Shown here: positions 1-64,000 of the stretch, in pieces
How the letters are laid out: the number at the start of each line of letters is the position of its first letter
How positions within the stretch are numbered: position 1 is the first letter of the stretch
From: Candidatus Woesearchaeota archaeon
Lineage (GTDB): Archaea; Nanobdellota; Nanobdellia; Woesearchaeales; GW2011-AR4
Assembly (NCBI GenBank): GCA_016180235.1
Contig: JACPBQ010000002.1
Span: 2,206 to 66,205 of the forward strand
DNA: 64,000 nt
Direction of reading: 5' to 3'
Position numbers and translations under genes: made by a program
Notes under the pieces: model-generated
Database searches by the model: none
The model's input: the letters and a program-made list of their open reading frames with translations, nothing else
What the model was told of the DNA's origin: nothing

Positions 1-2185
1 CTTTCTCGGCTTCCTCATCAACCATATCAAAAGAAGGCCATTTTGAAAGATGTATGCTTTTTGCTTTTTCATATTTTTTGAAATACTGCTGGTATAATTC
101 CTCGGTTATGAAAGGAGTGATAGGCGCCATTAATTTCATTATTGAAAGCAGAGTATGGTATAAAGTATATTGCCCACTTAATTTCCCGTTTTTGCCCCTT
201 TTCTCAACATTGTACACCCTGTCCTTTACAATCTCAAGGTAATTGTCGCAGAACATGTGCCAGAAGAACTTGTCTGCTTCCAGTTTTGTATGGGAGTATT
301 CATAATTCATGAAATTTTCAGTCGATTCTTTGATTAATTTGCTTAATTTTGATAAAATCCAAATATCAATTATCTCAAGTTTTTTCGGCTTTTCAGATTT
401 GTAGTCGGAAAGATGCATAAATGTGAACTTGGAGGCATTCCATATTTTTGTTGCAAACTTAGTCCCTGTAATCAGGTCCTTTTCCTGGAACGGCAGATCA
501 TCCCCTAATCTGCTTCCTGCTGCCCAGAATCTCAAAGCGTCGGCAGAATATTTTTTTATCATCTCCCTGGGATCAACGACATTCCCCTTTGACTTTGACA
601 TTTTCTTGCCGTGAGGATCCAAAGCCCATCCGGAAATCATCGTGCTTTTCCATGGAATGCTTTGATGGTGGAAATAGCTCTTGACAACGGTATTAAAGAG
701 CCAGAAAGTGATAATGTCATGTGCCTGCGGCCTTAAGTCCATCGGCAATAATTTTTTATAAACAGCTTTATCCTTGAATAATTCAATTGCGATATCCGGT
801 GTTAATGAAGAAGTTGCCCATGTGTCCAAGACATCTTTTTCTCCTATAAATTCATTTGAGCCGCATTTGCAGCTTTTTAGCGGCTTATCAGCCAGCGGAT
901 CGACAGGTAATTGTTTCTCTTCCGCAACAATAATCTCATTGCATTTCCTGCAGTACCAAACAGGTATGGGAACTCCAAAATGCCTTTGCCTTGATATATT
1001 CCAGTCCCATTTAAGGCCTTCAATCCAGTTCTCATACCTTGCCCTCATATGGTCCGGGTACCATTTTATCTTCCTGCCATATTTTATGAAATCCGCTTTC
1101 AAATCCAAATATTTTATGAACCACTGGTCTGTATTCAATATCTCAATATCCGTTTCGCACCTTTCATGCACATTGACAACATGGTGTATAGGCTCTATCT
1201 TCTCTATCCTGTTTTCCTCTTCCAAAGCCTTTATTACAGCTTCCCTTGCCTTTTTGACATGCAGGCCTTTGAATTTTCCGGCTTTCTCATTCAAAATTCC
1301 GTCTTTGTTTAAAATCTCTATCGGCTCTATCTTGAGTTCTTCCAGCCATTTTACATCATCCATGTCCCCATAGGTGCAGTGGTAAACAATACCTGAGCCG
1401 AATTCCATGTCAACATCCTTGTTTGCTGTAATTTTGACTTCCCTGTCAGAGAAAGGTATTTTTGCTTTTTTTCCAATTAATTTATTGAACCTTTTGTCAT
1501 CAGGATGTATGTGTATCGCGACGCATGCTGGCAATAGTTCAGGCCTTGTTGTTGCTATCGTTATTTGTTTGCCCACATCTGTGTCAAATTTCATGTAAAC
1601 CAATCTTGAATCTCTCTCACTGTCTTTCATCTCTACCTGGGCTATAGCCGTCTGGCATTCAGGGCACCATACAAAAGGCGCTCTTTTCCTGTAAATCCTG
1701 TCTTTCTTATACAAATCAATAAAGCTTCTTTGGGATATTCTTTGGGAATGCTCGTTGATTGTCGTATAGAATATGCTGTAATCGGCGCTTACTCCGATCC
1801 TTTTCCAGTCATAAACAAAATCCGGCCTTATCTCTTCAAGAGTCTTTAAGCATAGATTTACAAAATCCTTCCTCTCCATTTTCTGTCCCTTGACATTCTT
1901 CATCTTCTCTATCATCCTTTCCGTTGCCAGGCCATTATCATCAGTGCCAAAAGGATAGAATACGTTCTTGCCAATCATTCTCTGGAATCTTGCAACAAAG
2001 TCCTGCTGGGAATAAGAAAAACTATGTCCGAGATGCATCTTCCCGCTTACAGTTGGCGGGGGAGTGTCTATGGAATAAGCCTCCTCTTTGCTGTCAGGAT
2101 TAAATAGATATACTTTCTCCTTCTCCCAGTATTTGAGCCATTTCTCCTCGGATTCATTAGCATTGTAGCGCTTTGGCAGTTCCAT
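1..2185 (-). CDS. valS: valyl-tRNA synthetase (C-terminus cut by window edge)
   Basis: Absent from the ORF track because it runs off the window. Reverse translation from the ATG (complement of 2183-2185) reads MELPKRYNANESEEKWLKYWEKEKVY..DTPPPTVSGKMHLGH (HIGH-type)..WNISRQRHFGVPIPVWYC..KMSKSKGN (KMSKS)..FCDNYLEIVKDR, typical of archaeal ValRS. The + strand ORFs at 423-1598 are its antisense shadows. Confidence 0.9.
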   Translation of the reverse strand, partial: MELPKRYNANESEEKWLKYWEKEKVYLFNPDSKEEAYSIDTPPPTVSGKMHLGHSFSYSQQDFVARFQRMIGKNVFYPFGTDDNGLATERMIEKMKNVKGQKMERKDFVNLCLKTLEEIRPDFVYDWKRIGVSADYSIFYTTINEHSQRISQRSFIDLYKKDRIYRKRAPFVWCPECQTAIAQVEMKDSERDSRLVYMKFDTDVGKQITIATTRPELLPACVAIHIHPDDKRFNKLIGKKAKIPFSDREVKITANKDVDMEFGSGIVYHCTYGDMDDVKWLEELKIEPIEILNKDGILNEKAGKFKGLHVKKAREAVIKALEEENRIEKIEPIHHVVNVHERCETDIEILNTDQWFIKYLDLKADFIKYGRKIKWYPDHMRARYENWIEGLKWDWNISRQRHFGVPIPVWYCRKCNEIIVAEEKQLPVDPLADKPLKSCKCGSNEFIGEKDVLDTWATSSLTPDIAIELFKDKAVYKKLLPMDLRPQAHDIITFWLFNTVVKSYFHHQSIPWKSTMISGWALDPHGKKMSKSKGNVVDPREMIKKYSADALRFWAAGSRLGDDLPFQEKDLITGTKFATKIWNASKFTFMHLSDYKSEKPKKLEIIDIWILSKLSKLIKESTENFMNYEYSHTKLEADKFFWHMFCDNYLEIVKDRVYNVEKRGKNGKLSGQYTLYHTLLSIMKLMAPITPFITEELYQQYFKKYEKAKSIHLSKWPSFDMVDEEAEK

Positions 2186-2311
2186 ACCCAAAAAGAAAAG
2201 AAACTTGTTTTTAAATGTTGTGGGGAGCAAAGTTTAAATAGGAGCTTTTTCTTAGGGTATATTAAATGAGGTGTGAAATTTACTCTGTCGATTTAATGTG
2301 GGGTTAAGTTA

Positions 2312-3016
2312 ATGAACTATGCTCAGTCAATAAGAGCAGAAACCAGAGTTCTAGCAAGACAGGATTATGACCCTTTAGATTTGCATGGAAGGATAGAATT
2401 AGTTAATTTGAATCATCTCGCCAGGGGGCCAAATAGTGCCGTTGGTGAAGTGTTAAGGAATAGCCAAAGAGTATTAGTGACAAATGGTCAGCATTTTATA
2501 GGCCAGGTTTGCCTGGTTAGGTTTGATTTAGAGCATAGAATAAGGCACAATCCTGATGTGGAGATACTGCATGGGGAAGATGAAGCAATATTTTTTGGAC
2601 AGGGGCATTCAGATGATTATTTGTATCCCTTAAAAGCAAACTTCATTTCTACTGAAATGCCCTGGGGATTTGAAGAAAGGATTAAAGGAGGCTTAAGTCC
2701 AGAGGAATTTATTTTATATGGCCGTATGAAACCTGGACCCATTCCATCTTTTGAGGCAATTAATCGTCACTATGATCCGGGTAAAATTGGGGTATTCGTC
2801 TATATTCGTGGAAATGGTGAAAATCGACAAATATATATTGTAAGCATAGACGAAGTTATACCAGTTGCCACTTACGTTGCTATATCCGATCTATTACCAA
2901 GACCTCACAGAAGATCGAGGTTGGTGGTAGTAGACTCAAAGAAGGGTATAAAAGCCCTGCGAGAAGAAATTATAGATAAAGATATAGTTCCTGTTCGAAT
3001 GGAGCCACTCTTATAA
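2312..3016 (+). CDS. hypothetical protein (234 aa), no recognisable motif
   Basis: Long uninterrupted ORF in an otherwise tightly packed region. Divergent from valS with TATA-like boxes in the 2190-2311 spacer. I recognise no family. Confidence 0.5.
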   Translation: MNYAQSIRAETRVLARQDYDPLDLHGRIELVNLNHLARGPNSAVGEVLRNSQRVLVTNGQHFIGQVCLVRFDLEHRIRHNPDVEILHGEDEAIFFGQGHSDDYLYPLKANFISTEMPWGFEERIKGGLSPEEFILYGRMKPGPIPSFEAINRHYDPGKIGVFVYIRGNGENRQIYIVSIDEVIPVATYVAISDLLPRPHRRSRLVVVDSKKGIKALREEIIDKDIVPVRMEPLL

Positions 3017-3064
3017 ATTCTCCAACCCAAAACACATAAATACTCAAAAAATATTCTTTCTTTT

Positions 3065-4273
3065 ATGCACCCTTTCACTTTCAAATACCAGCCAAAGACC
3101 TCAAAGGAGATAATAGGCCAGGAATCGGCAATAAAAAAACTAAGGGATTTTGTAATTAATTTCAAGAAGCAGAAAAAGAATGCAGCATTATTATACGGCC
3201 CTTCCGGAACCGGAAAAACAATAAGTGCCTATGCAATTGCTAAGGAACTGAACCTGGAAATTCTTGAAGTCAATGCCAGCGACGTTCGTAATGCCGACCA
3301 GATAAACTCTTTATTGGGCTCAGCAATAGGCCAGATGAGCCTGTTCTCAAAAGGAAAGCTGATTTTAGTGGATGAGATTGACGGCCTGTCAGGCACAAAA
3401 GACAGAGGCGGCTTGCAGGCAATTGCAAAATTAATAGAAAAATCATCATTCCCGATAGTGTTGACAGCAACAAACCCATGGGACTACAAGTTCAATAATT
3501 TAAGGAGAAGGGCTGAGATGATAGAATTTGCCCCATTGGACTACAAGGACATTTCCATTATCCTGAAAAGTATCTGCATCAATGAAAAGATAAAATTTGA
3601 AGAGGAAGTCCTTAAGGGCCTGGCCAGGAGGGCTGGAAATGATGCACGGGCAGCTATAAACGACCTGCAGACACTGGCAATGGAAGCAAAAGAACTGACA
3701 AAAGAAAGCCTTGAGGAATTGGGGGAAAGGAACAAATTGGAAAGCATGCCAAATGCCCTCGCCAAGATATTCAAGAGCACAGACCCGAAAGTTGCAATAG
3801 TTGCATTTGACGCTGTCGAGGAAAACCTTGATCAGCAATTGCTGTGGATTGATGAAAACCTGCCTAAGGAATACACAAATCCTGAAGATTTGGCAAAAGC
3901 ATATGACAAGTTAAGCAAGGCTGATATGTTTAGCAGAAGGATAAGAAGATGGCAGCACTGGCGTTTTCTTGTATACATAAACGCATTAATCACAGCAGGA
4001 ATTGCCGTTTCCAAAAAGGAAAAATATAAACACTATGTGCAGTATAAGCCAACAGGAAAGCTGCTAAAATTATGGTGGGCAAAGCAAAAATCAATGAAGA
4101 AAAAGGCCATTGCCGAAAAAATCGCTGAAAAAACGCACACATCAAAGAAAGAAGCCTTGAAAAGCACATTGCCATACCTGCAGGCTGCATTTAAAAAAAA
4201 CAGGGATTTCAGGGAGCAATTAACATTAGAATTGGATTTGAGCAGGGAAGAGGCTGAATGGCTGAGAAAATAA
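3065..4273 (+). CDS. rfcL: replication factor C large subunit (AAA+ clamp loader)
   Basis: Walker A LLYGPSGTGKT, then EVNASDVRN, LILVDEIDGL..DRGG and PIVLTATNPWD, the pattern of archaeal RFC-L. No SRC motif of the small subunit. Confidence 0.8.
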   Translation: MHPFTFKYQPKTSKEIIGQESAIKKLRDFVINFKKQKKNAALLYGPSGTGKTISAYAIAKELNLEILEVNASDVRNADQINSLLGSAIGQMSLFSKGKLILVDEIDGLSGTKDRGGLQAIAKLIEKSSFPIVLTATNPWDYKFNNLRRRAEMIEFAPLDYKDISIILKSICINEKIKFEEEVLKGLARRAGNDARAAINDLQTLAMEAKELTKESLEELGERNKLESMPNALAKIFKSTDPKVAIVAFDAVEENLDQQLLWIDENLPKEYTNPEDLAKAYDKLSKADMFSRRIRRWQHWRFLVYINALITAGIAVSKKEKYKHYVQYKPTGKLLKLWWAKQKSMKKKAIAEKIAEKTHTSKKEALKSTLPYLQAAFKKNRDFREQLTLELDLSREEAEWLRK

Positions 4274-4341
4274 CTTGCATAAAGTTACTACAAACTGATA
4301 ATTATTTTTCTCATTAAAACAACAATTTTCCATATCTTTGT

Positions 4342-4392
4342 CTCGGGATGCCGCAGGCATCCCAATACGCTAGTGTGCAGGCATGCACAAAA
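4342..4392 (+). promoter_or_regulatory. two-hairpin structured motif, copy 1 of 3
   Basis: GGGATGCC-gca-GGCATCCC, linker AATACGCTAG, TGTGCA-ggca-TGCACA. Differs from the copy at 43401-43449 at 2 linker positions over about 51 nt. Same architecture as 38138-38186. Confidence 0.7.
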
Positions 4393-4400
4393 AACAACAA

Positions 4401-4412
4401 ATTTTATAAAAT
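4401..4412 (+). promoter_or_regulatory. TATA-like box for glyS (leaderless-type spacing)
   Basis: attttataaaat centred about 27 nt upstream of the ATG at 4433. Confidence 0.45.
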
Positions 4413-4432
4413 ACCGATTAATCTATTACCGC

Positions 4433-5923
4433 ATGGAAAAATTAAGCATAGAGGACATGGCTGTTTTCTGCAAGAGGAAAGGTTTTGTCTATCCTTCCAG
4501 CGAGATATACGGCGGTTTTTCAGGATTCTGGGATTTTGGCCATTTGGGTGTTGAATTAAAGAACAACATAAAGGCAGAATGGTGGAGATACCATGTCCAG
4601 CAAAGAGAGGATATTGTCGGCATAGATGGCTCTATAATTACCCATCCGAAAGTGTGGCAGGCCAGCGGCCATGTCGAGAATTTTGAGGATATAATGCTGA
4701 AATGCTCAAAATGCAGGCAGGAAATAAGGGCAGACCATTTTATTGAGGAAAAATTAAAAACAAATGCAGAAGGCTCGAAGGTAAATGAAATAAACGATAT
4801 TATCAAAAAAAACAAATTGAAATGCCCAAGATGCAATTCCGATTTTGAAAAGATAGAGCAGTTCAATTTGATGCTTAAGACAAGCATTGGCCCGAAAGAG
4901 GACAAAAGCTCAGTATCCTACCTGAGGCCGGAGACAGCGCAATTGATATTTGCTGATTTCAAGCTGGTTGCTGATAATGCAAGATTAAAGCTTCCTTTTG
5001 GAATTGCACAAATCGGGAAAGGCTTCAGGAATGAAATAAGCCCAAGGGATTTTCTTTTCCGCTGCAGGGAATTTGAGATGATGGAAATAGAGTATTTTGC
5101 CCATCCGGAAAAAACCGATAAGTGCCCTTTCATAGACGAAATAAATGATGAAGAATTAAATTTCCTCACTGCAGAAATGCAGGAGAAAAAGCAAAATCCT
5201 ATAAGGATGAAAATAAAGGATGCATTGAAGAAAAAAATAATTTCGGAATGGCACGCTTACTGGCTGGCAACAGAGCAGAAATGGTTTGTAAATTTAGGGG
5301 CAAAGCAGGAAAACTTCAGGGTAAGGCAGCATCTGAAAAAAGAAAAAAGCCATTATGCCGTTGACACATGGGATTTAGAGTATAACTTCCCTTTCGGCTG
5401 GAAAGAGCTGCAGGGAATAGCTAACAGGGCTGATTTTGACCTGCAGCAGCACATGAAATTCTCAGGCAGTGATTTAAGCCTGTTTGACGAAGAAACAAAG
5501 AAAAAAATTGTTCCGCATGTTATAGCAGAGCCTTCCCAGGGAGTTGAAAGGGCTTTCCTTGTTTTTATGTTCGATGCCTACAATGATGACAAGAAAAGAG
5601 GGAATGTTGTCTTAAAATTGAACCCAAAACTTGCTCCAATAAAACTGGGGATATTCCCGTTGGTGAATAAATTAGATGATGAGGCAAAAAAAATATATGA
5701 TGCCTTAAAAAAAGATTTTAACTGCATTTTTGACAAATCGGGAAGCATTGGAAGAAGGTATGCAAGGGCCGATGAGACAGGAATTCCTTTTTGTATCACA
5801 ATTGATTTTGATACTCTGAAGGACAAGGCTGTTACAGTAAGGAATCGCGATGATACAAAGCAGGTAAGGGTAAAAATACAGGATTTAAATGAGACCATCT
5901 CCAAATTAATAAATAATCCATAA
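4433..5923 (+). CDS. glyS: glycyl-tRNA synthetase, archaeal/eukaryotic alpha2 type
   Basis: MEKLSIEDMAVFCKRKGFVYPSSEIYGGFSGFWDFGHLG, RPETAQLIF and FRNEISPRDFLFRCREFEMMEIEYF (class II motifs). I prefer the ATG at 4433 over the track GTG at 4373 because of the TATA spacing, and because the extension overlaps a repeat element. Confidence 0.9.
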   Translation: MEKLSIEDMAVFCKRKGFVYPSSEIYGGFSGFWDFGHLGVELKNNIKAEWWRYHVQQREDIVGIDGSIITHPKVWQASGHVENFEDIMLKCSKCRQEIRADHFIEEKLKTNAEGSKVNEINDIIKKNKLKCPRCNSDFEKIEQFNLMLKTSIGPKEDKSSVSYLRPETAQLIFADFKLVADNARLKLPFGIAQIGKGFRNEISPRDFLFRCREFEMMEIEYFAHPEKTDKCPFIDEINDEELNFLTAEMQEKKQNPIRMKIKDALKKKIISEWHAYWLATEQKWFVNLGAKQENFRVRQHLKKEKSHYAVDTWDLEYNFPFGWKELQGIANRADFDLQQHMKFSGSDLSLFDEETKKKIVPHVIAEPSQGVERAFLVFMFDAYNDDKKRGNVVLKLNPKLAPIKLGIFPLVNKLDDEAKKIYDALKKDFNCIFDKSGSIGRRYARADETGIPFCITIDFDTLKDKAVTVRNRDDTKQVRVKIQDLNETISKLINNP

Positions 5924-5934
5924 ATTTTATATAT
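5922..5934 (+). promoter_or_regulatory. TATA-like box for the SSB-like gene
   Basis: aaattttatatat centred about 27 nt upstream of the ATG at 5956. Confidence 0.45.
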
Positions 5935-5955
5935 CCTTCTTACTCTCTTGAAGAT

Positions 5956-6393
5956 ATGCAGGTAAAAGACTTAAAGCCGAGGCAGGGAAAGGTTGACATA
6001 GAGCTCGACATAGTTGATATGGGCGAAGTAAGGGAATTTGAGAAATTCGGAAAAGCAGGAAGGGTGGCAAACGCAATAGCAAAAGACGAGACAGGAGACA
6101 TTAAGCTGACTTTATGGAATGATGATATTGAAAAGATAAAATCAGGGGATAAGATAAAAATCACAAATGGCTATGTTTCCGAGTGGCAAGGGGAAATGCA
6201 GCTTTCAACAGGCAAATTCGGGACTATGGAAGTACTAGGGGAAAGCAAGGAAGCAAAAGAAGAAGCTACAAGCCCTCCAAATGAAAAAGAGGGCAAAAAA
6301 GCCTACCGGGAATCAGAAGAGAACTTTAAGAAAATAGAGGAAAAGCTTGAAGAAGAGCCTGACTTTGATGAGGAAGAAGTCAAGGACGAGTAA
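5956..6393 (+). CDS. OB-fold single-stranded DNA-binding protein with acidic C-terminal tail
   Basis: N-terminal roughly 95 aa looks like a single OB fold (GKVDIELDIVDMGEVREF..GDIKLTLWNDDIEKIKSGDKIKITNGYVSEWQGEMQLS). It is followed by an E/K-rich linker and the acidic tail DFDEEEVKDE, as in SSB proteins. Confidence 0.6.
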   Translation: MQVKDLKPRQGKVDIELDIVDMGEVREFEKFGKAGRVANAIAKDETGDIKLTLWNDDIEKIKSGDKIKITNGYVSEWQGEMQLSTGKFGTMEVLGESKEAKEEATSPPNEKEGKKAYRESEENFKKIEEKLEEEPDFDEEEVKDE

Positions 6394-6448
6394 GCGAAAG
6401 TAATTTAAATCAATTCTTTTTCTGAAATTAATGTCTGAGCAAAATTTA

Positions 6449-6661
6449 GGGATTTGATAAGCGCATGTTTTATCAGACTAAAAACCGTAGCTCAGACTGA
6501 GAAGACTGAGGTCTTCGGCTAAGGAGAGCATTTCAAAAATCTCAAACTACGCTGAAGACGTAGGTGATTGGTACAGGTATACTGGCCAACTTAAATCCTG
6601 GGTTCAAATATCCCAGAGGGCCATTAAAATCCCTCAGGATTTGAAATTCCCAGCGGTCCCA
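6449..6661 (+). tRNA. tRNA-Phe(GAA), interrupted by about five insertions (or a decayed pseudogene)
   Basis: Acceptor GGGA(6449-6452)+CCG(6485-6487) pairs with CGGTCCC(6654-6660), discriminator A. D-stem GCTC/GAGC. Perfect anticodon arm CTACG-CTGAAGA-CGTAG (6547-6563). T-arm CTGGG-TTCAAAT..CCCAG. Exon pieces sum to 74 nt and insertions to 139 nt. A T-run follows. Confidence 0.6.
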
Positions 6662-6668
6662 CTTTTTT

Positions 6669-8840
6669 CTATGCCCCTAAAGAGCTTGTCAGTATCTGCC
6701 CTGCAATTATATTAAATAATAGCATTACAATAAGGCTTATTATGCAGTAAAGCACTGTGCTTCTTATCATGTTATTTCCAAGCGAATATTTTTCATTCAG
6801 CTTGTCAGAGCCGTTCTCAATGCCGTTGACAAGTATTGTCAGGATATAAGTTATCTGCACAACATACAACCCTACAATTATCTGGAAATAATATGTCGGT
6901 ATTCCTTCTCCAAAAATCGCCATCAGGCCTGCTCCCTGGGCTGCAGAAGATCCGGCTGTAACATCCTGCAGCTGTGAGCCGAGCTTTCCAAGGATTGTGG
7001 TTACCATCGAAGTTATCCCTATGACAATTCCGGCTATTGCCGGTGTCAAAAATTTTATCTGGGAATTCATTGAAGAGATTATGTCTGCCAATAAATCCTG
7101 CAGCCTTTCATTCACGCTGTGTATTTCCTTTATGTACCTTGAGACGTTTGTCAGGGCCTGGGCTGCGATTACTGGCCCTTTTTTTACCGATTGGACAAGG
7201 ACCTTCATCGAGCTTTCTATGAGGTTTGACGGAAAACTTATCAAAGCCCCGTGCGCAGGGTCAAATATTGCCTGCTTTATCCCCATCCCGAGTTTTTTTA
7301 TGTTAGCGCTCACAAGGCTGAAAAAATTTCCCGAGACCGTGCCTTCCATCATGTTTGCGACCTTGTCGAATGCTATCTCTGCAGGAAGCCCGTCTCCCAG
7401 CCTGTTTCCGAGCTGGAACAATGCGGATGCAAATTCCATCTCCAGTTTTTTCGCCCTCTCCCTTATCTTTATGATGTTCTTTGACCTTAGCCTGTAGAAT
7501 ATGCCTATTCCCAGTCCTAAAGATAATGTCACCAGCAGGCTTAATATAGCCGCGCCAAGGCCGTAAGGCCCCTCTGTCTCTCCTGTTGTAGCGCTTTCCC
7601 TGTATTCAAGCAGGCAGAATTTCTTGAGGCATGGGCTTAATGCGTCTTCAGCGCCAAAGCCGATGTCTGTAAAATTGATGCTGTGCAGCAGTACAGGGCT
7701 TAATCCTATTATGAGCAGCAAAGCGCCTATAAATATGCTGAACACAAGGGGATTTATCAGGAATTCTATTTTTCCAAGTTTTATTATGACGTTCCTGTAT
7801 TTTTTGAGCTCTGGGTTTTCCTCAGAAATATCCGTCTGGCCGTATCCTGTCGGCCTCCTGGATAATACCGCTTTCCCGAGGTAATATACGGCAACAGGCA
7901 AAGCAACATTGTACAGTGCAGCTATATGGTACCATGCCACTCCTTCCATAAAGCTGACAACCAAGGGCAGTATGACCAGGCCAAGAATCGGCAAAATGAT
8001 GCCAAGCATGTGCAGCATCGTTATTGGGCTTTGGAGATTATGGGCATAATGCAGCATCTTCTCGTAAGTCTCGTCCAGTATGACGTCCAATGACTTGTCC
8101 AATGCATTCAGCCTTCTTTCCTCGCTTCCCTCGTACAATGAAGATTCAATAAGGTGGAAAGATTCTATGAACTCGAAATTCCATCTCTTCCATGTTTCCA
8201 GGTATATGTCAAGGCTTTCCTTTATGCTGTCGTATTTTTCTGTCTCGACGTCCCAGAGCACTTTCTTGAGGTCAAGGCTCAGCGGAGGCGCAAGATGGTC
8301 TGCCGCAAACTCAATTGCATTTTCCAGGTTGCTCGTATGCCTCATGTATGTTACCACATAAAATACGCAAAGCACCATCTGGTTGCTTGCCTTTAGCCGC
8401 CAGTTGTTTGCAATATAGTCCGGAAGCTTTGCAAAAGGCTTTATCAGGGAGATTCCTATTATGAAAAAGAAAAGAATGAAAAACACAGACTGCAGCAAAA
8501 GGAAGGAAAGCAGCGATCCAAGTAATATTATGAAGATCGGGGCCAAGATTGAAAAGGAGACCGCTCCTGAAGGGGTTATATCAAGATGGGATATGCTTAT
8601 GTTATCCAGCATATCCTCCTCTTTTTTCTTATCCGGCTTTATCTTCAGTATCTTCTCGCTCAGGCCGCATAGCTTCTCGTATATCGTAAAGTGCTTTGGC
8701 ATGTATTCCTGCCTGAATTCCCGGTATTCCCTGGAGGTGATTTTAGGGGAATAAGTCTTTGCGCCCAGCTCTTTCTCTATCTGCTGCCTGTAGAACTCTG
8801 CCAAGTTCTTCATCCTTTCCTTGTCGCTTTGCGTCGGCAT
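6669..8840 (-). CDS. polytopic membrane platform protein of a type IV filament system (FlaJ/TadC/PilC-like, T2SS-F-type domain)
   Basis: 723 aa with many TM helices. The cytoplasmic segment FASALFQLGNRLGDGLPAEIAFDKVANMM..IKKLGMGIKQAIFD..FPSNLIESSMKVLVQSVKKGPVIAAQALTNVSRYI fits the GspF/T2SS-F domain pattern. Same strand and directly downstream of the FlaI-type ATPase. Confidence 0.6.
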   Translation of the reverse strand: MPTQSDKERMKNLAEFYRQQIEKELGAKTYSPKITSREYREFRQEYMPKHFTIYEKLCGLSEKILKIKPDKKKEEDMLDNISISHLDITPSGAVSFSILAPIFIILLGSLLSFLLLQSVFFILFFFIIGISLIKPFAKLPDYIANNWRLKASNQMVLCVFYVVTYMRHTSNLENAIEFAADHLAPPLSLDLKKVLWDVETEKYDSIKESLDIYLETWKRWNFEFIESFHLIESSLYEGSEERRLNALDKSLDVILDETYEKMLHYAHNLQSPITMLHMLGIILPILGLVILPLVVSFMEGVAWYHIAALYNVALPVAVYYLGKAVLSRRPTGYGQTDISEENPELKKYRNVIIKLGKIEFLINPLVFSIFIGALLLIIGLSPVLLHSINFTDIGFGAEDALSPCLKKFCLLEYRESATTGETEGPYGLGAAILSLLVTLSLGLGIGIFYRLRSKNIIKIRERAKKLEMEFASALFQLGNRLGDGLPAEIAFDKVANMMEGTVSGNFFSLVSANIKKLGMGIKQAIFDPAHGALISFPSNLIESSMKVLVQSVKKGPVIAAQALTNVSRYIKEIHSVNERLQDLLADIISSMNSQIKFLTPAIAGIVIGITSMVTTILGKLGSQLQDVTAGSSAAQGAGLMAIFGEGIPTYYFQIIVGLYVVQITYILTILVNGIENGSDKLNEKYSLGNNMIRSTVLYCIISLIVMLLFNIIAGQILTSSLGA

Positions 8841-8912
8841 CTGTAGAACTGTTCACCTCTTTTTTTAAGTCATATTTATATAATAATAAACCAATAATCA
8901 TTCCTTTATTAT

Positions 8913-9072
8913 CTAGGCGCCGCCAATACCGCGGCGCATCATTGCACTGGACATTTGCGCAATCGCCCCATTACGGGCGATTATTGATGTGTTGCAGTGA
9001 TTGCCGCGCAACAATGGCGCGGCTAGGAAAGTTACGTACCAATGATGCGAGGCCGTAATGCGCCGAGCCTAT
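8913..9072 (+). repeat. GC-rich multi-hairpin element (candidate structured RNA or repeat family member)
   Basis: Hairpins GCGCCGC-caatacc-GCGGCGC, AATCGCCC-catta-GGGCGATT and GCCGCGC-aacaatg-GCGCGGC. Long-range pairings CGCATCATT/AATGATGCG and CACTG/CAGTG. Strongly GC-rich in an AT-rich spacer between the ATPase and platform genes. Confidence 0.6.
9009..9072 (+). repeat. left arm of 64-nt perfect inverted repeat
   Basis: caacaatggcgcggctaggaaagttacgtaccaatgatgcgaggccgtaatgcgccgagcctat is the exact reverse complement of 15772-15835. Confidence 0.9.
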
Positions 9073-9121
9073 TTTTCTGGGAATTATTTTCCGATTAGTC
9101 AAAATTAAATTCATCTTGCTT

Positions 9122-11413
9122 TTATTTCATATTCATCTTCTTTACGCTCCTTTTCAGCCATTCGTTCCAGTCAAAAAATATGCGCTTACTGTCCAAAGAC
9201 CCCGTCTCTTCCTTTATCCTCTCTGATATCATGTGGAACTCGTCATTTGCCATTACAACAAAATCGGCCTCGAGCAAATTGAGCATATTGGATTTTTCGG
9301 CGTAATTCAGCAAGGTTTCTTTCATTTTTGCCCTTAGCAGTATATTGTCCCAGACAGCATCCCAGCTTCCTGCCCATTCCTTGACATTTCCTGCTATTCC
9401 TTTCAGTATCTCGCTCTCCCCGTTAATCAGGTCGTCTGTAGGCTCAAGCTGGTCAGTCCTGCTGTCATATTTCATCAGGTCAACAAACCCATTTTCCAGC
9501 AAAGGGTCATTTTCCCAGTGCTTCCTCACCTCGGTTATCTGCGTGATTCTTCTCCAGCGGTGCAGGCCGTCTGCACTCCTTATGGGATTGGCAACAACGA
9601 TAATGTCAGTTGCCTTGAAGCTTGTCCTCGGCACTCCTAAGTCGTTTACAACCCTGTCAAAGACTCCGTAAGGAGAATCTCCATGGATTGTTCCTGCTAC
9701 GACATTGGCAAGTGCTCCTATCCTCATCGCCTCGTATAATGCCAAAGCCTCCTTGCTCCTTATCTCTCCGACGATTAAAGCAGAATCTCCCATCCTTAGA
9801 GTTGTCCTTATGCCTTCATCAGCAGGGACTTCCGCACTTCCCTTTGTCAACGCTGCAGCAACTTTCAGGGGCTGTATGTTATAGCCAAGCTTTCTTAACG
9901 AAGAGGTCGGCAGTTCCAGGGTGTCTTCAATTGTAATGACCCTGTATCTTCTCATCAATTCAACAAGCAAAGACCCCAATAACGATGTTTTTCCCGCGCT
10001 CCTGGTGCCTGCAACAAGCATAGTCCTGCTGCCGTCAATAATAAAGCTCAATAATCCAGCAGCCAATGGGCTTATCATCCGGTTGTGCATGAACAATGGC
10101 AATGTCCATGGCCTGTCCCTGTGCCTTCTGAAAGCGAAAGAAATGCCGAAAGGATTCAAAGGCTCCCCGACTGCAGCAACTCTTGTGTTTGCGCCCTTTA
10201 TGCTAAGCTCGGTGTCCAGGATTGGATTTGCCTCATCAAGCGGCCTTCCCGAAACAAGCCTTAGTTTTGTGGCCCACGAGTCTGCTTCCGCGCTTGTAGG
10301 GATTATGTTCGTCTTGCAGTCTCCGTAAGTCTGGTGCACGATGAAAGCAGGGACATCTCCGATCTGGTTGTTTATTGTGACATCCTGGACTTTCTCGTCC
10401 TGCAGCAAAACCTCTATCAGCCCAAAGCCTACTGTGTATCTGACAAGGATGTTCGTAAGCTGGTCAATTTCCGATGATGTAAGCTTCATGTCCCTGTATT
10501 CTGTAAGCTCCTCGATCAGGTCCTGGCCCACATTGAAGAAAACCTGCCTCATCCTTTCCGGATCCACAAACTCGCTTCTTTCCGGCTTGTGCTCTGCCAT
10601 TATCTTCCTAGCAGTGTCAAGTATCTCATATTTCTCCTCGGTAAGCTTGAATTCAGGGGGCATGATGTGGTAAAGGTACTGCACCGTGTCGGGAAGCTCG
10701 AATATTGTAACTTCAGTATCCCCGCCAATTGTGTAAGTCTCGAGCTCTTTTGCATCATGCGGGAAAGTGGACATCAGTTTCGTGAACATGAAATCCGGCC
10801 TTACTACCGGAATGAAAAATCTCCTGTAGATTTCCCTGTCTCCTATTTTGTGGCCTGCAAGATGGGGCTTTGCAAGCGCTATGATCCCTGTTTTCTCAAA
10901 CAATGCAAGGATAAACTCAAGAAGTTCAAGGTATTTCTGGCCGCACTTTGCAAACGTGCCGTCTGCAGACTTGTCGATATTGATCCTCTCGTCCCTTGCG
11001 ATCCTCACCAGCTCCACATAAGCGCCAATTGGATCTGATCTCAACAGATTGGAGATTATGTTCTGTATAGTGGAATACCAGCTGTTGGCCCATTTTGCGC
11101 AGCTTGTGTCTGAAACCAGCTGCGTATAGCTTGAAATCTCCTTTCTCCTGATAAGCTGGGAGTACAGCCTTGCTATTTCCCTCAGCAATATTGTCTGCTC
11201 ATAGTCATACTCATAATTTCTTTTTTGAGTAAATACTATTTTTGTTGCATCCTTGACCTCAATGAGCATGTCGCATGCCTTGGACATCACAACCGGGTCG
11301 TCTTCCAGGGAAGGCGCATGTGTATAATCTTCCATGTTAACTGAAAGCAGTACATCTTCCCCCTCCCTTATCACCTCGTAAGAGAAAGGCTTCTTGTTGT
11401 CGAACAGTGCCAT
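9122..11413 (-). CDS. type II/IV secretion-family ATPase (FlaI/ArlI / VirB11 / PilB-like) with long N-terminal extension
   Basis: Walker A GTRSAGKTS, Asp box VITIEDTLELP, Walker B ALIVGEIRSKEA, His box AGTIHGDSP. 763 aa. Confidence 0.85.
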   Translation of the reverse strand: MALFDNKKPFSYEVIREGEDVLLSVNMEDYTHAPSLEDDPVVMSKACDMLIEVKDATKIVFTQKRNYEYDYEQTILLREIARLYSQLIRRKEISSYTQLVSDTSCAKWANSWYSTIQNIISNLLRSDPIGAYVELVRIARDERINIDKSADGTFAKCGQKYLELLEFILALFEKTGIIALAKPHLAGHKIGDREIYRRFFIPVVRPDFMFTKLMSTFPHDAKELETYTIGGDTEVTIFELPDTVQYLYHIMPPEFKLTEEKYEILDTARKIMAEHKPERSEFVDPERMRQVFFNVGQDLIEELTEYRDMKLTSSEIDQLTNILVRYTVGFGLIEVLLQDEKVQDVTINNQIGDVPAFIVHQTYGDCKTNIIPTSAEADSWATKLRLVSGRPLDEANPILDTELSIKGANTRVAAVGEPLNPFGISFAFRRHRDRPWTLPLFMHNRMISPLAAGLLSFIIDGSRTMLVAGTRSAGKTSLLGSLLVELMRRYRVITIEDTLELPTSSLRKLGYNIQPLKVAAALTKGSAEVPADEGIRTTLRMGDSALIVGEIRSKEALALYEAMRIGALANVVAGTIHGDSPYGVFDRVVNDLGVPRTSFKATDIIVVANPIRSADGLHRWRRITQITEVRKHWENDPLLENGFVDLMKYDSRTDQLEPTDDLINGESEILKGIAGNVKEWAGSWDAVWDNILLRAKMKETLLNYAEKSNMLNLLEADFVVMANDEFHMISERIKEETGSLDSKRIFFDWNEWLKRSVKKMNMK

Positions 11414-11491
11414 TTTTGAATTTGTTGTTTTGTTTATTCGATTTTATTATCGGGATTTGATTTTTAAGTTGTTTTGATGCTTATGCAGGAT

Positions 11492-11644
11492 TTATTTGCC
11501 TTTTTTTGTTTCACTTTGCCTTAAAAGCTCCAGGGCTATCTCAATCAAATGGGACTTGTTCCTGTATTTCTTCCTGTCTTCCAGCTCCTTGTCCACCCAC
11601 TTGATTAGCTCTGCGTCAATTGTGGCGCTGATTGGCTTTTTCAT
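11492..11644 (-). CDS. ribbon-helix-helix (CopG/Arc/MetJ-type) DNA-binding protein, 50 aa
   Basis: Below the ORF-track size cutoff. Manual translation gives MKKPISATIDAELIKWVDKELEDRKKYRNKSHLIEIALELLRQSETKKGK, a beta-strand plus two helices typical of RHH. Sits directly upstream of the ATPase on the same strand. Confidence 0.6.
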   Translation of the reverse strand: MKKPISATIDAELIKWVDKELEDRKKYRNKSHLIEIALELLRQSETKKGK

Positions 11645-11773
11645 ATGACCCATATTATAAAATATATTTTTTATTATTTTTAATTATTTTATATATTTTA
11701 TATTATAAACATATCCTGATATTTAAATGTTATGGAAAGCAAGGCTTAAATAGTTCTGGCATACAGATATCCC

Positions 11774-12364
11774 ATGGATCCCATATTGCAGGCCATAATC
11801 CAGCTGGTAATCCTGTTTTTTGTCATATTTGACCCTTTTGTAAGCCTGGCTGTGTTCGTTATCGCGACAAAGAATATGGGCAATAAGGAGCGCAACTTGG
11901 TTGCTGCTCTCGCTGTCATAGTGGCTGCAATAATATCCCTGGTTGTGTTGGCCTTGGGCAACAGCTTTCTCATGCTCCTAAGCACAAGCCTTGAGGATTT
12001 TAGGGTTGCAGGAGGGATTATTCTTGGGCTCCTGGGCATCAAGATGGTATGGGGACAATCGCTTGTTAATGACGCCACTATTAAGGGCAGCTCCGGGCGT
12101 GCTATTGCAGCAATAATCGCGACTCCATTGCTAACGGGCCCTGCAGCAATAACTGCCATAATAATCAGCGTTAATGATCATGGCCATGCTATAACCGGCG
12201 CTGCTGTTGGATTTGTCCTGGGCATAAGCGCCCTTATGTTCTACCAGGCAACCAACATACAAAAAGCATTGGGAAATACTACCTTGCAGGTTATATCTAC
12301 AATTCTGGGATTAATAACGATAGCATGGGGTGTAAAGTTCATAAGGCTGGGATTGGGCATTTAG
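11774..12364 (+). CDS. MarC family (UPF0056) integral membrane protein
   Basis: Aligns by eye with E. coli MarC: FDPFVSLAVFVIATKNMGNKERN versus [23 protein letters not shown], and FRVAGGIILGLLGIKMV versus LRIAGGLIVAFIGFRML. About 6 TM helices in 196 aa. Confidence 0.8.
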   Translation: MDPILQAIIQLVILFFVIFDPFVSLAVFVIATKNMGNKERNLVAALAVIVAAIISLVVLALGNSFLMLLSTSLEDFRVAGGIILGLLGIKMVWGQSLVNDATIKGSSGRAIAAIIATPLLTGPAAITAIIISVNDHGHAITGAAVGFVLGISALMFYQATNIQKALGNTTLQVISTILGLITIAWGVKFIRLGLGI

Positions 12365-12589
12365 CCCCAGTCAAAAAAACAAAACATATATATAGCGGCG
12401 AAACTAAAATATTAATCAATATTCCGCCGCTATCATGAAAATCAAAGATTTTCAGGACACAAGCGCGAAGCGCTGTGCTGAACTTCGTTCATGCACAAAA
12501 AATCTATGATTTTTGTGTGTGTTCGAAAACACAAACTATTTGTGAATAAATTTTTTGTGTTTTCCGCTATATAAGTTAAAAAGAGGATT

Positions 12590-13033
12590 ATGAAAATGGA
12601 AGAACTTGGAATTCCGCCGGCACCAAAGCAGCATGCAGGCCTTTTCCGGGGCCAAAAGCCTGTGCAGGCTGACATCAGCCCTTTCTCAGAGGACATAGGA
12701 AATCTAAGCAGGAGGTTAAGGGTTCTTGAGGAAAGCTTCACCAACCTAAGAAGGGTTCTTCAGGTCACTGAGCAGAACATGCTGGATAAGAACCGCATTT
12801 TTACTACAGAGATAAGGACTATAGTTTCAGACATAAGCGACATGAAAAAGGAAATCAATGACATAAAGGAAAAAATAATGGAGCTCGTAAAGGAGCTGCA
12901 GACAGCAGCAAAGAGGGACGAGGTAAAAGTTCTTGAGAAATACATAAACCTGTGGAATCCCGTAAAATTTGTCACCCAGAACGAGGTCGAGCAGATAGTG
13001 AAGGAAATGCTCGACAGGGAAAAGGAAAAATAA
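12590..13033 (+). CDS. coiled-coil protein, unknown function
   Basis: 147 aa with heptad-rich sequence (LRVLEESFTNLRRVLQVTEQNM..ISDMKKEINDIKEKIMELVKELQ). AGAGGA-like RBS upstream. Confidence 0.5.
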   Translation: MKMEELGIPPAPKQHAGLFRGQKPVQADISPFSEDIGNLSRRLRVLEESFTNLRRVLQVTEQNMLDKNRIFTTEIRTIVSDISDMKKEINDIKEKIMELVKELQTAAKRDEVKVLEKYINLWNPVKFVTQNEVEQIVKEMLDREKEK

Positions 13034-13080
13034 GGGTTTGATTATTGATAATTAATAGGCGAGTCAGGAGTTTGAGTTTT

Positions 13081-13150
13081 AATAAATAGCGAAGCCGAGC
13101 GTATGCTAGAGAGCGAGGCTTCGCAGTAAATTTGCGGAGCAGATTTAAAA
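13081..13150 (+). repeat. GC-rich hairpin repeat, copy a (partner at 15843-15912)
   Basis: ataaatagCGAAGCC..GGCTTCGcagtaaatttgcggagcagatttaaaaa aligns with ataaataggCGAGGC..GCCTCGcactatagtttcggatcagattaaaaa. The stem carries a compensatory A-T to G-C change. Confidence 0.65.
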
Positions 13151-13231
13151 AATAAAATAAAGATTACTGCATGCTTAAATAGAAATGTTTATATACATTT
13201 TTTCAACTGAATTGTAAAAAAGAGGTATATT

Positions 13232-13876
13232 ATGGCTTTATTCAGCTTCGGCAAGAAAAAGAGCGCGCAACCAGTCCAATCAGCGCCTGGAAGCCCCATA
13301 GAGCAGGCAATGGTGATGAAGCAGAGGGGCATGGACAACAACTCCATAGTCCAGGAGCTTGAAAGGCAGGGCTATAATTCTTCCCAGATTTTTGATGTGA
13401 TGAACCAGATGAACATAAGCGGGGCAAACACGAGTATTGAGCAGCCTCCGGAATATGGCATGCCGCAGCAGGATTTTTCCTATCAGCAGCCGTATCCCCA
13501 GCAGCAATATGAGCAGCCAAGGGAAGAAAAAGAGTCTGTAAGCAGGGAGCAGATAGAAGAGATTGCAGAGTCGATAATAGACGAGAAATGGAAAGAGTTT
13601 GAGGAAGATGTCAGGAAAATAATTGAATGGAAAGACAAGACAGAGTTGAGGATAGGCCAGCTCGACCAGCAGATAAAAGATATTGCGGCTACTTTAAACA
13701 GCCTCCATAAAAACATAATAAACAAGGTTTCCGACTATGACCGGAATTTGACGGATGTCGGCACAGAGATAAAAGCCATGGAAAAGGTCTTCCAGAAAGT
13801 TTTGCCAAGCCTGACGGAGAATGTAAATAAGCTGGAAAGATTGTCTAAAGGCGCTAAGCCGTCAGTAAGAAAATAG
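13232..13876 (+). CDS. hypothetical protein: small helical N-domain, Q/P-rich linker, C-terminal coiled coil
   Basis: 214 aa. N-terminus SPIEQAMVMKQRGMDNNSIVQELERQGYNSSQIFDVMNQ, linker PQQDFSYQQPYPQQQYEQP, C-terminal heptads (LRIGQLDQQIKDIAATLNSLHKNIINKV). AGAGGT RBS upstream. Confidence 0.55.
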   Translation: MALFSFGKKKSAQPVQSAPGSPIEQAMVMKQRGMDNNSIVQELERQGYNSSQIFDVMNQMNISGANTSIEQPPEYGMPQQDFSYQQPYPQQQYEQPREEKESVSREQIEEIAESIIDEKWKEFEEDVRKIIEWKDKTELRIGQLDQQIKDIAATLNSLHKNIINKVSDYDRNLTDVGTEIKAMEKVFQKVLPSLTENVNKLERLSKGAKPSVRK

Positions 13877-13941
13877 GCTTAATCAGTTAATAATTATTGC
13901 TAACAAATAGTGTTGGTTAGAAAATTGAATTCTATTTTATG

Positions 13942-14445
13942 CTAAGTCTGCTTCGCAGCCAGCAATCCGATTGTAAACACTGCTATAAGGAATATAAGTA
14001 TCATACCAAGAAAATTGGGGTGGAATATGATTGTGGATGTCTTGGCAAAATCTTCCCCTCTTTCCGGAACATTGACATTTTCCCTGACGACAGCCAAGGC
14101 CCCTACAATTAATGCAACAACCAGGATGACAAGCACAATATATTTCATTGCGGGCATTTCAAGCGCTGTGGCTGAGCCTCCGAACATCTTGGCTGCTATC
14201 GCCACTATCGCAACTAATACCAGCACAACCGCAAAAACCGGGGCTATCTGCTTCACGACCTCTGTGGCTATCTCCGATATTATGACAAAGAATGATGCCA
14301 GCAGCCCTATCAGGATTATTATTATCTGGTTCTGGCCAAGCACTTTTGTATAGAGAAGCACGGCATAAACGAAAAGCCACACAAAAAGGAATACAAAAAC
14401 AACAGAAAAGCTCTGAAGGGCCGTAACATCAAGAAAAGTTGCCAT
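13942..14445 (-). CDS. polytopic membrane protein, paralog 1 of 3
   Basis: 167 aa with 4-5 TM helices. The N-terminal TM followed by ..YTKVLGQNQ resembles the ..LEKSKILG / ..LERTKVFG motif of the two upstream genes. Confidence 0.55.
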   Translation of the reverse strand: MATFLDVTALQSFSVVFVFLFVWLFVYAVLLYTKVLGQNQIIIILIGLLASFFVIISEIATEVVKQIAPVFAVVLVLVAIVAIAAKMFGGSATALEMPAMKYIVLVILVVALIVGALAVVRENVNVPERGEDFAKTSTIIFHPNFLGMILIFLIAVFTIGLLAAKQT

Positions 14446-14451
14446 TTTCGC

Positions 14452-15054
14452 TTATTTTCCGCCAAACATTCTGCCAAAATCCATTCCAAGCCTCTTGAAG
14501 CCTGCTAATTTCTCCCTTTCGCCTTCCCCGCCGGTAACGAATGATATAATGACGCCAAAGACAACAAGCATTATGAAGATTGCCAGCGCATCAGAGCCGA
14601 ATATTCTTTCCAGCCAGTCATCGAATCCTGCTGCGTACCATCCTGCTGAACTGCCAAATATTATTATTATTGCAACAATGGAAAAGAATCCTATCCATCC
14701 GGGCATGGACATCCCCAAAGTGACCTTGTCATGGGCAAAAACCCCTATCAGGATCATTAGCGAAATGATGCCGACTATAACAAGGCCGACCTGAGGCAGT
14801 GCGGCATTTATGATTAAAACGGGGTCAAATCCTGCAGGCAGGTCTCCTGTTATGTGCGGTATGACAATTATGAGGGCAAAAATAAGCGCTATCGCGCTGT
14901 TCATGTTCCTCTTTTCCTCTCCAAGAATCTTTGATTTTTCCAGAACCGCAAAAACTATTGTAAATATCAGGAGAAAAGGCAGCAAAACGTCCATAAGGCC
15001 CCATCTCTCCAGTGACCTTCCAAATTCCTCAAGCACAAAATTCTCTGAAGCCAA
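14452..15054 (-). CDS. polytopic membrane protein, paralog 2 of 3
   Basis: 200 aa. The N-terminal motif DVLLPFLLIFTIVFAVLEKSKILGEE is shared with paralog 3. Confidence 0.6.
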   Translation of the reverse strand: MASENFVLEEFGRSLERWGLMDVLLPFLLIFTIVFAVLEKSKILGEEKRNMNSAIALIFALIIVIPHITGDLPAGFDPVLIINAALPQVGLVIVGIISLMILIGVFAHDKVTLGMSMPGWIGFFSIVAIIIIFGSSAGWYAAGFDDWLERIFGSDALAIFIMLVVFGVIISFVTGGEGEREKLAGFKRLGMDFGRMFGGK

Positions 15055-15111
15055 TTAACGCACCTTTTTTGATTTAATCTAAATTATTGAAGTTATACTT
15101 TTTAAACTTTG

Positions 15112-15663
15112 CTATGATTTCTTATCATGGTGGCGATGGCTGTCCTGGGTTACATAGACAACAAACATCACTATTATAATCAACAAAAAAATCGATCCTG
15201 TAACTTCTCCCCTGCTGCTGCCGCTTAAAAAGCCGAATGTATCATCCAGAAGGTTAAGGGCGTCCAGGAAAATGAAGATGAGCACAATAAATACTATTAC
15301 CATGAATGCTGTCTTCCAGCCTCCTTCCAGAAAAACCCCTTCCGGCCTTTCCTGGAAAAAAGAGCCTACAAGCAAGAGGAATAATACCACCAAAAACAAT
15401 AAAACAACAAAGTTTGATGAAACAGCTGTTATTATCTCAACAAGCCTCGAGGATGCAATGACAAGGAATGCAATTACGAATGCTGCTACCGAGTTAAGGT
15501 TTTTCTTCGTGTATTTCTTCCCGTCTATCTCCTCAACCCCGAAGACCTTTGTCCTCTCCAATAATGCAAAAACGATTGTGAAGACAAGAAGGAACGGCAG
15601 GACTACGTCAAAGATGCCTATATTATCAAAAAAATTTATTATCTCCCTGAATTGAGTTGCCAT
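15112..15663 (-). CDS. polytopic membrane protein, paralog 3 of 3
   Basis: 183 aa. The N-terminal motif DVVLPFLLVFTIVFALLERTKVFGVEE is nearly identical to paralog 2. Confidence 0.6.
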   Translation of the reverse strand: MATQFREIINFFDNIGIFDVVLPFLLVFTIVFALLERTKVFGVEEIDGKKYTKKNLNSVAAFVIAFLVIASSRLVEIITAVSSNFVVLLFLVVLFLLLVGSFFQERPEGVFLEGGWKTAFMVIVFIVLIFIFLDALNLLDDTFGFLSGSSRGEVTGSIFLLIIIVMFVVYVTQDSHRHHDKKS

Positions 15664-15771
15664 CTTTTTTTAAATGATTTTATTCTTATGTCCATATATA
15701 AACTTTTCGAAAAGATGTATTGGAATTATACCTATAAAATATAAAAATAATACCCATAAATATAGGCTCGG

Positions 15772-15835
15772 CGCATTACGGCCTCGCATCATTGGTACGT
15801 AACTTTCCTAGCCGCGCCATTGTTGGGCGGTAATA
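15772..15835 (-). repeat. right arm of 64-nt perfect inverted repeat
   Basis: Exact reverse complement of 9009-9072. Weaker similarity continues outward (ggacattt..attaccgccc) with a deletion of about 47 nt relative to the left copy. Confidence 0.9.
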
Positions 15836-15842
15836 AATGTCC

Positions 15843-15912
15843 ATAAATAGGCGAGGCGAGTGATGTGGCAAGGCAACGAGCCTCGCACTATAGTTTCGGA
15901 TCAGATTAAAAA
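15843..15912 (+). repeat. GC-rich hairpin repeat, copy b (partner at 13081-13150)
   Basis: Stem GCGAGGC (15851-15857) / GCCTCGC (15880-15886). The flanks align with copy a. Confidence 0.65.
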
Positions 15913-15944
15913 TCATAATAAACAATGTGCTACTAATTAAAAAA

Positions 15945-15954
15945 CTTTATAAAA
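15945..15954 (+). promoter_or_regulatory. TATA-like box for translin-aspS operon
   Basis: ctttataaaa centred about 26 nt upstream of the ATG at 15976. Confidence 0.45.
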
Positions 15955-15975
15955 CCAGCGTAGTTTACGGGTGAA

Positions 15976-16548
15976 ATGCTGAACAAGAGCGAATTTGGGA
16001 AAATAAGGCAGGAGCTGGCCAGGACTGAGGAAAGGAGGGAATATGTCATTCAGCTGTCCAGGGAGATAATAAACCTGTCAAAGAGGATAATTTATGCCCT
16101 GCACAGGGATGATGTCAGGGAAGCAGATTCATTGATAAAAGAGATAGATTCTAAAAAGGGTTCTCTGCTGAAAAACAACATAAAGCTCGACATCAATATA
16201 GACCAGGTTGCTTTGCAGGAGTATGTGGAAGCCTTATGCTATTACCATTTTATTAAAAACAGGAAGATCCCGGACAAAGCTGCCCTGAAAGTGGACAGCG
16301 AAAGCTACCTGCTTGGCTTGTGCGACCTTAGCGGGGAGCTTGTAAGGAAAGCTGTGAATGAAGTTGTAAAAAACAATTTTGATATAGCTTTCGGGATAAA
16401 GGGCCTTGTCGAGGAAATTTATGATGAGTTTTTGAAGTTCAACCTGAGGAACAACGAGCTGAGGAAGAAATCCGACCAGATAAAATACAACCTGATAAAA
16501 TTGCAGGATGTCATTTATGAGCTTAAGATGAAAGGTAAATTAAAATGA
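15976..16548 (+). CDS. translin-family nucleic-acid-binding protein
   Basis: QEYVEALCYYHFI and YLLGLCDLSGELVRKAV match the translin/TRAX signature (Y-L-x-G-x-x-D-L-x-GE-L-x-R). 190 aa, all-helical. Confidence 0.75.
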   Translation: MLNKSEFGKIRQELARTEERREYVIQLSREIINLSKRIIYALHRDDVREADSLIKEIDSKKGSLLKNNIKLDINIDQVALQEYVEALCYYHFIKNRKIPDKAALKVDSESYLLGLCDLSGELVRKAVNEVVKNNFDIAFGIKGLVEEIYDEFLKFNLRNNELRKKSDQIKYNLIKLQDVIYELKMKGKLK

Positions 16549-18302
16549 GGCTTAAAAGGACAAGCACATGCGGGGAGCTTGGAAAGAAGGATATCAGGAA
16601 AGAAGTTTGCCTGGCAGGATGGATTCAGTCATCAAGAGACCATGGAGGCATTATTTTTATTGATTTAAGGGACAGGTATGGGCTTACCCAGGCAGTTTTT
16701 GACCCCAAGCATGACAGGAAAACACATAAGGAAGCTGAATCATTAAGAAGGGAAGATGTAATTTCAGTTAAGGGCAAAGTCAGGGCTCGCGGCAAAGGCC
16801 TTGAAAACCCCAATCTTAAGACAGGAGAGATAGAGGTTCTCGCAGATGAATTGGAAATTCTGAGCAGGGCTGAGACGCCGCCTCTTGAAGTTGAGGACAG
16901 GGTTGATGCCGGAGAGGAACTAAGGTTAAAGTACCGCTTCCTGGACTTGAGAAGGCCTAAGATGCAGAATCATTTATTGATAAGGCATAAGGCTGCGCAG
17001 GCTGCCAGGGAATATCTGAACAAGAATAATTTCCTGGAGATTGAAACTCCGATGCTGGTAAGGGCAACTCCCGAAGGCGCCCGTGATTATATTGTTCCTT
17101 CAAGAGTAAATCCTGGCAAGTTTTACGCACTGCCCCAAAGCCCTCAATTGTACAAGCAGATTCTCATGGTTTCAGGCTGTGACAGGTATTACCAGCTGGC
17201 CAGATGCTTGAGGGATGAGGACTTGAGGGCAGACAGGCAGCCTGAGCACACTCAGATAGATCTGGAAATGAGCTTTGTTGCGCAGGAAGATGTTTTGGAG
17301 ATGGTAGAAGGCCTGTACAAGCACATGATGAAATCTGTTTTAGGCATTGACATCAAACACAAATTCCCGAGGCTGTCGCACAAGGAATCAATGGACAAAT
17401 ACGGGACAGACAAGCCTGACTTGAGATTTGGCCTTGAGCTGATTGATGTAACCGATATTGTAAATAGTTCGGATTTTGAGGTTTTTAAGAAAGCCGAGCA
17501 GGTAAAGTGCATCAATCCGGAAAAGGATTTCAGCAGGAACGAGCTTGACAGCTACATCAGTTTCTGCCAGCAGAACGGCGCCAAGGGAATGGCCTGGATG
17601 AAAGTCACAGATAAAGGCCTGGAAAGCAACATTGTGAAATTTTTTAACAATAATCTGCAAAAGAAGATTCTTGAGAAAACGAAGGCAAAAAAAGGCTCTA
17701 CTTTGATGTTCATTGCAGACAAGCCAAAAATAGCTGCTGCAATTTTGGACAAATTAAGGCTCAAATTGAGGGACGATTTAAAATTGGTCAAAGGCAATGA
17801 TTTCAGGTTCTGCTGGATTGTTGATTTTCCCCTGTTTGAATGGGATGAGGAAAATGGGAAATGGGAAGCATCGCATCATATTTTTACCGCTCCAAAAAAA
17901 GAGCACATTCATCTGTTGGAAAAAGAGCCTGGAAACGTCTATGCTGATTTATATGATTTGGTTCTTAATGGGATAGAGTTAGGATCCGGAAGCATAAGGG
18001 AGACAAATCCTGAAACTCAGCAGAAAGTCATGAAAGTCATCGGCATCAAAAAGGAAGACGCGATAAAAAAATTTGGGTTTTTGATGGAAGCTTTCAAATA
18101 TGGAACTCCGCCGCATGGAGGCATAGGCCTGGGCTTTGACCGCATTGTAGCGTTAATGTGCGGCTATAACGACATAAGGGAAGTGATTGCATTCCCAAAA
18201 AACAAGAACGCAGAATGCCCGATGGACGGCTCTCCAAGCGAAGTTGATGAAACGCAATTGAAAGAGCTGCATATTAAGAGTGATTTGGTGAAGAAAAAAT
18301 AA
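16545..18302 (+). CDS. aspS: aspartyl-tRNA synthetase, bacterial-type (585 aa with insertion domain)
   Basis: GWIQSSRDHGGIIFIDLRDRYG (bacterial AspRS N-terminal OB), CLRDEDLRADRQPEHTQIDLEMSF (motif 2) and HGGIGLGFDRIVALM (motif 3). ATGA overlap with translin. Confidence 0.9.
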   Translation: MRLKRTSTCGELGKKDIRKEVCLAGWIQSSRDHGGIIFIDLRDRYGLTQAVFDPKHDRKTHKEAESLRREDVISVKGKVRARGKGLENPNLKTGEIEVLADELEILSRAETPPLEVEDRVDAGEELRLKYRFLDLRRPKMQNHLLIRHKAAQAAREYLNKNNFLEIETPMLVRATPEGARDYIVPSRVNPGKFYALPQSPQLYKQILMVSGCDRYYQLARCLRDEDLRADRQPEHTQIDLEMSFVAQEDVLEMVEGLYKHMMKSVLGIDIKHKFPRLSHKESMDKYGTDKPDLRFGLELIDVTDIVNSSDFEVFKKAEQVKCINPEKDFSRNELDSYISFCQQNGAKGMAWMKVTDKGLESNIVKFFNNNLQKKILEKTKAKKGSTLMFIADKPKIAAAILDKLRLKLRDDLKLVKGNDFRFCWIVDFPLFEWDEENGKWEASHHIFTAPKKEHIHLLEKEPGNVYADLYDLVLNGIELGSGSIRETNPETQQKVMKVIGIKKEDAIKKFGFLMEAFKYGTPPHGGIGLGFDRIVALMCGYNDIREVIAFPKNKNAECPMDGSPSEVDETQLKELHIKSDLVKKK

Positions 18303-18355
18303 ACATCCCATTTTTATTTAAAATTTTCTTTATATATGATTATTTTCCTGCAAAA

Positions 18356-18925
18356 ATGCCCCAACCAAAATCAATCCATCCAAAAACAAGGAAAAAATGG
18401 AGGCAATGGCTTCAAAAAAACCATAAAAAAGAATCCAAAGTTTTTCTTATAAAATACAAGAAACACACTAAAAAGCCGACCATAACCCATAGGGAAGCGA
18501 TGGATGAAGCTATATGCTTTGGCTGGATTGACACAACTGCAAAAAGGCTGGATGATGAAAGGTATGGCAATCATTTTGTCAAAAGGAATGAGAGCAGCAG
18601 GTGGAGCAGCAACACGCTGAAATACGCAGAAAGGCTCATAAAAGAAGGCAGGATGTCAGAAGAAGGTTTAAAGAGGTATGAGGAAGGCCTAAAAAAACCT
18701 GTCATCGACCATGGTTTGCCAAGAAATCCTGAAGCTCCAAAAGACTTAAAGGAAGCTTTGGAAAAAGACAAAAAAGCGAAAGAAAACTTCAATAATTTAG
18801 CTCCATCTTACAAAAGAGTGTACATTTACTGGGTTGAGAGGGCCAAAAGAAAAGAGACAAGAATTAAAAGAATAAAAGAAACCGTAAAAAGAGCAAAAGA
18901 AAATAAAAAATGGGGAATGCAGTAA
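18356..18925 (+). CDS. YdeI/OmpD-associated family protein
   Basis: WRQWLQKNH..EAMDEAICFGWIDTTAKRLDDERY and a C-terminal YKRVYIYWVERAKRKETRIKRI match the YdeI-like family pattern. Confidence 0.65.
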   Translation: MPQPKSIHPKTRKKWRQWLQKNHKKESKVFLIKYKKHTKKPTITHREAMDEAICFGWIDTTAKRLDDERYGNHFVKRNESSRWSSNTLKYAERLIKEGRMSEEGLKRYEEGLKKPVIDHGLPRNPEAPKDLKEALEKDKKAKENFNNLAPSYKRVYIYWVERAKRKETRIKRIKETVKRAKENKKWGMQ

Positions 18926-18930
18926 ATTAG

Positions 18931-18940
18931 ATTTAAATAC
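18931..18940 (+). promoter_or_regulatory. TATA-like box for HAM1 operon
   Basis: atttaaatac about 30 nt upstream of the ATG at 18965. Confidence 0.4.
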
Positions 18941-18964
18941 TCATTAAAAATCACCTTTCCTATC

Positions 18965-19519
18965 ATGCAAATAAATCTCATAACCTCAAACTTAGGAAAA
19001 GTCAAAGAACTTAAAGCCTACTTAGAGCCGGAAATAAAAATAAACCATATTAAAAAAGAATACAGGGAATTAAGAAGCGACAACCCGGAAGAAATAGCAA
19101 AAGAATCGGCAAAAAGGCTTGCAGAGGAACTAAAAAAACCAGTTGTTGTTGAAGATTCAGGATTGTTCATAAAATCTTTAAATGATTTCCCCGGAACATG
19201 CTCATCTTACATCCATAAAAGGATAGGATTAAAAGGGATCTTGAAATTGATGGAAAATACTGATGGCAGGGAATGCATGTACAAATCAGCAATTGCATAC
19301 TGCGAGCCAAAAAAAGAGCCGATAAGCTTTTTAGGCATAGAAAAAGGCACGATTTCAAAAAAAATAAAAGGAGCCCATGGATTCGGCCATGACCCAATAT
19401 TCATCCCGGAAAAAAGCAATAAAACCTATGGGGAAATGGAAAATTGCGAAAGCCTTAAAAAATTCAGGAGAAAAGCAGCTGAAAAGCTGAAGCATTATTT
19501 ACTGGAGGAGCAACAATGA
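18965..19519 (+). CDS. non-canonical purine NTP pyrophosphatase (HAM1/RdgB/ITPase family)
   Basis: ITSNLGKVKE, VVEDSGLFI..L..FPG, HGFGHDPIFIP. Confidence 0.85.
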   Translation: MQINLITSNLGKVKELKAYLEPEIKINHIKKEYRELRSDNPEEIAKESAKRLAEELKKPVVVEDSGLFIKSLNDFPGTCSSYIHKRIGLKGILKLMENTDGRECMYKSAIAYCEPKKEPISFLGIEKGTISKKIKGAHGFGHDPIFIPEKSNKTYGEMENCESLKKFRRKAAEKLKHYLLEEQQ

Positions 19520-20106
19520 TAGGAAAGATAAAAGACCTTATGAATGCAAAAGAGCAGATTGACATAATAAAGAATAACCTCAACTATGCGACAAGCTCCG
19601 TAGCGGAGCTCAAAGAGGAAGTGAGCTCGCTGAAAGGGCAGCTAAGCAGCACAATAGAAGAGATAAGCCATAAAAACAACGAATTCTTCACGAATTTCAA
19701 CGAGAATATGGAAGCAATAAGGAGCACAAGCAAGGAATTTGAGAAGGAGCTTTTCCAGTTCAAGCTGCTCAAAGCCCAGATGCAGAAAAAAGTCATGGAG
19801 AAGTTTGAGGAAGAGCTCGGCAATGAGCTCAAGCTGCAGACGGAAACTTTAAAAACCGATGCAGAAGCCTATAATGAATTAAAAGAGAACATAACAGGCA
19901 TTTCAAAGCAGGTAAACAGCCTGGGCAATGAAATAAACAAGTTCATAGACATAAGCAAGAACATAAAGAAGGAGGATTTTGAATTGACAAGGTTTGCCCA
20001 TCAGCTTAGGGAGATGGACAAGGAAAAACTGGAGCTGATGAGGAAGATTGACACTCTTGAGAGATTGGTCTCAAAGATAAGAAGGCAGGAATTCATAACA
20101 AGATGA
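19516..20106 (+). CDS. coiled-coil protein, unknown function
   Basis: 196 aa, heptad-rich. ATGA overlaps with both neighbours indicate an operon. Confidence 0.5.
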   Translation: MIGKIKDLMNAKEQIDIIKNNLNYATSSVAELKEEVSSLKGQLSSTIEEISHKNNEFFTNFNENMEAIRSTSKEFEKELFQFKLLKAQMQKKVMEKFEEELGNELKLQTETLKTDAEAYNELKENITGISKQVNSLGNEINKFIDISKNIKKEDFELTRFAHQLREMDKEKLELMRKIDTLERLVSKIRRQEFITR

Positions 20107-20573
20107 AATTCAGGAAAGCAGCCTTAAAGGATGCAAAAGGCATTGCAAATGTTCTCAAAGAAAGCTATAACATCAAAGACCTAAAAGAAGGCCTGGAAAT
20201 CTTTAAGTTCGAGAGGGAAAAGCACAATAATTATATTGTTGCCGTTGATAACGAAAAAATAGTTGGAATTATCACATGGCTTGTCCATGGCCTTCCAAAG
20301 CACCAGCTGGCAGAGCTTGACCGGATTGCAGTGCTGCCGGAATACATGGGAAAAGGTGTTGCAAAAGGGCTTTTTGATGAGCTGATAAGAGAGGCTATGG
20401 AATTCTACAAAAAAAAGAAGTCAAAATTAAGGAAGCTATATCTCCTGACCCATGAGGACAATAAAAGAGCGCATAAATTCTATGAAAAGCTGGGATTTGA
20501 GCATGAAGTGACTCTAAAGGAGCATTATTACAAAGACAGGCATGAGTATGTTTTCTCTATGTTCTTTGATTAA
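20103..20573 (+). CDS. GNAT-family N-acetyltransferase
   Basis: Acetyl-CoA-binding motif RIAVLPEYMGKGVAKGLFDELI, with a C-terminal A..FYEKLGF. Confidence 0.75.
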   Translation: MKFRKAALKDAKGIANVLKESYNIKDLKEGLEIFKFEREKHNNYIVAVDNEKIVGIITWLVHGLPKHQLAELDRIAVLPEYMGKGVAKGLFDELIREAMEFYKKKKSKLRKLYLLTHEDNKRAHKFYEKLGFEHEVTLKEHYYKDRHEYVFSMFFD

Positions 20574-20580
20574 AAAAATA

Positions 20581-20591
20581 GTTTTATAAAG
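20581..20591 (+). promoter_or_regulatory. TATA-like box for ABC transporter operon
   Basis: gttttataaag centred about 28 nt upstream of the ATG at 20614. Confidence 0.45.
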
Positions 20592-20613
20592 CTCTAAGCC
20601 TTGCATTTTCCTT

Positions 20614-21537
20614 ATGTCGGAAATAGCATTGGAGATAAAAAGCCTGAAAAAGACTTATTCCGGAAATGTAGAGGCGCTAAAAGGGATAGACCTGGTGATA
20701 AAAAAAGGCGATTTTTTTGCTTTATTGGGGCCTAACGGCGCGGGAAAAACCACGACAATAAACATAATGATAAGCCTGGTGAACAAGACTTCCGGCACTG
20801 TAAAAGTATTCGGCTTTGACATTGACAAAAATCTGAATGATGCAAAAAGGCATATAGGGATTGTCCCCCAGGAATTCAATTTCTCGATTTTCGAAAAGCC
20901 TTTCGACATTATTGTCCAGCAGGCCGGCTATTATGGAATACCAAAAAAAATAGCGAAAGAGAGGGCAGAAAAATACCTTAAGCAGCTTGACTTGTGGGAA
21001 AAAAGGAATACCATGGCGCAAAGATTGTCAGGGGGCCAGAAAAGAAGGCTGATGATAGCAAGGGCATTGGTCCATGAGCCGCAATTATTGATTTTAGACG
21101 AGCCGACAGCAGGAGTAGATATTGAGATAAGGAGGAGCATGTGGAAATTCATATCAAACTTAAACACACAAGGCCGCACAATAATCCTTACAACCCATTA
21201 TCTGGAGGAAGCGGAAAATCTGTGCAGGAACATTGCAATCATAGACAAAGGAAAAATAATAGAAAACACCTCAATGAAAAATTTTCTCAGAAGCATGGAC
21301 AGGGAAGCCTTTATTTTAGATGTTAAAGAGCCGATAAGGCAAATAACAAAGCTGGATGATTTCAGCATAAAAATGATTGATGATACAACTCTGGAAGTTG
21401 AAATATCAAAAAAGCACAGCTTAAACGCATTATTCAGCCATTTCCAGAAGAATAATATTGAGATAATAAGCATGAGGAGGAAAACGGCAAGATTGGAGGA
21501 ATTATTCATGAGGCTTGTTGAGAACGGGAAAAAATGA
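20614..21537 (+). CDS. ABC transporter ATP-binding protein (ABC-2/DrrA-like)
   Basis: Walker A GPNGAGKTT, signature LSGGQKRRL, Walker B LLILDEPT. Confidence 0.85.
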   Translation: MSEIALEIKSLKKTYSGNVEALKGIDLVIKKGDFFALLGPNGAGKTTTINIMISLVNKTSGTVKVFGFDIDKNLNDAKRHIGIVPQEFNFSIFEKPFDIIVQQAGYYGIPKKIAKERAEKYLKQLDLWEKRNTMAQRLSGGQKRRLMIARALVHEPQLLILDEPTAGVDIEIRRSMWKFISNLNTQGRTIILTTHYLEEAENLCRNIAIIDKGKIIENTSMKNFLRSMDREAFILDVKEPIRQITKLDDFSIKMIDDTTLEVEISKKHSLNALFSHFQKNNIEIISMRRKTARLEELFMRLVENGKK

Positions 21538-22310
21538 ACGCTAAAGAGCAATACTGCGCATTCAGGGCAATTGTAGACAAGGAAGTTACCCGCATTTTGA
21601 GGATTTGGATGCAGACCTTGCTTCCTTCAGCTATAACCATGACCCTCTATTTCATAATATTTGGAAAATTTATCGGCTCTCAGGTTAAGGACATAAACGG
21701 GTTTTCTTACATGCAGTTTATCGTGCCCGGAATCATAATGCTTTCCGTGATAACAAACTCATTTACTAATGTAGTCTCTGCATTCTTCAGCGCCAAGTTC
21801 CAGAAAAGCATAGAAGAGCTGCTTGTAAGCCCCACTCCGAATTACATAATAATCTTAGGATACACGGCAAGCGGGGTTTTCAGGGGACTTTTAGTTGGGA
21901 TTATTGTTTTGCTTGTTTCGTTATTGTTTTTCGCGCAACTGCATATTTACAATATTGCAATAGTCATCGCGTTCATACTGCTGACTTCAATGGTCTTTTC
22001 CCTTGGCGGCCTTCTTAATGCAATTTTTGCGAAAAGGTTTGATGACATATCCATTATCCCCACTTTCGTCCTTATGCCCCTAACCTATCTTGGCGGCGTA
22101 TTTTATTCGATAAAGCTATTGCCGGAATTCTGGCAGACAATCTCCTTATTTAACCCCATACTATACATGGTAAATGGCTTCCGTTACGGCTTTCTGGGAA
22201 TATCAGACATAAACATCTGGATAGGATTAGGGATGCTTATCATGTTTGCAGCGATATTGTTCTCTATCAGCCTCTACCTTATGAGGAAAGGCGTTGGATT
22301 GAGGACATAG
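21534..22310 (+). CDS. ABC-2 type transporter permease
   Basis: 258 aa with 6 TM helices. ATGA overlap with the ATPase gene. Confidence 0.7.
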   Translation: MNAKEQYCAFRAIVDKEVTRILRIWMQTLLPSAITMTLYFIIFGKFIGSQVKDINGFSYMQFIVPGIIMLSVITNSFTNVVSAFFSAKFQKSIEELLVSPTPNYIIILGYTASGVFRGLLVGIIVLLVSLLFFAQLHIYNIAIVIAFILLTSMVFSLGGLLNAIFAKRFDDISIIPTFVLMPLTYLGGVFYSIKLLPEFWQTISLFNPILYMVNGFRYGFLGISDINIWIGLGMLIMFAAILFSISLYLMRKGVGLRT

Positions 22311-22394
22311 TTCAAAAAGTCCCATTCGGCATTTTTGTTACTTATTCTGTTATTATAGCAATGTTTTTATAATTTCGGATGAATTATTGGATTA

Positions 22395-22763
22395 ATGAAA
22401 CCCCTGTTGACAAAAGAAAATTTCAAATGCGACCGCTACTGCGGCGAGTGCTGCAAAAAGATGCTTGTGGCTGTAAGCAATAAAGACATAAAAAACATTG
22501 AAAAGCTCGGATATAAGAAAGAGAGTTTCGTGATGAAAGATGTGTTTAACTCAAAAAGAAAATTCCTGAAAAAGGAGGAGAATGGGTGGTGCGTTTTCCT
22601 GGAAAAAGAAAAAGACGGCAAATACTCCTGCAAAATCCACAAGGACAGGCCGGAAGTATGCCAAAAATACCCTTTCTTTCCCGGAACTCCAAAGGAAATA
22701 AAAAGCTGCCTGCCTGAGGATTTGTATCCGAATGTGTTTTTTAAGATGCCTTCAAGGAAATAA
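22395..22763 (+). CDS. YkgJ-family cysteine-cluster protein (UPF0153)
   Basis: CDRYCGECCKK cluster near the N-terminus plus C..H....C downstream (YSCKIHKDRPEVCQKYP). TATA-like gtttttataattt at 22363-22375. Confidence 0.65.
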   Translation: MKPLLTKENFKCDRYCGECCKKMLVAVSNKDIKNIEKLGYKKESFVMKDVFNSKRKFLKKEENGWCVFLEKEKDGKYSCKIHKDRPEVCQKYPFFPGTPKEIKSCLPEDLYPNVFFKMPSRK

Positions 22764-22838
22764 AGGCAAAGAATTACCAAAAAAGCCATTATAGGGAGAT
22801 GAAACAATATTGTTTTTATTTTTCTTTAATCTAGTAAA

Positions 22839-23897
22839 TTACCTATATCTCTCATAAGTAAATTGGTATCTTTGTTCACACATTTTTACTAAGGCTTGAG
22901 AATCTCTGATAAGTTGTTGATAATGGTCTCTTAAAGGTGTTGAAAAGAAACTACTGGTAACCCCAAATCCATCATACTTTCTTTCATAAGTAGCGCTTGA
23001 GCCATCACCATAATTCTCAAAACTTAAACCTATTACAAGATTTGAACTGCATTGAACAATAATACTCTGTCCATAGTTTATATTGCTAAGCTTTTCGGTG
23101 TAGCCTTTAATTCCAAAATTGGTATTATTTATAGTTACATTATATTTATTAATTTTTATATAATTAATTTCAGCAATGTTTCCAGAAGCGGTTTCAGGAA
23201 AGGTTATATTGTCATAAAACAAAACCGAGGATAACTCTGAATGGCTAACATATTTAGTTTTCTCAGCGGTAGATATCTCTTTCGGATACTTCTTTAAATG
23301 AATTAGTTTTGGCAATTCCCCTTCCTCGAATTCGTTCTCAAATATTTCTTTTGATTTGAGAGCAGTATCTAAAAATATGTCCTTATTTTTGATAACAAAA
23401 TTCTGAAAATCTTTATTGTCATTTAGATAATGTTTGGAGTCGGTTATCTGTATAACCATCTCTGGTTTTTTAATTGTAAACTTAGAATAAGGATTAAACC
23501 CATACTTTCCTAAAAACTTAGAATTTTCAAGTTTATTAGAATATATTTGTGCATAATCTAATTCGGGGTCTTTAGTAAGAACTACTGTTTTTCCTAATAC
23601 GTTTCCAATATCAGCTTGTAAATCCTGAATTGTAAAAGTTTTAGTTTCTTCTGCTGCCTCTTCCGGTGTTATCTGTTTAGTTTCTTCTACCTTTGTTTCT
23701 TCTTTGACTTCATCCTTATCACAAATAGAATTATCATCTTTGTCCAAACAGCAGTCATTTCCTACAAGAATATACGGTTTATTACAAACAGGCTGCTTAG
23801 CTTGAGGAGAGCATGCACTTACCAAAAAAGCAAAAAGTATCAACAATGAGATTGCATATTTTAGCTTCAAACTAACCACCCCTTTTAATCTTAACAA
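22839..23897 (-). CDS. secreted or lipid-anchored hypothetical protein
   Basis: Signal-like N-terminus KLKYAISLLILFAFLVSAC (lipobox-like), then a Cys-rich stretch CNKPYILVGNDCCLDKDDNSICDKD. The true start may be the TTG at 23868-23870, behind GGGGTGG. Confidence 0.55.
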   Translation of the reverse strand: MLRLKGVVSLKLKYAISLLILFAFLVSACSPQAKQPVCNKPYILVGNDCCLDKDDNSICDKDEVKEETKVEETKQITPEEAAEETKTFTIQDLQADIGNVLGKTVVLTKDPELDYAQIYSNKLENSKFLGKYGFNPYSKFTIKKPEMVIQITDSKHYLNDNKDFQNFVIKNKDIFLDTALKSKEIFENEFEEGELPKLIHLKKYPKEISTAEKTKYVSHSELSSVLFYDNITFPETASGNIAEINYIKINKYNVTINNTNFGIKGYTEKLSNINYGQSIIVQCSSNLVIGLSFENYGDGSSATYERKYDGFGVTSSFFSTPLRDHYQQLIRDSQALVKMCEQRYQFTYERYR

Positions 23898-24082
23898 AAC
23901 TCTAACAAATTAAAGATTCTTTTTAAACATTTCTAAAAGAGCCCAAGCCAATCATTGTTTATCAGCTAAAGTAAAGTTTAATCAACTTGTTCTCATAATA
24001 ATCAATAAGCTTTTTAAATAACGCTTTTATCCCTTTTACCATTCTAATTTCATTTAAAAAATTAGATTTGGAGGTAATTATT

Positions 24083-24631
24083 ATGGCAAGCTTTAAGCTT
24101 AATATTGCAACAAAAGAAGGGAAATGCTACAAGACTGAGGTAAAGGAACAGCAGGCAGCTCCTTTGATGGGGCTCAACATTGGGGAAAAAGTGGACGGCA
24201 GCAAGCTTGGCCTGGAAGGCTATGAGCTGCAGGTTACAGGAGGCATGGATTACTGCGGCTTTCCGATGAGAAGCGGGATTCTCGGCCAGAGAAAGAAGAT
24301 TTCCATCTATAAAAGCACCGGCTTCAGGGGAGCATTAAAAGGCATCAAGAGGAGAAAGACCGTATGCGGCCATAAGATCAATGAAAAAATAAGCGCGGTA
24401 AACCTTAAAGTGCTGAAGGAAGGGGCAAAAAAGCTTGCTGACATGTTCGGCAAAAAGCAAGAAGAAGGAAAAGCTGAAGAAAAAACGGCTAAAAAGGAAG
24501 AAGCAAAGGCAGAGGAGAAGCAGAAGGAAGCTAAGAAAGAAGAGGCAAAAAAAGAAGTCCAGGCAGTAAAACAGGAAGAAAAGAAGGAAGCAAAGCCCCA
24601 AGCTGAAGAAAAGAAAGAGGAGAAAAAGTAA
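24083..24631 (+). CDS. rps6e: 30S ribosomal protein S6e with K/E-rich C-terminal extension
   Basis: MASFKLNIA..GYELQVTGGMDYCGFPMRSG..RKKISIYKSTGFRG..RRKTVCG. GGAGGT RBS before the ATG at 24083. Tail of about 60 aa is KKEEAKAEEKQKEAKKEEAKKE-like. Confidence 0.85.
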   Translation: MASFKLNIATKEGKCYKTEVKEQQAAPLMGLNIGEKVDGSKLGLEGYELQVTGGMDYCGFPMRSGILGQRKKISIYKSTGFRGALKGIKRRKTVCGHKINEKISAVNLKVLKEGAKKLADMFGKKQEEGKAEEKTAKKEEAKAEEKQKEAKKEEAKKEVQAVKQEEKKEAKPQAEEKKEEKK

Positions 24632-24635
24632 AAAT

Positions 24636-25892
24636 ATGCCTCGCACCAAGAAAGCAACAGATGAAGCAAACGAAAAAATAATGCAGCCCGAGCTCAATAT
24701 AGGGATGGTGGGCCATGTCGACCATGGAAAAACAACTTTGCTTGAAAGGCTTTCCGGGGTATGGGCTGACACTCATTCTGAGGAGATAAAAAGGGGCATA
24801 ACAATAAGGCTGGGCTATGCAGACACTGTTTTCTACAGGGAAGGTGGCATTTTCACTACAAAGCCGAAAGACAGGTCAAAAGCAGAGCTGCTGAGGAAGG
24901 TAAGCTTTGTCGACGCTCCGGGACATGAAAGCCTGATGGCAACAATGCTTTCAGGAGCAACTATAATGGACGGTGCCCTGCTGCTTATAGCGGCAAACGA
25001 GACATGCCCGCAGCCTCAGACAAGAGAGCACCTCATGGCACTCCAGATTATAGGCATAAAAAATATTGTAATTGTGCAGAACAAGATTGATTTGGTTGAC
25101 GAGAAAGCCGCTTTAAAAAATTATGAGCAGATTAAAAGTTTTGTAAAGGGAACAGCCTATGAGCATTCACCCATAATACCTATATCTGCACAGCATAATG
25201 TCGGCTTGAGCTCTTTGATAAAAGCCATCGAGGAAACAATAGTTACGCCTAAAAGGGACACCGGCAAAGATCCTATTTTTCTGGTAGCAAGAAGTTTTGA
25301 CATAAACAGGCCTGGCACATTGCCAAAAGACCTTACAGGCGGTGTTCTTGGAGGCTCCATGAAGCAGGGCATATTAAAGAAAGGCCAGGATATTGAGATA
25401 AGGCCCGGCAGAAGCCTGATGGAAAAGAACAAGGAAGTATGGAAGCCCATAAGGGCAAAAATTGCTGACTTAAGATATGGCGGCTTGTCTGTTGGCGAGA
25501 TTTCCCCTGGGGGAACAGCAGGAATACTGACTTCTTTGGACCCTTCAATTGTAAAATCAGACCAGCTTCTTGGCTCTATTGTTGGCCTGCCCGGCAAGCT
25601 TCCGCAAGTCCTGTTTGAAATAACATTTGCCCCTCACCTGCTTGAACGTGTGGTGGGAACAGAGCAGGAGCTTAGTGTGGAGCCTATAAAGATGAACGAA
25701 ACGCTGATGCTTAATGTGAACTCGGCAACTACAGTAGGAATAGTGACCGGCACCAGGAAAAAAAATGTTGCTTGCAGGCTGAAAATACCGGTATGCGCGG
25801 AAATAAATTCGAAAGTCACCATATCCAGGAGAATAGGCAACAGGTTCAGGCTAATAGGCTATGGTGACATCATAGAAGGAAAAACCCAATAA
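24636..25892 (+). CDS. eif2g: translation initiation factor 2 subunit gamma (aIF2-gamma)
   Basis: NIGMVGHVDHGKTTL (G1), VDAPGHE (G3), QNKIDL (G4). 418 aa. Confidence 0.9.
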   Translation: MPRTKKATDEANEKIMQPELNIGMVGHVDHGKTTLLERLSGVWADTHSEEIKRGITIRLGYADTVFYREGGIFTTKPKDRSKAELLRKVSFVDAPGHESLMATMLSGATIMDGALLLIAANETCPQPQTREHLMALQIIGIKNIVIVQNKIDLVDEKAALKNYEQIKSFVKGTAYEHSPIIPISAQHNVGLSSLIKAIEETIVTPKRDTGKDPIFLVARSFDINRPGTLPKDLTGGVLGGSMKQGILKKGQDIEIRPGRSLMEKNKEVWKPIRAKIADLRYGGLSVGEISPGGTAGILTSLDPSIVKSDQLLGSIVGLPGKLPQVLFEITFAPHLLERVVGTEQELSVEPIKMNETLMLNVNSATTVGIVTGTRKKNVACRLKIPVCAEINSKVTISRRIGNRFRLIGYGDIIEGKTQ

Positions 25893-25946
25893 GTCTACAA
25901 GTCTAAATAGAAAAACTCAAGCATATATCTATAATCCCCCTCACTT

Positions 25947-26075
25947 TCATTTTTTGCTTATTACTCTTTTTACCTTTTCTTGCCTGTATTTTTCAGGAAA
26001 TGCCATGTATTCCTTCTCTATAGCGTCCCATATCTCATGAATGTCCCTGAAACTGCGCCAGTCTTTGGTATACAT
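25947..26075 (-). CDS. possible small protein (42 aa)
   Basis: Manual ORF MYTKDWRSFRDIHEIWDAIEKEYMAFPEKYRQEKVKRVISKK, preceded by the strong RBS GGAGGTGG. No homology recognised. Confidence 0.3.
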   Translation of the reverse strand: MYTKDWRSFRDIHEIWDAIEKEYMAFPEKYRQEKVKRVISKK

Positions 26076-26340
26076 ACTACCACCTCCGAAACCATCCTAT
26101 ATTCTCAGAACTACCCCTTTTCTGGAAGAGTAAAGATTATCAGTTTTATATAGCTTTTCCTTAAAGTTTATAAAACCTTTAATTTTTATATAAAAAAGAA
26201 AAGTTTATATATGGAATATAATCTACCTTAATGCAATACAAAGACTAAGGGGTGTATTTATATAAGCTTATAATTTGTTTATTTTTTAATATTTTAATTG
26301 CTGCGTTATAATTAATTCCAATTTTAAATGGGTGGTTTAA

Positions 26341-27282
26341 ATGAAAAGACGGGTAATACAGATAGCAAACAGCACGCAGTTGATTTCTCTGCCTAGAAAA
26401 TGGACTCTGCAGTATAATATTAAGAAAGGAGATGAGCTGGAGGTTGAGGAGGATGGGAATAAGATAACAGTAAGTACTGAGAAAGCCCAAGAGTCAAAAA
26501 ATATAGAAGTGGATATTACGGGTCTGGACAGGGATTCTTTTATGTTTTTAATCAGGGTGCTATACATAAGAGGATACGATGAAATAAAGCTGATTTTTAA
26601 TGAGCCTACAGTAGATCATTACAGAATAAATCAAAAAGTAAGAGTAATATCGGAAATACATACAGAAGTTAACAGGCTTACGGGCATTGAGATTATTCAG
26701 CAAAGAGAAAATTTTTGCATACTTAAGGTTCTTTCTGAAAGTTCGATAAAAGAATTTGACTTGATATTCAGGAGGATTTTCCTGTTAGTGATGGATGCGA
26801 GCAATGATTTGATTCAGGGGGCAAAAAAAGGAGATAGATATTTAGTTGAAAGCATGGAAGAAAAGCATAATACCATTACCAAGTTCATGGCTAACGGCTT
26901 GAGATTATTAAATAAATATGGCCATCCAAATCACAAGGATACCTCCGCTTATTATCATGTGATAGAGTGCCTGGACATTATTAACGATACTTTAAAAGAT
27001 TCAGCTAGGAGCATAGTCCAAGAAGATATTAAGATCTCAAAGCTCTGCGATAGCATATTAGTTAAAATTAATGATTCCTTGCAGGATTTTCACAAGTTTT
27101 TTTACAAGTTTGATGCTAAATTAATAGAAAAATTAAGTTCTGACAGATTCAAAATTTTAGATGAAATAGTGAGATTATCAAAAAAGTTGAGCAAAGAAGA
27201 GATTAAGCTTATAATGCACATGAAGCAGATAATAGAATTAATCTACACATTGAAAGTGACAAGAATAGAGTTAGAATATTAA
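26341..27282 (+). CDS. AbrB/SpoVT-domain plus PhoU-like-domain regulator (archaeal phosphate uptake regulator type)
   Basis: The N-terminus RRVIQIANSTQLISLPRKWTLQYNIKKGDELEVEE is a swapped-hairpin AbrB fold. The remainder is helical-repeat, PhoU-like. GGGTGG RBS upstream. Confidence 0.65.
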   Translation: MKRRVIQIANSTQLISLPRKWTLQYNIKKGDELEVEEDGNKITVSTEKAQESKNIEVDITGLDRDSFMFLIRVLYIRGYDEIKLIFNEPTVDHYRINQKVRVISEIHTEVNRLTGIEIIQQRENFCILKVLSESSIKEFDLIFRRIFLLVMDASNDLIQGAKKGDRYLVESMEEKHNTITKFMANGLRLLNKYGHPNHKDTSAYYHVIECLDIINDTLKDSARSIVQEDIKISKLCDSILVKINDSLQDFHKFFYKFDAKLIEKLSSDRFKILDEIVRLSKKLSKEEIKLIMHMKQIIELIYTLKVTRIELEY

Positions 27283-27311
27283 TATGTTAAAAGTATATTG
27301 AAATTATAAAA

Positions 27312-27929
27312 TTATTGAATAGTTATGGGTTCCACCTCTTGTACTGCTTGGTCGCTAATCTCTAAATGCCTTACAAAATTATTTGGCCAATTGGAATAAG
27401 GCCTGGCTATTATGTCTCCGCCCCTTAACAAAGAGTTTATCAAATAAGTATTAAAATATTTATGGCCCATAATGCCTACTATGCCGTCCAGCTCTCTTAG
27501 GTGTTCCTCTTGGAATCTTTTAACTCTTGCCCGTATAGCATCAAGACTTTCTCCATTTCTAATCTGATCTTGCTTGAATAAAGTTTGATACAATTCTTCT
27601 CCATCTTTCGCTACTTGATCATAAACCAATGATTGTAAGTCGCCCCAGTGCCTTTCTCTTAAAAGATCGGTAGAAACAAATTTAATAGGAGTTTCTTGCT
27701 GTTGCCTTAAATAATCGACAATGCTTCTAGCAGGTCTCTCCGCCCGCTGTAAGTCGGAAGAAAAAAAATGATTAAAAGGCTTTCTTCTAGCCAACTCTGC
27801 TGCAAGTTTTTCTATGCCAACTTGGTATCCAGGCGCCAATTCAGGATCCAGCTGTCCTTGAATAATTTTTTGTTTATTAAAAACAGTTTCCGGATGCCTG
27901 ATTAAGTACAGATCTAGCATAGTAATCAA
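27312..27929 (-). CDS. histidine phosphatase family protein (phosphoglycerate-mutase-like)
   Basis: Catalytic RHxxT motif LYLIRHPETVFN, SSDLQRAERPA, and a distal His in GIMGHKYF. Confidence 0.75.
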   Translation of the reverse strand: MITMLDLYLIRHPETVFNKQKIIQGQLDPELAPGYQVGIEKLAAELARRKPFNHFFSSDLQRAERPARSIVDYLRQQQETPIKFVSTDLLRERHWGDLQSLVYDQVAKDGEELYQTLFKQDQIRNGESLDAIRARVKRFQEEHLRELDGIVGIMGHKYFNTYLINSLLRGGDIIARPYSNWPNNFVRHLEISDQAVQEVEPITIQ

Positions 27930-27939
27930 ACAATAAGTT

Positions 27940-29055
27940 TTAAGCCGCTCTTTTTTGCCCTACAGCGTATATAGCCCAACCATATTTCATCCTAAAAGCA
28001 GGATCAACTTCTGTGTGAAATACCTTCCAGCTCGAGATTATGCTTCCTATATCCCTATAAGACCCATGAGGCAGATACGTATTAAAAATTGGAAAATCTT
28101 TTTCTGGAATCGTGCTTTTTTTAACTTCCTGAGAAGGAGGTATAAGCAAACCGTCCTCTTTAATAAAATCCAGTCCAGCATCCTCCATCAATCTCCTAAA
28201 ATCAAAAGTGTGCCGTCTTTCTTCCCATGGCAGCCTAGCAAAGATTTGTTTGAACCGGTCATAAACGGACTTTTCTTTTTCTCGTAAATGCGTATAAAAA
28301 GGGCTATTCACATTAGGTATGGCTATAACCACATAGCCTCCAGGTTTTGTTGTTCTTGTCATTTCACCCAACAATTGTCTTGCCTGGTCATTTTCCAGAT
28401 GCTCAAAAACGCCGGCATTGTAGACCGCATCAAATCTACCAGGTTCAAATGGAGCCTCATAAAAACTTCCTGGGACTAAATCAATCATATTTTCTACACG
28501 GTGATGTTGAGCAAGATATCGTGAAAATTCCAAACCCATTCTTGAGGTATCCAGATTTGTTACAAAAGCTCCTTGCTGCGCCAATAATATTAGTCCTATA
28601 CCGCTTCCGCCGCCAAATTCTGCTATTTTTTTACCTTTAAGATTACCACCATTTCCATCTTTAACAAGAGATGCAATAGAATCTGCCAATAAACCATACA
28701 TAAAATGCCTTCCAGGCAAAAACTGTTGGTAATCAATTCCCCCAATTCCAATTGCCATCTTTGCAGCTGCCATTTCACGAGCCCAGAATATATCCCATTG
28801 AGTGGTATCATCACCTTTTGTTGGATCTATGCCATAATGTTCCAAATAATTGTTAGCTATTTCTATGACTTCCGGAATGCATGTTACAGGCATACCCTCA
28901 TTAAGGTCAGAGACTTCAAAAGATTTTCTAGGCAATTTAGAATTGTTAAGTCTTTCTACCAAGGTTAAAGGCTTTGAACTGCCATTAGATGAACCACACC
29001 CATTATTTTTGGGAGCCACCATTTGTCCTGAATTTTTTCCAATTACGCCATTCAT
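27940..29055 (-). CDS. class I SAM-dependent methyltransferase with N-terminal domain of about 130 aa of unknown function
   Basis: Motif I KIAEFGGGSGIGL, NLDTS, post-I/II FDAVYNAGVFEHL, KPGGYVVIAIPN. 10-nt gap to the phosphatase gene on the same strand. Confidence 0.75.
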   Translation of the reverse strand: MNGVIGKNSGQMVAPKNNGCGSSNGSSKPLTLVERLNNSKLPRKSFEVSDLNEGMPVTCIPEVIEIANNYLEHYGIDPTKGDDTTQWDIFWAREMAAAKMAIGIGGIDYQQFLPGRHFMYGLLADSIASLVKDGNGGNLKGKKIAEFGGGSGIGLILLAQQGAFVTNLDTSRMGLEFSRYLAQHHRVENMIDLVPGSFYEAPFEPGRFDAVYNAGVFEHLENDQARQLLGEMTRTTKPGGYVVIAIPNVNSPFYTHLREKEKSVYDRFKQIFARLPWEERRHTFDFRRLMEDAGLDFIKEDGLLIPPSQEVKKSTIPEKDFPIFNTYLPHGSYRDIGSIISSWKVFHTEVDPAFRMKYGWAIYAVGQKRAA

Positions 29056-29399
29056 TTTTCAATTATAATCTCATTTTTTAAAGATTTTTAATTTTTATAA
29101 ACATCTTTATTGCATTCTTACGATTTGCAACCATCACCCTTTTTTAAAGACAATATCTAAAAAACAATAATGACTAGCATAAACAAGAAAGCCAGATTAC
29201 AACTTAGATAAACAAAATTTCTTTTTTCCATAGCCGCTCTTATTAGGCCATATAATCAAATTCCGTTTTTAAACCTATCGCTTTTATATAAATTATATAT
29301 CTTGTTTTTAACTATAGTTAAGGATTTGCATATTTTTAATTTTATTTATTATTGTTGGCATATTGATTATTCTGAAAAAATTTATAAACTTGCATAAGA

Positions 29400-29564
29400 A
29401 TGGCAGATTGTATGGCAATAAATTCAAAAAAAGCCTTCGTAATAAGGATAGCTTATTTCATTATCTTTGTCTTGGCCATAATACTCCTCATTTTCCTGAT
29501 AAAAAACAAGTGGGATGTAAGCGCGGCTTTTAGCGATATGGCGAAGTTATTGAGGTTAAAGTAA
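29400..29564 (+). CDS. possible small membrane protein (54 aa)
   Basis: Manual ORF MADCMAINSKKAFVIRIAYFIIFVLAIILLIFLIKNKWDVSAAFSDMAKLLRLK with one TM helix. TATA-like tttataaac upstream. No homology. Confidence 0.25.
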   Translation: MADCMAINSKKAFVIRIAYFIIFVLAIILLIFLIKNKWDVSAAFSDMAKLLRLK

Positions 29565-29586
29565 GTTCATAGGTTATTTTCAGCTT

Positions 29587-30117
29587 TTAGCGTCTTTTTT
29601 TATGTTTTGCCTCTTTTTTGCATTTATCATTCCAAAGCCTCTTGATCGGTTTGAGCTCATGCCTGAACTCTTTTTTGAACCAGTCGTCAAGATAAGGGTA
29701 ATATTTGACCTTGATATTGAGCGGAAGCTGGAAGAAGTGCCCGTTGATGACTTTCCTGCAGTTCCTGCTGCCGCATTTGCATCTCATGCTCCATTGATCA
29801 TCAACATCGGAAATAGCATAGTCATAGAAAAGCTCCTCGCCTTTTTTGATGGTTTTCATGGCAAACAGCTCCCTGTTTCTCTCAAAGACATTTGGACTGC
29901 ATGAATGGTTGATGTACTTTTCAGGATACCCAAAAATCATGCACAAATCTTTTCCTATGGCTCCCATGTGATCAAGGTGGTACTTTGAGGCTGCAAGCAT
30001 TTCTTCGGTGCTTATCACTTTTCCTTTTAAGCTCAGGATGAATTCTCCTTTCCTTAGCGCTCTAGCCGCAAAAACCCCTCTGCCCCGGTTGCCCGTTTTT
30101 TTGACTATAATCTTCAT
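29587..30117 (-). CDS. SET-domain protein (lysine methyltransferase fold)
   Basis: GRGVFAARALRKGEFI, INHSCSPNV, ELFYDY, and a post-SET cysteine cluster CKCGSRNCR. Confidence 0.8.
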   Translation of the reverse strand: MKIIVKKTGNRGRGVFAARALRKGEFILSLKGKVISTEEMLAASKYHLDHMGAIGKDLCMIFGYPEKYINHSCSPNVFERNRELFAMKTIKKGEELFYDYAISDVDDQWSMRCKCGSRNCRKVINGHFFQLPLNIKVKYYPYLDDWFKKEFRHELKPIKRLWNDKCKKEAKHKKRR

Positions 30118-30140
30118 TTTGATAGCACACTTGCGCTTAT

Positions 30141-31034
30141 TTATCTATTTTTTGACACAGAAAACAGCACTTCCTCTTCTATTCTTTCGGGGTAGAACTT
30201 CTTCTTGAAGTCCAGCAATGACTTGTCTGACTGGCCGAAATTCACATGCCCATATCCTTTTTTCCTGAGAAGGCTGAATTCCTCCATTACAGCTGCTTCT
30301 CCAATGCCATCAAACTTGTAGTTAAGCAGCCCCAATGCGGAATAATAATCATTGCTTCCGGGTATTTTCCAACCTCCGCTTATCGTGCATGGAATGCCAT
30401 CTACCAAGAGGGATCTTGCATTCTCTATGCCCTCAAAATTACTTTCCAGGATGTTGTCGTAAAACTGCTCCTGCCACAGGCTGTCAGCCGAGTTCCTGTT
30501 TTTTTTCCAGGAGTGCAGAATTTTCCTTAATTCCACCTGATCTGTATCTCCACATGGAACAAATTCAACCTTGTGGCTGGAATAAAGATTATTCCTGAGG
30601 TTCCTGAGTTTTTTCCATTTTTTCCCGGGAATTGCTGCATCCCAATCCTTCAGGTTATAAACTGGAAAGTAAAATGTCCTGCAATGTTCTGGAATTTTGT
30701 ATTTTCTAATATTTTTTATTTTATCCCGGTGCTCCTTGGGAACTGCAACAAATATTTTCCTTGTATTGCTGTCGGCAAAAAGATAATCCAAAAATTTTTC
30801 CAGAACCTCAGGCTTTTTTTCCTCAGGAGCCAGTATTCCTGGCAGCATCTCCCATGTGCCGGCACGATTAAAGCACATTACGCCCATGCCACCATGCTCA
30901 AAAAAGGCGCTTTTAGTCCCTTTTCCATCAAGATGCCTCAGGTTCCAGTAATTATGCTCAACGCCGTGGCCGTATTTTCCTATAGAATCCTCGATAAGCT
31001 TCTTTTTTCCTGCAATGTCAAAAATCAGCTGCAT
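30141..31034 (-). CDS. DUF2156 / MprF C-terminal-like protein (aminoacyl-tRNA-dependent transferase fold, GNAT-like)
   Basis: GKKWKKLRNLRNNLYSS and SLLDFKKKFYPE resemble the conserved K-x-LR-x-x-x-N and L-x-x-FK-x-KF-x-P segments of the phosphatidylglycerol lysyltransferase C-terminal domain family. Recognition is by eye only. Confidence 0.45.
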   Translation of the reverse strand: MQLIFDIAGKKKLIEDSIGKYGHGVEHNYWNLRHLDGKGTKSAFFEHGGMGVMCFNRAGTWEMLPGILAPEEKKPEVLEKFLDYLFADSNTRKIFVAVPKEHRDKIKNIRKYKIPEHCRTFYFPVYNLKDWDAAIPGKKWKKLRNLRNNLYSSHKVEFVPCGDTDQVELRKILHSWKKNRNSADSLWQEQFYDNILESNFEGIENARSLLVDGIPCTISGGWKIPGSNDYYSALGLLNYKFDGIGEAAVMEEFSLLRKKGYGHVNFGQSDKSLLDFKKKFYPERIEEEVLFSVSKNR

Positions 31035-31135
31035 GTTGTATGCCAGAAAAGGAGATAGTATTAAAATCTTCGGAAATTTTCTACCAGCTTGTAAATAGTA
31101 AACAGCTTTTCACATTCGGAAAAAGAGAAAAAAGA

Positions 31136-31537
31136 TTAATGCTTGACATATATATAGTCAGGATGGCTTCTTGGGAAATCCATGCCGCGCTTTATTACTT
31201 TTTTGGTGAATTTTTTTGATGCAAAAACATTGGTCAGCAGTTCTGCTGCATGCTCAACATCAAAATTCTTGCATGAGAATATGTCAATAAATGCATAGTC
31301 CTTTTCCGGAAAAGTGTGTATGCTTACGTGGCTTTCCGCAATCATGACAAATCCTGAAATGCCTGGGATTGTTGCTCCGGGATCCAGCCACTTGACAACA
31401 TGCGGCAGAATCATCTTGGTCATGCCAAGCTTTTTCGGCAACTGGTCCAGAATATCATAAACAAGGCTATGGTCAGTTAGCTTGCTCCTATCACACTGAG
31501 AAGCATCAATCGTCAGATGCTGGCCGAATTCCCTCAT
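31136..31537 (-). CDS. speH: S-adenosylmethionine decarboxylase proenzyme (pyruvoyl-dependent, SpeH type)
   Basis: GFVMIAESHVSIHTFPE contains the E-S self-cleavage site and the H-x-S-I-HT-(F/W)-PE signature. 133 aa. Confidence 0.8.
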   Translation of the reverse strand: MREFGQHLTIDASQCDRSKLTDHSLVYDILDQLPKKLGMTKMILPHVVKWLDPGATIPGISGFVMIAESHVSIHTFPEKDYAFIDIFSCKNFDVEHAAELLTNVFASKKFTKKVIKRGMDFPRSHPDYIYVKH

Positions 31538-31618
31538 TTTTATTTTTAAAAAAAATTCACCTTTTTTGTTAAGAATTTTATTTCAAAAGTAGTATTTAAA
31601 CCTTTCTATTTATTAGGT

Positions 31619-32329
31619 TTATCGTCGGAATTTTCCGGTAAAAATTTCCAAAAAATTTTCCTTCAAAAAACAAAACATAACAGCTAAGCTTGCCAAAAAA
31701 ATTGCAGCCGACGGGAAAATCACCTTCAAAATTATTTTCGCAAAAGCATCAGAAAACAAACTTTCAGGATAAAGTACGACAATTTTCTCGGACTCGGGGT
31801 TGAATGTGTAAGTTCCTGCAGAAAAAAAAGTTTTGTGCAGCAGGCCAAAAGCAAAATCAAAATCAGTTTTTGAGACGGCAAAAAGCAAAAATGCGGCAGA
31901 TAAGGAAAGGGTGCATCCAAAAAGCAGGATTAAAAGAAATCTCTGAAATATAATTTTTGGGGCAAAGCCGAGCAAAAACGCCAATGATGCTGCTAAGATT
32001 AAAAATAGCGCTAAGGAGATAAAATAAATTTTAAGAGTCCTATGTATCAGGATTTTCACATCCAGCAGATGGGCTTTTTCTCTCTTATCAAAAAAATCTG
32101 TCCCCATAAGCTCATTGTTGCCGGGCATCTTCAAGTAATTCAAAACCTCGTTGTTTATGCTGTCAACATCATAATCCTGAAGATCATTGTAAACGCCATA
32201 TTGCAGGAATTCTTTTTTGTAAAACTCCCTGTCAAATGCAGTGGAATTGAGGGCATAGCCGTAAAATATTGCAGGAACAAGCAGTATCATAGCGATAGAA
32301 ACAGCAAGTGAAAGGCTCTTATTACGCAT
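31619..32329 (-). CDS. TIGR01906/DUF1461-family integral membrane protein
   Basis: N-terminal TM, F..EF.K......, and REKAHLLDVK (family motif RE..H..DVK) followed by several TM helices. Confidence 0.6.
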   Translation of the reverse strand: MRNKSLSLAVSIAMILLVPAIFYGYALNSTAFDREFYKKEFLQYGVYNDLQDYDVDSINNEVLNYLKMPGNNELMGTDFFDKREKAHLLDVKILIHRTLKIYFISLALFLILAASLAFLLGFAPKIIFQRFLLILLFGCTLSLSAAFLLFAVSKTDFDFAFGLLHKTFFSAGTYTFNPESEKIVVLYPESLFSDAFAKIILKVIFPSAAIFLASLAVMFCFLKENFLEIFTGKFRR

Positions 32330-32352
32330 AAAACAGTATTGTTCACGGAAGT

Positions 32353-32841
32353 TTAAATATCTTCTTCCTTGTTTTCAAAGAAAATTGTCCTTTTTATCTT
32401 TCTGAGCAGCAGGACATCCTCAAATTCTATTTTCCTGACCTTTCTCCTCGAGGCTTCCCTTTGGGCATTTTTTATTTCCTCAAGCGCTTCCCTGTTTGCC
32501 CTGCCGATGATCCCGTTCCTTAATTTTTCCGGCACAATGGTTTTCTCATCACTCCTTCCTGCTCCATCAGCACCAATAAGTGGGCTTGGTATGTAAAGGT
32601 CCATAGGCATTGTGTTCAAAGACTCCCTGATATCACTAAGGTTGTGGTAGCCTGCCTCAAAATTGCCGTATTTTATCGATGTTATCATCTCATGCTGGCT
32701 CGGGCTGTAGAACATAGCAGCATAATCAGGAAAATCATTTGTTGCCAGATAAGAGGCAGCGCTGCTTAAGCTGTTGTGGTCCAAGCTGTATCCTGACTTG
32801 CTCAAGACCTCATATCCGGGGGTAAATCGGTTTCTGTACAT
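32353..32841 (-). CDS. hypothetical protein (162 aa)
   Basis: ORF in the same-strand run, 1-nt gap to the upstream ORF. No motif recognised. Confidence 0.45.
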   Translation of the reverse strand: MYRNRFTPGYEVLSKSGYSLDHNSLSSAASYLATNDFPDYAAMFYSPSQHEMITSIKYGNFEAGYHNLSDIRESLNTMPMDLYIPSPLIGADGAGRSDEKTIVPEKLRNGIIGRANREALEEIKNAQREASRRKVRKIEFEDVLLLRKIKRTIFFENKEEDI

Positions 32842-32842
32842 A

Positions 32843-33292
32843 TTAATCTATAAAAACAGTTTTCTTTTCTTCTTTTATTGCCTTGTTAATCGCTTCTTCT
32901 ATAGAGCCGTGCTGCTTCCTGCTTTTCTTTTTGACTTCTTCTTTCTGCATAGCTTCAGGCCTGAACTCATTTTTTATGCTTTTGAAAAGCCCTTCTTCCT
33001 CTTCCTGATGCTGCTTTTCTTCCTTTTTTTCCTCTTCCGCTATCCTTTCTGCTATGGTGTCTTTTTCCTTTTCCTTGTCTTTATCTTCTTCTGCATTAGT
33101 TACAGACCTGTAATCATCTTTAAGCTTTTCCCCCGCATTTTTGCTGCCATAAGCATCATTCTTGTGGTAGCCTGATGGGTCATCTTTTGAGCTGTGACCG
33201 GCATAACCGCTGCCAGAGCCTCCGGCATACTTGGATTCCGATTTATGTATGTCCCACTTGTCCTCGTCCCATATATTGTGCCTTTTATACAT
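32843..33292 (-). CDS. hypothetical highly charged (K/E/D-rich) protein (149 aa)
   Basis: Low-complexity charged sequence. Position in the operon-like run supports coding. Confidence 0.4.
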   Translation of the reverse strand: MYKRHNIWDEDKWDIHKSESKYAGGSGSGYAGHSSKDDPSGYHKNDAYGSKNAGEKLKDDYRSVTNAEEDKDKEKEKDTIAERIAEEEKKEEKQHQEEEEGLFKSIKNEFRPEAMQKEEVKKKSRKQHGSIEEAINKAIKEEKKTVFID

Positions 33293-33382
33293 TTTCAGCG
33301 CTTATCATAGATTTGATGGGAGTTTCGGATATTTTTGGATTTATAAATCTTTCTATTTTTAACTACTTAAAAGTAACAATAT

Positions 33383-33889
33383 TTAATACCGAATAAGATA
33401 CTTGCTCTTGTTCAGGTCCATATCTATAAACTCATCCGCTGTTTCCTTCAGCTTTCCGGAGCATGAAGGCCCAAACGCTATAACCTCGACCCTGCACCCC
33501 ATTGCCCTCCTTAGATGCTCAAGCAAAGGCACAAAGTCTCCATCTCCTGAAACCAGAATTATTGTATCCAGCTTGTTTGCCAGCTCTATAGTGTCCATTG
33601 CAATCCCAATATCCCAGTCGCCTTTTTTTGCGCCTCCGGGAAAAGTTTGCAGGTCCTTTGTCTTAACCTCGTAGCCTATAGCCTCAAGCGCGTCATGGAA
33701 GTTTTTTTCCTCCTTTATATCCGCTTTTATTGCATAAGTTATTGCCCTTACGAGCCTCCTTCCCCTTACAGCCATCCTGAGCACCTGCGCAAAGTTGACT
33801 TTAGCGCTATACAGATTCTTTGCAGAATAGTAAAGGTTCTGCACGTCAACAAAAACTCCTACCCTTTGCTCCTTGTTTATCCTCATCAT
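33383..33889 (-). CDS. NYN-domain (LabA/DUF88-like) putative ribonuclease
   Basis: VGVFVDVQNLYYS, DWDIGIAMD, ILVSGDGDFVPL. Confidence 0.8.
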   Translation of the reverse strand: MMRINKEQRVGVFVDVQNLYYSAKNLYSAKVNFAQVLRMAVRGRRLVRAITYAIKADIKEEKNFHDALEAIGYEVKTKDLQTFPGGAKKGDWDIGIAMDTIELANKLDTIILVSGDGDFVPLLEHLRRAMGCRVEVIAFGPSCSGKLKETADEFIDMDLNKSKYLIRY

Positions 33890-33990
33890 TTATGTCTCAC
33901 CCACATTTTCCATCTCCCATCATCAGGGTCCATGGCCATAAAGTTTTGATAATTGTATTTAAATCTATCTGCTGAATGCAAAAAACACTC

Positions 33991-34003
33991 AAATTTTATA
34001 AAC
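33991..34003 (+). promoter_or_regulatory. TATA-like box for polB
   Basis: aaattttataaac centred about 28 nt upstream of the ATG at 34025. This supports the shorter start. Confidence 0.45.
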
Positions 34004-34024
34004 TGGCAAAATACTCCTTTAGTT

Positions 34025-36478
34025 ATGGAAAGGATAAGGTTCTACCCTTTGGATGCGACCTATAAGGTAATCAATGAAAAGCCGGTCATACATCTATTTG
34101 GCAGGACTCAGGATAATAGGCAGATTTGCGTGCTTTATGACAGCTTCGAGCCGTATTTCTATGTGATACCGAAACAAAATGCTGACATAGCGAATGAGAT
34201 GAAGAATTTAAGGCTCATAGCCAATGGCGAGAAGATAGCCATAACAAGAACGGAACCGGTAAAAAAAAGGTATCTTGGGGAAGAGGTAAATGCTGTAAAG
34301 GTTTTTGCAAAGCTTCCAGGCCATGTTCCTGTAATCAGAGACGAGATAAAGAAATGGAACGATGTGAAATCGGTCAATGAGAATGACATCCTTTTTGTAA
34401 GAAGGTTCATGATAGACAGAGGCATTGTTCCTTTGACTCTTTATGAGGCTGAAGGCGATTTTACCGGCATGCAGCTGAAAGTTCCTGCATTCAGGGCAGA
34501 AAAAATAGTTGCTGTGGAAGGCGAGACTTTCGTGAATCCCAGGATGCTTGCTGTTGATATTGAAACTTACACCCCAAGCTACAAGGAGATAGAGCCGGAA
34601 AAAAACCCCATCATAATGGTTGGATTCTATGGGGAAAACTTCAGCAAAGTGGTCGTATGGAAAAGGTTTAAGACTGCTCTTGAGTATGTTGAGCATGTTG
34701 ACAGCGAAGCTGAGCTTATAAAAAAATTTAAAGAGGTGATTGAGGCATATAAGCCCGACATAATAACCGGCTATTTCTCTGATGGGTTTGATTTCCCTTA
34801 CATAAAAACAAGAGCTGACAAATATAAGGTAAAGCTGGACCTTGGCCTTGATTTCTCAGAGCTGAGGATAAAAAAAGGCATGATGGTTGCAGCGCAGATT
34901 ACCGGCATAATCCACCTTGACATATTCAAGTTCATAAGGAAGATAATGGCTGGTACTTTGGATACGGACAGGTACAACCTCAATGCTGTTGCTTCTGAGA
35001 TGCTTGACGAGAAAAAGCACGATGTCAACCTGGACGAGCTATCAAAGGCATGGGACAGTAATGCCGGGAGCATGGATGCTTATTGTAAGTATAATTTAAA
35101 CGATGCTATGCTTTGCTATAAGCTTGCTGACAAGCTCATGCCCACTATCAGCGAGATGGTGAAGATAACGGGGCTTACAATCTATGATGTCAACCGCATG
35201 GGATTTTCGCAGCTTGTAGAATGGTACTTATTAAGGCAGGCTTCCCAGTTTAACCAGATAGCCCCTAACAAGCCAAGCAATGACGAGCTGATGAAAAGAA
35301 GGCTAAGTAGCCTTAAAGGAGCTTTTGTCTTCGAGCCAAAGCCCGGGCTGTACAATAGTATAGTTGTTTTTGACTACCGCAGCCTTTATCCCACGATAAT
35401 AGGCTCCCATAACATAGGAATAGGGACAATGAATTGCGCTTGCTGCAAGGGAGAGGCAAAAAGAGCTCCTTTGGAAAACGAGGATGTGTGGTTCTGTGAG
35501 AAAAGGAAAGGATTCATACCTACGATGATAGAGGAGCTGATAACAAGGAGGATGAGGATAAAGGAGATAATAAAAGACCAGAGCGGGGAAAAGTTTGCGG
35601 TTCTGGATGCGAGGCAGAACAGCCTTAAGCTTCTTGCAAACTCTTTCTACGGCTATCTTGGCTTTTATGCAGCAAGGTGGTATTCATTGGAATGCGCGCA
35701 GGCAACAACCGCCTATGGGAGATACTACATAAAACAGGTGATTGACAAAGCGCAGAAGAATGATTTTAAGGTCATTTACTCCGACACAGACAGCGTCTTT
35801 TTGACTCTTGACGGGAAGAAAGAGCAGGACGCATTAAGGTTTGTCGAGAAGATAAACCAGGAGCTTCCGGGATTGATGGAGCTTGAGTTTGAGGGATACT
35901 ACCCGAGCGGTATTTTTGTGTCTGCAAAGATGGGTGATTTTGGTGCAAAGAAAAGATATGCTTTAATTTCCAGCGACGGGATAGTAAAAATAAAGGGCTT
36001 TGAAAGCGTAAGGAGGAATACTTCCCTTATTGCAAAAGAAACCCAGGAGAAAGTTTTTGAGGTTATACTTAAGGATCATGACAATGACAAGGCTCTGAAA
36101 TACGTAAAGCAGGTTGTTGAGGATCTAAGAGGCAAAAAAGTTCCTCTTGATAAAGTCATAATCCATACGCAATTGCAGAGGGACATTTCCGATTATGATT
36201 CCAAAGGCCCGCATGTGGCGGTTGCCCAGAGGCTCAAGAACAAAGGCATAAATGTCGGTCCGGGATCTGCAATAAGCTTTGTTGTTACCCAGGGCAGCGA
36301 CATAATAAGGAACCGGGCAAAACTTCCAGAGGAAGTAAAGCAAAATGAGTATGACTCAGATTATTATATCCACAACCAGGTGATTCCTGCTGTTGAGAGG
36401 ATATTCAATGTTCTCGGATACAGGAAAGATGAGCTGTTGGAGGCAAAAGAGCAGACTAAGCTGGCTGGTTTCTTTTAA
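34025..36478 (+). CDS. polB: family B DNA polymerase
   Basis: Exo I LAVDIET, motif A DYRSLYPTII, motif B KLLANSFYGYLG, motif C YSDTDSVF. Confidence 0.9.
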   Translation: MERIRFYPLDATYKVINEKPVIHLFGRTQDNRQICVLYDSFEPYFYVIPKQNADIANEMKNLRLIANGEKIAITRTEPVKKRYLGEEVNAVKVFAKLPGHVPVIRDEIKKWNDVKSVNENDILFVRRFMIDRGIVPLTLYEAEGDFTGMQLKVPAFRAEKIVAVEGETFVNPRMLAVDIETYTPSYKEIEPEKNPIIMVGFYGENFSKVVVWKRFKTALEYVEHVDSEAELIKKFKEVIEAYKPDIITGYFSDGFDFPYIKTRADKYKVKLDLGLDFSELRIKKGMMVAAQITGIIHLDIFKFIRKIMAGTLDTDRYNLNAVASEMLDEKKHDVNLDELSKAWDSNAGSMDAYCKYNLNDAMLCYKLADKLMPTISEMVKITGLTIYDVNRMGFSQLVEWYLLRQASQFNQIAPNKPSNDELMKRRLSSLKGAFVFEPKPGLYNSIVVFDYRSLYPTIIGSHNIGIGTMNCACCKGEAKRAPLENEDVWFCEKRKGFIPTMIEELITRRMRIKEIIKDQSGEKFAVLDARQNSLKLLANSFYGYLGFYAARWYSLECAQATTAYGRYYIKQVIDKAQKNDFKVIYSDTDSVFLTLDGKKEQDALRFVEKINQELPGLMELEFEGYYPSGIFVSAKMGDFGAKKRYALISSDGIVKIKGFESVRRNTSLIAKETQEKVFEVILKDHDNDKALKYVKQVVEDLRGKKVPLDKVIIHTQLQRDISDYDSKGPHVAVAQRLKNKGINVGPGSAISFVVTQGSDIIRNRAKLPEEVKQNEYDSDYYIHNQVIPAVERIFNVLGYRKDELLEAKEQTKLAGFF

Positions 36479-36544
36479 TAGTTACTTAATAGTGGTTAAA
36501 CAATAGAAAGATTTAAATATGATAATTTTGCACTTGTGGTTTCT

Positions 36545-37300
36545 ATGCACAAAGGAGCAATTTTGGATTTTGATGGTACTTTATGGGATTCATCTTTCTA
36601 TGAAAAACGAGTAGTTGAAAATGCTGTGAGTGCAATGAGGATGACAGGACTCCCTGCTTTATCGCAAAATGAAGCCGTAAGTAGGTTAATGGAAATAAGA
36701 AGAAAAGACCCCAATGCTCCGGACCATTTTGACCAGTTATGTCATGCATATGCGTTAGGAGAGAAAGAATCAGGAAGAATTGTTAGAACAGGAATTAATA
36801 CTTATCATGCAATAAGAGATGGTTTATTTGTCCCACAGCCAGAAACAGACAGTTTTTTAGACTTTCTTGTAGATGAAGGATTTAAAAGCTGCGTGATTAC
36901 CCGAGGCATAAGACAAAAACAGATAGATAAGCTAAATAGGCTGGGGATTCTTAGATATTTCTCAGCTGATGGAGAGGATGGCAGTTTCGTTTATGTGCTT
37001 GAAAATGCTGCAGACAAAGTAGTAGGCAAAAGAAATCTTGCATTAGAAGCGATAGCTGATTTGGGTCTCGATCCTTCCTTAAGCTTCGTCCTTGATGACA
37101 GGCCTTACGGCATAGTTGCTGCAAAGATGGCTGGGGTAAAATATGGAATAAGAGTCAAACAAGGGAAGTATGCAGATGAAGATTATGGCGAGATTGATGA
37201 GCAGTTTAGGGAAGATGCTGCAGTAAGCAACCTATGGGAAGCTGCCAATGCAGTTAAAAAGTTGATAATTCCTGAAAGAGTTCTTCGGGTTGTTCAATAA
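36545..37300 (+). CDS. HAD-superfamily hydrolase
   Basis: Motif I ILDFDGTLWD, a C-terminal LDDRPYG. TATA-like aagatttaaatatg about 29 nt upstream of the ATG at 36545. Confidence 0.7.
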   Translation: MHKGAILDFDGTLWDSSFYEKRVVENAVSAMRMTGLPALSQNEAVSRLMEIRRKDPNAPDHFDQLCHAYALGEKESGRIVRTGINTYHAIRDGLFVPQPETDSFLDFLVDEGFKSCVITRGIRQKQIDKLNRLGILRYFSADGEDGSFVYVLENAADKVVGKRNLALEAIADLGLDPSLSFVLDDRPYGIVAAKMAGVKYGIRVKQGKYADEDYGEIDEQFREDAAVSNLWEAANAVKKLIIPERVLRVVQ

Positions 37301-37354
37301 AAACATTTAAATACCCTTAATCTTATTTTATAATTCTATATATTATTTTATAAG

Positions 37355-37507
37355 ATGGAAGAGAGATTCCTGAGGATGATAAGGAAGACCGGAACAAGCC
37401 TTGGTATAAACATACCCACGGAAATAATCAAGCTTCTAAGATTAAAGGAGGATGACATGGTAAGGATTACCATAGAAAAAGTAAAAAAAGGTGCTGGGAA
37501 GACTTAG
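37355..37507 (+). CDS. AbrB/MazE/SpoVT-family small DNA-binding protein (50 aa)
   Basis: Below the track cutoff. MEERFLRMIRKTGTSLGINIPTEIIKLLRLKEDDMVRITIEKVKKGAGKT has the swapped-hairpin pattern (G.S..i.iP.ei...l.l..gd.v.i). Confidence 0.6.
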   Translation: MEERFLRMIRKTGTSLGINIPTEIIKLLRLKEDDMVRITIEKVKKGAGKT

Positions 37508-37552
37508 TTCTTCCGGCACCTCTTAAAAATTTATAAAATAAATTTTTAAAAG

Positions 37553-38083
37553 GTGGTAAGGATTAACCTGGATGAGATAAAGGACAGCCTGGAAGAATTG
37601 CATGCCCATAATATCGTATTTGAAGGGCTGGAACACGGGCTGTATGAGGAAAGCCTGATTGATAATTATGACTATGCAAGGCTGGGGTCTGTCATCTCTG
37701 AAATAAAGGGGAAAAAGGGCATTGCAAATAAGCTGAAAAGCATGAGCCATAATGTTGATTTGTTGAATGGCATTGTGCTAGAAAAAAGCCATATCAAGCA
37801 TCAGAGTTTCGTGACGAGAATAATTGAGAATAACCTGAACTGCATGAACTCCGTGATTGAAGACTTGATCCTGTTAAAAGGGAATTTAGACGAGCTTGAA
37901 TATTTGAATGGAAGTTTATTGAGCAGCAGACTGCCATTGGATATAAAAATACTGCTAGAGCAGAACTTTGAAAGAAAACATAAAAAAATGAGTGAGATTT
38001 ATGCAAAGCAAAAGAATTTAATGGTAAATTTAAGCCGCATATTCATCAAGCTTGCCAAAAAATCCGTATTTAGCAGGAGATAA
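37553..38083 (+). CDS. hypothetical helical protein (176 aa, GTG start)
   Basis: ORF starts 46 nt after the AbrB-like gene. No motif recognised. Confidence 0.45.
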   Translation: MVRINLDEIKDSLEELHAHNIVFEGLEHGLYEESLIDNYDYARLGSVISEIKGKKGIANKLKSMSHNVDLLNGIVLEKSHIKHQSFVTRIIENNLNCMNSVIEDLILLKGNLDELEYLNGSLLSSRLPLDIKILLEQNFERKHKKMSEIYAKQKNLMVNLSRIFIKLAKKSVFSRR

Positions 38084-38137
38084 ACATTTAAAAAAGGCCA
38101 ATATTCTCTATCAAAATAAAAAAATCGTAAACTGCGT

Positions 38138-38186
38138 TTCGGGATATCGTAGATATCCCTAGACGCTGTTTTACGGGCACGTAAAA
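38138..38186 (+). promoter_or_regulatory. two-hairpin structured motif, copy 2 of 3 (abuts ileS ATG)
   Basis: GGGATATC-gta-GATATCCC, linker TAGACGCTG, TTTTACG-ggca-CGTAAAA, immediately followed by the ATG at 38187. Confidence 0.7.
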
Positions 38187-41100
38187 ATGGAAAAATATGA
38201 TCCTCTGAATCAGGAACCGGAAATATTGAAGTTCTGGAAAGACAATAAGCTGCATGAAAAAGCCAATCAGAAGAATGCAAAAGGCAAAAAGTTCTATTTC
38301 TGCGACGGGCCCCCATACACTTCCGGCAAGGTGCATCTTGGCACTGCATGGAACAAATCCCTGAAAGATTCCATTATCCGCTATAAGAGAATGCAGGGAT
38401 TTAACGTCCTGGACAGGGCAGGATACGACATGCATGGCCTGCCGACAGAGAATGCAGCAGAAAAAGAGCTCAAGATAAAAAACAAAGATGAAATCATGAA
38501 ATTTGGGGTTGACAAGTTCACAAAAGCCTGCAAGGACTTAAGCATAAGTAACCTTAAGATAATGAACCAGGACTTCATGCGCTTGGGCGTGTGGATGGAT
38601 TTTGAAAATGCATACCAGTCCGTGAGCAAAGAGTACATTGATGGCGAGTGGTGGCTTGTAAGGAAGGCGCACGATGCCAAAAGGCTTTATGAAGGCCTAA
38701 GGAGCATGGCATGGGACTGGAAAGACCAGACAGCCTTGGCAAAGCATGAGCTGGAATATAAGGATGTGAAAGACAAGTCAATTTTTGTAAAGATGCAGGT
38801 AAAAGGCAAAGAAAATGAGTTCCTGATAATCTGGACAACTACGCCATGGACAATAGCATTTAATCTGGGGATTATGGCTCATCCTGATTTTGAGTATGTA
38901 AAATGCAGAGTTGGAAGGGAATTCTGGATTGTCGCAAAGTCCCTTGCCTCTGTTTTCATTTCCGGAGTCGCTGGAAAAAAATTTGAGATAGTGGAGGAAT
39001 TCAGGGGCAGGGAGCTTGAAGGCATTGAATACGTTCATCCTTTTTTTAATGAGCTGAAGGAGCATTATGAAAGATTGAAGTCAAAGCACCCAAAAGTGCA
39101 TGCGGTTGTTTTAAGCGAGGAATATGTTGATACCAGCTCTGGCACAGGCTTGGTGCATATGGCCCCTGGCTGCGGTCCGGAAGATTATGAAGTTGGCCAC
39201 AGGAACAATATCCCGCCCTGGAATCTTGTCGAGGAAGATGGTGTTTATGGAAAAGCTATGGGAAAGTTTGCAGGAAGGCACGCAATAAAGGACAATTATT
39301 CTTTTGTAGAGGATTTGAAGGGAAAAAATGCAGTTGTGGGGGAAACAGAAGTTGAGCACTCCTATCCTCATGGCCAGAGGAGCCACCAGCCCGTCATATT
39401 CAGGACGACAAAGCAGTGGTTCTTTAAGGTCGAAGATATCAAGCAGGATATGATAAGGGAGAATAACGAGATAAAATGGGTTCCGACAGCAGGGTATAAT
39501 GCATTTAATTCCTGGCTGGAAAACTTAAGGGACAATTCAATTTCAAAGCAAAGGTATTGGGGCACTCCTGTTCCCATCTGGAGGAATATTGAGGATGAGG
39601 ATGATTATATTGTTATCGGCTCTATCCAAGAGCTGGAAGAATTATCGGGAAAAAAAGTCGATGAGCCGCATATACCCTGGATAGACAAGATTCTGATAGA
39701 AAAAAAAGGCAGGAAATACAAAAGGGTCCCGGATATCCTGGATGTTTGGGTAGATGCAGGCACAGCCTCATGGAATTCATTGAATTTCCCGCAAAACAAA
39801 GAAAACATGAAAAGGTATTTTCCCGCTGACTTCATTCTTGAGGGCAAGGACCAGATACGCGGATGGTTTAACCTGCTGCACGTCGCTTCAATGATTGCTT
39901 TAGGCAAAAAAAGCTTTGATGCTGCCTACATGCACGGTTTCATCAATGATGCGATGGGCAGGAAGATGTCCAAGAGCCTTGGAAATTATATTCTGCCTGA
40001 AGAAGTCATAGCAAAATACGGCGCTGACACCCTGAGGTATTACATGATTACCGGGGCAAATGCCGGGCTGGACCTGAACTATAATTTTGATGACATGAAG
40101 GTGAAGTACAGGAACCTTACAGTTTTGTGGAATATCCATAATTACATCATTGATTTGGCGAGGAACTCCGGCTTAAACCCAAAGGAAATTAAAATCAAAG
40201 CCGATGATATATCCATCGAGGAAAAATACATATTTTCAAAGCTCAACTCTGCAATAAGGAAAACAACAAAGCTGTATGACGGGTACAAGCTAAATGAGGC
40301 CCCTTTAATTGCTGAAGAATTGTTTTTGGCATTGAGCAGAATATATATCCAGATTACAAGGGAAAAATCAACGGACGAAAAAGCAAGGCAGGCAGTGTTA
40401 TATGCCATATACTATGTTTTTATGGGAATTTTGAAGCTGTTTGCCCCTGCCTCCCCTTTCATAACAGAAGCAATGTACCAGAATCTGAAGAAGGAATTTT
40501 CCCTGGAAGAGGAAAGCGTGCATCTTCTTGGCTGGCCGAAATGCATTGAGAAACTGATTAACAAAGGGTTAGAAGATGAGATGGACTCAATAAGCGAGGT
40601 TACCCAGTCGATATTGTCATTAAGGGAAAAGATAAGCATGGGCCAAAGATGGCCATTGCAGGAAGCCATTGTAGTTACAAAAGATGAGAAGACAATAAAA
40701 GCCGTTGAAAAGCTGAAAAGCATAATAAAAAGGCAGACCAATATAAAAGAGATAGAAATACAGCAGTCATTGCCAGGAATTAAAACAACAATAAAAGCGG
40801 ATTATTCGCAGCTGGGCCCGGATTTCGGAAAGAAGGCCCCGGAGATAATTGCAAAATTGATGGCAGAAAGCCCGGAAACTATCCTTAAGCATATAGAAAA
40901 AGACGGCAAATTCCCGTTAAAGATAGGCAAAGAAACTGTCAATATAGTCAAAGAGCATTTAATCGTGACAAGGAAAGTCCCTGAGCCGTATGTCGAAGGC
41001 TCGTTTAAATCCGGATTTGTTTATTTAAACAAGGACGTTGATGATGAGCTGGAAGCTGAGGGATTTGCCCGCGAACTTATGCGCCGCGTCCAGGCCCTGA

Positions 41101-41321
41101 GGAAGGAAGCCGGGCTGCAAAAGAAAGATAGGATAACACTGTTTGTAAAAACCGATGCCGAGCTTTCAAAGACACTTAATATCTTCCATGAAACAATCAA
41201 GGAGAAAGTTGGCGCAGAGCACATGACCATATCTGATTTAAATCCAAACAAAAAGCACAAATTCACTAGCAAAGAAAAGGTCAGGGACAGGAAGTTTGAA
41301 TTGTTCTTGGAGAAGGTTTAA
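38187..41321 (+). CDS. ileS: isoleucyl-tRNA synthetase
   Basis: PPYTSGKVHLGTAWNK (HIGH region), KMSKSLGN. 1044 aa with archaeal-type architecture. Confidence 0.95.
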   Translation: MEKYDPLNQEPEILKFWKDNKLHEKANQKNAKGKKFYFCDGPPYTSGKVHLGTAWNKSLKDSIIRYKRMQGFNVLDRAGYDMHGLPTENAAEKELKIKNKDEIMKFGVDKFTKACKDLSISNLKIMNQDFMRLGVWMDFENAYQSVSKEYIDGEWWLVRKAHDAKRLYEGLRSMAWDWKDQTALAKHELEYKDVKDKSIFVKMQVKGKENEFLIIWTTTPWTIAFNLGIMAHPDFEYVKCRVGREFWIVAKSLASVFISGVAGKKFEIVEEFRGRELEGIEYVHPFFNELKEHYERLKSKHPKVHAVVLSEEYVDTSSGTGLVHMAPGCGPEDYEVGHRNNIPPWNLVEEDGVYGKAMGKFAGRHAIKDNYSFVEDLKGKNAVVGETEVEHSYPHGQRSHQPVIFRTTKQWFFKVEDIKQDMIRENNEIKWVPTAGYNAFNSWLENLRDNSISKQRYWGTPVPIWRNIEDEDDYIVIGSIQELEELSGKKVDEPHIPWIDKILIEKKGRKYKRVPDILDVWVDAGTASWNSLNFPQNKENMKRYFPADFILEGKDQIRGWFNLLHVASMIALGKKSFDAAYMHGFINDAMGRKMSKSLGNYILPEEVIAKYGADTLRYYMITGANAGLDLNYNFDDMKVKYRNLTVLWNIHNYIIDLARNSGLNPKEIKIKADDISIEEKYIFSKLNSAIRKTTKLYDGYKLNEAPLIAEELFLALSRIYIQITREKSTDEKARQAVLYAIYYVFMGILKLFAPASPFITEAMYQNLKKEFSLEEESVHLLGWPKCIEKLINKGLEDEMDSISEVTQSILSLREKISMGQRWPLQEAIVVTKDEKTIKAVEKLKSIIKRQTNIKEIEIQQSLPGIKTTIKADYSQLGPDFGKKAPEIIAKLMAESPETILKHIEKDGKFPLKIGKETVNIVKEHLIVTRKVPEPYVEGSFKSGFVYLNKDVDDELEAEGFARELMRRVQALRKEAGLQKKDRITLFVKTDAELSKTLNIFHETIKEKVGAEHMTISDLNPNKKHKFTSKEKVRDRKFELFLEKV

Positions 41322-41361
41322 TCAAAACCTATAAATACTACTAAATTCTTAAAATGTTTAG

Positions 41362-41817
41362 ATGCCAAAAACAATCTCAAGAGAAATTCCATTAGCTGAA
41401 ATAACCTTAAGAAGGTATGAGAAGCCCTCTAAAGTTTCTGAAAGGGAACTGGTAAGGAAGCTATGCCTGTCAATTGGCCTTTTGCAGCCTGGAGACAGTA
41501 GAGACATAATTGTTGACATTCTTCATGTTCTAATCAAAGCAAAAAAACAGAAAAAAGAGCTGTCAAGCGATGAAATAGAAAAAGAAGTCATTGAAGCAAG
41601 AAAAAAACAGAAGCTGGCTTTGCACGGCATTGCTTCCTCAAACATAAGAAGGCAGTTAAAGAGATTAAGGGATTTATTCATAGTTGAGAAAGTAAAGAAT
41701 AATTACAGGATTAATGAGTTTGATGAGCTCGGAAATATTTTCAATGAGAAAATAAGCAAATTCTATATCAGCTCTATTGTTGACAGGGTGAAGGATTATT
41801 TTGAGGCTTTTAAGTAA
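41362..41817 (+). CDS. putative winged-helix DNA-binding protein
   Basis: 151 aa. A helical core (RDIIVDILHVLIKA..) followed by IRRQLKRLRDLFIVEKVKNNYRINEF resembles a wHTH wing. TATA-like cctataaatact 28 nt upstream. Confidence 0.4.
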   Translation: MPKTISREIPLAEITLRRYEKPSKVSERELVRKLCLSIGLLQPGDSRDIIVDILHVLIKAKKQKKELSSDEIEKEVIEARKKQKLALHGIASSNIRRQLKRLRDLFIVEKVKNNYRINEFDELGNIFNEKISKFYISSIVDRVKDYFEAFK

Positions 41818-42244
41818 GGCTTATTTTTCTTTCCCCAAGGCTCGCAGGATGAGGAACATAAAATTCAACCCAGGGATAATCCTCTTTAAACCTAAAAAAA
41901 TCTCTCTTTAGGTATATAGAATCCGTTTTTTCCCCGCTGTTGACATCGGGAGACAGCCTAACTATGCCTACAGCATCAGAAAACCAGCCGGCCATATACC
42001 TAAATTTGATATTGGCTTGGTCATATGCAGAAAGTATTATTTCTTTGCCCCTGCTATACCCGTAAGGAAGTGCCTGTTGTCCGAGTTTATATCCTTTTTT
42101 TGCCCTTTTTTTCACTTCACTAAAGACACTATCTGCAATATTAGGATCCGACAAACGTTCCCTAATACCGGGTAAATCTATTCTACCGGCCAATAAATTA
42201 TCTATTGTAGGCTGATTTTCAGCCTCGCTAGCAGTAGGGACCAT
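41810..42244 (-). CDS. hypothetical protein (144 aa)
   Basis: Convergent ORF overlapping the neighbouring gene's 3' end by 8 nt. No motif recognised. Confidence 0.4.
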   Translation of the reverse strand: MVPTASEAENQPTIDNLLAGRIDLPGIRERLSDPNIADSVFSEVKKRAKKGYKLGQQALPYGYSRGKEIILSAYDQANIKFRYMAGWFSDAVGIVRLSPDVNSGEKTDSIYLKRDFFRFKEDYPWVEFYVPHPASLGERKISLT

Positions 42245-42395
42245 TCTTAAAAGTGATTAATCATCTGTATAAAAAATAAGCGAAAATTATAGGCTATAAT
42301 TATAATTCATTAGTAGCGAATATACCGAAAAACTTATAAACCAAAACCTATTCCTTTATATATTAGGCCTTGCCTAGTGCTAAACTATTTTCTAA

Positions 42396-43391
<996 letters not shown>

Positions 43392-43397
43392 CACCTA

Positions 43398-43449
43398 GTT
43401 TCGGGATGCCGCAGGCATCCCCAGACGCTAGTGTGCAGGCATGCACAAA
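43398..43449 (+). promoter_or_regulatory. two-hairpin structured motif, copy 3 of 3 (pyrB-pyrI spacer, abuts pyrI ATG)
   Basis: GGGATGCC-gca-GGCATCCC, linker CAGACGCTAG, TGTGCA-ggca-TGCACA, then aa and the ATG at 43450. Confidence 0.7.
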
Positions 43450-43902
43450 ATGAAAAAGGAAGTAAGCATATCGGCAATAAAGGAAGGGACTGTTATAGAC
43501 CATATTCCAAGCAATGTGACATTAAAGGTAGCTGAAATACTCAATCTTGATGATGTTGCAGGAATAATATCAATAGCCACTAACCTTCCAAGCAAGAAAA
43601 TGGCCAAGAAAGGCATAGTGAAAATAGGAGACAAGCTATTAACGCAGGATGAAGTCAATAAAATAGCAGTCATAGCCCCTGATGCCACGGTTAATATAAT
43701 AGAAAATTATAATGTAAAAAGAAAACTAAAAGTTTTATTGCCAGATATAATAGAAAAAATAGTCAAGTGCTCAAATCCAAACTGCATAACAAACAATGAA
43801 AAGGCAGAAACAAGGTTTTATGTTCTCAATAAGACTCCTTTGAAATTAAAGTGCCATTATTGCGAAAGGGCAATGAATAAGGAAGATATAGTGCTTTTGT
43901 AA
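43450..43902 (+). CDS. pyrI: aspartate carbamoyltransferase regulatory subunit
   Basis: MKKEVSISAIKEGTVIDHIP plus the zinc domain CSNPNCIT..CHYCE. The in-frame ATG at 43441 lies inside hairpin 2 of the motif. Confidence 0.9.
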   Translation: MKKEVSISAIKEGTVIDHIPSNVTLKVAEILNLDDVAGIISIATNLPSKKMAKKGIVKIGDKLLTQDEVNKIAVIAPDATVNIIENYNVKRKLKVLLPDIIEKIVKCSNPNCITNNEKAETRFYVLNKTPLKLKCHYCERAMNKEDIVLL

Positions 43903-43905
43903 AAA

Positions 43906-44808
43906 ATGCTTAATGTCAATTTATGCGGGATAAAGCTACGCAACCCGACTATTTTAGCTTCCGGGATTCTTGGGGTGACAAAAGAGTCTGTCAATAGAAT
44001 AGGAAAAAACGGAGCAGGAGCAGTAACATTAAAATCATTGTGCCACGAGGAAAGAAAAGGAAACGCAAATCCGACAATGTTTGGCTATGATGATGTTTTC
44101 TTCAATGCAGTTGGATTGCCGGGCCAGGGAATTGATAATGCGCTAAAGGACTTCAAGACTCTAAACAATCTAAGCATTCCTGTGATTGGCAGCATCTATG
44201 GCTACAGGATTGAGCATTTCGGCCAGGTAGCTAAAAAAATGGCTTCGTTAAGGCCCGCTATGATTGAGATAGACATTTCATGCCCTCACATGGATTATGG
44301 AAAGCCTTACTATGCTGATCCTGAATTGACTGCAAAAGTAACAAGGGAAGTAAAAAACAATGCAGGAAAAATCCCAGTAAGCGTCAAATTAAGCCCGAAT
44401 GTCTATGATATTAAGGAAATAGCAGTTGCAGCAGAAAAAGCAGGGGCAGATGCAATAACCGCAATCAACACAGCTACAGGCATGGCCATAGACATAGATG
44501 CAAGAAAGCCTGTATTGGCAAATAAAATTGGGGGAATTTCAGGCCCTGCTCTAAAGCCAATTGCTGTAAGATGCGTCTATGAAATCCATGAAGCAGTAAA
44601 AATCCCGATAATAGGCACTGGAGGAGTAACTTACGGCAAAGATGCGATTGAAATGGTAATGGCAGGAGCCACAGCAGTCGGCATTGGGACTGGAATTTAT
44701 TACAGAGGCCTGGATGTTTTCAAAAAAGTATGCGATGAGATGGAAGTATGGATGAAAAAGAACAGAATAAAGAATTTAGAGGAAATAAGGGGGATTGCGC
44801 ATAAATAA
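43906..44808 (+). CDS. pyrD: dihydroorotate dehydrogenase, class 1B catalytic subunit
   Basis: LKNPTILASGILG, VSVKLSPN, GADAITAINT, GTGGV. Followed by pyrK. Confidence 0.85.
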   Translation: MLNVNLCGIKLRNPTILASGILGVTKESVNRIGKNGAGAVTLKSLCHEERKGNANPTMFGYDDVFFNAVGLPGQGIDNALKDFKTLNNLSIPVIGSIYGYRIEHFGQVAKKMASLRPAMIEIDISCPHMDYGKPYYADPELTAKVTREVKNNAGKIPVSVKLSPNVYDIKEIAVAAEKAGADAITAINTATGMAIDIDARKPVLANKIGGISGPALKPIAVRCVYEIHEAVKIPIIGTGGVTYGKDAIEMVMAGATAVGIGTGIYYRGLDVFKKVCDEMEVWMKKNRIKNLEEIRGIAHK

Positions 44809-44809
44809 C

Positions 44810-45622
44810 ATGGAAAAAGACAATTGCTGCAGAACTGAAATCCCAAAAATAATGGAAATATTTAAAGTAGTGAATGAAGGCAAAGGCCAAAAATCTTTCT
44901 TTTTCAAAGGAAAAATCGATTCAAAGCCGGGGCAATTTGTCATGGTATGGCTTCCTGATGTTGATGAAAAGCCGATGGCAATATCATACTGGAATAAAAA
45001 TGAATTTGCCTTTACTTCACAGGTTGTCGGGAAATTTACAACATATTTAGACTCTTTGAAAAAAGGCGATAAAATCGGAATAAGGGGCCCTTACGGCAAT
45101 AATTTCTCGATTAAAGGCAATGCGTGCGTTGTAGCCGGAGGAGTAGGGGTGTCTTCTGTCTCAACTTTGATTGACTCATTGAAAAATCCGTTGATAATTT
45201 ACGGCGCAAGGACAAAACAGCATCTGATTTACTTAAAAAGGTACAAGAATAAAAAAATGCTCATAGCGACAGATGACGGCAGTCATGGAAGAAAAGGCTA
45301 TACAACGGATTTATTGAATGAAGTTCTAAGCAAAAATAGTAAAATAAAAATGGTCTATACCTGCGGCCCGGAAATAATGATGAAAAAAGTGTTAGATATA
45401 TGTAATAGTTATAAGATTGAATGCGAGGCTTCTGTTGAAAGAATGATGAAATGCGCGTATGGCGTTTGCGGAGCTTGCATGATTAACGACAAGATAGTCT
45501 GCATGGACGGCCCTGTTTTTAATTCAAAGCAGCTTAATGCAATGCCAGAATTCGGCAGTTTTGCAAGGGCAAAAACAGGAAAGAGAGTAAGTTTGCATGA
45601 ATACCATTCGATCCATTCATAA
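44810..45622 (+). CDS. pyrK: dihydroorotate dehydrogenase electron-transfer subunit
   Basis: FAD/NAD-binding fold (GGVGVSSV) and a C-terminal 2Fe-2S cluster CAYGVCGACM..C. I prefer the ATG at 44810 (1 nt after the pyrD stop) over the track TTG at 44795. Confidence 0.8.
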   Translation: MEKDNCCRTEIPKIMEIFKVVNEGKGQKSFFFKGKIDSKPGQFVMVWLPDVDEKPMAISYWNKNEFAFTSQVVGKFTTYLDSLKKGDKIGIRGPYGNNFSIKGNACVVAGGVGVSSVSTLIDSLKNPLIIYGARTKQHLIYLKRYKNKKMLIATDDGSHGRKGYTTDLLNEVLSKNSKIKMVYTCGPEIMMKKVLDICNSYKIECEASVERMMKCAYGVCGACMINDKIVCMDGPVFNSKQLNAMPEFGSFARAKTGKRVSLHEYHSIHS

Positions 45623-45624
45623 AA

Positions 45625-46824
45625 ATGTCATTATTAATAAAAAACGGGAAAATCTACCGGAATAGCAGTTTAACTAGAAAAAACATTTTCATAAAGCAAG
45701 GCAAAATAGCAAAAATCACTTCTCAAAATTTAAAGGCAGAAAAAATCATTGATGCCAAAAACAAGATAATAATACCCGGACTGATAGACTCCCACGTCCA
45801 TTTTCGCGAGCCCGGTGCAACGCACAAGGAAGACTTCCTTACCGGAAGCATGGCAGCGGCTGCAGGAGGAATAACAACCATACTGGATATGCCAAACACT
45901 AATCCGCCAACAACTGATTTGCAAAGGCTGGAGGAAAAAAGGCAATTGGCAAAAAAAAGCGTTGTAAATTATGGCTTCCATTTCGGCTCGACAGATGACA
46001 ATATTGCAGACATAGGGAAAGCAAAGAATGTAGCATCGGTAAAAGTCTATATGGACTTTACAACTGGCGACCTAAAGCTTGATGACTACGAAATTTTGAA
46101 AAAAATATTCACAAGCAACAAGACGGTAGCCGTTCACGGGGAAAATGAGAATATAATAAAGGCCCTGGAGCTCATACAGCATTCAAAAAATCATTTGTAT
46201 TTGTGCCATGTAAGCTCAAAGGAGGAATTGCATTATGCAAAGAGGCAAAAGATAAAAAATAAGGTTTTTGTTGAAACATGCCCGCATTATTTATTCCTCA
46301 CAGCCGGGGATATCAATGAGCTTGGAAACTTTGCGGAAATGAAGCCGGGATTAAAGACTAAAGAAGATCAAAAGGCATTATGGGAAGGCATCCATAACGG
46401 AAAAGTTGACACAATAGCCACAGATCATGCCCCACATACTAAAGAGGAGAAAATGCAGGCAAATTATCCTTATGGCGTGCCTGGCTGCGAGACCATGCTT
46501 CCATTGCTGTTAAATGCATTAAATGAAAAAAGAATAGAATTAAAAAAAATTGTGCAATTATGCTGCGAAAATCCCGCTGCTATATTCAAAATAAAAAACA
46601 AGGGCCGCATAAAAGAAGGGTATGATGCTGACTTAACTATTATTGATCTAGATTTAAAGAAAGAAGTAAAAAATGAAAATCTGCTTACAAAATGCAGATG
46701 GAGCCCGTTTGACAGCTGGAATCTGAAAGGCTGGCCTGTTATGACAGTAGTCAACGGCAATGTAATATTCAGCAATGGAAAGATTAATAATATAAAAGCC
46801 AAAGAGGTCCAATACCATGAATAA
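45625..46824 (+). CDS. pyrC: dihydroorotase
   Basis: PGLIDSHVHFREPG (HxH metal site), TDHAPH. Confidence 0.85.
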   Translation: MSLLIKNGKIYRNSSLTRKNIFIKQGKIAKITSQNLKAEKIIDAKNKIIIPGLIDSHVHFREPGATHKEDFLTGSMAAAAGGITTILDMPNTNPPTTDLQRLEEKRQLAKKSVVNYGFHFGSTDDNIADIGKAKNVASVKVYMDFTTGDLKLDDYEILKKIFTSNKTVAVHGENENIIKALELIQHSKNHLYLCHVSSKEELHYAKRQKIKNKVFVETCPHYLFLTAGDINELGNFAEMKPGLKTKEDQKALWEGIHNGKVDTIATDHAPHTKEEKMQANYPYGVPGCETMLPLLLNALNEKRIELKKIVQLCCENPAAIFKIKNKGRIKEGYDADLTIIDLDLKKEVKNENLLTKCRWSPFDSWNLKGWPVMTVVNGNVIFSNGKINNIKAKEVQYHE

Positions 46825-47443
46825 GGAAGAGACAGCAAAAAACTTGCTGAAAATAAAAGCAGTTACTTTAAGGACTAATCCGCCTTACAAGTGGGTATCC
46901 GGCATTTTGGCCCCTGTCTACACGGACAACAGGCTCCTGATGTCTTATCCAAAAGAAAGGGAAGAAGTAGTGGATAGTTTTGTAAAAGCAATAAAGGACA
47001 ACAAAATAAAAGTTGATGTTGTAGCAGGAATTGCAACCTCCGGAATTCCTTGGGCTGCATGGGTTGCTGAAAAACTAAAAATTCCAATGGTCTACATAAG
47101 GAAAAAATCCAAAGACCACGGGAAGGAAAATCTGATTGAAGGCAAGCTTGAAAAGGGAAATAATGTTGCCATAATAGAAGATCTTATCTCCACAGGAGGC
47201 TCATCAATAAATGGTGTGGAAGCTGTCAGGCATGCAGGATGCAAAGTGGGTTATTGCCTCGCTATCTTTACATATGAGCTAGAAAAAGCCAAAAAGTCAT
47301 TTGAAAAAGCCAAAGTCAAGCTGATTACGCTGACAAATTTTTCAACCCTTGTTAATGTTGCAGTAAAGCAAGATTATTTGAATGAAAGTGACAGGGAAAA
47401 TGTCCTTGAATGGGCAAAAAATCCTGAAAAATGGGGAAGATAA
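46817..47443 (+). CDS. pyrE: orotate phosphoribosyltransferase
   Basis: PRPP-binding loop VAIIEDLISTGGS. Overlaps the pyrC stop. Confidence 0.85.
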   Translation: MNKEETAKNLLKIKAVTLRTNPPYKWVSGILAPVYTDNRLLMSYPKEREEVVDSFVKAIKDNKIKVDVVAGIATSGIPWAAWVAEKLKIPMVYIRKKSKDHGKENLIEGKLEKGNNVAIIEDLISTGGSSINGVEAVRHAGCKVGYCLAIFTYELEKAKKSFEKAKVKLITLTNFSTLVNVAVKQDYLNESDRENVLEWAKNPEKWGR

Positions 47444-47519
47444 GATGTCCATTACGAAAAAGCCAATAATAAAAATAACAATAAAAAATAATCAAAAATA
47501 AATAAAACAATAATAAAAA

Positions 47520-48221
47520 ATGACCATAATAAAAACCAATAAAAGCATAATCCCAAGCTGTGATGTCCCTGATTTGGAAAGGTTAAAAGTTCTTGTCAAG
47601 GAAACCTGTTCTGTAAAGGGTATAGGAGCCTATAAGATAGGATTGGAACTAGGCCTAAAATATGGCATTCCAACAACAGTAAAAACAATCAGGAGATATA
47701 CTAAATTACCTATCATCTACGACCATCAAAAAGCCGGCAATGATATTCCGGAATTAGGAGAAAAATTTGCAAAATCTGTTAAAGGGGTCAATGCAGTGAT
47801 ATTATTCCCTTTCACAGGCCCAGAAACAGAAAAAGCATGGATAAAAGCATGCAGAAACGCAAAGCTCGGAGTTATAGTTGGCGGCGAGATGACCCACAAG
47901 GGATTTTCCGAAGAGGAAGGAGGCTTTATCAGCAACAAGGAATCATTGAAAATCTATGAGATTGCTGCAAAAGAAGGCATTAAGGATTTCGTAGTTCCTG
48001 GCAACAAGCCGGAGAAAATAAGGCTGTACAGGGCATTTTTGGAGGCCCGCGGCATTAAGCCTGTATTCTATTCCCCGGGATTGATTACTCAAGGAGGCAA
48101 CATAACAGAAAGCGCAAAAGCCGCAGGAAAAAGCTGGCATGCAATAGTGGGAAGAGCATTATACGAAGCTAAAAATATGAATAAGGCTGCTAAAGAGATG
48201 GTAAGGATTTTAATGCAATAA
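47520..48221 (+). CDS. pyrF: orotidine 5'-phosphate decarboxylase
   Basis: Aligns by eye with M. thermautotrophicus ODCase: IIYDHQKAGNDIPELGEKF versus IIADFKVADIPETNEKI, VVPGNKPEKI versus VGPSTRPERL, SPGLITQGG versus SPGVGAQGG, AIVGRALY versus IIVGRSIY. Confidence 0.7.
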   Translation: MTIIKTNKSIIPSCDVPDLERLKVLVKETCSVKGIGAYKIGLELGLKYGIPTTVKTIRRYTKLPIIYDHQKAGNDIPELGEKFAKSVKGVNAVILFPFTGPETEKAWIKACRNAKLGVIVGGEMTHKGFSEEEGGFISNKESLKIYEIAAKEGIKDFVVPGNKPEKIRLYRAFLEARGIKPVFYSPGLITQGGNITESAKAAGKSWHAIVGRALYEAKNMNKAAKEMVRILMQ

Positions 48222-48257
48222 TAAAAGTTTAAATAATGATTGATAACTCTTTCTTCC

Positions 48258-48797
48258 ATGAAAATCTCAGTATGCGGCGCAAGCGATGGCGCGAATAACG
48301 ATGAAATAAGGAAAAAAGCCTTTGAAATCGGCAAAGCCCTCGCAGAGAGCAATGTTTTAGTCCTGACAGGCGCAACTTACGGCTATCCTCATGCAGCCGC
48401 AAAAGGCGCTTTTTCCAATAACGGAAAGGTCATGGGAATAAGCCCTGCCAAGGATGAAAAAGAGCATATTAACAAATATAAATTCCCGACTGATAGCCAT
48501 ACTCAAATAGAATTTACAGGCCTGGGCATACCGGGAAGAAATTACCCGCTAGTCAAAGAAGGGGGTGCTGTAATCATAATTTCAGGCCAAATCGGCACTT
48601 TAAATGAGTTTACCATGGCCTTCCATGCAAATAAGCCAATAGGCATACTAAAAGACTCTGGCGGCATAACGGATATTATAGAAAAAATAGCCGAAATCTG
48701 CAACAAGAGCGATGAAAAGGAAAACATTGTTTATTCTGATGATCCAAAAGAGCTGGTGCAGCTGGTTATAGATAAATTAAAAAACAGCGCAAAATAA
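48258..48797 (+). CDS. TIGR00725 / LOG-like (SLOG) Rossmann-fold protein
   Basis: KISVCGAS.., VLTGATYGYPHAAAKGA, GGAVIIISGQIGTLNEF. TATA-like aagtttaaataatg 27 nt upstream of the ATG at 48258. Confidence 0.6.
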   Translation: MKISVCGASDGANNDEIRKKAFEIGKALAESNVLVLTGATYGYPHAAAKGAFSNNGKVMGISPAKDEKEHINKYKFPTDSHTQIEFTGLGIPGRNYPLVKEGGAVIIISGQIGTLNEFTMAFHANKPIGILKDSGGITDIIEKIAEICNKSDEKENIVYSDDPKELVQLVIDKLKNSAK

Positions 48798-48809
48798 CGT
48801 TTTCTTTAT

Positions 48810-48953
48810 GGGCCCGTGGTCTAATCCGGCATGACGTTTCCTTCGCAGGGAAAAGACTCCGGGATGCTCGAAATTAGTTTTTCGGCACGGAAATTCAAAT
48901 ATCCCAGAGGGAGACTGCAAATCCATTGGGTTTTGAGAGTCCCGGCGGGTCCA
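48810..48953 (+). tRNA. tRNA-Ala(CGC) with two insertions flanking the T-loop
   Basis: GGGCCCG/CGGGTCC acceptor with G3:U70 (alanine identity pair). D-arm GTC-TAATCCGGCAT-GAC. Anticodon arm TTTCC-TTCGCAG-GGAAA. T-stem CCGGG(48859-63)/CCCGG(48941-45). TTCAAAT at 48894-48900. Insertions of 30 and 40 nt, and 74+70=144 nt. Confidence 0.75.
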
Positions 48954-48967
48954 TTTCAATTTCAAAA

Positions 48968-50164
48968 ATGCCAGCCTGCAAATCAGTTTATGAGCCAAGG
49001 GAAGACAGCACTATGCTGGAAAAGCATGTCAGAAAGCATGCTAACGGCCAGGTTTTGGACATGGGCACCGGCTCTGGGATACAGGCAATAACAGCCACTT
49101 ACAACAATAACGTAAAATCAGTAATAGCATTGGATATACAAGAAGAGGTTATTGAGCATTGCAAAAAAAACATTGTTAACGATAAAATAAGTTTTTTGAT
49201 TTCCGACTTGTTTGAAATATTTAAAAAAAACAAATCATTGAAAAATAAAAGGTTTGACACAATAATTTTCAACCCCCCTTACCTACCGGAAGACATCAAG
49301 CTGAAAGACCTGACATTGGACGGGGGAAAAAAAGGCTATGAGGTCATTGAAAGATTCATAAACAATGCAGGCAATTATCTAAAAAAAGACGGGATAATCC
49401 TTATTGTTTTCTCTTCCCTGACAAAAAAGGATAAAGTTGAGGAATTCATAAGAAACAACTTGTTTGAATTTGAATTATTGGAAAAAAAGGTTTATTTCTT
49501 CGAGCAATTGTACGTTTACAAGCTAAAAAAATCAGACATATCAAAAAAATTAGACAGCAATGGCATAAAAAATATAAGGTATTTCTCAAAAGGAAAACGA
49601 GGATTCATATTCACAGGCACTTTAAAAAACAAAAAAATTGCAGTTAAGATAAAAAACCCAAAAAGCGATGCAGTTTTAAGGATAGAAAACGAGATAAAAT
49701 TCCTGAAATTGCTGAATAAAAAGAAAATCGGGCCTAAATTATTGTTTTCTGGCAATGATTTTCTTGCTTATGAATTTGCTGATGGCGTTGCATTTATAGA
49801 TTTCTTGGAAAACAAAAAAAATGATAAAAAAATAGCATTAAGGATAATAAAAAGCATTTTTGGGCAATTATTTGAGATGGATAAGCTAAAAATCAACAAA
49901 GAGGAGATGTCGCATCCGCAAAAGCATATTATCATAAGCAATAAAAACAGGCCCGTATTACTGGACTTCGAGAGAGCCCATCATGTTAAGAATCCCGGCA
50001 ATGTCACCCAGTTTTGCGATTTTTTGATATCGAAAAAAATAGCGAATATGCTGAAAAAGGGCAATATTGGGATAAATAGGGTGAAAATGATAAAAGCTGC
50101 TAAAAAATACAAGAAAAATCAGAATAAAGTAAACTTTATGAATATTATTAAGGAGCTAAGATGA
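48968..50164 (+). CDS. fusion protein: Mtq2/HemK-like glutamine-N5 methyltransferase plus Bud32/RIO-like atypical kinase domain
   Basis: N-half: VYEPREDSTML, VLDMGTGSGI, IIFNPPYLP (NPPY). C-half: GKRGFIFTG..KIAVKIK (P-loop plus Lys), AYEFADGV, HPQKHIII..PVLLDFERA (catalytic or DFG-like). ATG at 48968, 15 nt after the tRNA-Ala 3' end. Confidence 0.7.
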   Translation: MPACKSVYEPREDSTMLEKHVRKHANGQVLDMGTGSGIQAITATYNNNVKSVIALDIQEEVIEHCKKNIVNDKISFLISDLFEIFKKNKSLKNKRFDTIIFNPPYLPEDIKLKDLTLDGGKKGYEVIERFINNAGNYLKKDGIILIVFSSLTKKDKVEEFIRNNLFEFELLEKKVYFFEQLYVYKLKKSDISKKLDSNGIKNIRYFSKGKRGFIFTGTLKNKKIAVKIKNPKSDAVLRIENEIKFLKLLNKKKIGPKLLFSGNDFLAYEFADGVAFIDFLENKKNDKKIALRIIKSIFGQLFEMDKLKINKEEMSHPQKHIIISNKNRPVLLDFERAHHVKNPGNVTQFCDFLISKKIANMLKKGNIGINRVKMIKAAKKYKKNQNKVNFMNIIKELR

Positions 50165-50583
50165 TTAAAAAAGCTGTTTTAGTGGGGATTGTTGCCATAA
50201 CTTTCGCTGCGCTTGCTTCAGATACCGCAATAAGCCTAAACAACTGTGCTGAATATCGCTATCAGGATGGAAATGAGCAGCAAGCCCAAAAATTTGTTGG
50301 AGGCAAATGCTTTTACTATTATGCAAATGATTCTAAACAAGAATTATTGATTTATGAGCCTCAACAAAAGCAGCAGAACATAGGAACTCTAACCGAAATT
50401 GTGCTGGATAACCTGACTGGGCAGATTGATATTAGCAGGCATGCTGTCAAAGACCTTAGAAACGGGCCGCATCCAGATGACGCCAATTATGAGTTTATTC
50501 ATGAAATTCCAATTGGTGCAAATGAAAAAAGTCTTTTTATCCAGTTGTTCCAAATGTATTTAAAGAAACTCAGCCTCATCTAA
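50161..50583 (+). CDS. hypothetical secreted or membrane-anchored protein (140 aa)
   Basis: N-terminal hydrophobic segment AVLVGIVAITFAALA. ATGA overlap and AAGGAG RBS couple it to the upstream fusion gene. Confidence 0.5.
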   Translation: MIKKAVLVGIVAITFAALASDTAISLNNCAEYRYQDGNEQQAQKFVGGKCFYYYANDSKQELLIYEPQQKQQNIGTLTEIVLDNLTGQIDISRHAVKDLRNGPHPDDANYEFIHEIPIGANEKSLFIQLFQMYLKKLSLI

Positions 50584-50599
50584 AGAGCAGAAGCATAAA

Positions 50600-50905
50600 A
50601 TGCCGACAAAATTCCAAAACAAGGTTTATGAACTGTGCAAAAAAGTGCCAAAAGGAAAGGTTACAACCTATAAGGCGATAGCACAAGCAATGAACTCGAA
50701 GGCATACAGGGCAGTAGGGCAGGCATTAAATAAAAACCCCTATGCTCCCAAAGTCCCATGTCATCGTGTAGTCAATTCTCAGGGCCATTTGCATGGTTTT
50801 GCCCATGGATTAAAAAAGAAAGCCGAGATGTTGAGGAAGGAAGGGATTAAAATCAAAAATAATAAAATTATTGATAAAAAAACAATAATAAGAAAAATAA
50901 AATAA
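50600..50905 (+). CDS. MGMT-family protein (methylated-DNA-protein-cysteine methyltransferase DNA-binding/active-site domain only)
   Basis: VPKGKVTTYKAIA..., active-site PCHRVV. Only 101 aa, so the N-terminal domain is missing. Confidence 0.8.
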   Translation: MPTKFQNKVYELCKKVPKGKVTTYKAIAQAMNSKAYRAVGQALNKNPYAPKVPCHRVVNSQGHLHGFAHGLKKKAEMLRKEGIKIKNNKIIDKKTIIRKIK

Positions 50906-50910
50906 AGAGA

Positions 50911-51840
50911 TTACTTCCTCTTCTTCCCTTTCTTCTTTTTCTTGATTTCCTTGTCCAGATCAAGCTCGTCAAGAAGTTCCTTATAGCGGTTCCTGATTGT
51001 GACTTCTGTAACTCCGGCTACATCAGCAACTTCCCTTTGGGTTCTTTTCTCCCCGTGCAATAAGGCAGATACATACAAAGCGGCAGCCGCAATACCGGTA
51101 GGGCCTCTTCCTGAAGTCAACTCAGCTTTTTGGGCCTTTTCAAGAATTTCAATTGCATTGCTTTGTGACTCTGCACTCAATTTCAGGCTTGAAGCGAACC
51201 TTGCTATGTAATCAGCCGGGTTTGAAGGCAAAATTGTAATTCCTAGCTCTCTTGTGACAAACCTGTAAGTCCTTCCGATTTCTTTCTTCTCAATCCCGGA
51301 AGCCTCTGAAAGCTCATCTAAAGTACGAGGAACATCATGCCTTCTGCAGGCAGCATATAAAGCCCCCGCAACTACAGATTCCATGCTCCTTCCCCTCACC
51401 AAGCCTCTTTGAACAGCTAAAGTGTAAATTCTTGCTGATTCCTCTTCAACAGATTTAGGCAATTTAAGGTAAGAGCTTACCCTCTTAAGCTCAGCTAAAG
51501 CCAGTTTCAGGTTTCTTTCTATTGCTGTAGAAATCCTGTACTGCCATTTCCTTAATCTGAAGAATTTGTTCCTCTCTTTCCCGCCTAATTTAAACAAATC
51601 AGCTTTCTGGCCAACTTCTGTGCCTAAGCCATGATCATACTGGGTGTAAGTCATAGGGGCTCCTGCCCTTCTCCTTGCTTCTCCGCCTTCAGAATCAAAC
51701 TCGCGCCATTCCTGCGTGAAGTCAACCATCTTCTCTTCTATGACTAGGCCGCAATCTTTGCAGATTATCTCCCCGCGCTCCTTGTTCCAGTTAAGGTTTA
51801 TTCCGCCGCATTCAGGGCATTTCTTGACTAATTCTGGCAT
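50911..51840 (-). CDS. tfb: transcription initiation factor IIB (TFB)
   Basis: Zn ribbon CPECGG..CKDCG, two cyclin-like repeats, HTH TQREVADVAGVTEVTIRNRYKEL, lysine-rich C-terminal tail KKKKKGKKRK. GGAGGT RBS. Confidence 0.9.
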   Translation of the reverse strand: MPELVKKCPECGGINLNWNKERGEIICKDCGLVIEEKMVDFTQEWREFDSEGGEARRRAGAPMTYTQYDHGLGTEVGQKADLFKLGGKERNKFFRLRKWQYRISTAIERNLKLALAELKRVSSYLKLPKSVEEESARIYTLAVQRGLVRGRSMESVVAGALYAACRRHDVPRTLDELSEASGIEKKEIGRTYRFVTRELGITILPSNPADYIARFASSLKLSAESQSNAIEILEKAQKAELTSGRGPTGIAAAALYVSALLHGEKRTQREVADVAGVTEVTIRNRYKELLDELDLDKEIKKKKKGKKRK

Positions 51841-52019
51841 TTTAACCTCCGATAACTATGCTTATTTTTATCATAAATTTAATATACATCCACCCCTTTA
51901 GACAAATTAATTATGTAATATAGTAATCAAAGCATAACAATATTTATAAAGAGTAAACGCCATTACTATATAAACCTTTCGATTACTATATAAAAATCGC
52001 CAAAAAACAAAGCCTTATC

Positions 52020-52202
52020 ATGATGAAAGACTCAATTCCAAAGGATTTGTTCGATATTCTGGCCTGTCCGCTCTGCAGAGCTGATTTAAGGTATTCCAAA
52101 GACAAAAAACAGCTTATCTGTGTCAAATGCAGCCAGAAATACCCAATAAAGGAAGGAATACCCCTCTTATTGCCCCCTAAACAGGCAAAAGGGAATAAAT
52201 AG
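52020..52202 (+). CDS. Trm112-family zinc-ribbon protein
   Basis: DILACPLCRADL..LICVKCSQKYPIKEGIPLLL matches the Trm112/UPF0434 pattern. Confidence 0.7.
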   Translation: MMKDSIPKDLFDILACPLCRADLRYSKDKKQLICVKCSQKYPIKEGIPLLLPPKQAKGNK

Positions 52203-52293
52203 GGATTTAATTCTGGGATTTTATATTCTTGAAGTTGATTTGGTATATTATGCGAAAACTATTTAATCGGCCGTAATTTTATACTCTTTTTAT

Positions 52294-52513
52294 GCCGACG
52301 TCGCATAACCTGGCATTGCGGTGGCCTTGAGAGCCACTTCCCGTAAGGGTATCTCGGTCAGCTTTTTTGCTTGCGCAAAAAACCTGGGAAAAACAGGGAA
52401 TTCCTCGTTTTTGCCCGGAATTCAAATTGCAGAGTAAGCAAATAGCTGGAGAAATTCAAATATCCCAGAGGGCAGCTAAAATCCCTCGGGATTTGGGAGT
52501 CCGGGCGTCGGCG
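52294..52513 (+). tRNA. tRNA-Ser(UGA), class II, with two insertions around the T-loop
   Basis: Acceptor GCCGACG/CGTCGGC, discriminator G. D-arm GCA-TAACCTGGCAT-TGC. Anticodon arm GTGGC-CTTGAGA-GCCAC. Long variable arm (CCC-gtaa-GGG). T-stem 3' CCGGG (52501-05). TTCAAAT at 52455-61. Insertions of about 97 and 39 nt. Confidence 0.7.
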
Positions 52514-52581
52514 TCATTACTTTTAGTAGTTATAAATCTTAAATAATTTTAATTGCCATATCTTTAGAATTAAAGGTATAA

Positions 52582-52734
52582 TCAAATTTCGACAACTAAC
52601 TTCTCATTCTTATGCTTGCTTCTAAAATGAGCTTCCAATGACTTAACATACTTTCTGCAATAAGGGCATTTGCCTTCTGTAGAGGGATCATTCAGCTTAG
52701 CAGGATTATGCCACCCTCTTTTTGCTCTTATCAT
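52582..52734 (-). CDS. small C2H2-type zinc-finger protein (50 aa)
   Basis: Below the track cutoff. In MIRAKRGWHNPAKLNDPSTEGKCPYCRKYVKSLEAHFRSKHKNEKLVVEI, the segment CPYC-x12-H-x4-H is a classical C2H2 spacing. The start is 1 nt after the stop of the upstream surface-protein gene. Confidence 0.45.
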   Translation of the reverse strand: MIRAKRGWHNPAKLNDPSTEGKCPYCRKYVKSLEAHFRSKHKNEKLVVEI

Positions 52735-52735
52735 C

Positions 52736-53812
52736 TTAATTCTGCTTCCTCTTGAATAAAAATACTGAAAGCAGTATTATAATTATCACAAGCAGAATCT
52801 CTCCAGCGATCAATGCAATAACAAACTCGTCAGTCTCAAAAAATGATGGTTCTTTGGTTTGAGTTAAAATTGGAGTGGTTACAGGCTGGGTTGTTCCTGG
52901 TGTAGTTTGTTGAGTTGGCTGCACTACAACAACCTCATCTTTTGGCTCTGCTTCTTCATGTTCCTCTTCCTCTTTCAGTTGACAAGTCCCCACAACCAGA
53001 TCAACGGTATCTGTCTTCACACTCCTTCCGTTTTCGTAGGTAACGCGTGATTGTATTGAGTAAACTTCCGGAGGAACATCAGTTGGTACTGCATATGTAA
53101 ACGTTTTGCTGAACTTGCTGTCAGAATCAAACGGGTCATTGCTTAAATCAAATGTTTCCCTGAAATTTATTCCCAGTTCTGCATTAGTCACTTCAAGCAC
53201 AGCCTCATCTTCATCATCCCTGCCGGTGTTAATAACAGCAGTTGATAATTGCACTGTTCTGCTACATTGGATTTCTGAGGGAGTTACTGCATTTCTTGTA
53301 AACCTGATTTCATGCTTTTCCTTTTCTACTTCAAGCTCCAATTCGTAAATAACCTTATGTATGGTCCTGTTTTCATCTCTTCCCTCAACTTCAATTAAAA
53401 CATCAAAAGTATCATCTTCAACTTCAAGCGGTATTTTAAATTCTAAATTTACTTTCTTATCTTTTCCAGCTTTTAAATCGAACTCTTTTGCCTCTTCATC
53501 CAGCTCATCCCCATCGTCTATGTCATCTATAGTTACAACAACTTCAATGTCCTCTATTTCCAAACCTTTGTCATCAGTAAAATTATTTTTTACTTCTATT
53601 CTAAATTCAACAGTAGAGCCAGGTTTTGCCTCTCGTTTTATTCTGTCTCCAAAATCAATGTTATTATGGCTGCTTCCATCTACCTTTACATCAACATCGG
53701 TTATCAGCAATTTTCCGCCGCTGATTATCTCGCCATCTTCATTAACAGCCATTGCTAAAGGCATCATTAGAAAAAATATGCAAATTCGAAGTATAGAGTT
53801 TAATTTTTTCAT
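52736..53812 (-). CDS. cell-surface protein: signal peptide, beta-rich repeats, T/P-rich stalk, C-terminal TM anchor
   Basis: N-terminus KLNSILRICIFFLMMPLAMA, stalk PTQQTTPGTTQPVTTPILTQT, anchor LIAGEILLVIIIILLSVFLFKRKQN. Confidence 0.55.
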   Translation of the reverse strand: MKKLNSILRICIFFLMMPLAMAVNEDGEIISGGKLLITDVDVKVDGSSHNNIDFGDRIKREAKPGSTVEFRIEVKNNFTDDKGLEIEDIEVVVTIDDIDDGDELDEEAKEFDLKAGKDKKVNLEFKIPLEVEDDTFDVLIEVEGRDENRTIHKVIYELELEVEKEKHEIRFTRNAVTPSEIQCSRTVQLSTAVINTGRDDEDEAVLEVTNAELGINFRETFDLSNDPFDSDSKFSKTFTYAVPTDVPPEVYSIQSRVTYENGRSVKTDTVDLVVGTCQLKEEEEHEEAEPKDEVVVVQPTQQTTPGTTQPVTTPILTQTKEPSFFETDEFVIALIAGEILLVIIIILLSVFLFKRKQN

Positions 53813-54172
53813 TGCCCCATTATTTTTCCTTGAATTCCATCATGTTATCATTGAGATCGCAAATCAAAAACCTCTCAAAAAAATCACTATAGTCTGTCTC
53901 TTCTGAAGGTTTTTTTGGCTTGACCATTTGCACCACTATTTTTTTCAGCAGTCTTTTTGATGATTATCTTTCCATCCTTGTCAAAACCCCAGTATTTTAT
54001 GTCTGGAATTGACGGCCTGTTATAATCGGCATCTTTCTCTTTCATTGAGTTATTAGCCCCATTATTCCTTTTTTAATCTTTCAATAAGCTCCCAATATTC
54101 CGGGCCAAAGGCTTGCTTTATCAGCTCGTTTTCAATATCCTGAGCAGTTACCATGCAAACCACCACGAATGA

Positions 54173-56707
54173 TTATTTTTCTGTTGCCCCTATGCCTGCT
54201 TTCAGCATTGATTCTGCGACAATTAATGTACTATCTGTTTGCTTGACTTCTGCTGCATTACCTTTCAAGTCATCCTTATAGTGAAGATGATTGGCAATTA
54301 CCTGTGCTACGTTTCTTGTGTCCTCTTTTGTGTAGCCAGCTACCAGCATAGCTACATTGCCGTCATTCTCATACAGCTCAATCCTTCCAACTCCTGGCTC
54401 AAACCCTAAAGTGCAGTCTTCAGGATTTCCCAATAGCTCTGCAGTTGCAACATTAGCGCATGGTCCTCCAACAAGTATTGCATTTATTTCCCTAATGTTT
54501 TTGACTTCGGATGCCAGTTTAGTTGCGCCAACATCGATTCTTTGTATTTTTACTGCTCCACCTACTGCTTTTTCAGTTTCAGTAAAAGTCGCTTTAGACT
54601 CTGTTATGTAAACTAAAGGGACTCTCTGGCTTTGAGGATATTCTATAGACACTTCTTGAGGAGCGTTGCTTGGAGTGCTTCTTTTCGCATAAGCTCCGTA
54701 GCTGCTGTATGCATATTCATTCCTATCATCATCGTCAGGCGTGATGAAGTTATGGTTCTGGCTTGGGTCTAAAGACAATCTTGCCTCTCCTCCAGTTGCA
54801 TTCAAATTAAAAATAAACGAGGTTGGCGCCAAATCATCATAGTGGTTGCTGTTCGGGGTTCCAATTAAAACTGTAACACCCTGAGATGAAGAATTTTCTA
54901 TAGAGATATTTGTGCCGTACTGCGTGTTTAAGGAAACCACGTTAGAGCCTATTGTGTTGTCACCATTTATATCAACAAGTATATCAAAATCATTGGACCC
55001 TATTGAAGATGCATTGTATACCTTAAATGTCCTTCCACCCAGCTTAATCTGTGATATCTCAAACAAATCCTGCCCATCAGGGCCAACTACTCCGCTTAGC
55101 ACAGAGCCAACAGAAATTGGCCTTTCAATCCTATCCCCGCTTCCAAGCTCATCAAACTTGATTATAGGGCTGTCTGATGTTATTTTATCCGCTCCCCTAT
55201 AGCGCAAAGCAAAGCTTGACCTTTCCCCATTCTTGTCAGTTTCATCAGTTAAAATAAAATAGTCGTCTTTTGTTATTGTTTTGTTTTCCTGGACAATAAG
55301 ATCATCGTCATTGTCGCCAAATCTTATAGTGCTGCCTGAGACAGCATGCATAATTGGCAATTTTGCCCTGTTCCCGTTCTTATCTACAAATTCCAATATG
55401 TAATCATCTGAGCCAGAGGCTTTTATCGCAATCTCCTGGGTTTTAGGGCTGCTTAATCCCTGATATGATACATCCCAGTTAGAAGTAAAAAGCAGATCTT
55501 TTTGGTCAATAACATTGCTTAGATTTCCCCCTTTTGGGACATAGTAATTGTCATCAGCCGTCATATTTATTCCTATTCTGTCAATTTTAAATATTGAATT
55601 GTCATCGCTGCCTTCTATCGTTACATGAGCGCCATCTATAGTCTTTTCATTGACTTTTAGCTCATGGCTGCTTGAGCTGTCAGTTATGTCTGTATCTTTT
55701 AATTCAAGCTTTTGCGCTCCCAGGAAAAATGAGGCCATGTGCACGCCTCCGGCATAATCCTGGTAAAGGATTTCAGTAACTCCGATTATTGTTCCATCTG
55801 AAAGCTTGCCTGTTTCGCCATCTCTAAGCAGCCTTGTTGATTCGCCATTTACCAAAAATTTTGCATTTGTAGAATCTACAAATTCAAGCGTTACCTCAAA
55901 ATCTTGGCCATTGAATGTGTATGTTTTTGTATCGCCCTCTACCAAAGAATCCTTTATTGGCCCTGTCATCAGGCCCAGCAATATCTGGCCTTGGTTTGCG
56001 CCATTCCTTGTAGCTTGCACTATTGTGTATTTCTTTCCTAATATTGTTATGTCTACATCTTCAAAATCAGAAAGGAAATTTCCCGTAGTTGAGGATCTTC
56101 CATTTATGTCATCCACATCGCTCTCTAAAGCAGAAGTAAATTCCAGCTCGTATCTTACAATCTGCTTTCCAGATTGAAAGTATAGAAAATCAGCAGTTAC
56201 GTCGGTGTCATCTTCCAATAGCTGCACAAATCCTGTTGTAGCATCCTCAAAATATAATCTTTGGTCATAGGCTGCGCTGCCCTTGGTGTTCCTGGTTTTT
56301 CCCTTTTCCAATAATACTTCCAGTTCAGCGTCATCAATAAAAGAGTTGCTGGTTATAGTAGCAATAGATTCCTTGTTTGTGCCGGATTTTAAGTTCTCAG
56401 CCAATTCCAAAATTTTTGTTGAGGTGCCAACTTTCCAAGCATCGCCTTCTAAAACGGTCTCTGTTTCTGTTGCAACAGGTGTTGTTGCGGCAAACTGCAA
56501 GCTTGCAGCTATGTCACTTGCGCCTATAACATCCTCTGCCGCAGCCCTGTCTCCTACAACCAGAACGCCATTAAATTTTCCATCCTTTATGAATGGAGCC
56601 GGGTAATTGACCAAATCAGTTGCTACCGCTCCAGTGATTGTAGCGCCTACCATGCTGGCTCCAATTCCCAGAGCCATTATCTTATTCACAATTTTTCTGA
56701 TTTTCAT
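54173..56707 (-). CDS. S-layer protein (Methanococcales-type N- and C-terminal domains)
   Basis: N-terminus ALGIGASMVGATITGAVATDLVNYPAPFIKDGKFNGVLVVGDRAAAEDVIGASDIAASL and C-terminus INAILVGGPCANVATAELLG match the S-layer N/C domain patterns of methanococcal S-layer proteins. Confidence 0.75.
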   Translation of the reverse strand: MKIRKIVNKIMALGIGASMVGATITGAVATDLVNYPAPFIKDGKFNGVLVVGDRAAAEDVIGASDIAASLQFAATTPVATETETVLEGDAWKVGTSTKILELAENLKSGTNKESIATITSNSFIDDAELEVLLEKGKTRNTKGSAAYDQRLYFEDATTGFVQLLEDDTDVTADFLYFQSGKQIVRYELEFTSALESDVDDINGRSSTTGNFLSDFEDVDITILGKKYTIVQATRNGANQGQILLGLMTGPIKDSLVEGDTKTYTFNGQDFEVTLEFVDSTNAKFLVNGESTRLLRDGETGKLSDGTIIGVTEILYQDYAGGVHMASFFLGAQKLELKDTDITDSSSSHELKVNEKTIDGAHVTIEGSDDNSIFKIDRIGINMTADDNYYVPKGGNLSNVIDQKDLLFTSNWDVSYQGLSSPKTQEIAIKASGSDDYILEFVDKNGNRAKLPIMHAVSGSTIRFGDNDDDLIVQENKTITKDDYFILTDETDKNGERSSFALRYRGADKITSDSPIIKFDELGSGDRIERPISVGSVLSGVVGPDGQDLFEISQIKLGGRTFKVYNASSIGSNDFDILVDINGDNTIGSNVVSLNTQYGTNISIENSSSQGVTVLIGTPNSNHYDDLAPTSFIFNLNATGGEARLSLDPSQNHNFITPDDDDRNEYAYSSYGAYAKRSTPSNAPQEVSIEYPQSQRVPLVYITESKATFTETEKAVGGAVKIQRIDVGATKLASEVKNIREINAILVGGPCANVATAELLGNPEDCTLGFEPGVGRIELYENDGNVAMLVAGYTKEDTRNVAQVIANHLHYKDDLKGNAAEVKQTDSTLIVAESMLKAGIGATEK

Positions 56708-56854
56708 CTTATGTCACCTCGTGTTCGTTTTGTTCGATATTTCTCCGAAATTTGTTAGAATCAGTATAGTAAAGGTCTTATAAATCCATTATTAAGGGTA
56801 GATATATAGGTACCCTTAATAAAGCTTAAAAAGGGGAAATCACTCTAATAAAGG

Positions 56855-57556
56855 ATGTTCAACCCTATAAAAGAGCCAAATTTTTTTTTCGGCTTAGATA
56901 CAGCTACAGTCCCTGCATGGTTCAAAGGGCTGGATGGAGCAATTCAGTTAACAGTAGCAATAATTGCACTAGTATTGGCAATATACACTTTTAAGATATA
57001 CAAAATATCCGGGAAAAAAAAACCATTCTATTTCGGCACAGGATTTATTTTTGTTTCTCTGTCCTATTTCGTGTGGGCAGTCCTCAACATGGCCATTATT
57101 ATCAACATAAGCAGGTACCTTTGCAGAGAAACCCATATATGCATTGTCGACATTCTGACTGATATATCCATCTATATTCATATGGCTTTACTTATGGTTG
57201 GATTGCTTCTAATAAGCTTCTCCACTTTTAAAAAAAGAAACAAGGAAACGTACATTCTTGCTTTTTTCATAATAGCTTTGGTCTTGGCACTCAGCAAGCA
57301 GACCCTTATGTTTTTTTATTCGTTTTCCTCCCTGCTTCTGCTCTATTTAGTTATACATTATGTCCGCAACTATTTCAAGCATAAGAATACCAAGACTTTA
57401 GTTGTTGGTTCGGCATTTTTATTGCTGTCAATAGCAAACCTGGAATTGGTCTTTGGTCTTACTGACGGGTTTGATTATACCATCGGCAATATCCTCACCC
57501 TTTTGGCTTTTCTTCTGATAATACTGAATTTTGTCTATATACTGATGAAAAAATAA
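56855..57556 (+). CDS. polytopic membrane protein, unknown function
   Basis: 233 aa with about 6 TM helices. Confidence 0.5.
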   Translation: MFNPIKEPNFFFGLDTATVPAWFKGLDGAIQLTVAIIALVLAIYTFKIYKISGKKKPFYFGTGFIFVSLSYFVWAVLNMAIIINISRYLCRETHICIVDILTDISIYIHMALLMVGLLLISFSTFKKRNKETYILAFFIIALVLALSKQTLMFFYSFSSLLLLYLVIHYVRNYFKHKNTKTLVVGSAFLLLSIANLELVFGLTDGFDYTIGNILTLLAFLLIILNFVYILMKK

Positions 57557-57610
57557 GTTCTAGACTGAAAATAACAAACAATAAATAACTCAAAAGCCCC
57601 TAATGCGAAA

Positions 57611-57886
57611 ATGAGCAAAAAAAGAGATCGTATACAAGTCATTTATGACATTTTAAACGCAGTAAAGGAAAAGGATGGCAAGATTAAGCCTACAAACATA
57701 CTTTATAAGGCAAACTTATCACCACAGATGCTTAACGAGTATCTAAAGGAACTAATAGGAAAAGGGTTAATAAAGGAAAACAATGCAAAAGATGGTAAAA
57801 CCTATTCCCTGGAAAACAAGGGGTTTGAGTTTTTGTCTAAATACAAGACTATAGTGGATTTTCTGGAAACGTTCGGGCTGAACTAA
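57611..57886 (+). CDS. small winged-helix DNA-binding protein
   Basis: RIQVIYDILNAVKE..PTNILYKANLSPQMLNEYLKELIGKGLIKE..YSLENKGFEFL is a typical archaeal wHTH (HTH_45-like) pattern. Confidence 0.6.
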   Translation: MSKKRDRIQVIYDILNAVKEKDGKIKPTNILYKANLSPQMLNEYLKELIGKGLIKENNAKDGKTYSLENKGFEFLSKYKTIVDFLETFGLN

Positions 57887-57962
57887 AAAGAAAATTAAGA
57901 AACATCAATAAAATCCATTTTCAGAAATTATCGCAAAAGCGTATGATGCTGGGCGTCGGCGT

Positions 57963-59621
57963 TTATATTTTCCCAGTTATGTCTTCAGGCTTCTCAACAG
58001 GCTCTATTTTCTCCTCCGAATCCTCTTTCTTTCTTTTCAAGACTCTCAGGAATACAAAGCCAACAATTAGAGAAAGAATGACCGCAACTATGGCATAAGC
58101 CATTATCGGCTTCTTTTTCTCGTCTTGCAGAATTGTTACCGGAATTTCCCGGGTTTTTTGCTCCTGTTCTTTTTCTTCTTCCTTCGGTGTGCCAGCAGTT
58201 TCTCCTGAGGTCAACGACACGTTTTCCGCTTTTTTCTCCTCAGTTAGGCTCTTTTTTTCTTCTGTTTCATCCGCACCAGCTACCTTAATGGGTATGCTTT
58301 CTTTTTGGGTAAAAACCTCCTGATATGATGATTGATAATTAGCGGTTATGTTAAAATAATATGCCCCAAAATCAGGCGCAATTACAGAAGAGCTAAAAAC
58401 TCTTATCCTTTCCCCAGGCCTGATGCTGCTGTACGTAGAAGAATGCGGCTCTATTCCCGGGACATCAGCAGCGTAGCTTATTCTGACATTCCTGAATTCA
58501 TTTGGCCCTGGATTAACAAGGTCTGCTATAAGAACTGCCCTTTGCCCCGCAACCACTATATTCTGCGAAAAATCATGCTCAATATGCAGGCAGGTGCAAT
58601 TGACATTTATTGTTTGGCTTTTATGGACTTCCCTCAAAAACTTGCTTATCTTATAGCTGCCGTCTGCATAAAGCTCATATTTCCCCGTGATTAATCCCTT
58701 CAGCTCAAAATCAAGGCTCTTTTTTTCTTTTGGGGTTAATGTCCCGCTCCAGCTCAGCAGCCTGCTGTTCCCTGCAGCTTCTTTTGGCTTTTTAATGACC
58801 AGTATTTTTTCCGGCACTTTTATGCTCAATGCAGTCACGCTAAGCTCATGCTCGTCATTTATATTTTCCAGTATTATGCTCATGTTGAAATTCTCCCCGA
58901 TATCAAATCTGCTTTTGTTTGTGCTATAGCTTATTGCCAGGGAATAATTGTAGACTTTTCCTTCAATGGCGCCTGAAACCGCGGTTTTTGTCTCGACTCC
59001 GTCAAAATAGCTCACATTCGCCACAAGCTCATAATTCCCGGGAGAAATACTTTTGGCTTTGTATGTGCACGTCCTTGTCTGCCTTGGAGAAACATCATGG
59101 TCGAACAAAATGACTCCTCCAATCTGCTTGCATCCTTCTATTTCTGTAAAGAGCAGATTTGGGGGTATAGGCATGGTTGCCGTGACATTCTGCACGGGAA
59201 CGTCCGCAGTATTCTCAAAAGACAGCACTCCTGTAACTTCTTCGTCTATCAGGATATTTTCCTTTTCTATGGTATGCGCTATATCCAGCTTTGATTTTAT
59301 CTGGTAAACTTCGACCTCAGCCTTGTAGACATCATACCAGGGGTCATAATTCCTGTAGGAAAAAGATACATTATTGACGCATATGTCAAATCTGTCCTTT
59401 ATCTTGCATTCCCCGCTTTCCACTATAACTCCTGAAATGTCAATCTCTATGTATACCTTGCTGCTCTGGGGATCTATCTTGAACGCAAACTCTTTTCCGG
59501 ATATGTTTACAGCGTCTCCATCTTCAACAGTATCAGAAAACAGGATCTCTTCATAGATTGAAAATGCATTCGGTGCTATAATAAGCATGCTGAATAAAAA
59601 AATTATCCCTCTTTTTCCCAT
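57963..59621 (-). CDS. cell-surface protein with signal peptide, beta-rich domains and C-terminal TM anchor
   Basis: N-terminus GIIFLFSMLIIAPNAFS, E/K-rich stalk, anchor IMAYAIVAVILSLIVGFVFLRVLKRKK. Confidence 0.55.
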   Translation of the reverse strand: MGKRGIIFLFSMLIIAPNAFSIYEEILFSDTVEDGDAVNISGKEFAFKIDPQSSKVYIEIDISGVIVESGECKIKDRFDICVNNVSFSYRNYDPWYDVYKAEVEVYQIKSKLDIAHTIEKENILIDEEVTGVLSFENTADVPVQNVTATMPIPPNLLFTEIEGCKQIGGVILFDHDVSPRQTRTCTYKAKSISPGNYELVANVSYFDGVETKTAVSGAIEGKVYNYSLAISYSTNKSRFDIGENFNMSIILENINDEHELSVTALSIKVPEKILVIKKPKEAAGNSRLLSWSGTLTPKEKKSLDFELKGLITGKYELYADGSYKISKFLREVHKSQTINVNCTCLHIEHDFSQNIVVAGQRAVLIADLVNPGPNEFRNVRISYAADVPGIEPHSSTYSSIRPGERIRVFSSSVIAPDFGAYYFNITANYQSSYQEVFTQKESIPIKVAGADETEEKKSLTEEKKAENVSLTSGETAGTPKEEEKEQEQKTREIPVTILQDEKKKPIMAYAIVAVILSLIVGFVFLRVLKRKKEDSEEKIEPVEKPEDITGKI

Positions 59622-59654
59622 TGGAATGAAAATTGTGCTTTAATTATAAAAAAG

Positions 59655-61142
59655 TTACTTTATTACGACAACGCCTGGGGATTTTTCCAGCTCTTCTCTG
59701 GCAAATTTTAGTTTGAGCTTATTTTCTGAATAGATTGTAAAGATTTTTTCTCCTTTTGTTGTTTTATCGTTGATATGCTTATGCAGATATATGCCCGCAC
59801 CATTGTCGGCTGGGGCTCCTGCGACCCTTGCTAATCTTGCTATAATTTTGTTGTCTATTTTTTTGACAATTCCTTTCTTTGCTGACTTGACATCAAACTT
59901 GAATCTTCCTATTTTTATATCCTCAGGGTCAAAAATTTTGCCATCCTGGGCTTTTATTATCTCTTTCATTTTTTTATAGGCCTTCCCTGAATCTAAAATT
60001 TCCTCTGCCTTGCCTTTGCTGTCTTTGATTCCAGCCATTTTAAAGAGTTCGCCAGCCATTGCTATGCATTTTTTTTCCAGGTCAGGGGGCCTTCTCTTGT
60101 CTCTCCTCAAAATCCACAGGACATCCCTTGCCTCCAATGCAGGCCCTATGCCGTTTCCTATAGGCTGCTTTCCGTCAGTGATAATGACGCTGACATGCTT
60201 CCTCAGCCTTTTCCCCACTTCATCAAACAATTTTTTTAGCTTTAAAGCCTCCTGTCTGTTTTTGACTTTGCTGCCATTGCCTATCGGTATGTCTATCAGA
60301 ATGTGAGTGCTTGACACGGAATATTTCTTGGCCATTATCGAAGCAAGCAGCTGGCTTTCCGCGTCAATCCCCAGAGTTTTCTCAACGCCTATTATCTTGT
60401 CATCTGCAGGAGCAAGGTTCAAAGAGCCGCCCCAGACAATGCATGCATTTGTTTTTGCGATGATTTCTTTCATCCTGCTGATAGGGAAGGAGACTTTTGC
60501 AAGAACCTCCATGGCATCGGCAGTTCCTGCAGGGCTTGTTATGGACCTGCTTGATGTCTTTGGCATTGTAAGGCCTGCTGCCGCAATTATAGGCACTAAA
60601 ACCATCGTGGTCCTGTTACCGGGAATTCCGCCAATGGAATGCTTGTCAATCACCGGATATTTGTCGAGCTTCAGTTTGTCCCCGTGGTTGACCATAGCTT
60701 TTGTAAGCATTATTGTCTCGTTTATTGACATGAGGTTTGTATAGCACGCAGCAACAAAGAAAGTAAGCTCTGAGTCGCTGAGCTTGTTATGCACAATATC
60801 CCACACAATCTGGTCTATCTCCTTCCTGTTCAATGTTTTGCCATCGAGCTTTTTTCTTATAAAATCTATTGAAAGGGGCTTTCTGGCAAGCGCTATGCTG
60901 ACTTTATCATTCTTTTTTAAGTTTAAAGAATCTATGACTTCCTCATATACCCCTATTCTTCCTTCCGGGACTACTTTGCTGCTTTCGGCTATATTCGCGA
61001 CTACGGTCTCAACTCTTTTTCCCTTGTTTATCTTTATCCTGTCAAGATGGTGTATATCGAACTTGATAGCGTCTTTAATGTTAAGCACAGCTACTAAAGG
61101 CCCGCCGGTTGCAATGTCCATGTCTTTTATTTTCAATTTCAT
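59655..61142 (-). CDS. AMP phosphorylase (thymidine phosphorylase family with archaeal N-terminal extension)
   Basis: MKLKIKDMDIATGGPLVAVLN N-domain. IDKHSIGGIPGNRTT (TP-family phosphate loop). 495 aa. GGTGA RBS. Confidence 0.8.
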   Translation of the reverse strand: MKLKIKDMDIATGGPLVAVLNIKDAIKFDIHHLDRIKINKGKRVETVVANIAESSKVVPEGRIGVYEEVIDSLNLKKNDKVSIALARKPLSIDFIRKKLDGKTLNRKEIDQIVWDIVHNKLSDSELTFFVAACYTNLMSINETIMLTKAMVNHGDKLKLDKYPVIDKHSIGGIPGNRTTMVLVPIIAAAGLTMPKTSSRSITSPAGTADAMEVLAKVSFPISRMKEIIAKTNACIVWGGSLNLAPADDKIIGVEKTLGIDAESQLLASIMAKKYSVSSTHILIDIPIGNGSKVKNRQEALKLKKLFDEVGKRLRKHVSVIITDGKQPIGNGIGPALEARDVLWILRRDKRRPPDLEKKCIAMAGELFKMAGIKDSKGKAEEILDSGKAYKKMKEIIKAQDGKIFDPEDIKIGRFKFDVKSAKKGIVKKIDNKIIARLARVAGAPADNGAGIYLHKHINDKTTKGEKIFTIYSENKLKLKFAREELEKSPGVVVIK

Positions 61143-61147
61143 TTACT

Positions 61148-61210
61148 TCACCTGAAAATAAAAGGCTTGAAAAATTTCAATTTTTCATTGTCTTTGATTT
61201 TGAGTTTCAT
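61148..61210 (-). CDS. mini-ORF u1 (20 aa) re-encoding the AMP phosphorylase N-terminus
   Basis: ATGAAACTCAAAATCAAAGAC.. encodes MKLKIKDNEKLKFFKPFIFR. Its TGA stop lies inside the AGGTGA RBS of the AMP phosphorylase gene. Confidence 0.35.
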   Translation of the reverse strand: MKLKIKDNEKLKFFKPFIFR

Positions 61211-61232
61211 TTTTTAAATAAAATTTCAAAAT

Positions 61233-61283
61233 TTAAGGCTTGAAAAACCTTTGTTTTTCACTGTCTTTGACTTTTAATTTCAT
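61233..61283 (-). CDS. mini-ORF u2 (16 aa), paralog of u1
   Basis: ATGAAATTAAAAGTCAAAGAC.. encodes MKLKVKDSEKQRFFKP. Confidence 0.35.
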   Translation of the reverse strand: MKLKVKDSEKQRFFKP

Positions 61284-61297
61284 TTTCCTGCAGAACT

Positions 61298-62383
61298 CTA
61301 TTCTTTTTCCTCTTCATATATGTTCACGAACGCCACAAGCAAGGCCAGCAATATAGGCCCTATCATCACTCCTATAAATCCAAGCAGTTGCAATCCGCCA
61401 ACAACTCCCAGCAGGACAAGGACAGGGTGCAAGCCTGACTTGTCACCTATTATCTTTGGCTTCAGGATATTGTCTATTGTGCCGACAACAAAAATCCCGT
61501 AAATTATGAGAAGAACTCCCTTTATAATGAAAGTTGGGTCATCAGCGGTATAGCCATTTAATATTAGGGATAATGCTGCAGGAAGCCATATTATAGTCGA
61601 GCCCACATAAGGTATAAAAGAGGCAAATATCATGACCAGGCCCCACAGCAAAGGCGTGGGCAATCCAAATATGAAAAATCCTATGCCTCCCAAAGTTCCT
61701 TGTATTATTGCTATGATTATGCTTCCGTAAATCACCGCATATGTCATGTCGCCGAGCTTATTAATCACCCTCTTCCTGTATTTCTCCTTCAAAGGCAAAA
61801 GCCTTTCAACTTTGTTTATCAGAAGATGGCCATCCCTGAAAAGGAAAAACATAATGAATAATGTGATAAACATATGCAATACAAAGACAGGTATGGATAC
61901 CAGTATATCGGATATTTTTCCTGTAATCCTTGTAGTGGCTTCTTTTATAGTGGTATCAAGATAATATTTTAGCTGGGGATCACTTGCTTTTTCAGCAAAA
62001 TAATGCATCAATTTGCATGCTGATTTATCTGCAGGCTGGCATTCTGATGAAAGAAGCTGCACATTTGATGATTTCTGCTTTGAAAGGATGTATGTGGCAT
62101 ATGCCTCTTTTGATACTGTGTTCAGGACAAAAAACAAAGGTATGGTTATCACCAAGATGACAAGAAGTGACGCGATAAAGGCAGATGCATTTTTATTCGG
62201 GATTCTTTTGAGGATTTTTCCATATATCGGGTAGAATATATACGAAAAGACTATCCCCGTAAGCAAAGCAGTAAGGAACGGCTTTATTATAAGGAAGGAT
62301 ATGGCAATCAGGGTAAGAAAAATAATGGCAAAAAACGCTTTTTGGTAAAGTTTTGATTCCATTTTGTTGTTATTGTTGCTCAT
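61298..62383 (-). CDS. AI-2E family transporter (PerM/UPF0118)
   Basis: 361 aa with 8 TM helices. WGLVMIFASFIPYVGSTIIWLPAAL matches the family's conserved IP-x-(V/I)G segment. Confidence 0.7.
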   Translation of the reverse strand: MSNNNNKMESKLYQKAFFAIIFLTLIAISFLIIKPFLTALLTGIVFSYIFYPIYGKILKRIPNKNASAFIASLLVILVITIPLFFVLNTVSKEAYATYILSKQKSSNVQLLSSECQPADKSACKLMHYFAEKASDPQLKYYLDTTIKEATTRITGKISDILVSIPVFVLHMFITLFIMFFLFRDGHLLINKVERLLPLKEKYRKRVINKLGDMTYAVIYGSIIIAIIQGTLGGIGFFIFGLPTPLLWGLVMIFASFIPYVGSTIIWLPAALSLILNGYTADDPTFIIKGVLLIIYGIFVVGTIDNILKPKIIGDKSGLHPVLVLLGVVGGLQLLGFIGVMIGPILLALLVAFVNIYEEEKE

Positions 62384-62468
62384 AGAGATGATTACATGCT
62401 ATTTTTTATAGTTATATAAATATTATGGTTTTGTGATTAAAGAAAAATTTAGGATGGAAAAAATTAAA

Positions 62469-62664
62469 TGGGCCCGAAGGGACTTTCACCAACTGCGAAC
62501 ATAGAGGGGCTGAGCGAGCGTTGCGAGCAGCGAAATGGTGAGCGAGTTTCTTGCGAACCTCGCATCTCACTGCCGCTCGAACGTGCCAGCTGAGTTCTCA
62601 GCTGTGTTGAACCCTTGACCTCCGCCGTGTCGAGGCGACGTCATAGCCACTAGACCACGGGCCC
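62469..62664 (-). tRNA. tRNA-Val(GAC) with a 123-nt GC-rich insertion in the T-loop
   Basis: Minus strand: GGGCCCG..CGGGCCC-A acceptor. D-arm GTC-TAGTGGCTAT-GAC. Anticodon arm TCGCC-TCGACAC-GGCGG (anticodon complement of 62629-62631, C rather than U at position 33). T-stem AAGGG/CCCTT separated by 130 nt that begin with TTCAA. Confidence 0.65.
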
Positions 62665-62712
62665 TTAGAAAAAGAAAAATAAGGCGGTTTATATAAAAAT
62701 ATTGTTATCTGG

Positions 62713-63192
62713 CTAAGCCAAAGATCTCCTTAACGACTGGCCCAGGGGGCTGAAAAAGAAGAGGAAAAATGCTGTGACAAGGCCGAATACGGTCAAAATC
62801 ACTTCCTGCATCACCTGATGGAACCTGGTAAGGTCTCTTGTCGCATCCACGATGTCGGTTTCTGTTATTATCCCAAAAAGCTTGCCGTTTTCAATAACAG
62901 GGAACAGCTTTATTTTCTCTTCCCTGAGTTTTTTTATTATAAAAGCGTAACTTGTGTCTGGATTTATGATGAAAAAATTCTTGCTCATAACATCCTTCAC
63001 TTTGCCTGCTTTTTTGCCGGCAAAGCCCTTGATTATGCTATTTTCGGTTAATATGGCTACTGGCTTGCTGTCCCTTGTCACCATTAGCGTGCTTACATGC
63101 CTGTTCAGCATCAATTTTGCGGCTTCATTGAGGCTTGCAGTTTCTTTGACTGTTACAACGTTTTCCGTCATTATTGTTTTTGCTCTTATCAT
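62713..63192 (-). CDS. CBS-pair domain protein with C-terminal TM helix
   Basis: Two CBS motifs (IMTENVVTV.., VMSKNFFII..GIITETDIV), then VILTVFGLVTAFFLFFF. Confidence 0.75.
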   Translation of the reverse strand: MIRAKTIMTENVVTVKETASLNEAAKLMLNRHVSTLMVTRDSKPVAILTENSIIKGFAGKKAGKVKDVMSKNFFIINPDTSYAFIIKKLREEKIKLFPVIENGKLFGIITETDIVDATRDLTRFHQVMQEVILTVFGLVTAFFLFFFSPLGQSLRRSLA

Positions 63193-63196
63193 TCTT

Positions 63197-63685
63197 TTAC
63201 CTCAAAAACGGGAAGTAATCTATCAGATATCTGTATAATATGAAAACAAAGAACTCGAACAATACAAACAGGACAAGCACAGCATTCTGCAGGTTCCTGT
63301 GGAATCTTATGTTGTCATTCATAGCCTGGACGACCTCATTCTCGCTGATTAAACCGGCAAGATTGCCTTCATTATCCACAACTGGATACCTCCTGAAACC
63401 TTTCGTATCAATTATCTTGTTTGCATTCTCCAGCTTTGAATCCTTGGGTATTGATATTACAGAAGAGCTCATAACTTTTGTAACTTTGGTGTTTGCGCTT
63501 ATTTTTTTTGATGCCATGCTTCTGACCAGGTCTGACTCTGTTATTATGCCTATGGGCTTTTTGTTCTCTGTCACTATGACGCAGCCGTGCGGCTTGTTTG
63601 CCATCAGCTTGGCAGCTTCAGAAATCGTTGCCTCTTTTTTTACTGTAAGCAGATTGGCATTCATTATTTTGCTTATCCTTGCCAT
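63197..63685 (-). CDS. CBS-pair domain protein with C-terminal TM helix (tandem paralog)
   Basis: MARISKIMNANLLTVKK..GIITESDLV..GLISENEVV, then AVLVLFVLFEFFVFILY. I prefer the start at 63685, because the track's longer version would overlap the upstream gene's 3' end. Confidence 0.7.
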   Translation of the reverse strand: MARISKIMNANLLTVKKEATISEAAKLMANKPHGCVIVTENKKPIGIITESDLVRSMASKKISANTKVTKVMSSSVISIPKDSKLENANKIIDTKGFRRYPVVDNEGNLAGLISENEVVQAMNDNIRFHRNLQNAVLVLFVLFEFFVFILYRYLIDYFPFLR

Positions 63686-63767
63686 GCTGGAATTACTGGA
63701 ATGACTGTTTAAAAAGTTTTCTATCGGCTGCAAAATCAGCCGGCACTTTGTGAGACATTCGCTTCGC

Positions 63768-64000
63768 TCAGTCTCCCTGATCAAAACTGCAATAAGCGAT
63801 GGTCGAAGGCGCTCTTCTTCCAACACTGGGGCCGTCAGTAACTCTGAATCCGGCATCAGTCAGGTTTTTCCTTACAATGCTAGCGCAGGAATAAGTTGAG
63901 AGTATCGAATCCTTTTTCATAAGTTTCCTAATGTCAGAAAAAAATTCCTTTGTCCACAATTCCCGGCATTTCTTAGGGGAAAAAGGGTCAAGGAAAACAG
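63768..64000 (-). CDS. MnmC-like (DUF752) SAM-dependent tRNA methyltransferase, N-terminus outside window
   Basis: The reading frame continues to the window edge. DPFSPKKCPELWTKEFFSDIRKLMKKDSILSTYSCASIVRKNLTDAGFRV matches the D-x-F-(A/S)-P-x-K-N-P-E-L-W..TYS signature. Confidence 0.6.
   Translation of the reverse strand, partial: VFLDPFSPKKCRELWTKEFFSDIRKLMKKDSILSTYSCASIVRKNLTDAGFRVTDGPSVGRRAPSTIAYCSFDQGD

Follow-up and report, generated by a model that had tools for sequence, protein, structure and literature searches.

On the minus strand of the window (the whole 64,000-nt stretch of Candidatus Woesearchaeota DNA analysed here), strand reading and the ORF listing revealed MKLK(I/V)KD starts three times in succession, at 61283, 61210, and 61142, the last one being that of an AMP phosphorylase gene (TIGR03327, 561 bits against a cut-off of 535). 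Why should a gene be preceded by two further versions of its own beginning? The original prediction regarded the two mini-ORFs as conserved leader peptides controlling AMP phosphorylase, and it was right about the three starts, their coordinates, and their sequences. The features of the locus are the following:

59655..61142, minus strand: AMP phosphorylase gene, 495 aa, N-terminus MKLKIKDMDIATGG..., ATG at 61142 (ORF listing and family profile)
61148..61210, minus strand: mini-ORF u1, ATG at 61210, TGA at 61148-61150, 20 codons plus TGA, MKLKIKDNEKLKFFKPFIFR (ORF listing)
61233..61283, minus strand: mini-ORF u2, ATG at 61283, TAA at 61233-61235, 16 codons plus TAA, MKLKVKDSEKQRFFKP (ORF listing)
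61148..61153, minus strand: Shine-Dalgarno-like AGGTGA, predicted to share the 15-nt loop of the mask stem with the AUG (sequence and fold)
61298..62383, minus strand: AI-2E family transporter, the upstream gene, 361 aa (ORF and NCBIfam AI-2E/YtvI matches)

The TGA of u1 does lie inside the AGGTGA ribosome-binding site (61148-61153), 5 nt ahead of the AMP phosphorylase ATG, and the frame of u2 ends 22 nt before the ATG of u1 (stop at -25 relative to it). The direct repeat, first given as about 52 bp, is real and slightly longer, spanning 59 nt with 81% identity (61155-61213 and 61228-61286, 73 nt apart, by repeat search), and a partial third copy of 32 nt spans the gene's own start. This arrangement is far beyond chance, as G001, a sister species, has it too, and so do 15 or more further AMP phosphorylase loci; uORFs upstream of homologues are present in relatives, but most AMP phosphorylase loci carry no unit at all. 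Tandem Repeats Finder reported no repeat for the units, because they are too diverged and too few, and a search of Rfam over 60500-62000 returned no family, with one chance-level match of 12.5 bits against a gathering score of 86.

Anatomy of the tandem units

Both mini-ORFs are part of units with a common order, in which X1, a copy of the gene start, is followed by a covarying core, a short inverted copy (X'), and a spacer, after which comes X2, the next or real start. Their parts in the window are as follows:

61211..61283, minus strand: distal unit u2, 73 nt, with X1 (ATGAAATTAAAAGTCAAAGACA), core hairpin, X', and A/T-rich spacer (covariance models R1, 79.3 bits, and R2, 42.5 bits)
61143..61210, minus strand: proximal unit u1, 68 nt, with X1 (ATGAAACTCAAAATCAAAGACA), core hairpin, X', and SD-type spacer (R1, 84.3 bits; R2, 42.9 bits)
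61241..61260, minus strand: u2 core palindrome, TGAAAAAC-AAAG-GTTTTTCA, bounded by conserved ACAG...AAGC (inverted-repeat search, core covariation)
61168..61187, minus strand: u1 core palindrome, TGAAAAAT-TGAA-ATTTTTCA, bounded by ACAA...AAGC (inverted-repeat search, core covariation)
61226..61237, minus strand: u2 inverted segment X', CTTAAATTTTGA, whose predicted partner is the u1 start copy (fold)
61153..61169, minus strand: u1 inverted segment X', AAGCCTTTTATTTTCA, 5' arm of the predicted mask stem of the real start (inverted repeat, folds, covariation)
61119..61135, minus strand: 3' arm of the mask stem, AMP phosphorylase codons 3-8, TGAAAATAAAAGACATG (inverted repeat, covariation)

Two elements of this design, the perfect 8-bp palindrome in each unit and, after it, a reverse-complement copy of the next start, were absent from the original prediction. 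The core, ACAA-(T/C)(G/A)AAAA..TTTT(C/T)(A/G)-AGC, is oriented and 25-30 nt long, and consists of A-CAA, an A/T-rich stem of 7-9 bp, a loop of 2-5 nt, and AGC. X' is an inverted copy of the target of 5-13 nt, and X1 repeats nt 1-22 of AMP phosphorylase here. In most units of the AMP phosphorylase type, GGTGA or GAGGT is found about 7-10 nt ahead of the real start, and several spacers are A/T-rich and TATA-like.

Segments 61153-61169 and 61119-61135 are 88% complementary over 17 nt, and the mask stem formed with X' of u1 was predicted to have 13 bp and -12.5 kcal/mol; X' of u2 matches the next start at 10 of 14 positions and its own copy at 9 of 14. The whole 206-nt leader was predicted to fold at -42.9 kcal/mol (z=-3.2), and the predicted stems match exactly those of the cassette. 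K-turn and bulge-helix-bulge intron geometries were also considered for the ACAA/AGC internal loop, and a by-eye comparison suggested no fit. A regular-expression search of the genome to which the window belongs (G000) for the unit and its sub-motifs returned the two AMP phosphorylase units and no others, and its "TGAAAATC..GATTTTCA" sites were rejected as further units, since they belong to a different, multi-hairpin intergenic cluster.

Spread of the hairpin core among Woesearchaeales

A cassette family built on this core exists in multiple copies, placed at the 5' ends of numerous genes that are unrelated to one another and for the most part highly expressed. Model R1 located units at rpl13, cspA, dnaK, and other genes. 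Of 401 genomes of the Woesearchaeales, 117 were matched by the core-only, gene-agnostic model R2 under a threshold of E<=0.05, and about 70 of them also under E<=1e-3. Single genomes had as many as 14 copies, tandem arrays showed periods of 50-73 nt, and matches extended to a second order of the class. The targets included ribosomal-protein, cspA, dnaK, ATP-synthase, and metallophosphoesterase genes, as well as tRNA ends and TATA boxes, and at every one of them the core lay between copies of sequence native to the locus. A direct repeat of at least 10 nt of the upstream flank accompanied 47% of 89 cores (3.3% of random positions), an inverted copy of at least 5 nt accompanied 40% (0.3%), and direct and inverted copies together were present in 45% (0.3% at random). 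A preceded CAA in 78 of the 89, and a same-strand ORF start was found 14-38 nt downstream of 33 of them, against 2 in the opposite orientation.

The duplicated flank ranged from about 7 nt at a tRNA of G050 to more than 60 nt at cspA of G412. In the former case, the 5' end of the tRNA reads GCGGAG-A...CTCCGC...GCGGAGATGCC, in two tandem copies; tRNA 3' ends were targeted too. ARAGORN added nothing on the tRNA cases, because it misses the intron-rich tRNAs of DPANN archaea. At TATA boxes (TTTATA-CAAT..AGC-ATAAA), the promoter was duplicated with its whole BRE/TATA, and the core was located immediately after the TATA.

Copy number varies among close relatives, and one and the same gene is targeted at different positions in different lineages. 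The AMP phosphorylase locus carries one unit in L159, two in G000 and G001, and at least three in G006, and in G371 the element is placed at +6 of the gene and not at +22. The tree of AMP phosphorylase requires at least six well-supported gains or losses of the element. Counting against a mobile-like reading, the element has been inherited vertically in the clade of G000, G001, L159, and L160. Identical cores were found in G194, and beyond these no identical full units of clearly recent origin were seen at separate loci; neither was a longer version of the element detected among about 130 contexts inspected. Literature searches returned no description of it, and this hairpin cassette, common in Woesearchaeota (DPANN archaea), has apparently gone undescribed so far.

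Pairing, reading frames, and their possible meaning

In the core hairpin, 95.5% of the cells were paired and both sides had changed in 6 of 8 pairs (matched by 0 of 500 shuffles), and the 12 pairs of the mask stem X':X2 were 96.4% paired, with compensatory changes in 7 pairs and 28 cells (reached by 0 of 500 shuffles, with slid alignments at 60% or less), some of these statistics being inflated by the phylogenetic non-independence of the units. The alignments showed that the predicted hairpin and X':X2 stem are maintained through strict Watson-Crick covariation; between G000 and G001, for instance, codon 5 ATA/ATC is compensated by CTTTTATTTT/CTTTGATTTT. G-U pairs were almost absent, with 0 of 198 cells in the core hairpin and 1 of 168 in the X':X2 stem, a scarcity that fits copy-templated DNA complementarity. 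In addition, each X' was a closer match to the start that follows it than to foreign starts (0 of 20,000 permutations), and it was closer to X2 than to X1 in 12 AMP phosphorylase units against 1 (p=0.003) and in 21 units against 7 at other genes (p=0.013). This preference for X2 points to a host-level function beyond mere tolerance and was counted against the mobile and relay reading.

The reading frames are also constrained. In 20 of 27 units, drawn from many genomes, the frame upstream ended at or within 12 nt of the next start, or fused with it (10 ATGA-type overlaps, 7 stops up to 12 nt upstream, and 3 in-frame fusions), against 7.7 +/- 2.1 in dinucleotide shuffles (maximum of 15 in 2,000), so that the earlier suggestion of a geometry suited to translational coupling held. 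Real starts at an upstream stop included TTG (L249), GTG (L197), and ATT (L160), the last a case of decay of the real start in a relative precisely at that stop. The stop of AI-2E abuts or overlaps the AMP phosphorylase ATG in most Woesearchaeota, as seen from synteny and ATGA overlaps in relatives, and in L197, G026, and G371 it overlaps the ATG of X1. Reinitiation is restricted to overlapping or very closely spaced frames (PMC10666635); u1 stops 5 nt from its downstream start, whereas the relay from u2 to u1 is probably broken here, since the gap of 22-25 nt in G000 and G001 exceeds the distance for efficient reinitiation.

Taken with some confidence, our preferred reading is that the two mini-ORFs are tandem units of a dispersed Woesearchaeota hairpin cassette that is duplicative (mobile-like) and equipped with translational-relay frames. 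The cassette would arrive or spread through a duplicative, template-copying DNA process, which would copy the target in both direct and inverted orientation. Translation would begin at the original start X1, which would preserve the earlier junction of stop and start with the gene upstream, and ribosomes would then traverse the cassette, melting the X':X2 stem over the first codons of the real gene. With upstream translation ending at or beside the real start, they could reinitiate there, aided by the SD of the spacer, and it seems that the cassette is tolerated at protein genes because the relay frames hand ribosomes over to the real start. The mini-ORFs would accordingly be translated relays of irrelevant amino-acid sequence, with u1 in relay position and u2 as a more decayed distal unit.

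A bolder version, which we put forward only tentatively, is that of a self-tailoring mobile leader, whose arms, copied from the gene start that it enters, would provide at each insertion a relay ORF together with a 5' hairpin and a start-masking stem, and which the host would keep on the genes that it expresses most strongly (those for ribosomal proteins, chaperones, CspA, ATP synthase, and AMP phosphorylase) as a shared input for translational control or coupling. If true, the archaeal repeats would gain a new class, one with target-derived arms generated by templated copying and not by the staggered cut of a transposase.

It is less likely that the element is a co-opted cis-regulatory RNA device, in which X' would mask the real start, X1 would compete for X' as an anti-mask, and the asymmetric ACAA/AGC internal loop and the hairpin would be read by a protein, temperature, or the ribosome, as an input shared by many highly expressed genes. 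The strong covariation of both stems and the tuning of X' to X2 are what this explanation expects, as are the strictly sense orientation 14-38 nt before starts, the enrichment of targets for ribosomal proteins, CspA, Hsp70, and ATP synthase, and the closeness of the alternative folds in predicted energy (-12.5 vs. -8.0 kcal/mol). Moreover, conservation is confined to the element, with 85% identity between G000 and G001 against 51-55% at synonymous sites of the flanking genes, which was counted against the mobile and relay reading; a recombination tract was rejected as the source of this identity, as flanking codons show no raised synonymous identity. However, the distribution is patchy, a given gene carrying the element in some lineages only and each genome having a different small set of genes, and the element is also found at tRNA ends and directly after TATA boxes. 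The near-lack of G-U pairs would be unusual under selection at the RNA level, and neither an Rfam family nor a candidate binding factor was found.

A DNA promoter or operator module, with the palindrome as a transcription-factor site or as part of a promoter cassette and the tandem units multiplying the promoters of strongly expressed genes, is improbable. The class located right after TATA boxes with its duplicated BRE/TATA, the TATA-like spacers, and the strictly Watson-Crick complementarity would agree with it, but the stem sequence is free while pairing is kept, the two outer pairs occur in all four combinations, arm and loop lengths vary, and different cores coexist in one genome. A sequence-specific dimeric operator is unlikely, because the stem varies freely provided that pairing holds, and the conserved flanks, CAA and AGC, are asymmetric. 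The TATA-like motifs of the spacers are located around -6 to -14, the best candidate at -26, whereas true TATA boxes of G000, a genome dominated by leaderless transcripts, peak at -32 to -27 from the ATG; the spacers were rejected as internal promoters on this account. A TATA box about 30 nt from the ATG of X1 was present in 2 of 25 units only, which argues against a promoter module and gives no general support to a rationale based on leaderless mRNAs, in which a 5'-terminal AUG would become internal once the cassette is inserted.

The original prediction, two conserved leader peptides of 16 and 20 aa regulating AMP phosphorylase specifically and selected at the amino-acid level, now seems very improbable, and comparative data largely refute it. 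It was based on the synonymous or conservative differences among the seven shared codons and on the EK..FFKP common to both peptides; the frame reading FKP is indeed the commonest (8 of 12 units). The synonymous appearance in the window is to be expected, because one of the copies compared is the real gene, under purifying selection. Over 17 units of the AMP phosphorylase type, differences between copy and real start were distributed as 18:12:33 over codon positions 1:2:3, with 27 synonymous and 20 non-synonymous codon differences and variants including MGLKVRD, MRFKVKY, and MRLKTKD. All three frames are used over the conserved TTCAAGC motif (giving FKP, FQA, and FSS), and u2 of G001 is frame-shifted relative to u2 of G000; by this comparison, the peptide sequence is not conserved. 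Furthermore, the same core precedes unrelated genes with unrelated "peptides" and occurs at tRNA ends and TATA boxes, neither of them translated, and the scarcity of units among AMP phosphorylase loci also speaks against control specific to this gene.

Finally, a simple tandem duplication that arose locally from the gene's 5' end and is decaying neutrally, with no wider family, would suit the tandem geometry (68-73-nt period) and the one to three or more copies among relatives, but it is already refuted by the recurrence of a core foreign to the gene at dozens of other loci, by conservation far above that of synonymous sites, and by the X':X2 covariation, present together with frame maintenance.

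Relation to known elements

The closest bacterial parallels of the cassette are the REP/BIME/REPIN palindromes, mobilised by the Y1/HUH transposase RAYT, with which it shares a 20-40-nt hairpin with a short conserved tag beside the stem (here ACAA-stem-loop-AGC), multiple copies, compensated stem drift, and frequent tandem or clustered arrangement. In contrast to them, the cassette is archaeal, is located at gene 5' ends in sense orientation and not between 3' ends, and is always accompanied by direct and inverted copies of the local target. Dependence on a Y1/HUH transposase was rejected, as PF01797 showed no association with the element (44 of 117 positive and 83 of 284 negative genomes, OR 1.46, p=0.12) and was lacking in 6 of 14 genomes with five or more copies, all counts being from incomplete MAGs. 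No insertion enzyme or mechanism was found, Y1 being the sole transposase family profiled.

Gene-co-transcribed MITEs (Correia/NEMIS, ERIC, and RUP) are likewise small non-coding, gene-adjacent repeats that fold as RNA, can alter expression, and are patchily present among relatives, and a Woesearchaeal genome dense in MITEs has been described (PMC11602168). The cassette differs from them in that it has neither fixed terminal inverted repeats nor a short target-site duplication of fixed length: its X1/X' arms are target sequence, different at each locus, the duplicated target varies from 7 to more than 60 nt, and the constant part is 25-30 nt. Integrative elements with a surrogate gene end (attP in tRNA or protein genes) also leave the target intact through end duplication, have direct repeats of gene sequence flanking the insert, and use tRNA ends; the insert of the cassette, by contrast, is about 45-70 nt, without integrase or cargo, carries an extra inverted copy of the target, and is mostly found at 5' ends. 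Such arms, derived from a target that is copied in direct as well as inverted orientation, fall outside any standard transposition scheme.

Leader-peptide attenuators (trpL, hisL, and ermCL) resemble the locus in having a short upstream ORF over alternative hairpins before a metabolic gene. Unlike them, the cassette lacks regulatory codons, a conserved peptide, and terminator logic, and it is specific neither to a single operon nor to a single pathway, being also placed at tRNAs and promoters.

The synthetic "bicistronic design" leader places a short cistron ahead of the gene so that it terminates at or beside the downstream start, with the SD inside the frame of that cistron. The cassette shares this layout, in which a translating ribosome opens the structure around the real start, and could be a natural, repeated analogue of it, useful as a testbed for reinitiation and start masking in archaea. 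Translational coupling through termination-reinitiation at ATGA/TGATG overlaps has been documented (Huber et al. 2019, PMC6728339; 2023, PMC10666635); compared with such systems, the upstream cistron of the cassette is a partial copy of the start of the downstream gene, is made by a repeat, and can be reiterated, and its coupling is deduced from frame positions.

What looked like a gene-specific leader peptide is one case of a repeat present in about 30% of the sampled Woesearchaeales genomes, where it rebuilds the 5' ends of core, highly expressed genes. To our knowledge, almost nothing is known about gene regulation in DPANN archaea, which are uncultivated and have tiny genomes. The repeat also bears on their annotation, through duplicated starts, false N-terminal extensions, real starts other than ATG, and contig breaks inside arrays.

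The AMP phosphorylase leader and its orthologues

The mini-ORFs that precede the AMP phosphorylase gene in the window belong to a dispersed Woesearchaeota hairpin cassette that duplicates gene starts, apparently undescribed so far. The three consecutive minus-strand starts noticed in the original prediction (61283, 61210, and 61142) are real, and the local features are as follows:

61298–62383: AI-2E family transporter, the gene upstream of AMP phosphorylase
ATG at 61283, TAA at 61233–61235, minus strand: distal mini-ORF u2, product MKLKVKDSEKQRFFKP
ATG at 61210, TGA at 61148–61150, minus strand: proximal mini-ORF u1, product MKLKIKDNEKLKFFKPFIFR
59655–61142, ATG at 61142, minus strand: AMP phosphorylase, 495 aa, beginning MKLKIKDMDIATGG..., TIGR03327

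The enzyme was identified by TIGR03327 with 561 bits versus a cut-off of 535. The direct repeat under the mini-ORFs was confirmed by the repeat search as 59 nt, 81% identical, with copies 73 nt apart, and a third partial copy of 32 nt was found covering the AMP phosphorylase's own start; the u1 stop indeed lies inside AGGTGA, 5 nt before the AMP phosphorylase ATG. Two further features had not been remarked. A perfect palindrome is present in both units (TGAAAAAC-AAAG-GTTTTTCA in u2 and TGAAAAAT-TGAA-ATTTTTCA in u1), the two differing by a compensatory C:G to T:A change, and the segment that follows the palindrome is in both cases reverse-complementary to the next start; positions 61153–61169 and 61119–61135 are 88% complementary over 17 nt. 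Directly downstream of AMP phosphorylase, a 552-aa ORF (57963–59621, minus strand) that matched no NCBIfam family has a signal-like segment at its N-terminus, a membrane anchor at its C-terminus, and a tail rich in Glu/Lys.

The genome carrying the window (G000; 1.04 Mb, roughly 81% complete) was compared with Candidatus Woesearchaeota/Nanoarchaeota MAGs from groundwater and sediments. Conservation of the mini-ORFs in relatives held in part: G001, the sister species with 83% protein identity, has both units at the same position, the array in G006 comprises at least 2.5 near-identical units and runs into the contig end, and one unit each was found in G002, G003, G026 (from another family), and L159, the locus of a metagenome relative at 84% identity; most Woesearchaeal AMP phosphorylase loci have no unit. 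Among close relatives, copy number is 1, 2, or at least 3, and in G371, the element lies at +6 of AMP phosphorylase, not at +22. At unit-free loci, the transporter stop adjoins or overlaps the AMP phosphorylase ATG, often as ATGA. The synteny of both genes runs across the order with the same frequent ATGA overlap (L020, L080, L081, L084, and others), which suggests that these functionally unrelated genes could be an ancestral translationally coupled pair. On the AMP phosphorylase tree, 10 changes are needed to account for the presence of the element, and well-supported branches make at least 6 of these unavoidable. G000, G001, L159, and L160 form one clade in which every member bears the element, so it was inherited in this lineage; precise loss of a unit is easy, since it is flanked by direct repeats.

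A cassette family with diverse targets

When a covariance model of eight whole units was run against 401 genomes of the order, it also matched units before rpl13, cspA, dnaK, and other genes, and in every such case, the core has a copy of that gene's start as its 5' flank and the reverse complement of that start as its 3' flank. Regulation specific to AMP phosphorylase is thus not supported, the cassette being present also at tRNAs and TATA boxes. A core-only model (A4/R2), built from 25 cores, matched 117 of the 401 genomes at E<=0.05 and about 70 at E<=1e-3, the E-values of so short a model being rough and the MAGs incomplete. By this model, single genomes carry as many as 14 copies, and tandem arrays have a period of 50–73 nt; a phylum-level sample added three more genomes from another order of the same class. 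In the core hairpin, 95.5% of cells are paired, six of the eight pairs have changed on both sides (0/500 shuffles were as good), the two outer pairs show all four combinations (TG/CA, CA/TG, CG/CG, TA/TA), and there is no G-U at all (0/198 cells).

The architecture, read in about 130 contexts, is X1–A CAA (T/C)(G/A)AAAA.. loop ..TTTT(C/T)(A/G) AGC–X'–spacer–X2, where X1 and X2, the start copy and the next or real start, both repeat the local sequence in direct orientation and X' repeats the end of X in inverted orientation. The flanks of 89 gene-agnostic cores were compared with random positions in the same loci:

Flank copies at cores and at random positions
Direct repeat of the upstream flank, >=10 nt: 47% observed, 3.3% random
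Inverted copy, >=5 nt: 40% observed, 0.3% random
Direct repeat >=9 nt together with inverted copy >=3 nt: 45% observed, 0.3% random

An A precedes CAA in 78 of these cores, and an ORF start lies 14–38 nt downstream on the same strand in 33/89, versus 2/89 in the opposite orientation. Relatives differ in copy number and in where the cassette is inserted, and targets are diverse. Those confirmed by Pfam encode ribosomal proteins L13, L15e, S19, S27e, and S28e, CspA, Hsp70, ATP synthase, and a metallophosphoesterase; S4, S12, L40e, and FtsZ, like all other downstream genes outside the Pfam run, were assigned by eye. Several genes have been struck repeatedly across families (cspA, dnaK, and rpl13 twice each), and in the metallophosphoesterase (MKIL..GD|xHGD), the cassette sits at the same codon in three families (L138 in G100:C15, L154 in G115:C8, and L117 in G194:C1), two of the loci being perfect 3-unit arrays of 70–71 nt. 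Untranslated targets show the same layout as protein genes. A tRNA gene of G050 has its first 7 nt repeated (two rounds of GCGGAG|A-core-CTCCGC-spacer, followed by GCGGAGATGCCGGAGTGG...), tRNA 3' ends are also targets, and one class lies directly after TATA boxes (TTTATA|CAAT..AGC|ATAAA), with the whole promoter duplicated. In addition, at L277 (G209:C43, about 22681–22709), a core and a second hairpin lie within an apparent tRNA D-loop (GCGGGGATGCCGGAGCGGT | core... | CAAACGGGCACGG) without target duplication; this arrangement looks intron-like, and ARAGORN did not call the tRNA gene.

Maintenance of pairing and of the relay frame

The original prediction held that the peptides themselves are conserved, and this did not stand. 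Comparison of each copy with its own real start in 17 AMP-phosphorylase-type units gave 18:12:33 differences at codon positions 1:2:3, with 27 synonymous and 20 non-synonymous codon differences (e.g., MGLKVRD, MRFKVKY, MRLKTKD); the third-position excess is expected, because every comparison sets the copy against a real gene that is under purifying selection. The copy ATGAAACTCAAAATCAAAGAC in G000, G001, and G006 equals the G006 real start, from which the G000 and G001 real starts have drifted synonymously. As all three frames are used to read the invariant TTCAAGC past codon 7 (FKP, FQA, FSS), the G001 u2 is frame-shifted versus that of G000, and 20 codon differences are non-synonymous, the peptide sequence is, as judged from these comparisons, not under selection.

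The 155-nt element region is 85% identical between G000 and G001, versus 51% (AMP phosphorylase) and 55% (AI-2E) at four-fold degenerate sites; a recombination tract was ruled out as its source, since the synonymous identity of adjacent codons is not raised. In 14 AMP phosphorylase units, the stem joining X' to the next start has 12 pairs with 96.4% pairing, falling to <=60% when the partner is slid. Compensatory double changes affect seven pairs in 28 cells (0/500 shuffles reach this), two pairs facing synonymous third positions of the real gene show all four Watson–Crick types, and G-U occurs in 1/168 cells. The fit of X' is better to the start that follows it than to foreign starts (11.4 versus 9.4 of 14; 0/20,000 permutations reach the observed sum). 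It is also better to X2 than to the X1 of the same unit, in 12 of 13 informative units at AMP phosphorylase (p=0.003) and, at other genes, in 21 units versus 7 (p=0.013). In G139 and G205, whose real genes use unusual codons (AACCGTCAAGG, TTCCGTGTG), X' tracks them (CCTTGACGGTT, CCACACGGA), whereas X1 does not. The 206-nt leader is predicted to fold at −42.9 kcal/mol (z=−3.2; 0/200 shuffles as good) with both core hairpins formed and each X' paired with the next start; in u1, this stem would have 13 bp (−12.5 kcal/mol versus −8.0 for the alternative X1:core:X' hairpin) and a 15-nt loop containing SD and AUG.

Relay frames, opened at the upstream start, stay open as far as the next start in 20 of 27 units (ATGA-type overlap in 10, ending within 12 nt upstream in 7, in-frame fusion in 3), versus 7.7 +/- 2.1 in dinucleotide shuffles (maximum 15 in 2,000), the units being phylogenetically non-independent here as in the other unit counts. 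In most proximal spacers, an SD-like GGTGA or GAGGT lies 7–10 nt before the real start. Within about 10 nt around position 701 of locus L160 (metagenome contig Ga0209541_10002268), ATT replaces the AMP phosphorylase ATG, in precise overlap with the TAG that stops the upstream relay ORF (AATTAG), making this a candidate for a gene now dependent on reinitiation at a non-canonical start. Similarly, L249 (L40e) starts with TTG and L197 with GTG (GTGA overlap). In L197, G026, and G371, the transporter stop overlaps the X1 ATG, so X1 is the original start in its old coupling context.

Origin, working, and related elements

Target-derived arms, the near-absence of G-U (0/198 and 1/168 cells), A/ACA microhomology, and tandem amplification suggest that the cassette spreads through a DNA process that is duplicative and copy-templated. 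No enzyme for its spread was found, and the occurrence of Y1/HUH transposases does not follow that of the cassette. At protein genes, translation through the cassette would preserve, and possibly control, expression of the real gene, by melting the X':X2 stem and then terminating at the real start. Experiments in Haloferax and E. coli showed that reinitiation requires overlaps or very short gaps and is almost abolished by a gap of about 20 nt (PMC10666635). In the window, u1 would sit in the relay position, u2 is probably a decaying distal unit, because its frame stops 22 nt before u1, and AMP phosphorylase may also use its own SD. The translational coupling first proposed is supported in modified form. 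The idea that insertion turns leaderless starts into internal ones lacks general support, holding in only 2/25 units. Throughout G000, the distribution of TATA-like hexamers relative to start codons has a very sharp peak at −32 to −27 (427 matches in six positions, over a background of about 20–35 per two positions) and SD-like motifs are a small minority, so the genome mainly uses leaderless mRNAs.

The cassette mixes likenesses to a REP/MITE-type small palindromic repeat, to integrative elements with a surrogate gene end, and to a termination–reinitiation relay or "bicistronic design" leader. By the defining tests of each, it is neither a leader-peptide attenuator nor a REP-RAYT or classical MITE; it corresponds to no Rfam family, and literature searches returned no description of it. 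A Woesearchaeal genome was among the most MITE-dense archaea in one survey (PMC11602168).

Other hairpin families were observed in the same genome. Before ileS (window 38125–38190, plus strand; 38138–38186), a different core (GGGATATC-gta-GATATCCC) appears in the same arrangement of X, core, inverted X, spacer, and X (CGTAAA - hairpins - TTTTACG - ggca - CGTAAAAATG), so the layout is common to more than one family. A second repeat family is found at nine or more sites, as intergenic runs of two to four consecutive hairpins rich in A/T (cATGAAAATC-nnn-GATTTTCAGGACAC, followed by CGAAAAT..ATTTTCG, and so on):

Window 12436–12560, plus strand: hairpin cluster
C5:139137, C6:4171, C6:40657, and C6:123899: hairpin clusters
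C9:175660, C9:256993, C9:327971, and C1:83288: further hairpin clusters

In the first hairpin of these clusters, which resembles the cassette core, the CAA/AGC flanks and the target copies are missing, and similar clusters are present in G025 and G160.

Follow-up and report, generated by a model that had tools for sequence, protein, structure and literature searches.

Can a tRNA gene whose T loop is interrupted by 123 nt, and whose anticodon loop carries C at position 33, still supply a tRNA, and where does such an insertion come from? These questions are raised by a locus on the minus strand of the window, by which we mean the whole 64,000-nt stretch of DNA analysed here. Genomes are denoted below by G and a number (G000 is this genome), genera by g and contigs by C.

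The split tRNA-Val(GAC) gene and its junction

The gene occupies window positions 62469–62664 on the minus strand, with an unspliced length of 196 nt. Its exons read GGGCCCG-UG-GUCU...GAC-G-UCGCC-UCGACAC-GGCGG-AGGUC-AAGGG-UUCAAC, followed by 123 nt and then by U-CCCUU-CGGGCCC-A, and CCA is not encoded at the 3' end. This reading of exons and insert agrees with that of an earlier note made from the sequence alone, as do the length of the insertion and its GC-rich composition. When positions 62483–62605 are excised in silico, ARAGORN calls the 73-nt product tRNA-Val(GAC), with a canonical cloverleaf and the T loop UUCAACU. The canonical spliced form supports the view of the earlier note that an insertion of the bulge-helix-bulge type splits this tRNA in its T loop.

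The same program calls no tRNA in the 196-nt unspliced precursor and none in the whole window. At the gathering score, Rfam gives no match for the window or the gene, and the gene searched alone yields a sub-threshold partial tRNA match only. BLAST with the mature sequence gives no further Val(GAC) gene in the assembly. Because the assembly is 81% complete, it may lack another copy of this gene or another endonuclease subunit. With a probability of about 0.8, we regard 62469–62664 as a working tRNA-Val(GAC) gene, the sole copy found in the 81%-complete assembly, for which splicing is the best explanation.

The earlier note placed the insertion in the T loop, which holds, and set its ends between TTCAA and AGT, which does not. 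Because that split leaves an 8-nt T loop, and a cut after C59 and before U60 gives 7 nt, we place the intron between positions 59 and 60. The features of the locus are collected in Table 1.

Table 1. Features of the tRNA-Val(GAC) locus, with positions in the window
Feature	Position	Strand	Remarks
TATA-like box TTTTTATATAAA	62688–62699	-	Centred about 29 nt upstream of tRNA position 1; direct reading; putative promoter element
5' exon, tRNA positions 1–59	62606–62664	-	59 nt: acceptor, D arm, anticodon arm, variable loop, T-stem 5' strand, UUCAAC; ends AAGGG-TTCAAC; ARAGORN on the spliced form; identical to the exons of G001
C at tRNA position 33	62632	-	Loop U32-C33-G34-A35-C36-A37-C38
Central 4-bp helix, 5' strand U54-U55-C56-A57	62608–62611	-	Pairs with 62485–62488; R57 covaries with its partner
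5' bulge A58-C59 / A	62605–62607	-	Probable cut after C59, from the 7-nt T-loop need and bulge-helix-bulge symmetry; G 62489 opposite
Intron between tRNA positions 59 and 60	62483–62605	-	123 nt, 57% G+C; both ends homologous to the 83-nt 59/60 introns of G083 tRNA-Val(GAC) and tRNA-Ala(GGC)
Palindrome CAGCTGAGAACTCAGCTG, first 'A-family' module	62587–62604	-	5' strand of the intron-closing helix comes from its first 6 nt; recurs in G083, G007, G032 and others
Conserved repeat core GCAGTGAGATGCGAGGTTCGCAAGAAACTCGCTCACCATTTCGCTGC...	62521–62573	-	GNRA-capped, with a lower stem of its own; one copy in this genome
Intron-closing helix h', 3' strand CAGUUG	62490–62495	-	Pairs with 62599–62604
Central 4-bp helix, 3' strand UGAA	62485–62488	-	Minimum-energy fold and pair probabilities
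3' bulge A-G / U60	62482–62484	-	Unpaired in the minimum-energy fold; probable cut before U60
3' exon	62469–62482	-	U60, T-stem 3' strand CCCUU, acceptor 3' strand CGGGCCC, discriminator A; direct reading and spliced product
T-rich trailer TTTAATTTTTTCCAT	62454–62468	-	Follows discriminator A; direct reading; likely transcription stop

The minimum-energy fold of the precursor reaches −87.5 kcal/mol, which corresponds to z = −4.25 relative to shuffled sequences. In this fold, the acceptor and T stems are retained, U54–A57 pair with UGAA, the three nucleotides A-G-U60 bulge out, and CAGCUG/CAGUUG closes the intron. In the ensemble fold, the T-stem pairs have probabilities of 0.93–0.99 for four pairs and 0.48 for A49-U65, the intron-closing helix has 0.92–0.999, and the central helix UUCA/UGAA shows a moderate pair probability of 0.37–0.68. 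Of an hBHBh' motif, the junction shows the 3' bulge AGU, the 4-bp UUCA/UGAA helix and the helix on either side. The 5' bulge ACA is not strictly canonical: its three nucleotides face one G (62489), giving either a 3×1 loop or, as in the minimum-energy fold, a C59-G pair.

The junction drawn in the earlier note, from the T stem through AGU, UUCA/UGAA and ACA to CAGCTG/CAGTTG, is retained with one correction, namely the G opposite the 5' bulge. On the other hand, the 'perfect hairpin' CAGCTGAG..CTCAGCTG described there is predicted to be unformed (p about 0.001), because its 5' arm is taken up by the intron-closing helix. The insertion appears to be a non-canonical bulge-helix-bulge tRNA intron, a known kind.

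At least eight other 59/60 introns of this genome have a matching junction geometry. We tabulated the T-loop introns of this genome found by our own stem-pairing scans, and they share the layout T stem / TTCR / NNN / helix ... helix / N / YGRR / A(G/A/T)T / T stem. In every tabulated 59/60 intron, an extra nucleotide lies opposite the 5' bulge, and R57 covaries with its partner across the 59/60 introns of this genome (A-U, G-C and G-U). Since the same layout recurs and R57 covaries, the junction geometry appears to be the house style of the 59/60 introns of this genome and no chance fold. Meanwhile, the tRNA-Phe, tRNA-Ala and tRNA-Ser genes of the window hold an element of about 40 nt at 59/60, which bears out the earlier statement that all four tRNA genes of the window are split at one T-loop site.

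Splicing enzymes and interrupted tRNA genes of this genome

This genome encodes a single splicing endonuclease, EndA, of 192 aa with the domains PF02778 and PF01974, and RtcB is encoded at C1:63531-64847. The EndA motifs expected to hold the catalytic Tyr, His and Lys residues are present as read by eye. Among proteins of solved structure, it is closest to the catalytic subunit of N. equitans and to the alpha4 enzyme of M. jannaschii. Residues 27–192 align with the M. jannaschii alpha4 enzyme with zero indels, and the 6-residue insert found in the N. equitans enzyme before the catalytic His is absent. A tblastn search of this genome with EndA gave nothing convincing as a second EndA paralogue or beta subunit. 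Among 41 genomes of the order (40 relatives and this one), 35 have one PF01974 match and none has two.

We notice that the EndA gene (G000:C9, around 285899-286474; L018 74-1788) is divergent from an RNase Z-like gene, assigned by eye. Because the two genes adjoin divergently, EndA and RNase Z may share one intergenic region.

The alpha4-type EndAs were classically considered to need strict motifs. Here, a plain alpha-type EndA apparently has to process many 59/60 introns with a 5' bulge that is not strictly canonical. In DPANN lineages, alpha4-type EndAs have been associated with more disrupted tRNA genes, and incomplete tRNA sets have been noted (Kaneta et al. 2018, PMC5829648). Position 59/60 is listed among the known non-canonical tRNA intron positions (PMC4090602).

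On the basis of the fold and the enzymes encoded, we propose the following course of splicing. The transcript of the Val(GAC) gene would contain the 123-nt intron, which lies in the T loop between nucleotides 59 and 60. U54–A57 of this precursor would pair with UGAA at the 3' end of the intron, and the intron ends would pair as CAGCUG/CAGUUG. The T stem and these helices would then build a bulge-helix-bulge-like motif with a canonical 3-nt 3' bulge, AG/U, and a 5' bulge, AC/A, opposite one G. The lone alpha-type EndA would cut both bulges, and RtcB would join the exons into the 73-nt tRNA with the T loop UUCAACU. Excision and the exact cut sites in this scheme are those which the sequence predicts.

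ARAGORN finds only 6 tRNA genes in the whole 1.04-Mb, nine-contig genome. Simple stem-pairing scans add more than 20 genes interrupted at the D loop, the anticodon region, 53/54 and 59/60. Because only 6 intron-free or canonical tRNA genes are detectable, most tRNAs must come from interrupted genes. Interrupted genes such as Val(GAC) explain the seemingly 'missing' tRNAs to which Kaneta et al. 2018 drew attention in DPANN genomes (PMC5829648).

Several of these genes and other repeats of the genome deserve a description. In tRNA-Ala(CGC), at window positions 48810–48953 (+), introns on both sides isolate the 7-nt T loop, the one at 53/54 having about 30 nt and the one at 59/60 being the 40-nt element. 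Three further tRNA genes (C4:17846-18048, C4:14751-14940 and C9:221104-221324) hold 59/60 introns of 83–93 nt that belong to another family, with ATGCAATG in common, then a variable hairpin and then GGAACGAT. The window also contains three copies of a 53-nt two-hairpin repeat (GTYTCGGGATGCCGCAGGCATCCC...), at 4340–4392, 38136–38188 and 43398–43450.

Val(GAC) orthologues and position 33

Comparison of the Val(GAC) orthologues revealed that the exons persist and the introns change. This genome (genus g1) has the 123-nt intron at 59/60. In G001 of the same genus, the gene has the same flanks and identical exons, with a T-loop element of about 40 nt at 59/60 and further introns at 37/38 and about 44/45. 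The mature exons of the two genomes are identical at 73 of 73 positions despite complete intron turnover. At the same site, G021 (g12) has an unrelated intron of about 100 nt and G016 (g11) has one of about 49 nt; G005 (g5) and G007 (g7) have no intron in Val(GAC). Within the family, the 59/60 site of Val(GAC) has thus been occupied by at least four unrelated introns.

The orthologue of G083 (g12) has an 83-nt intron, both ends of which are in common with the intron of this genome: ACAGCTGNGAANTCAGCTGGCA matches at the 5' end, and ...GTTCGCA...TGAAAG matches at the 3' end. A copy of the G083 intron also interrupts the tRNA-Ala(GGC) of G083 at 59/60, with 76 of 83 nt identical to its counterpart in Val(GAC). 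One intron type thus occupies two different tRNAs, Val(GAC) and Ala(GGC). Highly similar introns in tRNAs of different identity, the mark by which transposed tRNA introns are recognised, are therefore found in this pair.

The C at position 33, pointed out in the earlier note for the loop UCGACAC, is real and recurs across the order. Every Val(GAC) orthologue read has it, with or without introns (G001, G021, G016, G007, G005 and G083). The C33 pattern TGAYRYCRCCTCGACA occurs in 54 of the 201 genomes of the order, spanning 47 of its 170 genera, and the U33 twin pattern occurs in 3 of the 201. A reversed control pattern had zero matches in the order-level searches, and a looser C33 pattern had none in 132 genomes from other orders of the class. 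About 15 anticodon loops are readable in this genome, and C33 is present in that of Val(GAC) only; tRNA-Pro(GGG), for one, has U33 here. Because it is conserved across the order, C33 is no sequencing error, and on these counts it appears to be a fixed trait of tRNA-Val(GAC) in this order.

The U33 rule is general for tRNAs (PMC5041475). An archaeal exception with C33 is known from Sulfolobales, in tRNA-Cys(GCA), where a G27-U43 pair has been noted as well (PMC7668247). The two cases are alike in a clade-wide C33 in an archaeal elongator tRNA, in G34 and in a wobble pair at 27-43, which is G27-U43 there and U27-G43 here. They differ in that the tRNA here is Val(GAC) and the clade is one DPANN order. 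We also notice that G34 accompanies C33 in both Sulfolobales Cys(GCA) (PMC7668247) and Val(GAC). In this order, the combination of C33 and G34 may reflect a rule of decoding or modification that is as yet undescribed. Very few elongator tRNAs depart from the U33 rule, and the C33 seen across this order is one such case.

The dispersed repeat within the intron

BLAST with the intron matched 28 of the 70 genomes of the family and gave as many as 11 matches in a single genome, mostly over intron positions 33–85, which form a conserved hairpin core of about 50 nt. We collected 33 distinct copies of the core and aligned 32 of them. The aligned copies have GTGA-N-AT-GCGAGG ... CTCGC-TCACCA in common, and the core is about 80–95% identical between genomes. 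Its apex varies in length and is capped by GNRA loops (UUC-GCGA/GCAA-GAA) or UUCG-type loops. For 22 of the 32 copies, no open frame of at least 90 aa spans the copy.

The lower stem of the core is specific to each copy. Because the length of the 3' loop varies among copies, column-wise covariation of the lower stem was unusable, and the duplex energies of own and swapped flanks were compared instead. The flanks of the same copy pair at −10.9 kcal/mol, as against −7.2 kcal/mol for swapped flanks (Mann-Whitney p = 3e-7).

The remaining copies include some that lie in introns of other tRNAs. The core is in sense orientation in the D-loop intron of a tRNA-Arg(CCU) and in an intron near the anticodon of a tRNA-His(GUG), and in antisense orientation in the T-loop introns of a tRNA-Pro(CGG) and a tRNA-Val(UAC). 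ARAGORN accepts all four of these tRNAs after in-silico splicing, the Val(UAC) gene being cut by a contig end and its last three bases supplied by hand. One further long tRNA holds an antisense copy of the core.

In several genomes, the core is itself nested in a second element. This 83-nt 'A-family' element has 13 copies in G007 and single matches in G076, G048, G055, G054 and G074, of which the G074 copy sits in a tRNA-Pro(UGG) intron. A long form, in which the core lies in the loop of the second hairpin of the element, is present in G048:C40, in G049:C31, in G065:C8 and in the tRNA-His intron of G055. The 123-nt intron of this genome corresponds exactly to this long form. A caveat to nested insertion is that a deletion, rather than an insertion, could account for the difference between the long form and the short, 83-nt one. 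Taken as a whole, the sequence is multi-copy, is found both between genes and in introns, and occurs in both orientations, which characterises a repeat. As judged from these alignments, the intron appears to be the long form of a dispersed, structured 'A-family' repeat and no dedicated RNA gene. Because copies of either orientation are found in intergenic DNA as well as in introns of other tRNAs, the core and the element most likely spread at the DNA level; in tRNA genes, they are probably tolerated because a cleavable motif can arise from their hairpin ends.

Three other identities of the core were considered and dropped. The core has one copy here and a free-standing one in G001, which suggested a single-copy conserved small RNA gene, and it is multi-copy in other genomes. 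A K-turn was rejected by eye on the alignment, since the partner strand lacks a tandem G-A. As a strict bulge-helix-bulge site, the core has a 3-nt bulge N-A-U, a 4-bp GUGA/UCAC helix and an opposite bulge in order, but the second 'bulge' is 6–9 nt long. This is a resemblance only, since GUGA can pair instead with a second downstream UCAC.

Genes for Y1 transposases are present in 6 of 12 genomes, this one and 5 of 11 relatives. At the seven loci examined, no copy of the core lies within about 1 kb of these genes, and the Y1 transposase was dropped as the mobiliser of the repeat, its genes being present and not flanked by it. In this genome, the gene is of the IS200/IS605 type (155 aa, G000:C9:194521-194868, minus strand), likewise with no repeat core within about 1 kb. 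A separate observation concerns G032:C80:5360-5990 (L017), where three direct copies of a tRNA 3' end (TGCGTCGGCC, + strand) lie beside an intact tRNA. The CAGCTG palindrome module adjoins one of the copies. From their arrangement, these copies look like serial integrations at a tRNA gene.

Could the intron instead hold a functional small RNA, a guide or a stable circular RNA released by splicing, as in archaeal tRNA-Trp introns? The similarity of the core between genomes, the stable GNRA/UUCG caps that its variable apex keeps and the lower stem formed by each copy would fit such an RNA. The whole gene also folds better than shuffles, and excised archaeal tRNA introns are known to circularise (PMC12558985). 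The earlier note had suggested a C/D or H/ACA guide and a comparison with Rfam. That comparison, run on the window, the gene alone and five related loci, gave no match to the intron or to the free-standing core even at permissive thresholds. There is no C box (RUGAUGA) and one CUGA only; no segment varies as a guide would, and the internal loops are conserved among copies. The core is multi-copy, is antisense in two to three tRNA introns, and is absent from the Val(GAC) introns of the sister species G001 and of G083. A repeat that is multi-copy in two orientations, with no boxes, leaves the guide suggestion unsupported, and we consider a functional small RNA in this intron unlikely.

The same repeat could have inactivated the gene. 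That the insert is a copy of a dispersed repeat, that its 5' bulge is imperfect and that another copy could exist in the incomplete genome would agree with an unspliced tRNA-Val pseudogene. Against this stand the lack of any other Val(GAC) gene found and the 73/73 identity of the exons with G001 after complete intron turnover. Moreover, the junction keeps the cleavable layout of the other 59/60 introns, which interrupt many different tRNAs here, and with only 6 intron-free or canonical tRNAs detectable, interrupted genes must supply most. A pseudogene is thus very improbable. Still less credible is an assembly or sequencing artefact behind the 123-nt insertion or C33. Repeats can cause misassembly, but the core is single-copy in this genome, which leaves no repeat-driven join, and the insertion sits in the middle of a 217-kb contig. 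A homologous intron occupies the same site of the same gene in G083, and C33 is found in 54 independent genomes of the order.

Several known systems resemble this one in part. Non-canonical bulge-helix-bulge introns at 59/60 occur in Thermoproteales, Nanoarchaeota and ARMAN, in the account of Sugahara 2008 given within the review PMC4090602. The intron here is like archaeal 59/60 introns in its position, in the exon-intron pairing that builds the motif, in the cloverleaf restored by removal, in being missed by standard finders, and in the pair EndA and RtcB. It is unlike them in its DPANN host of Woesearchaeota type with a single alpha-type EndA without visible inserts, in the extra nucleotide facing the 5' bulge, in its length of 123 nt and in its dispersed repeat modules. 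Euryarchaeota tRNA-Trp introns with a C/D-box sRNA are likewise long and structured. In contrast, they lie at the canonical 37/38 position, and the 59/60 intron here has no C/D boxes or guide segments.

Transposed tRNA introns (Fujishima 2010, as relayed in passages of PMC4033280 and PMC4090602) offer a second comparison. As described in those passages, they share with the present case near-identical introns in different tRNAs, here the G083 pair with 76/83 nt, and the same element at different intron positions. The sequences here differ in that they also lie outside tRNA genes, in both orientations and nested; for Thermoproteales introns, we found no such report in these passages. Bacterial REP/BIME/REPIN sequences are also short, G+C-rich, hairpin-forming, multi-copy, mostly intergenic and present in both orientations, with Y1 (HUH) transposase genes in the genome. 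The repeat here is unlike them in that it flanks none of the Y1 genes examined, has copy-specific lower stems, lies inside tRNA introns and is archaeal. Two traits set this gene apart from routine examples of such introns, namely an intron that stems from the long form of a nested hairpin repeat with dispersed copies, and the order-wide C33.

We propose, tentatively and at a little under even odds, that the hairpin repeats dispersed in Woesearchaeota provide the raw material for tRNA introns. A mobile nested element would land in tRNA loops and elsewhere, and would persist where its ends and the T-loop bases make a motif that EndA can cleave. Gain of tRNA introns would thereby be linked to a dispersed DNA repeat that lives outside tRNA genes as well. 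If true, this would explain the fast intron turnover at one site, 59/60 of Val(GAC), and would supply archaeal 'intron transposition' with a concrete mechanism, one that reviews describe as unknown.
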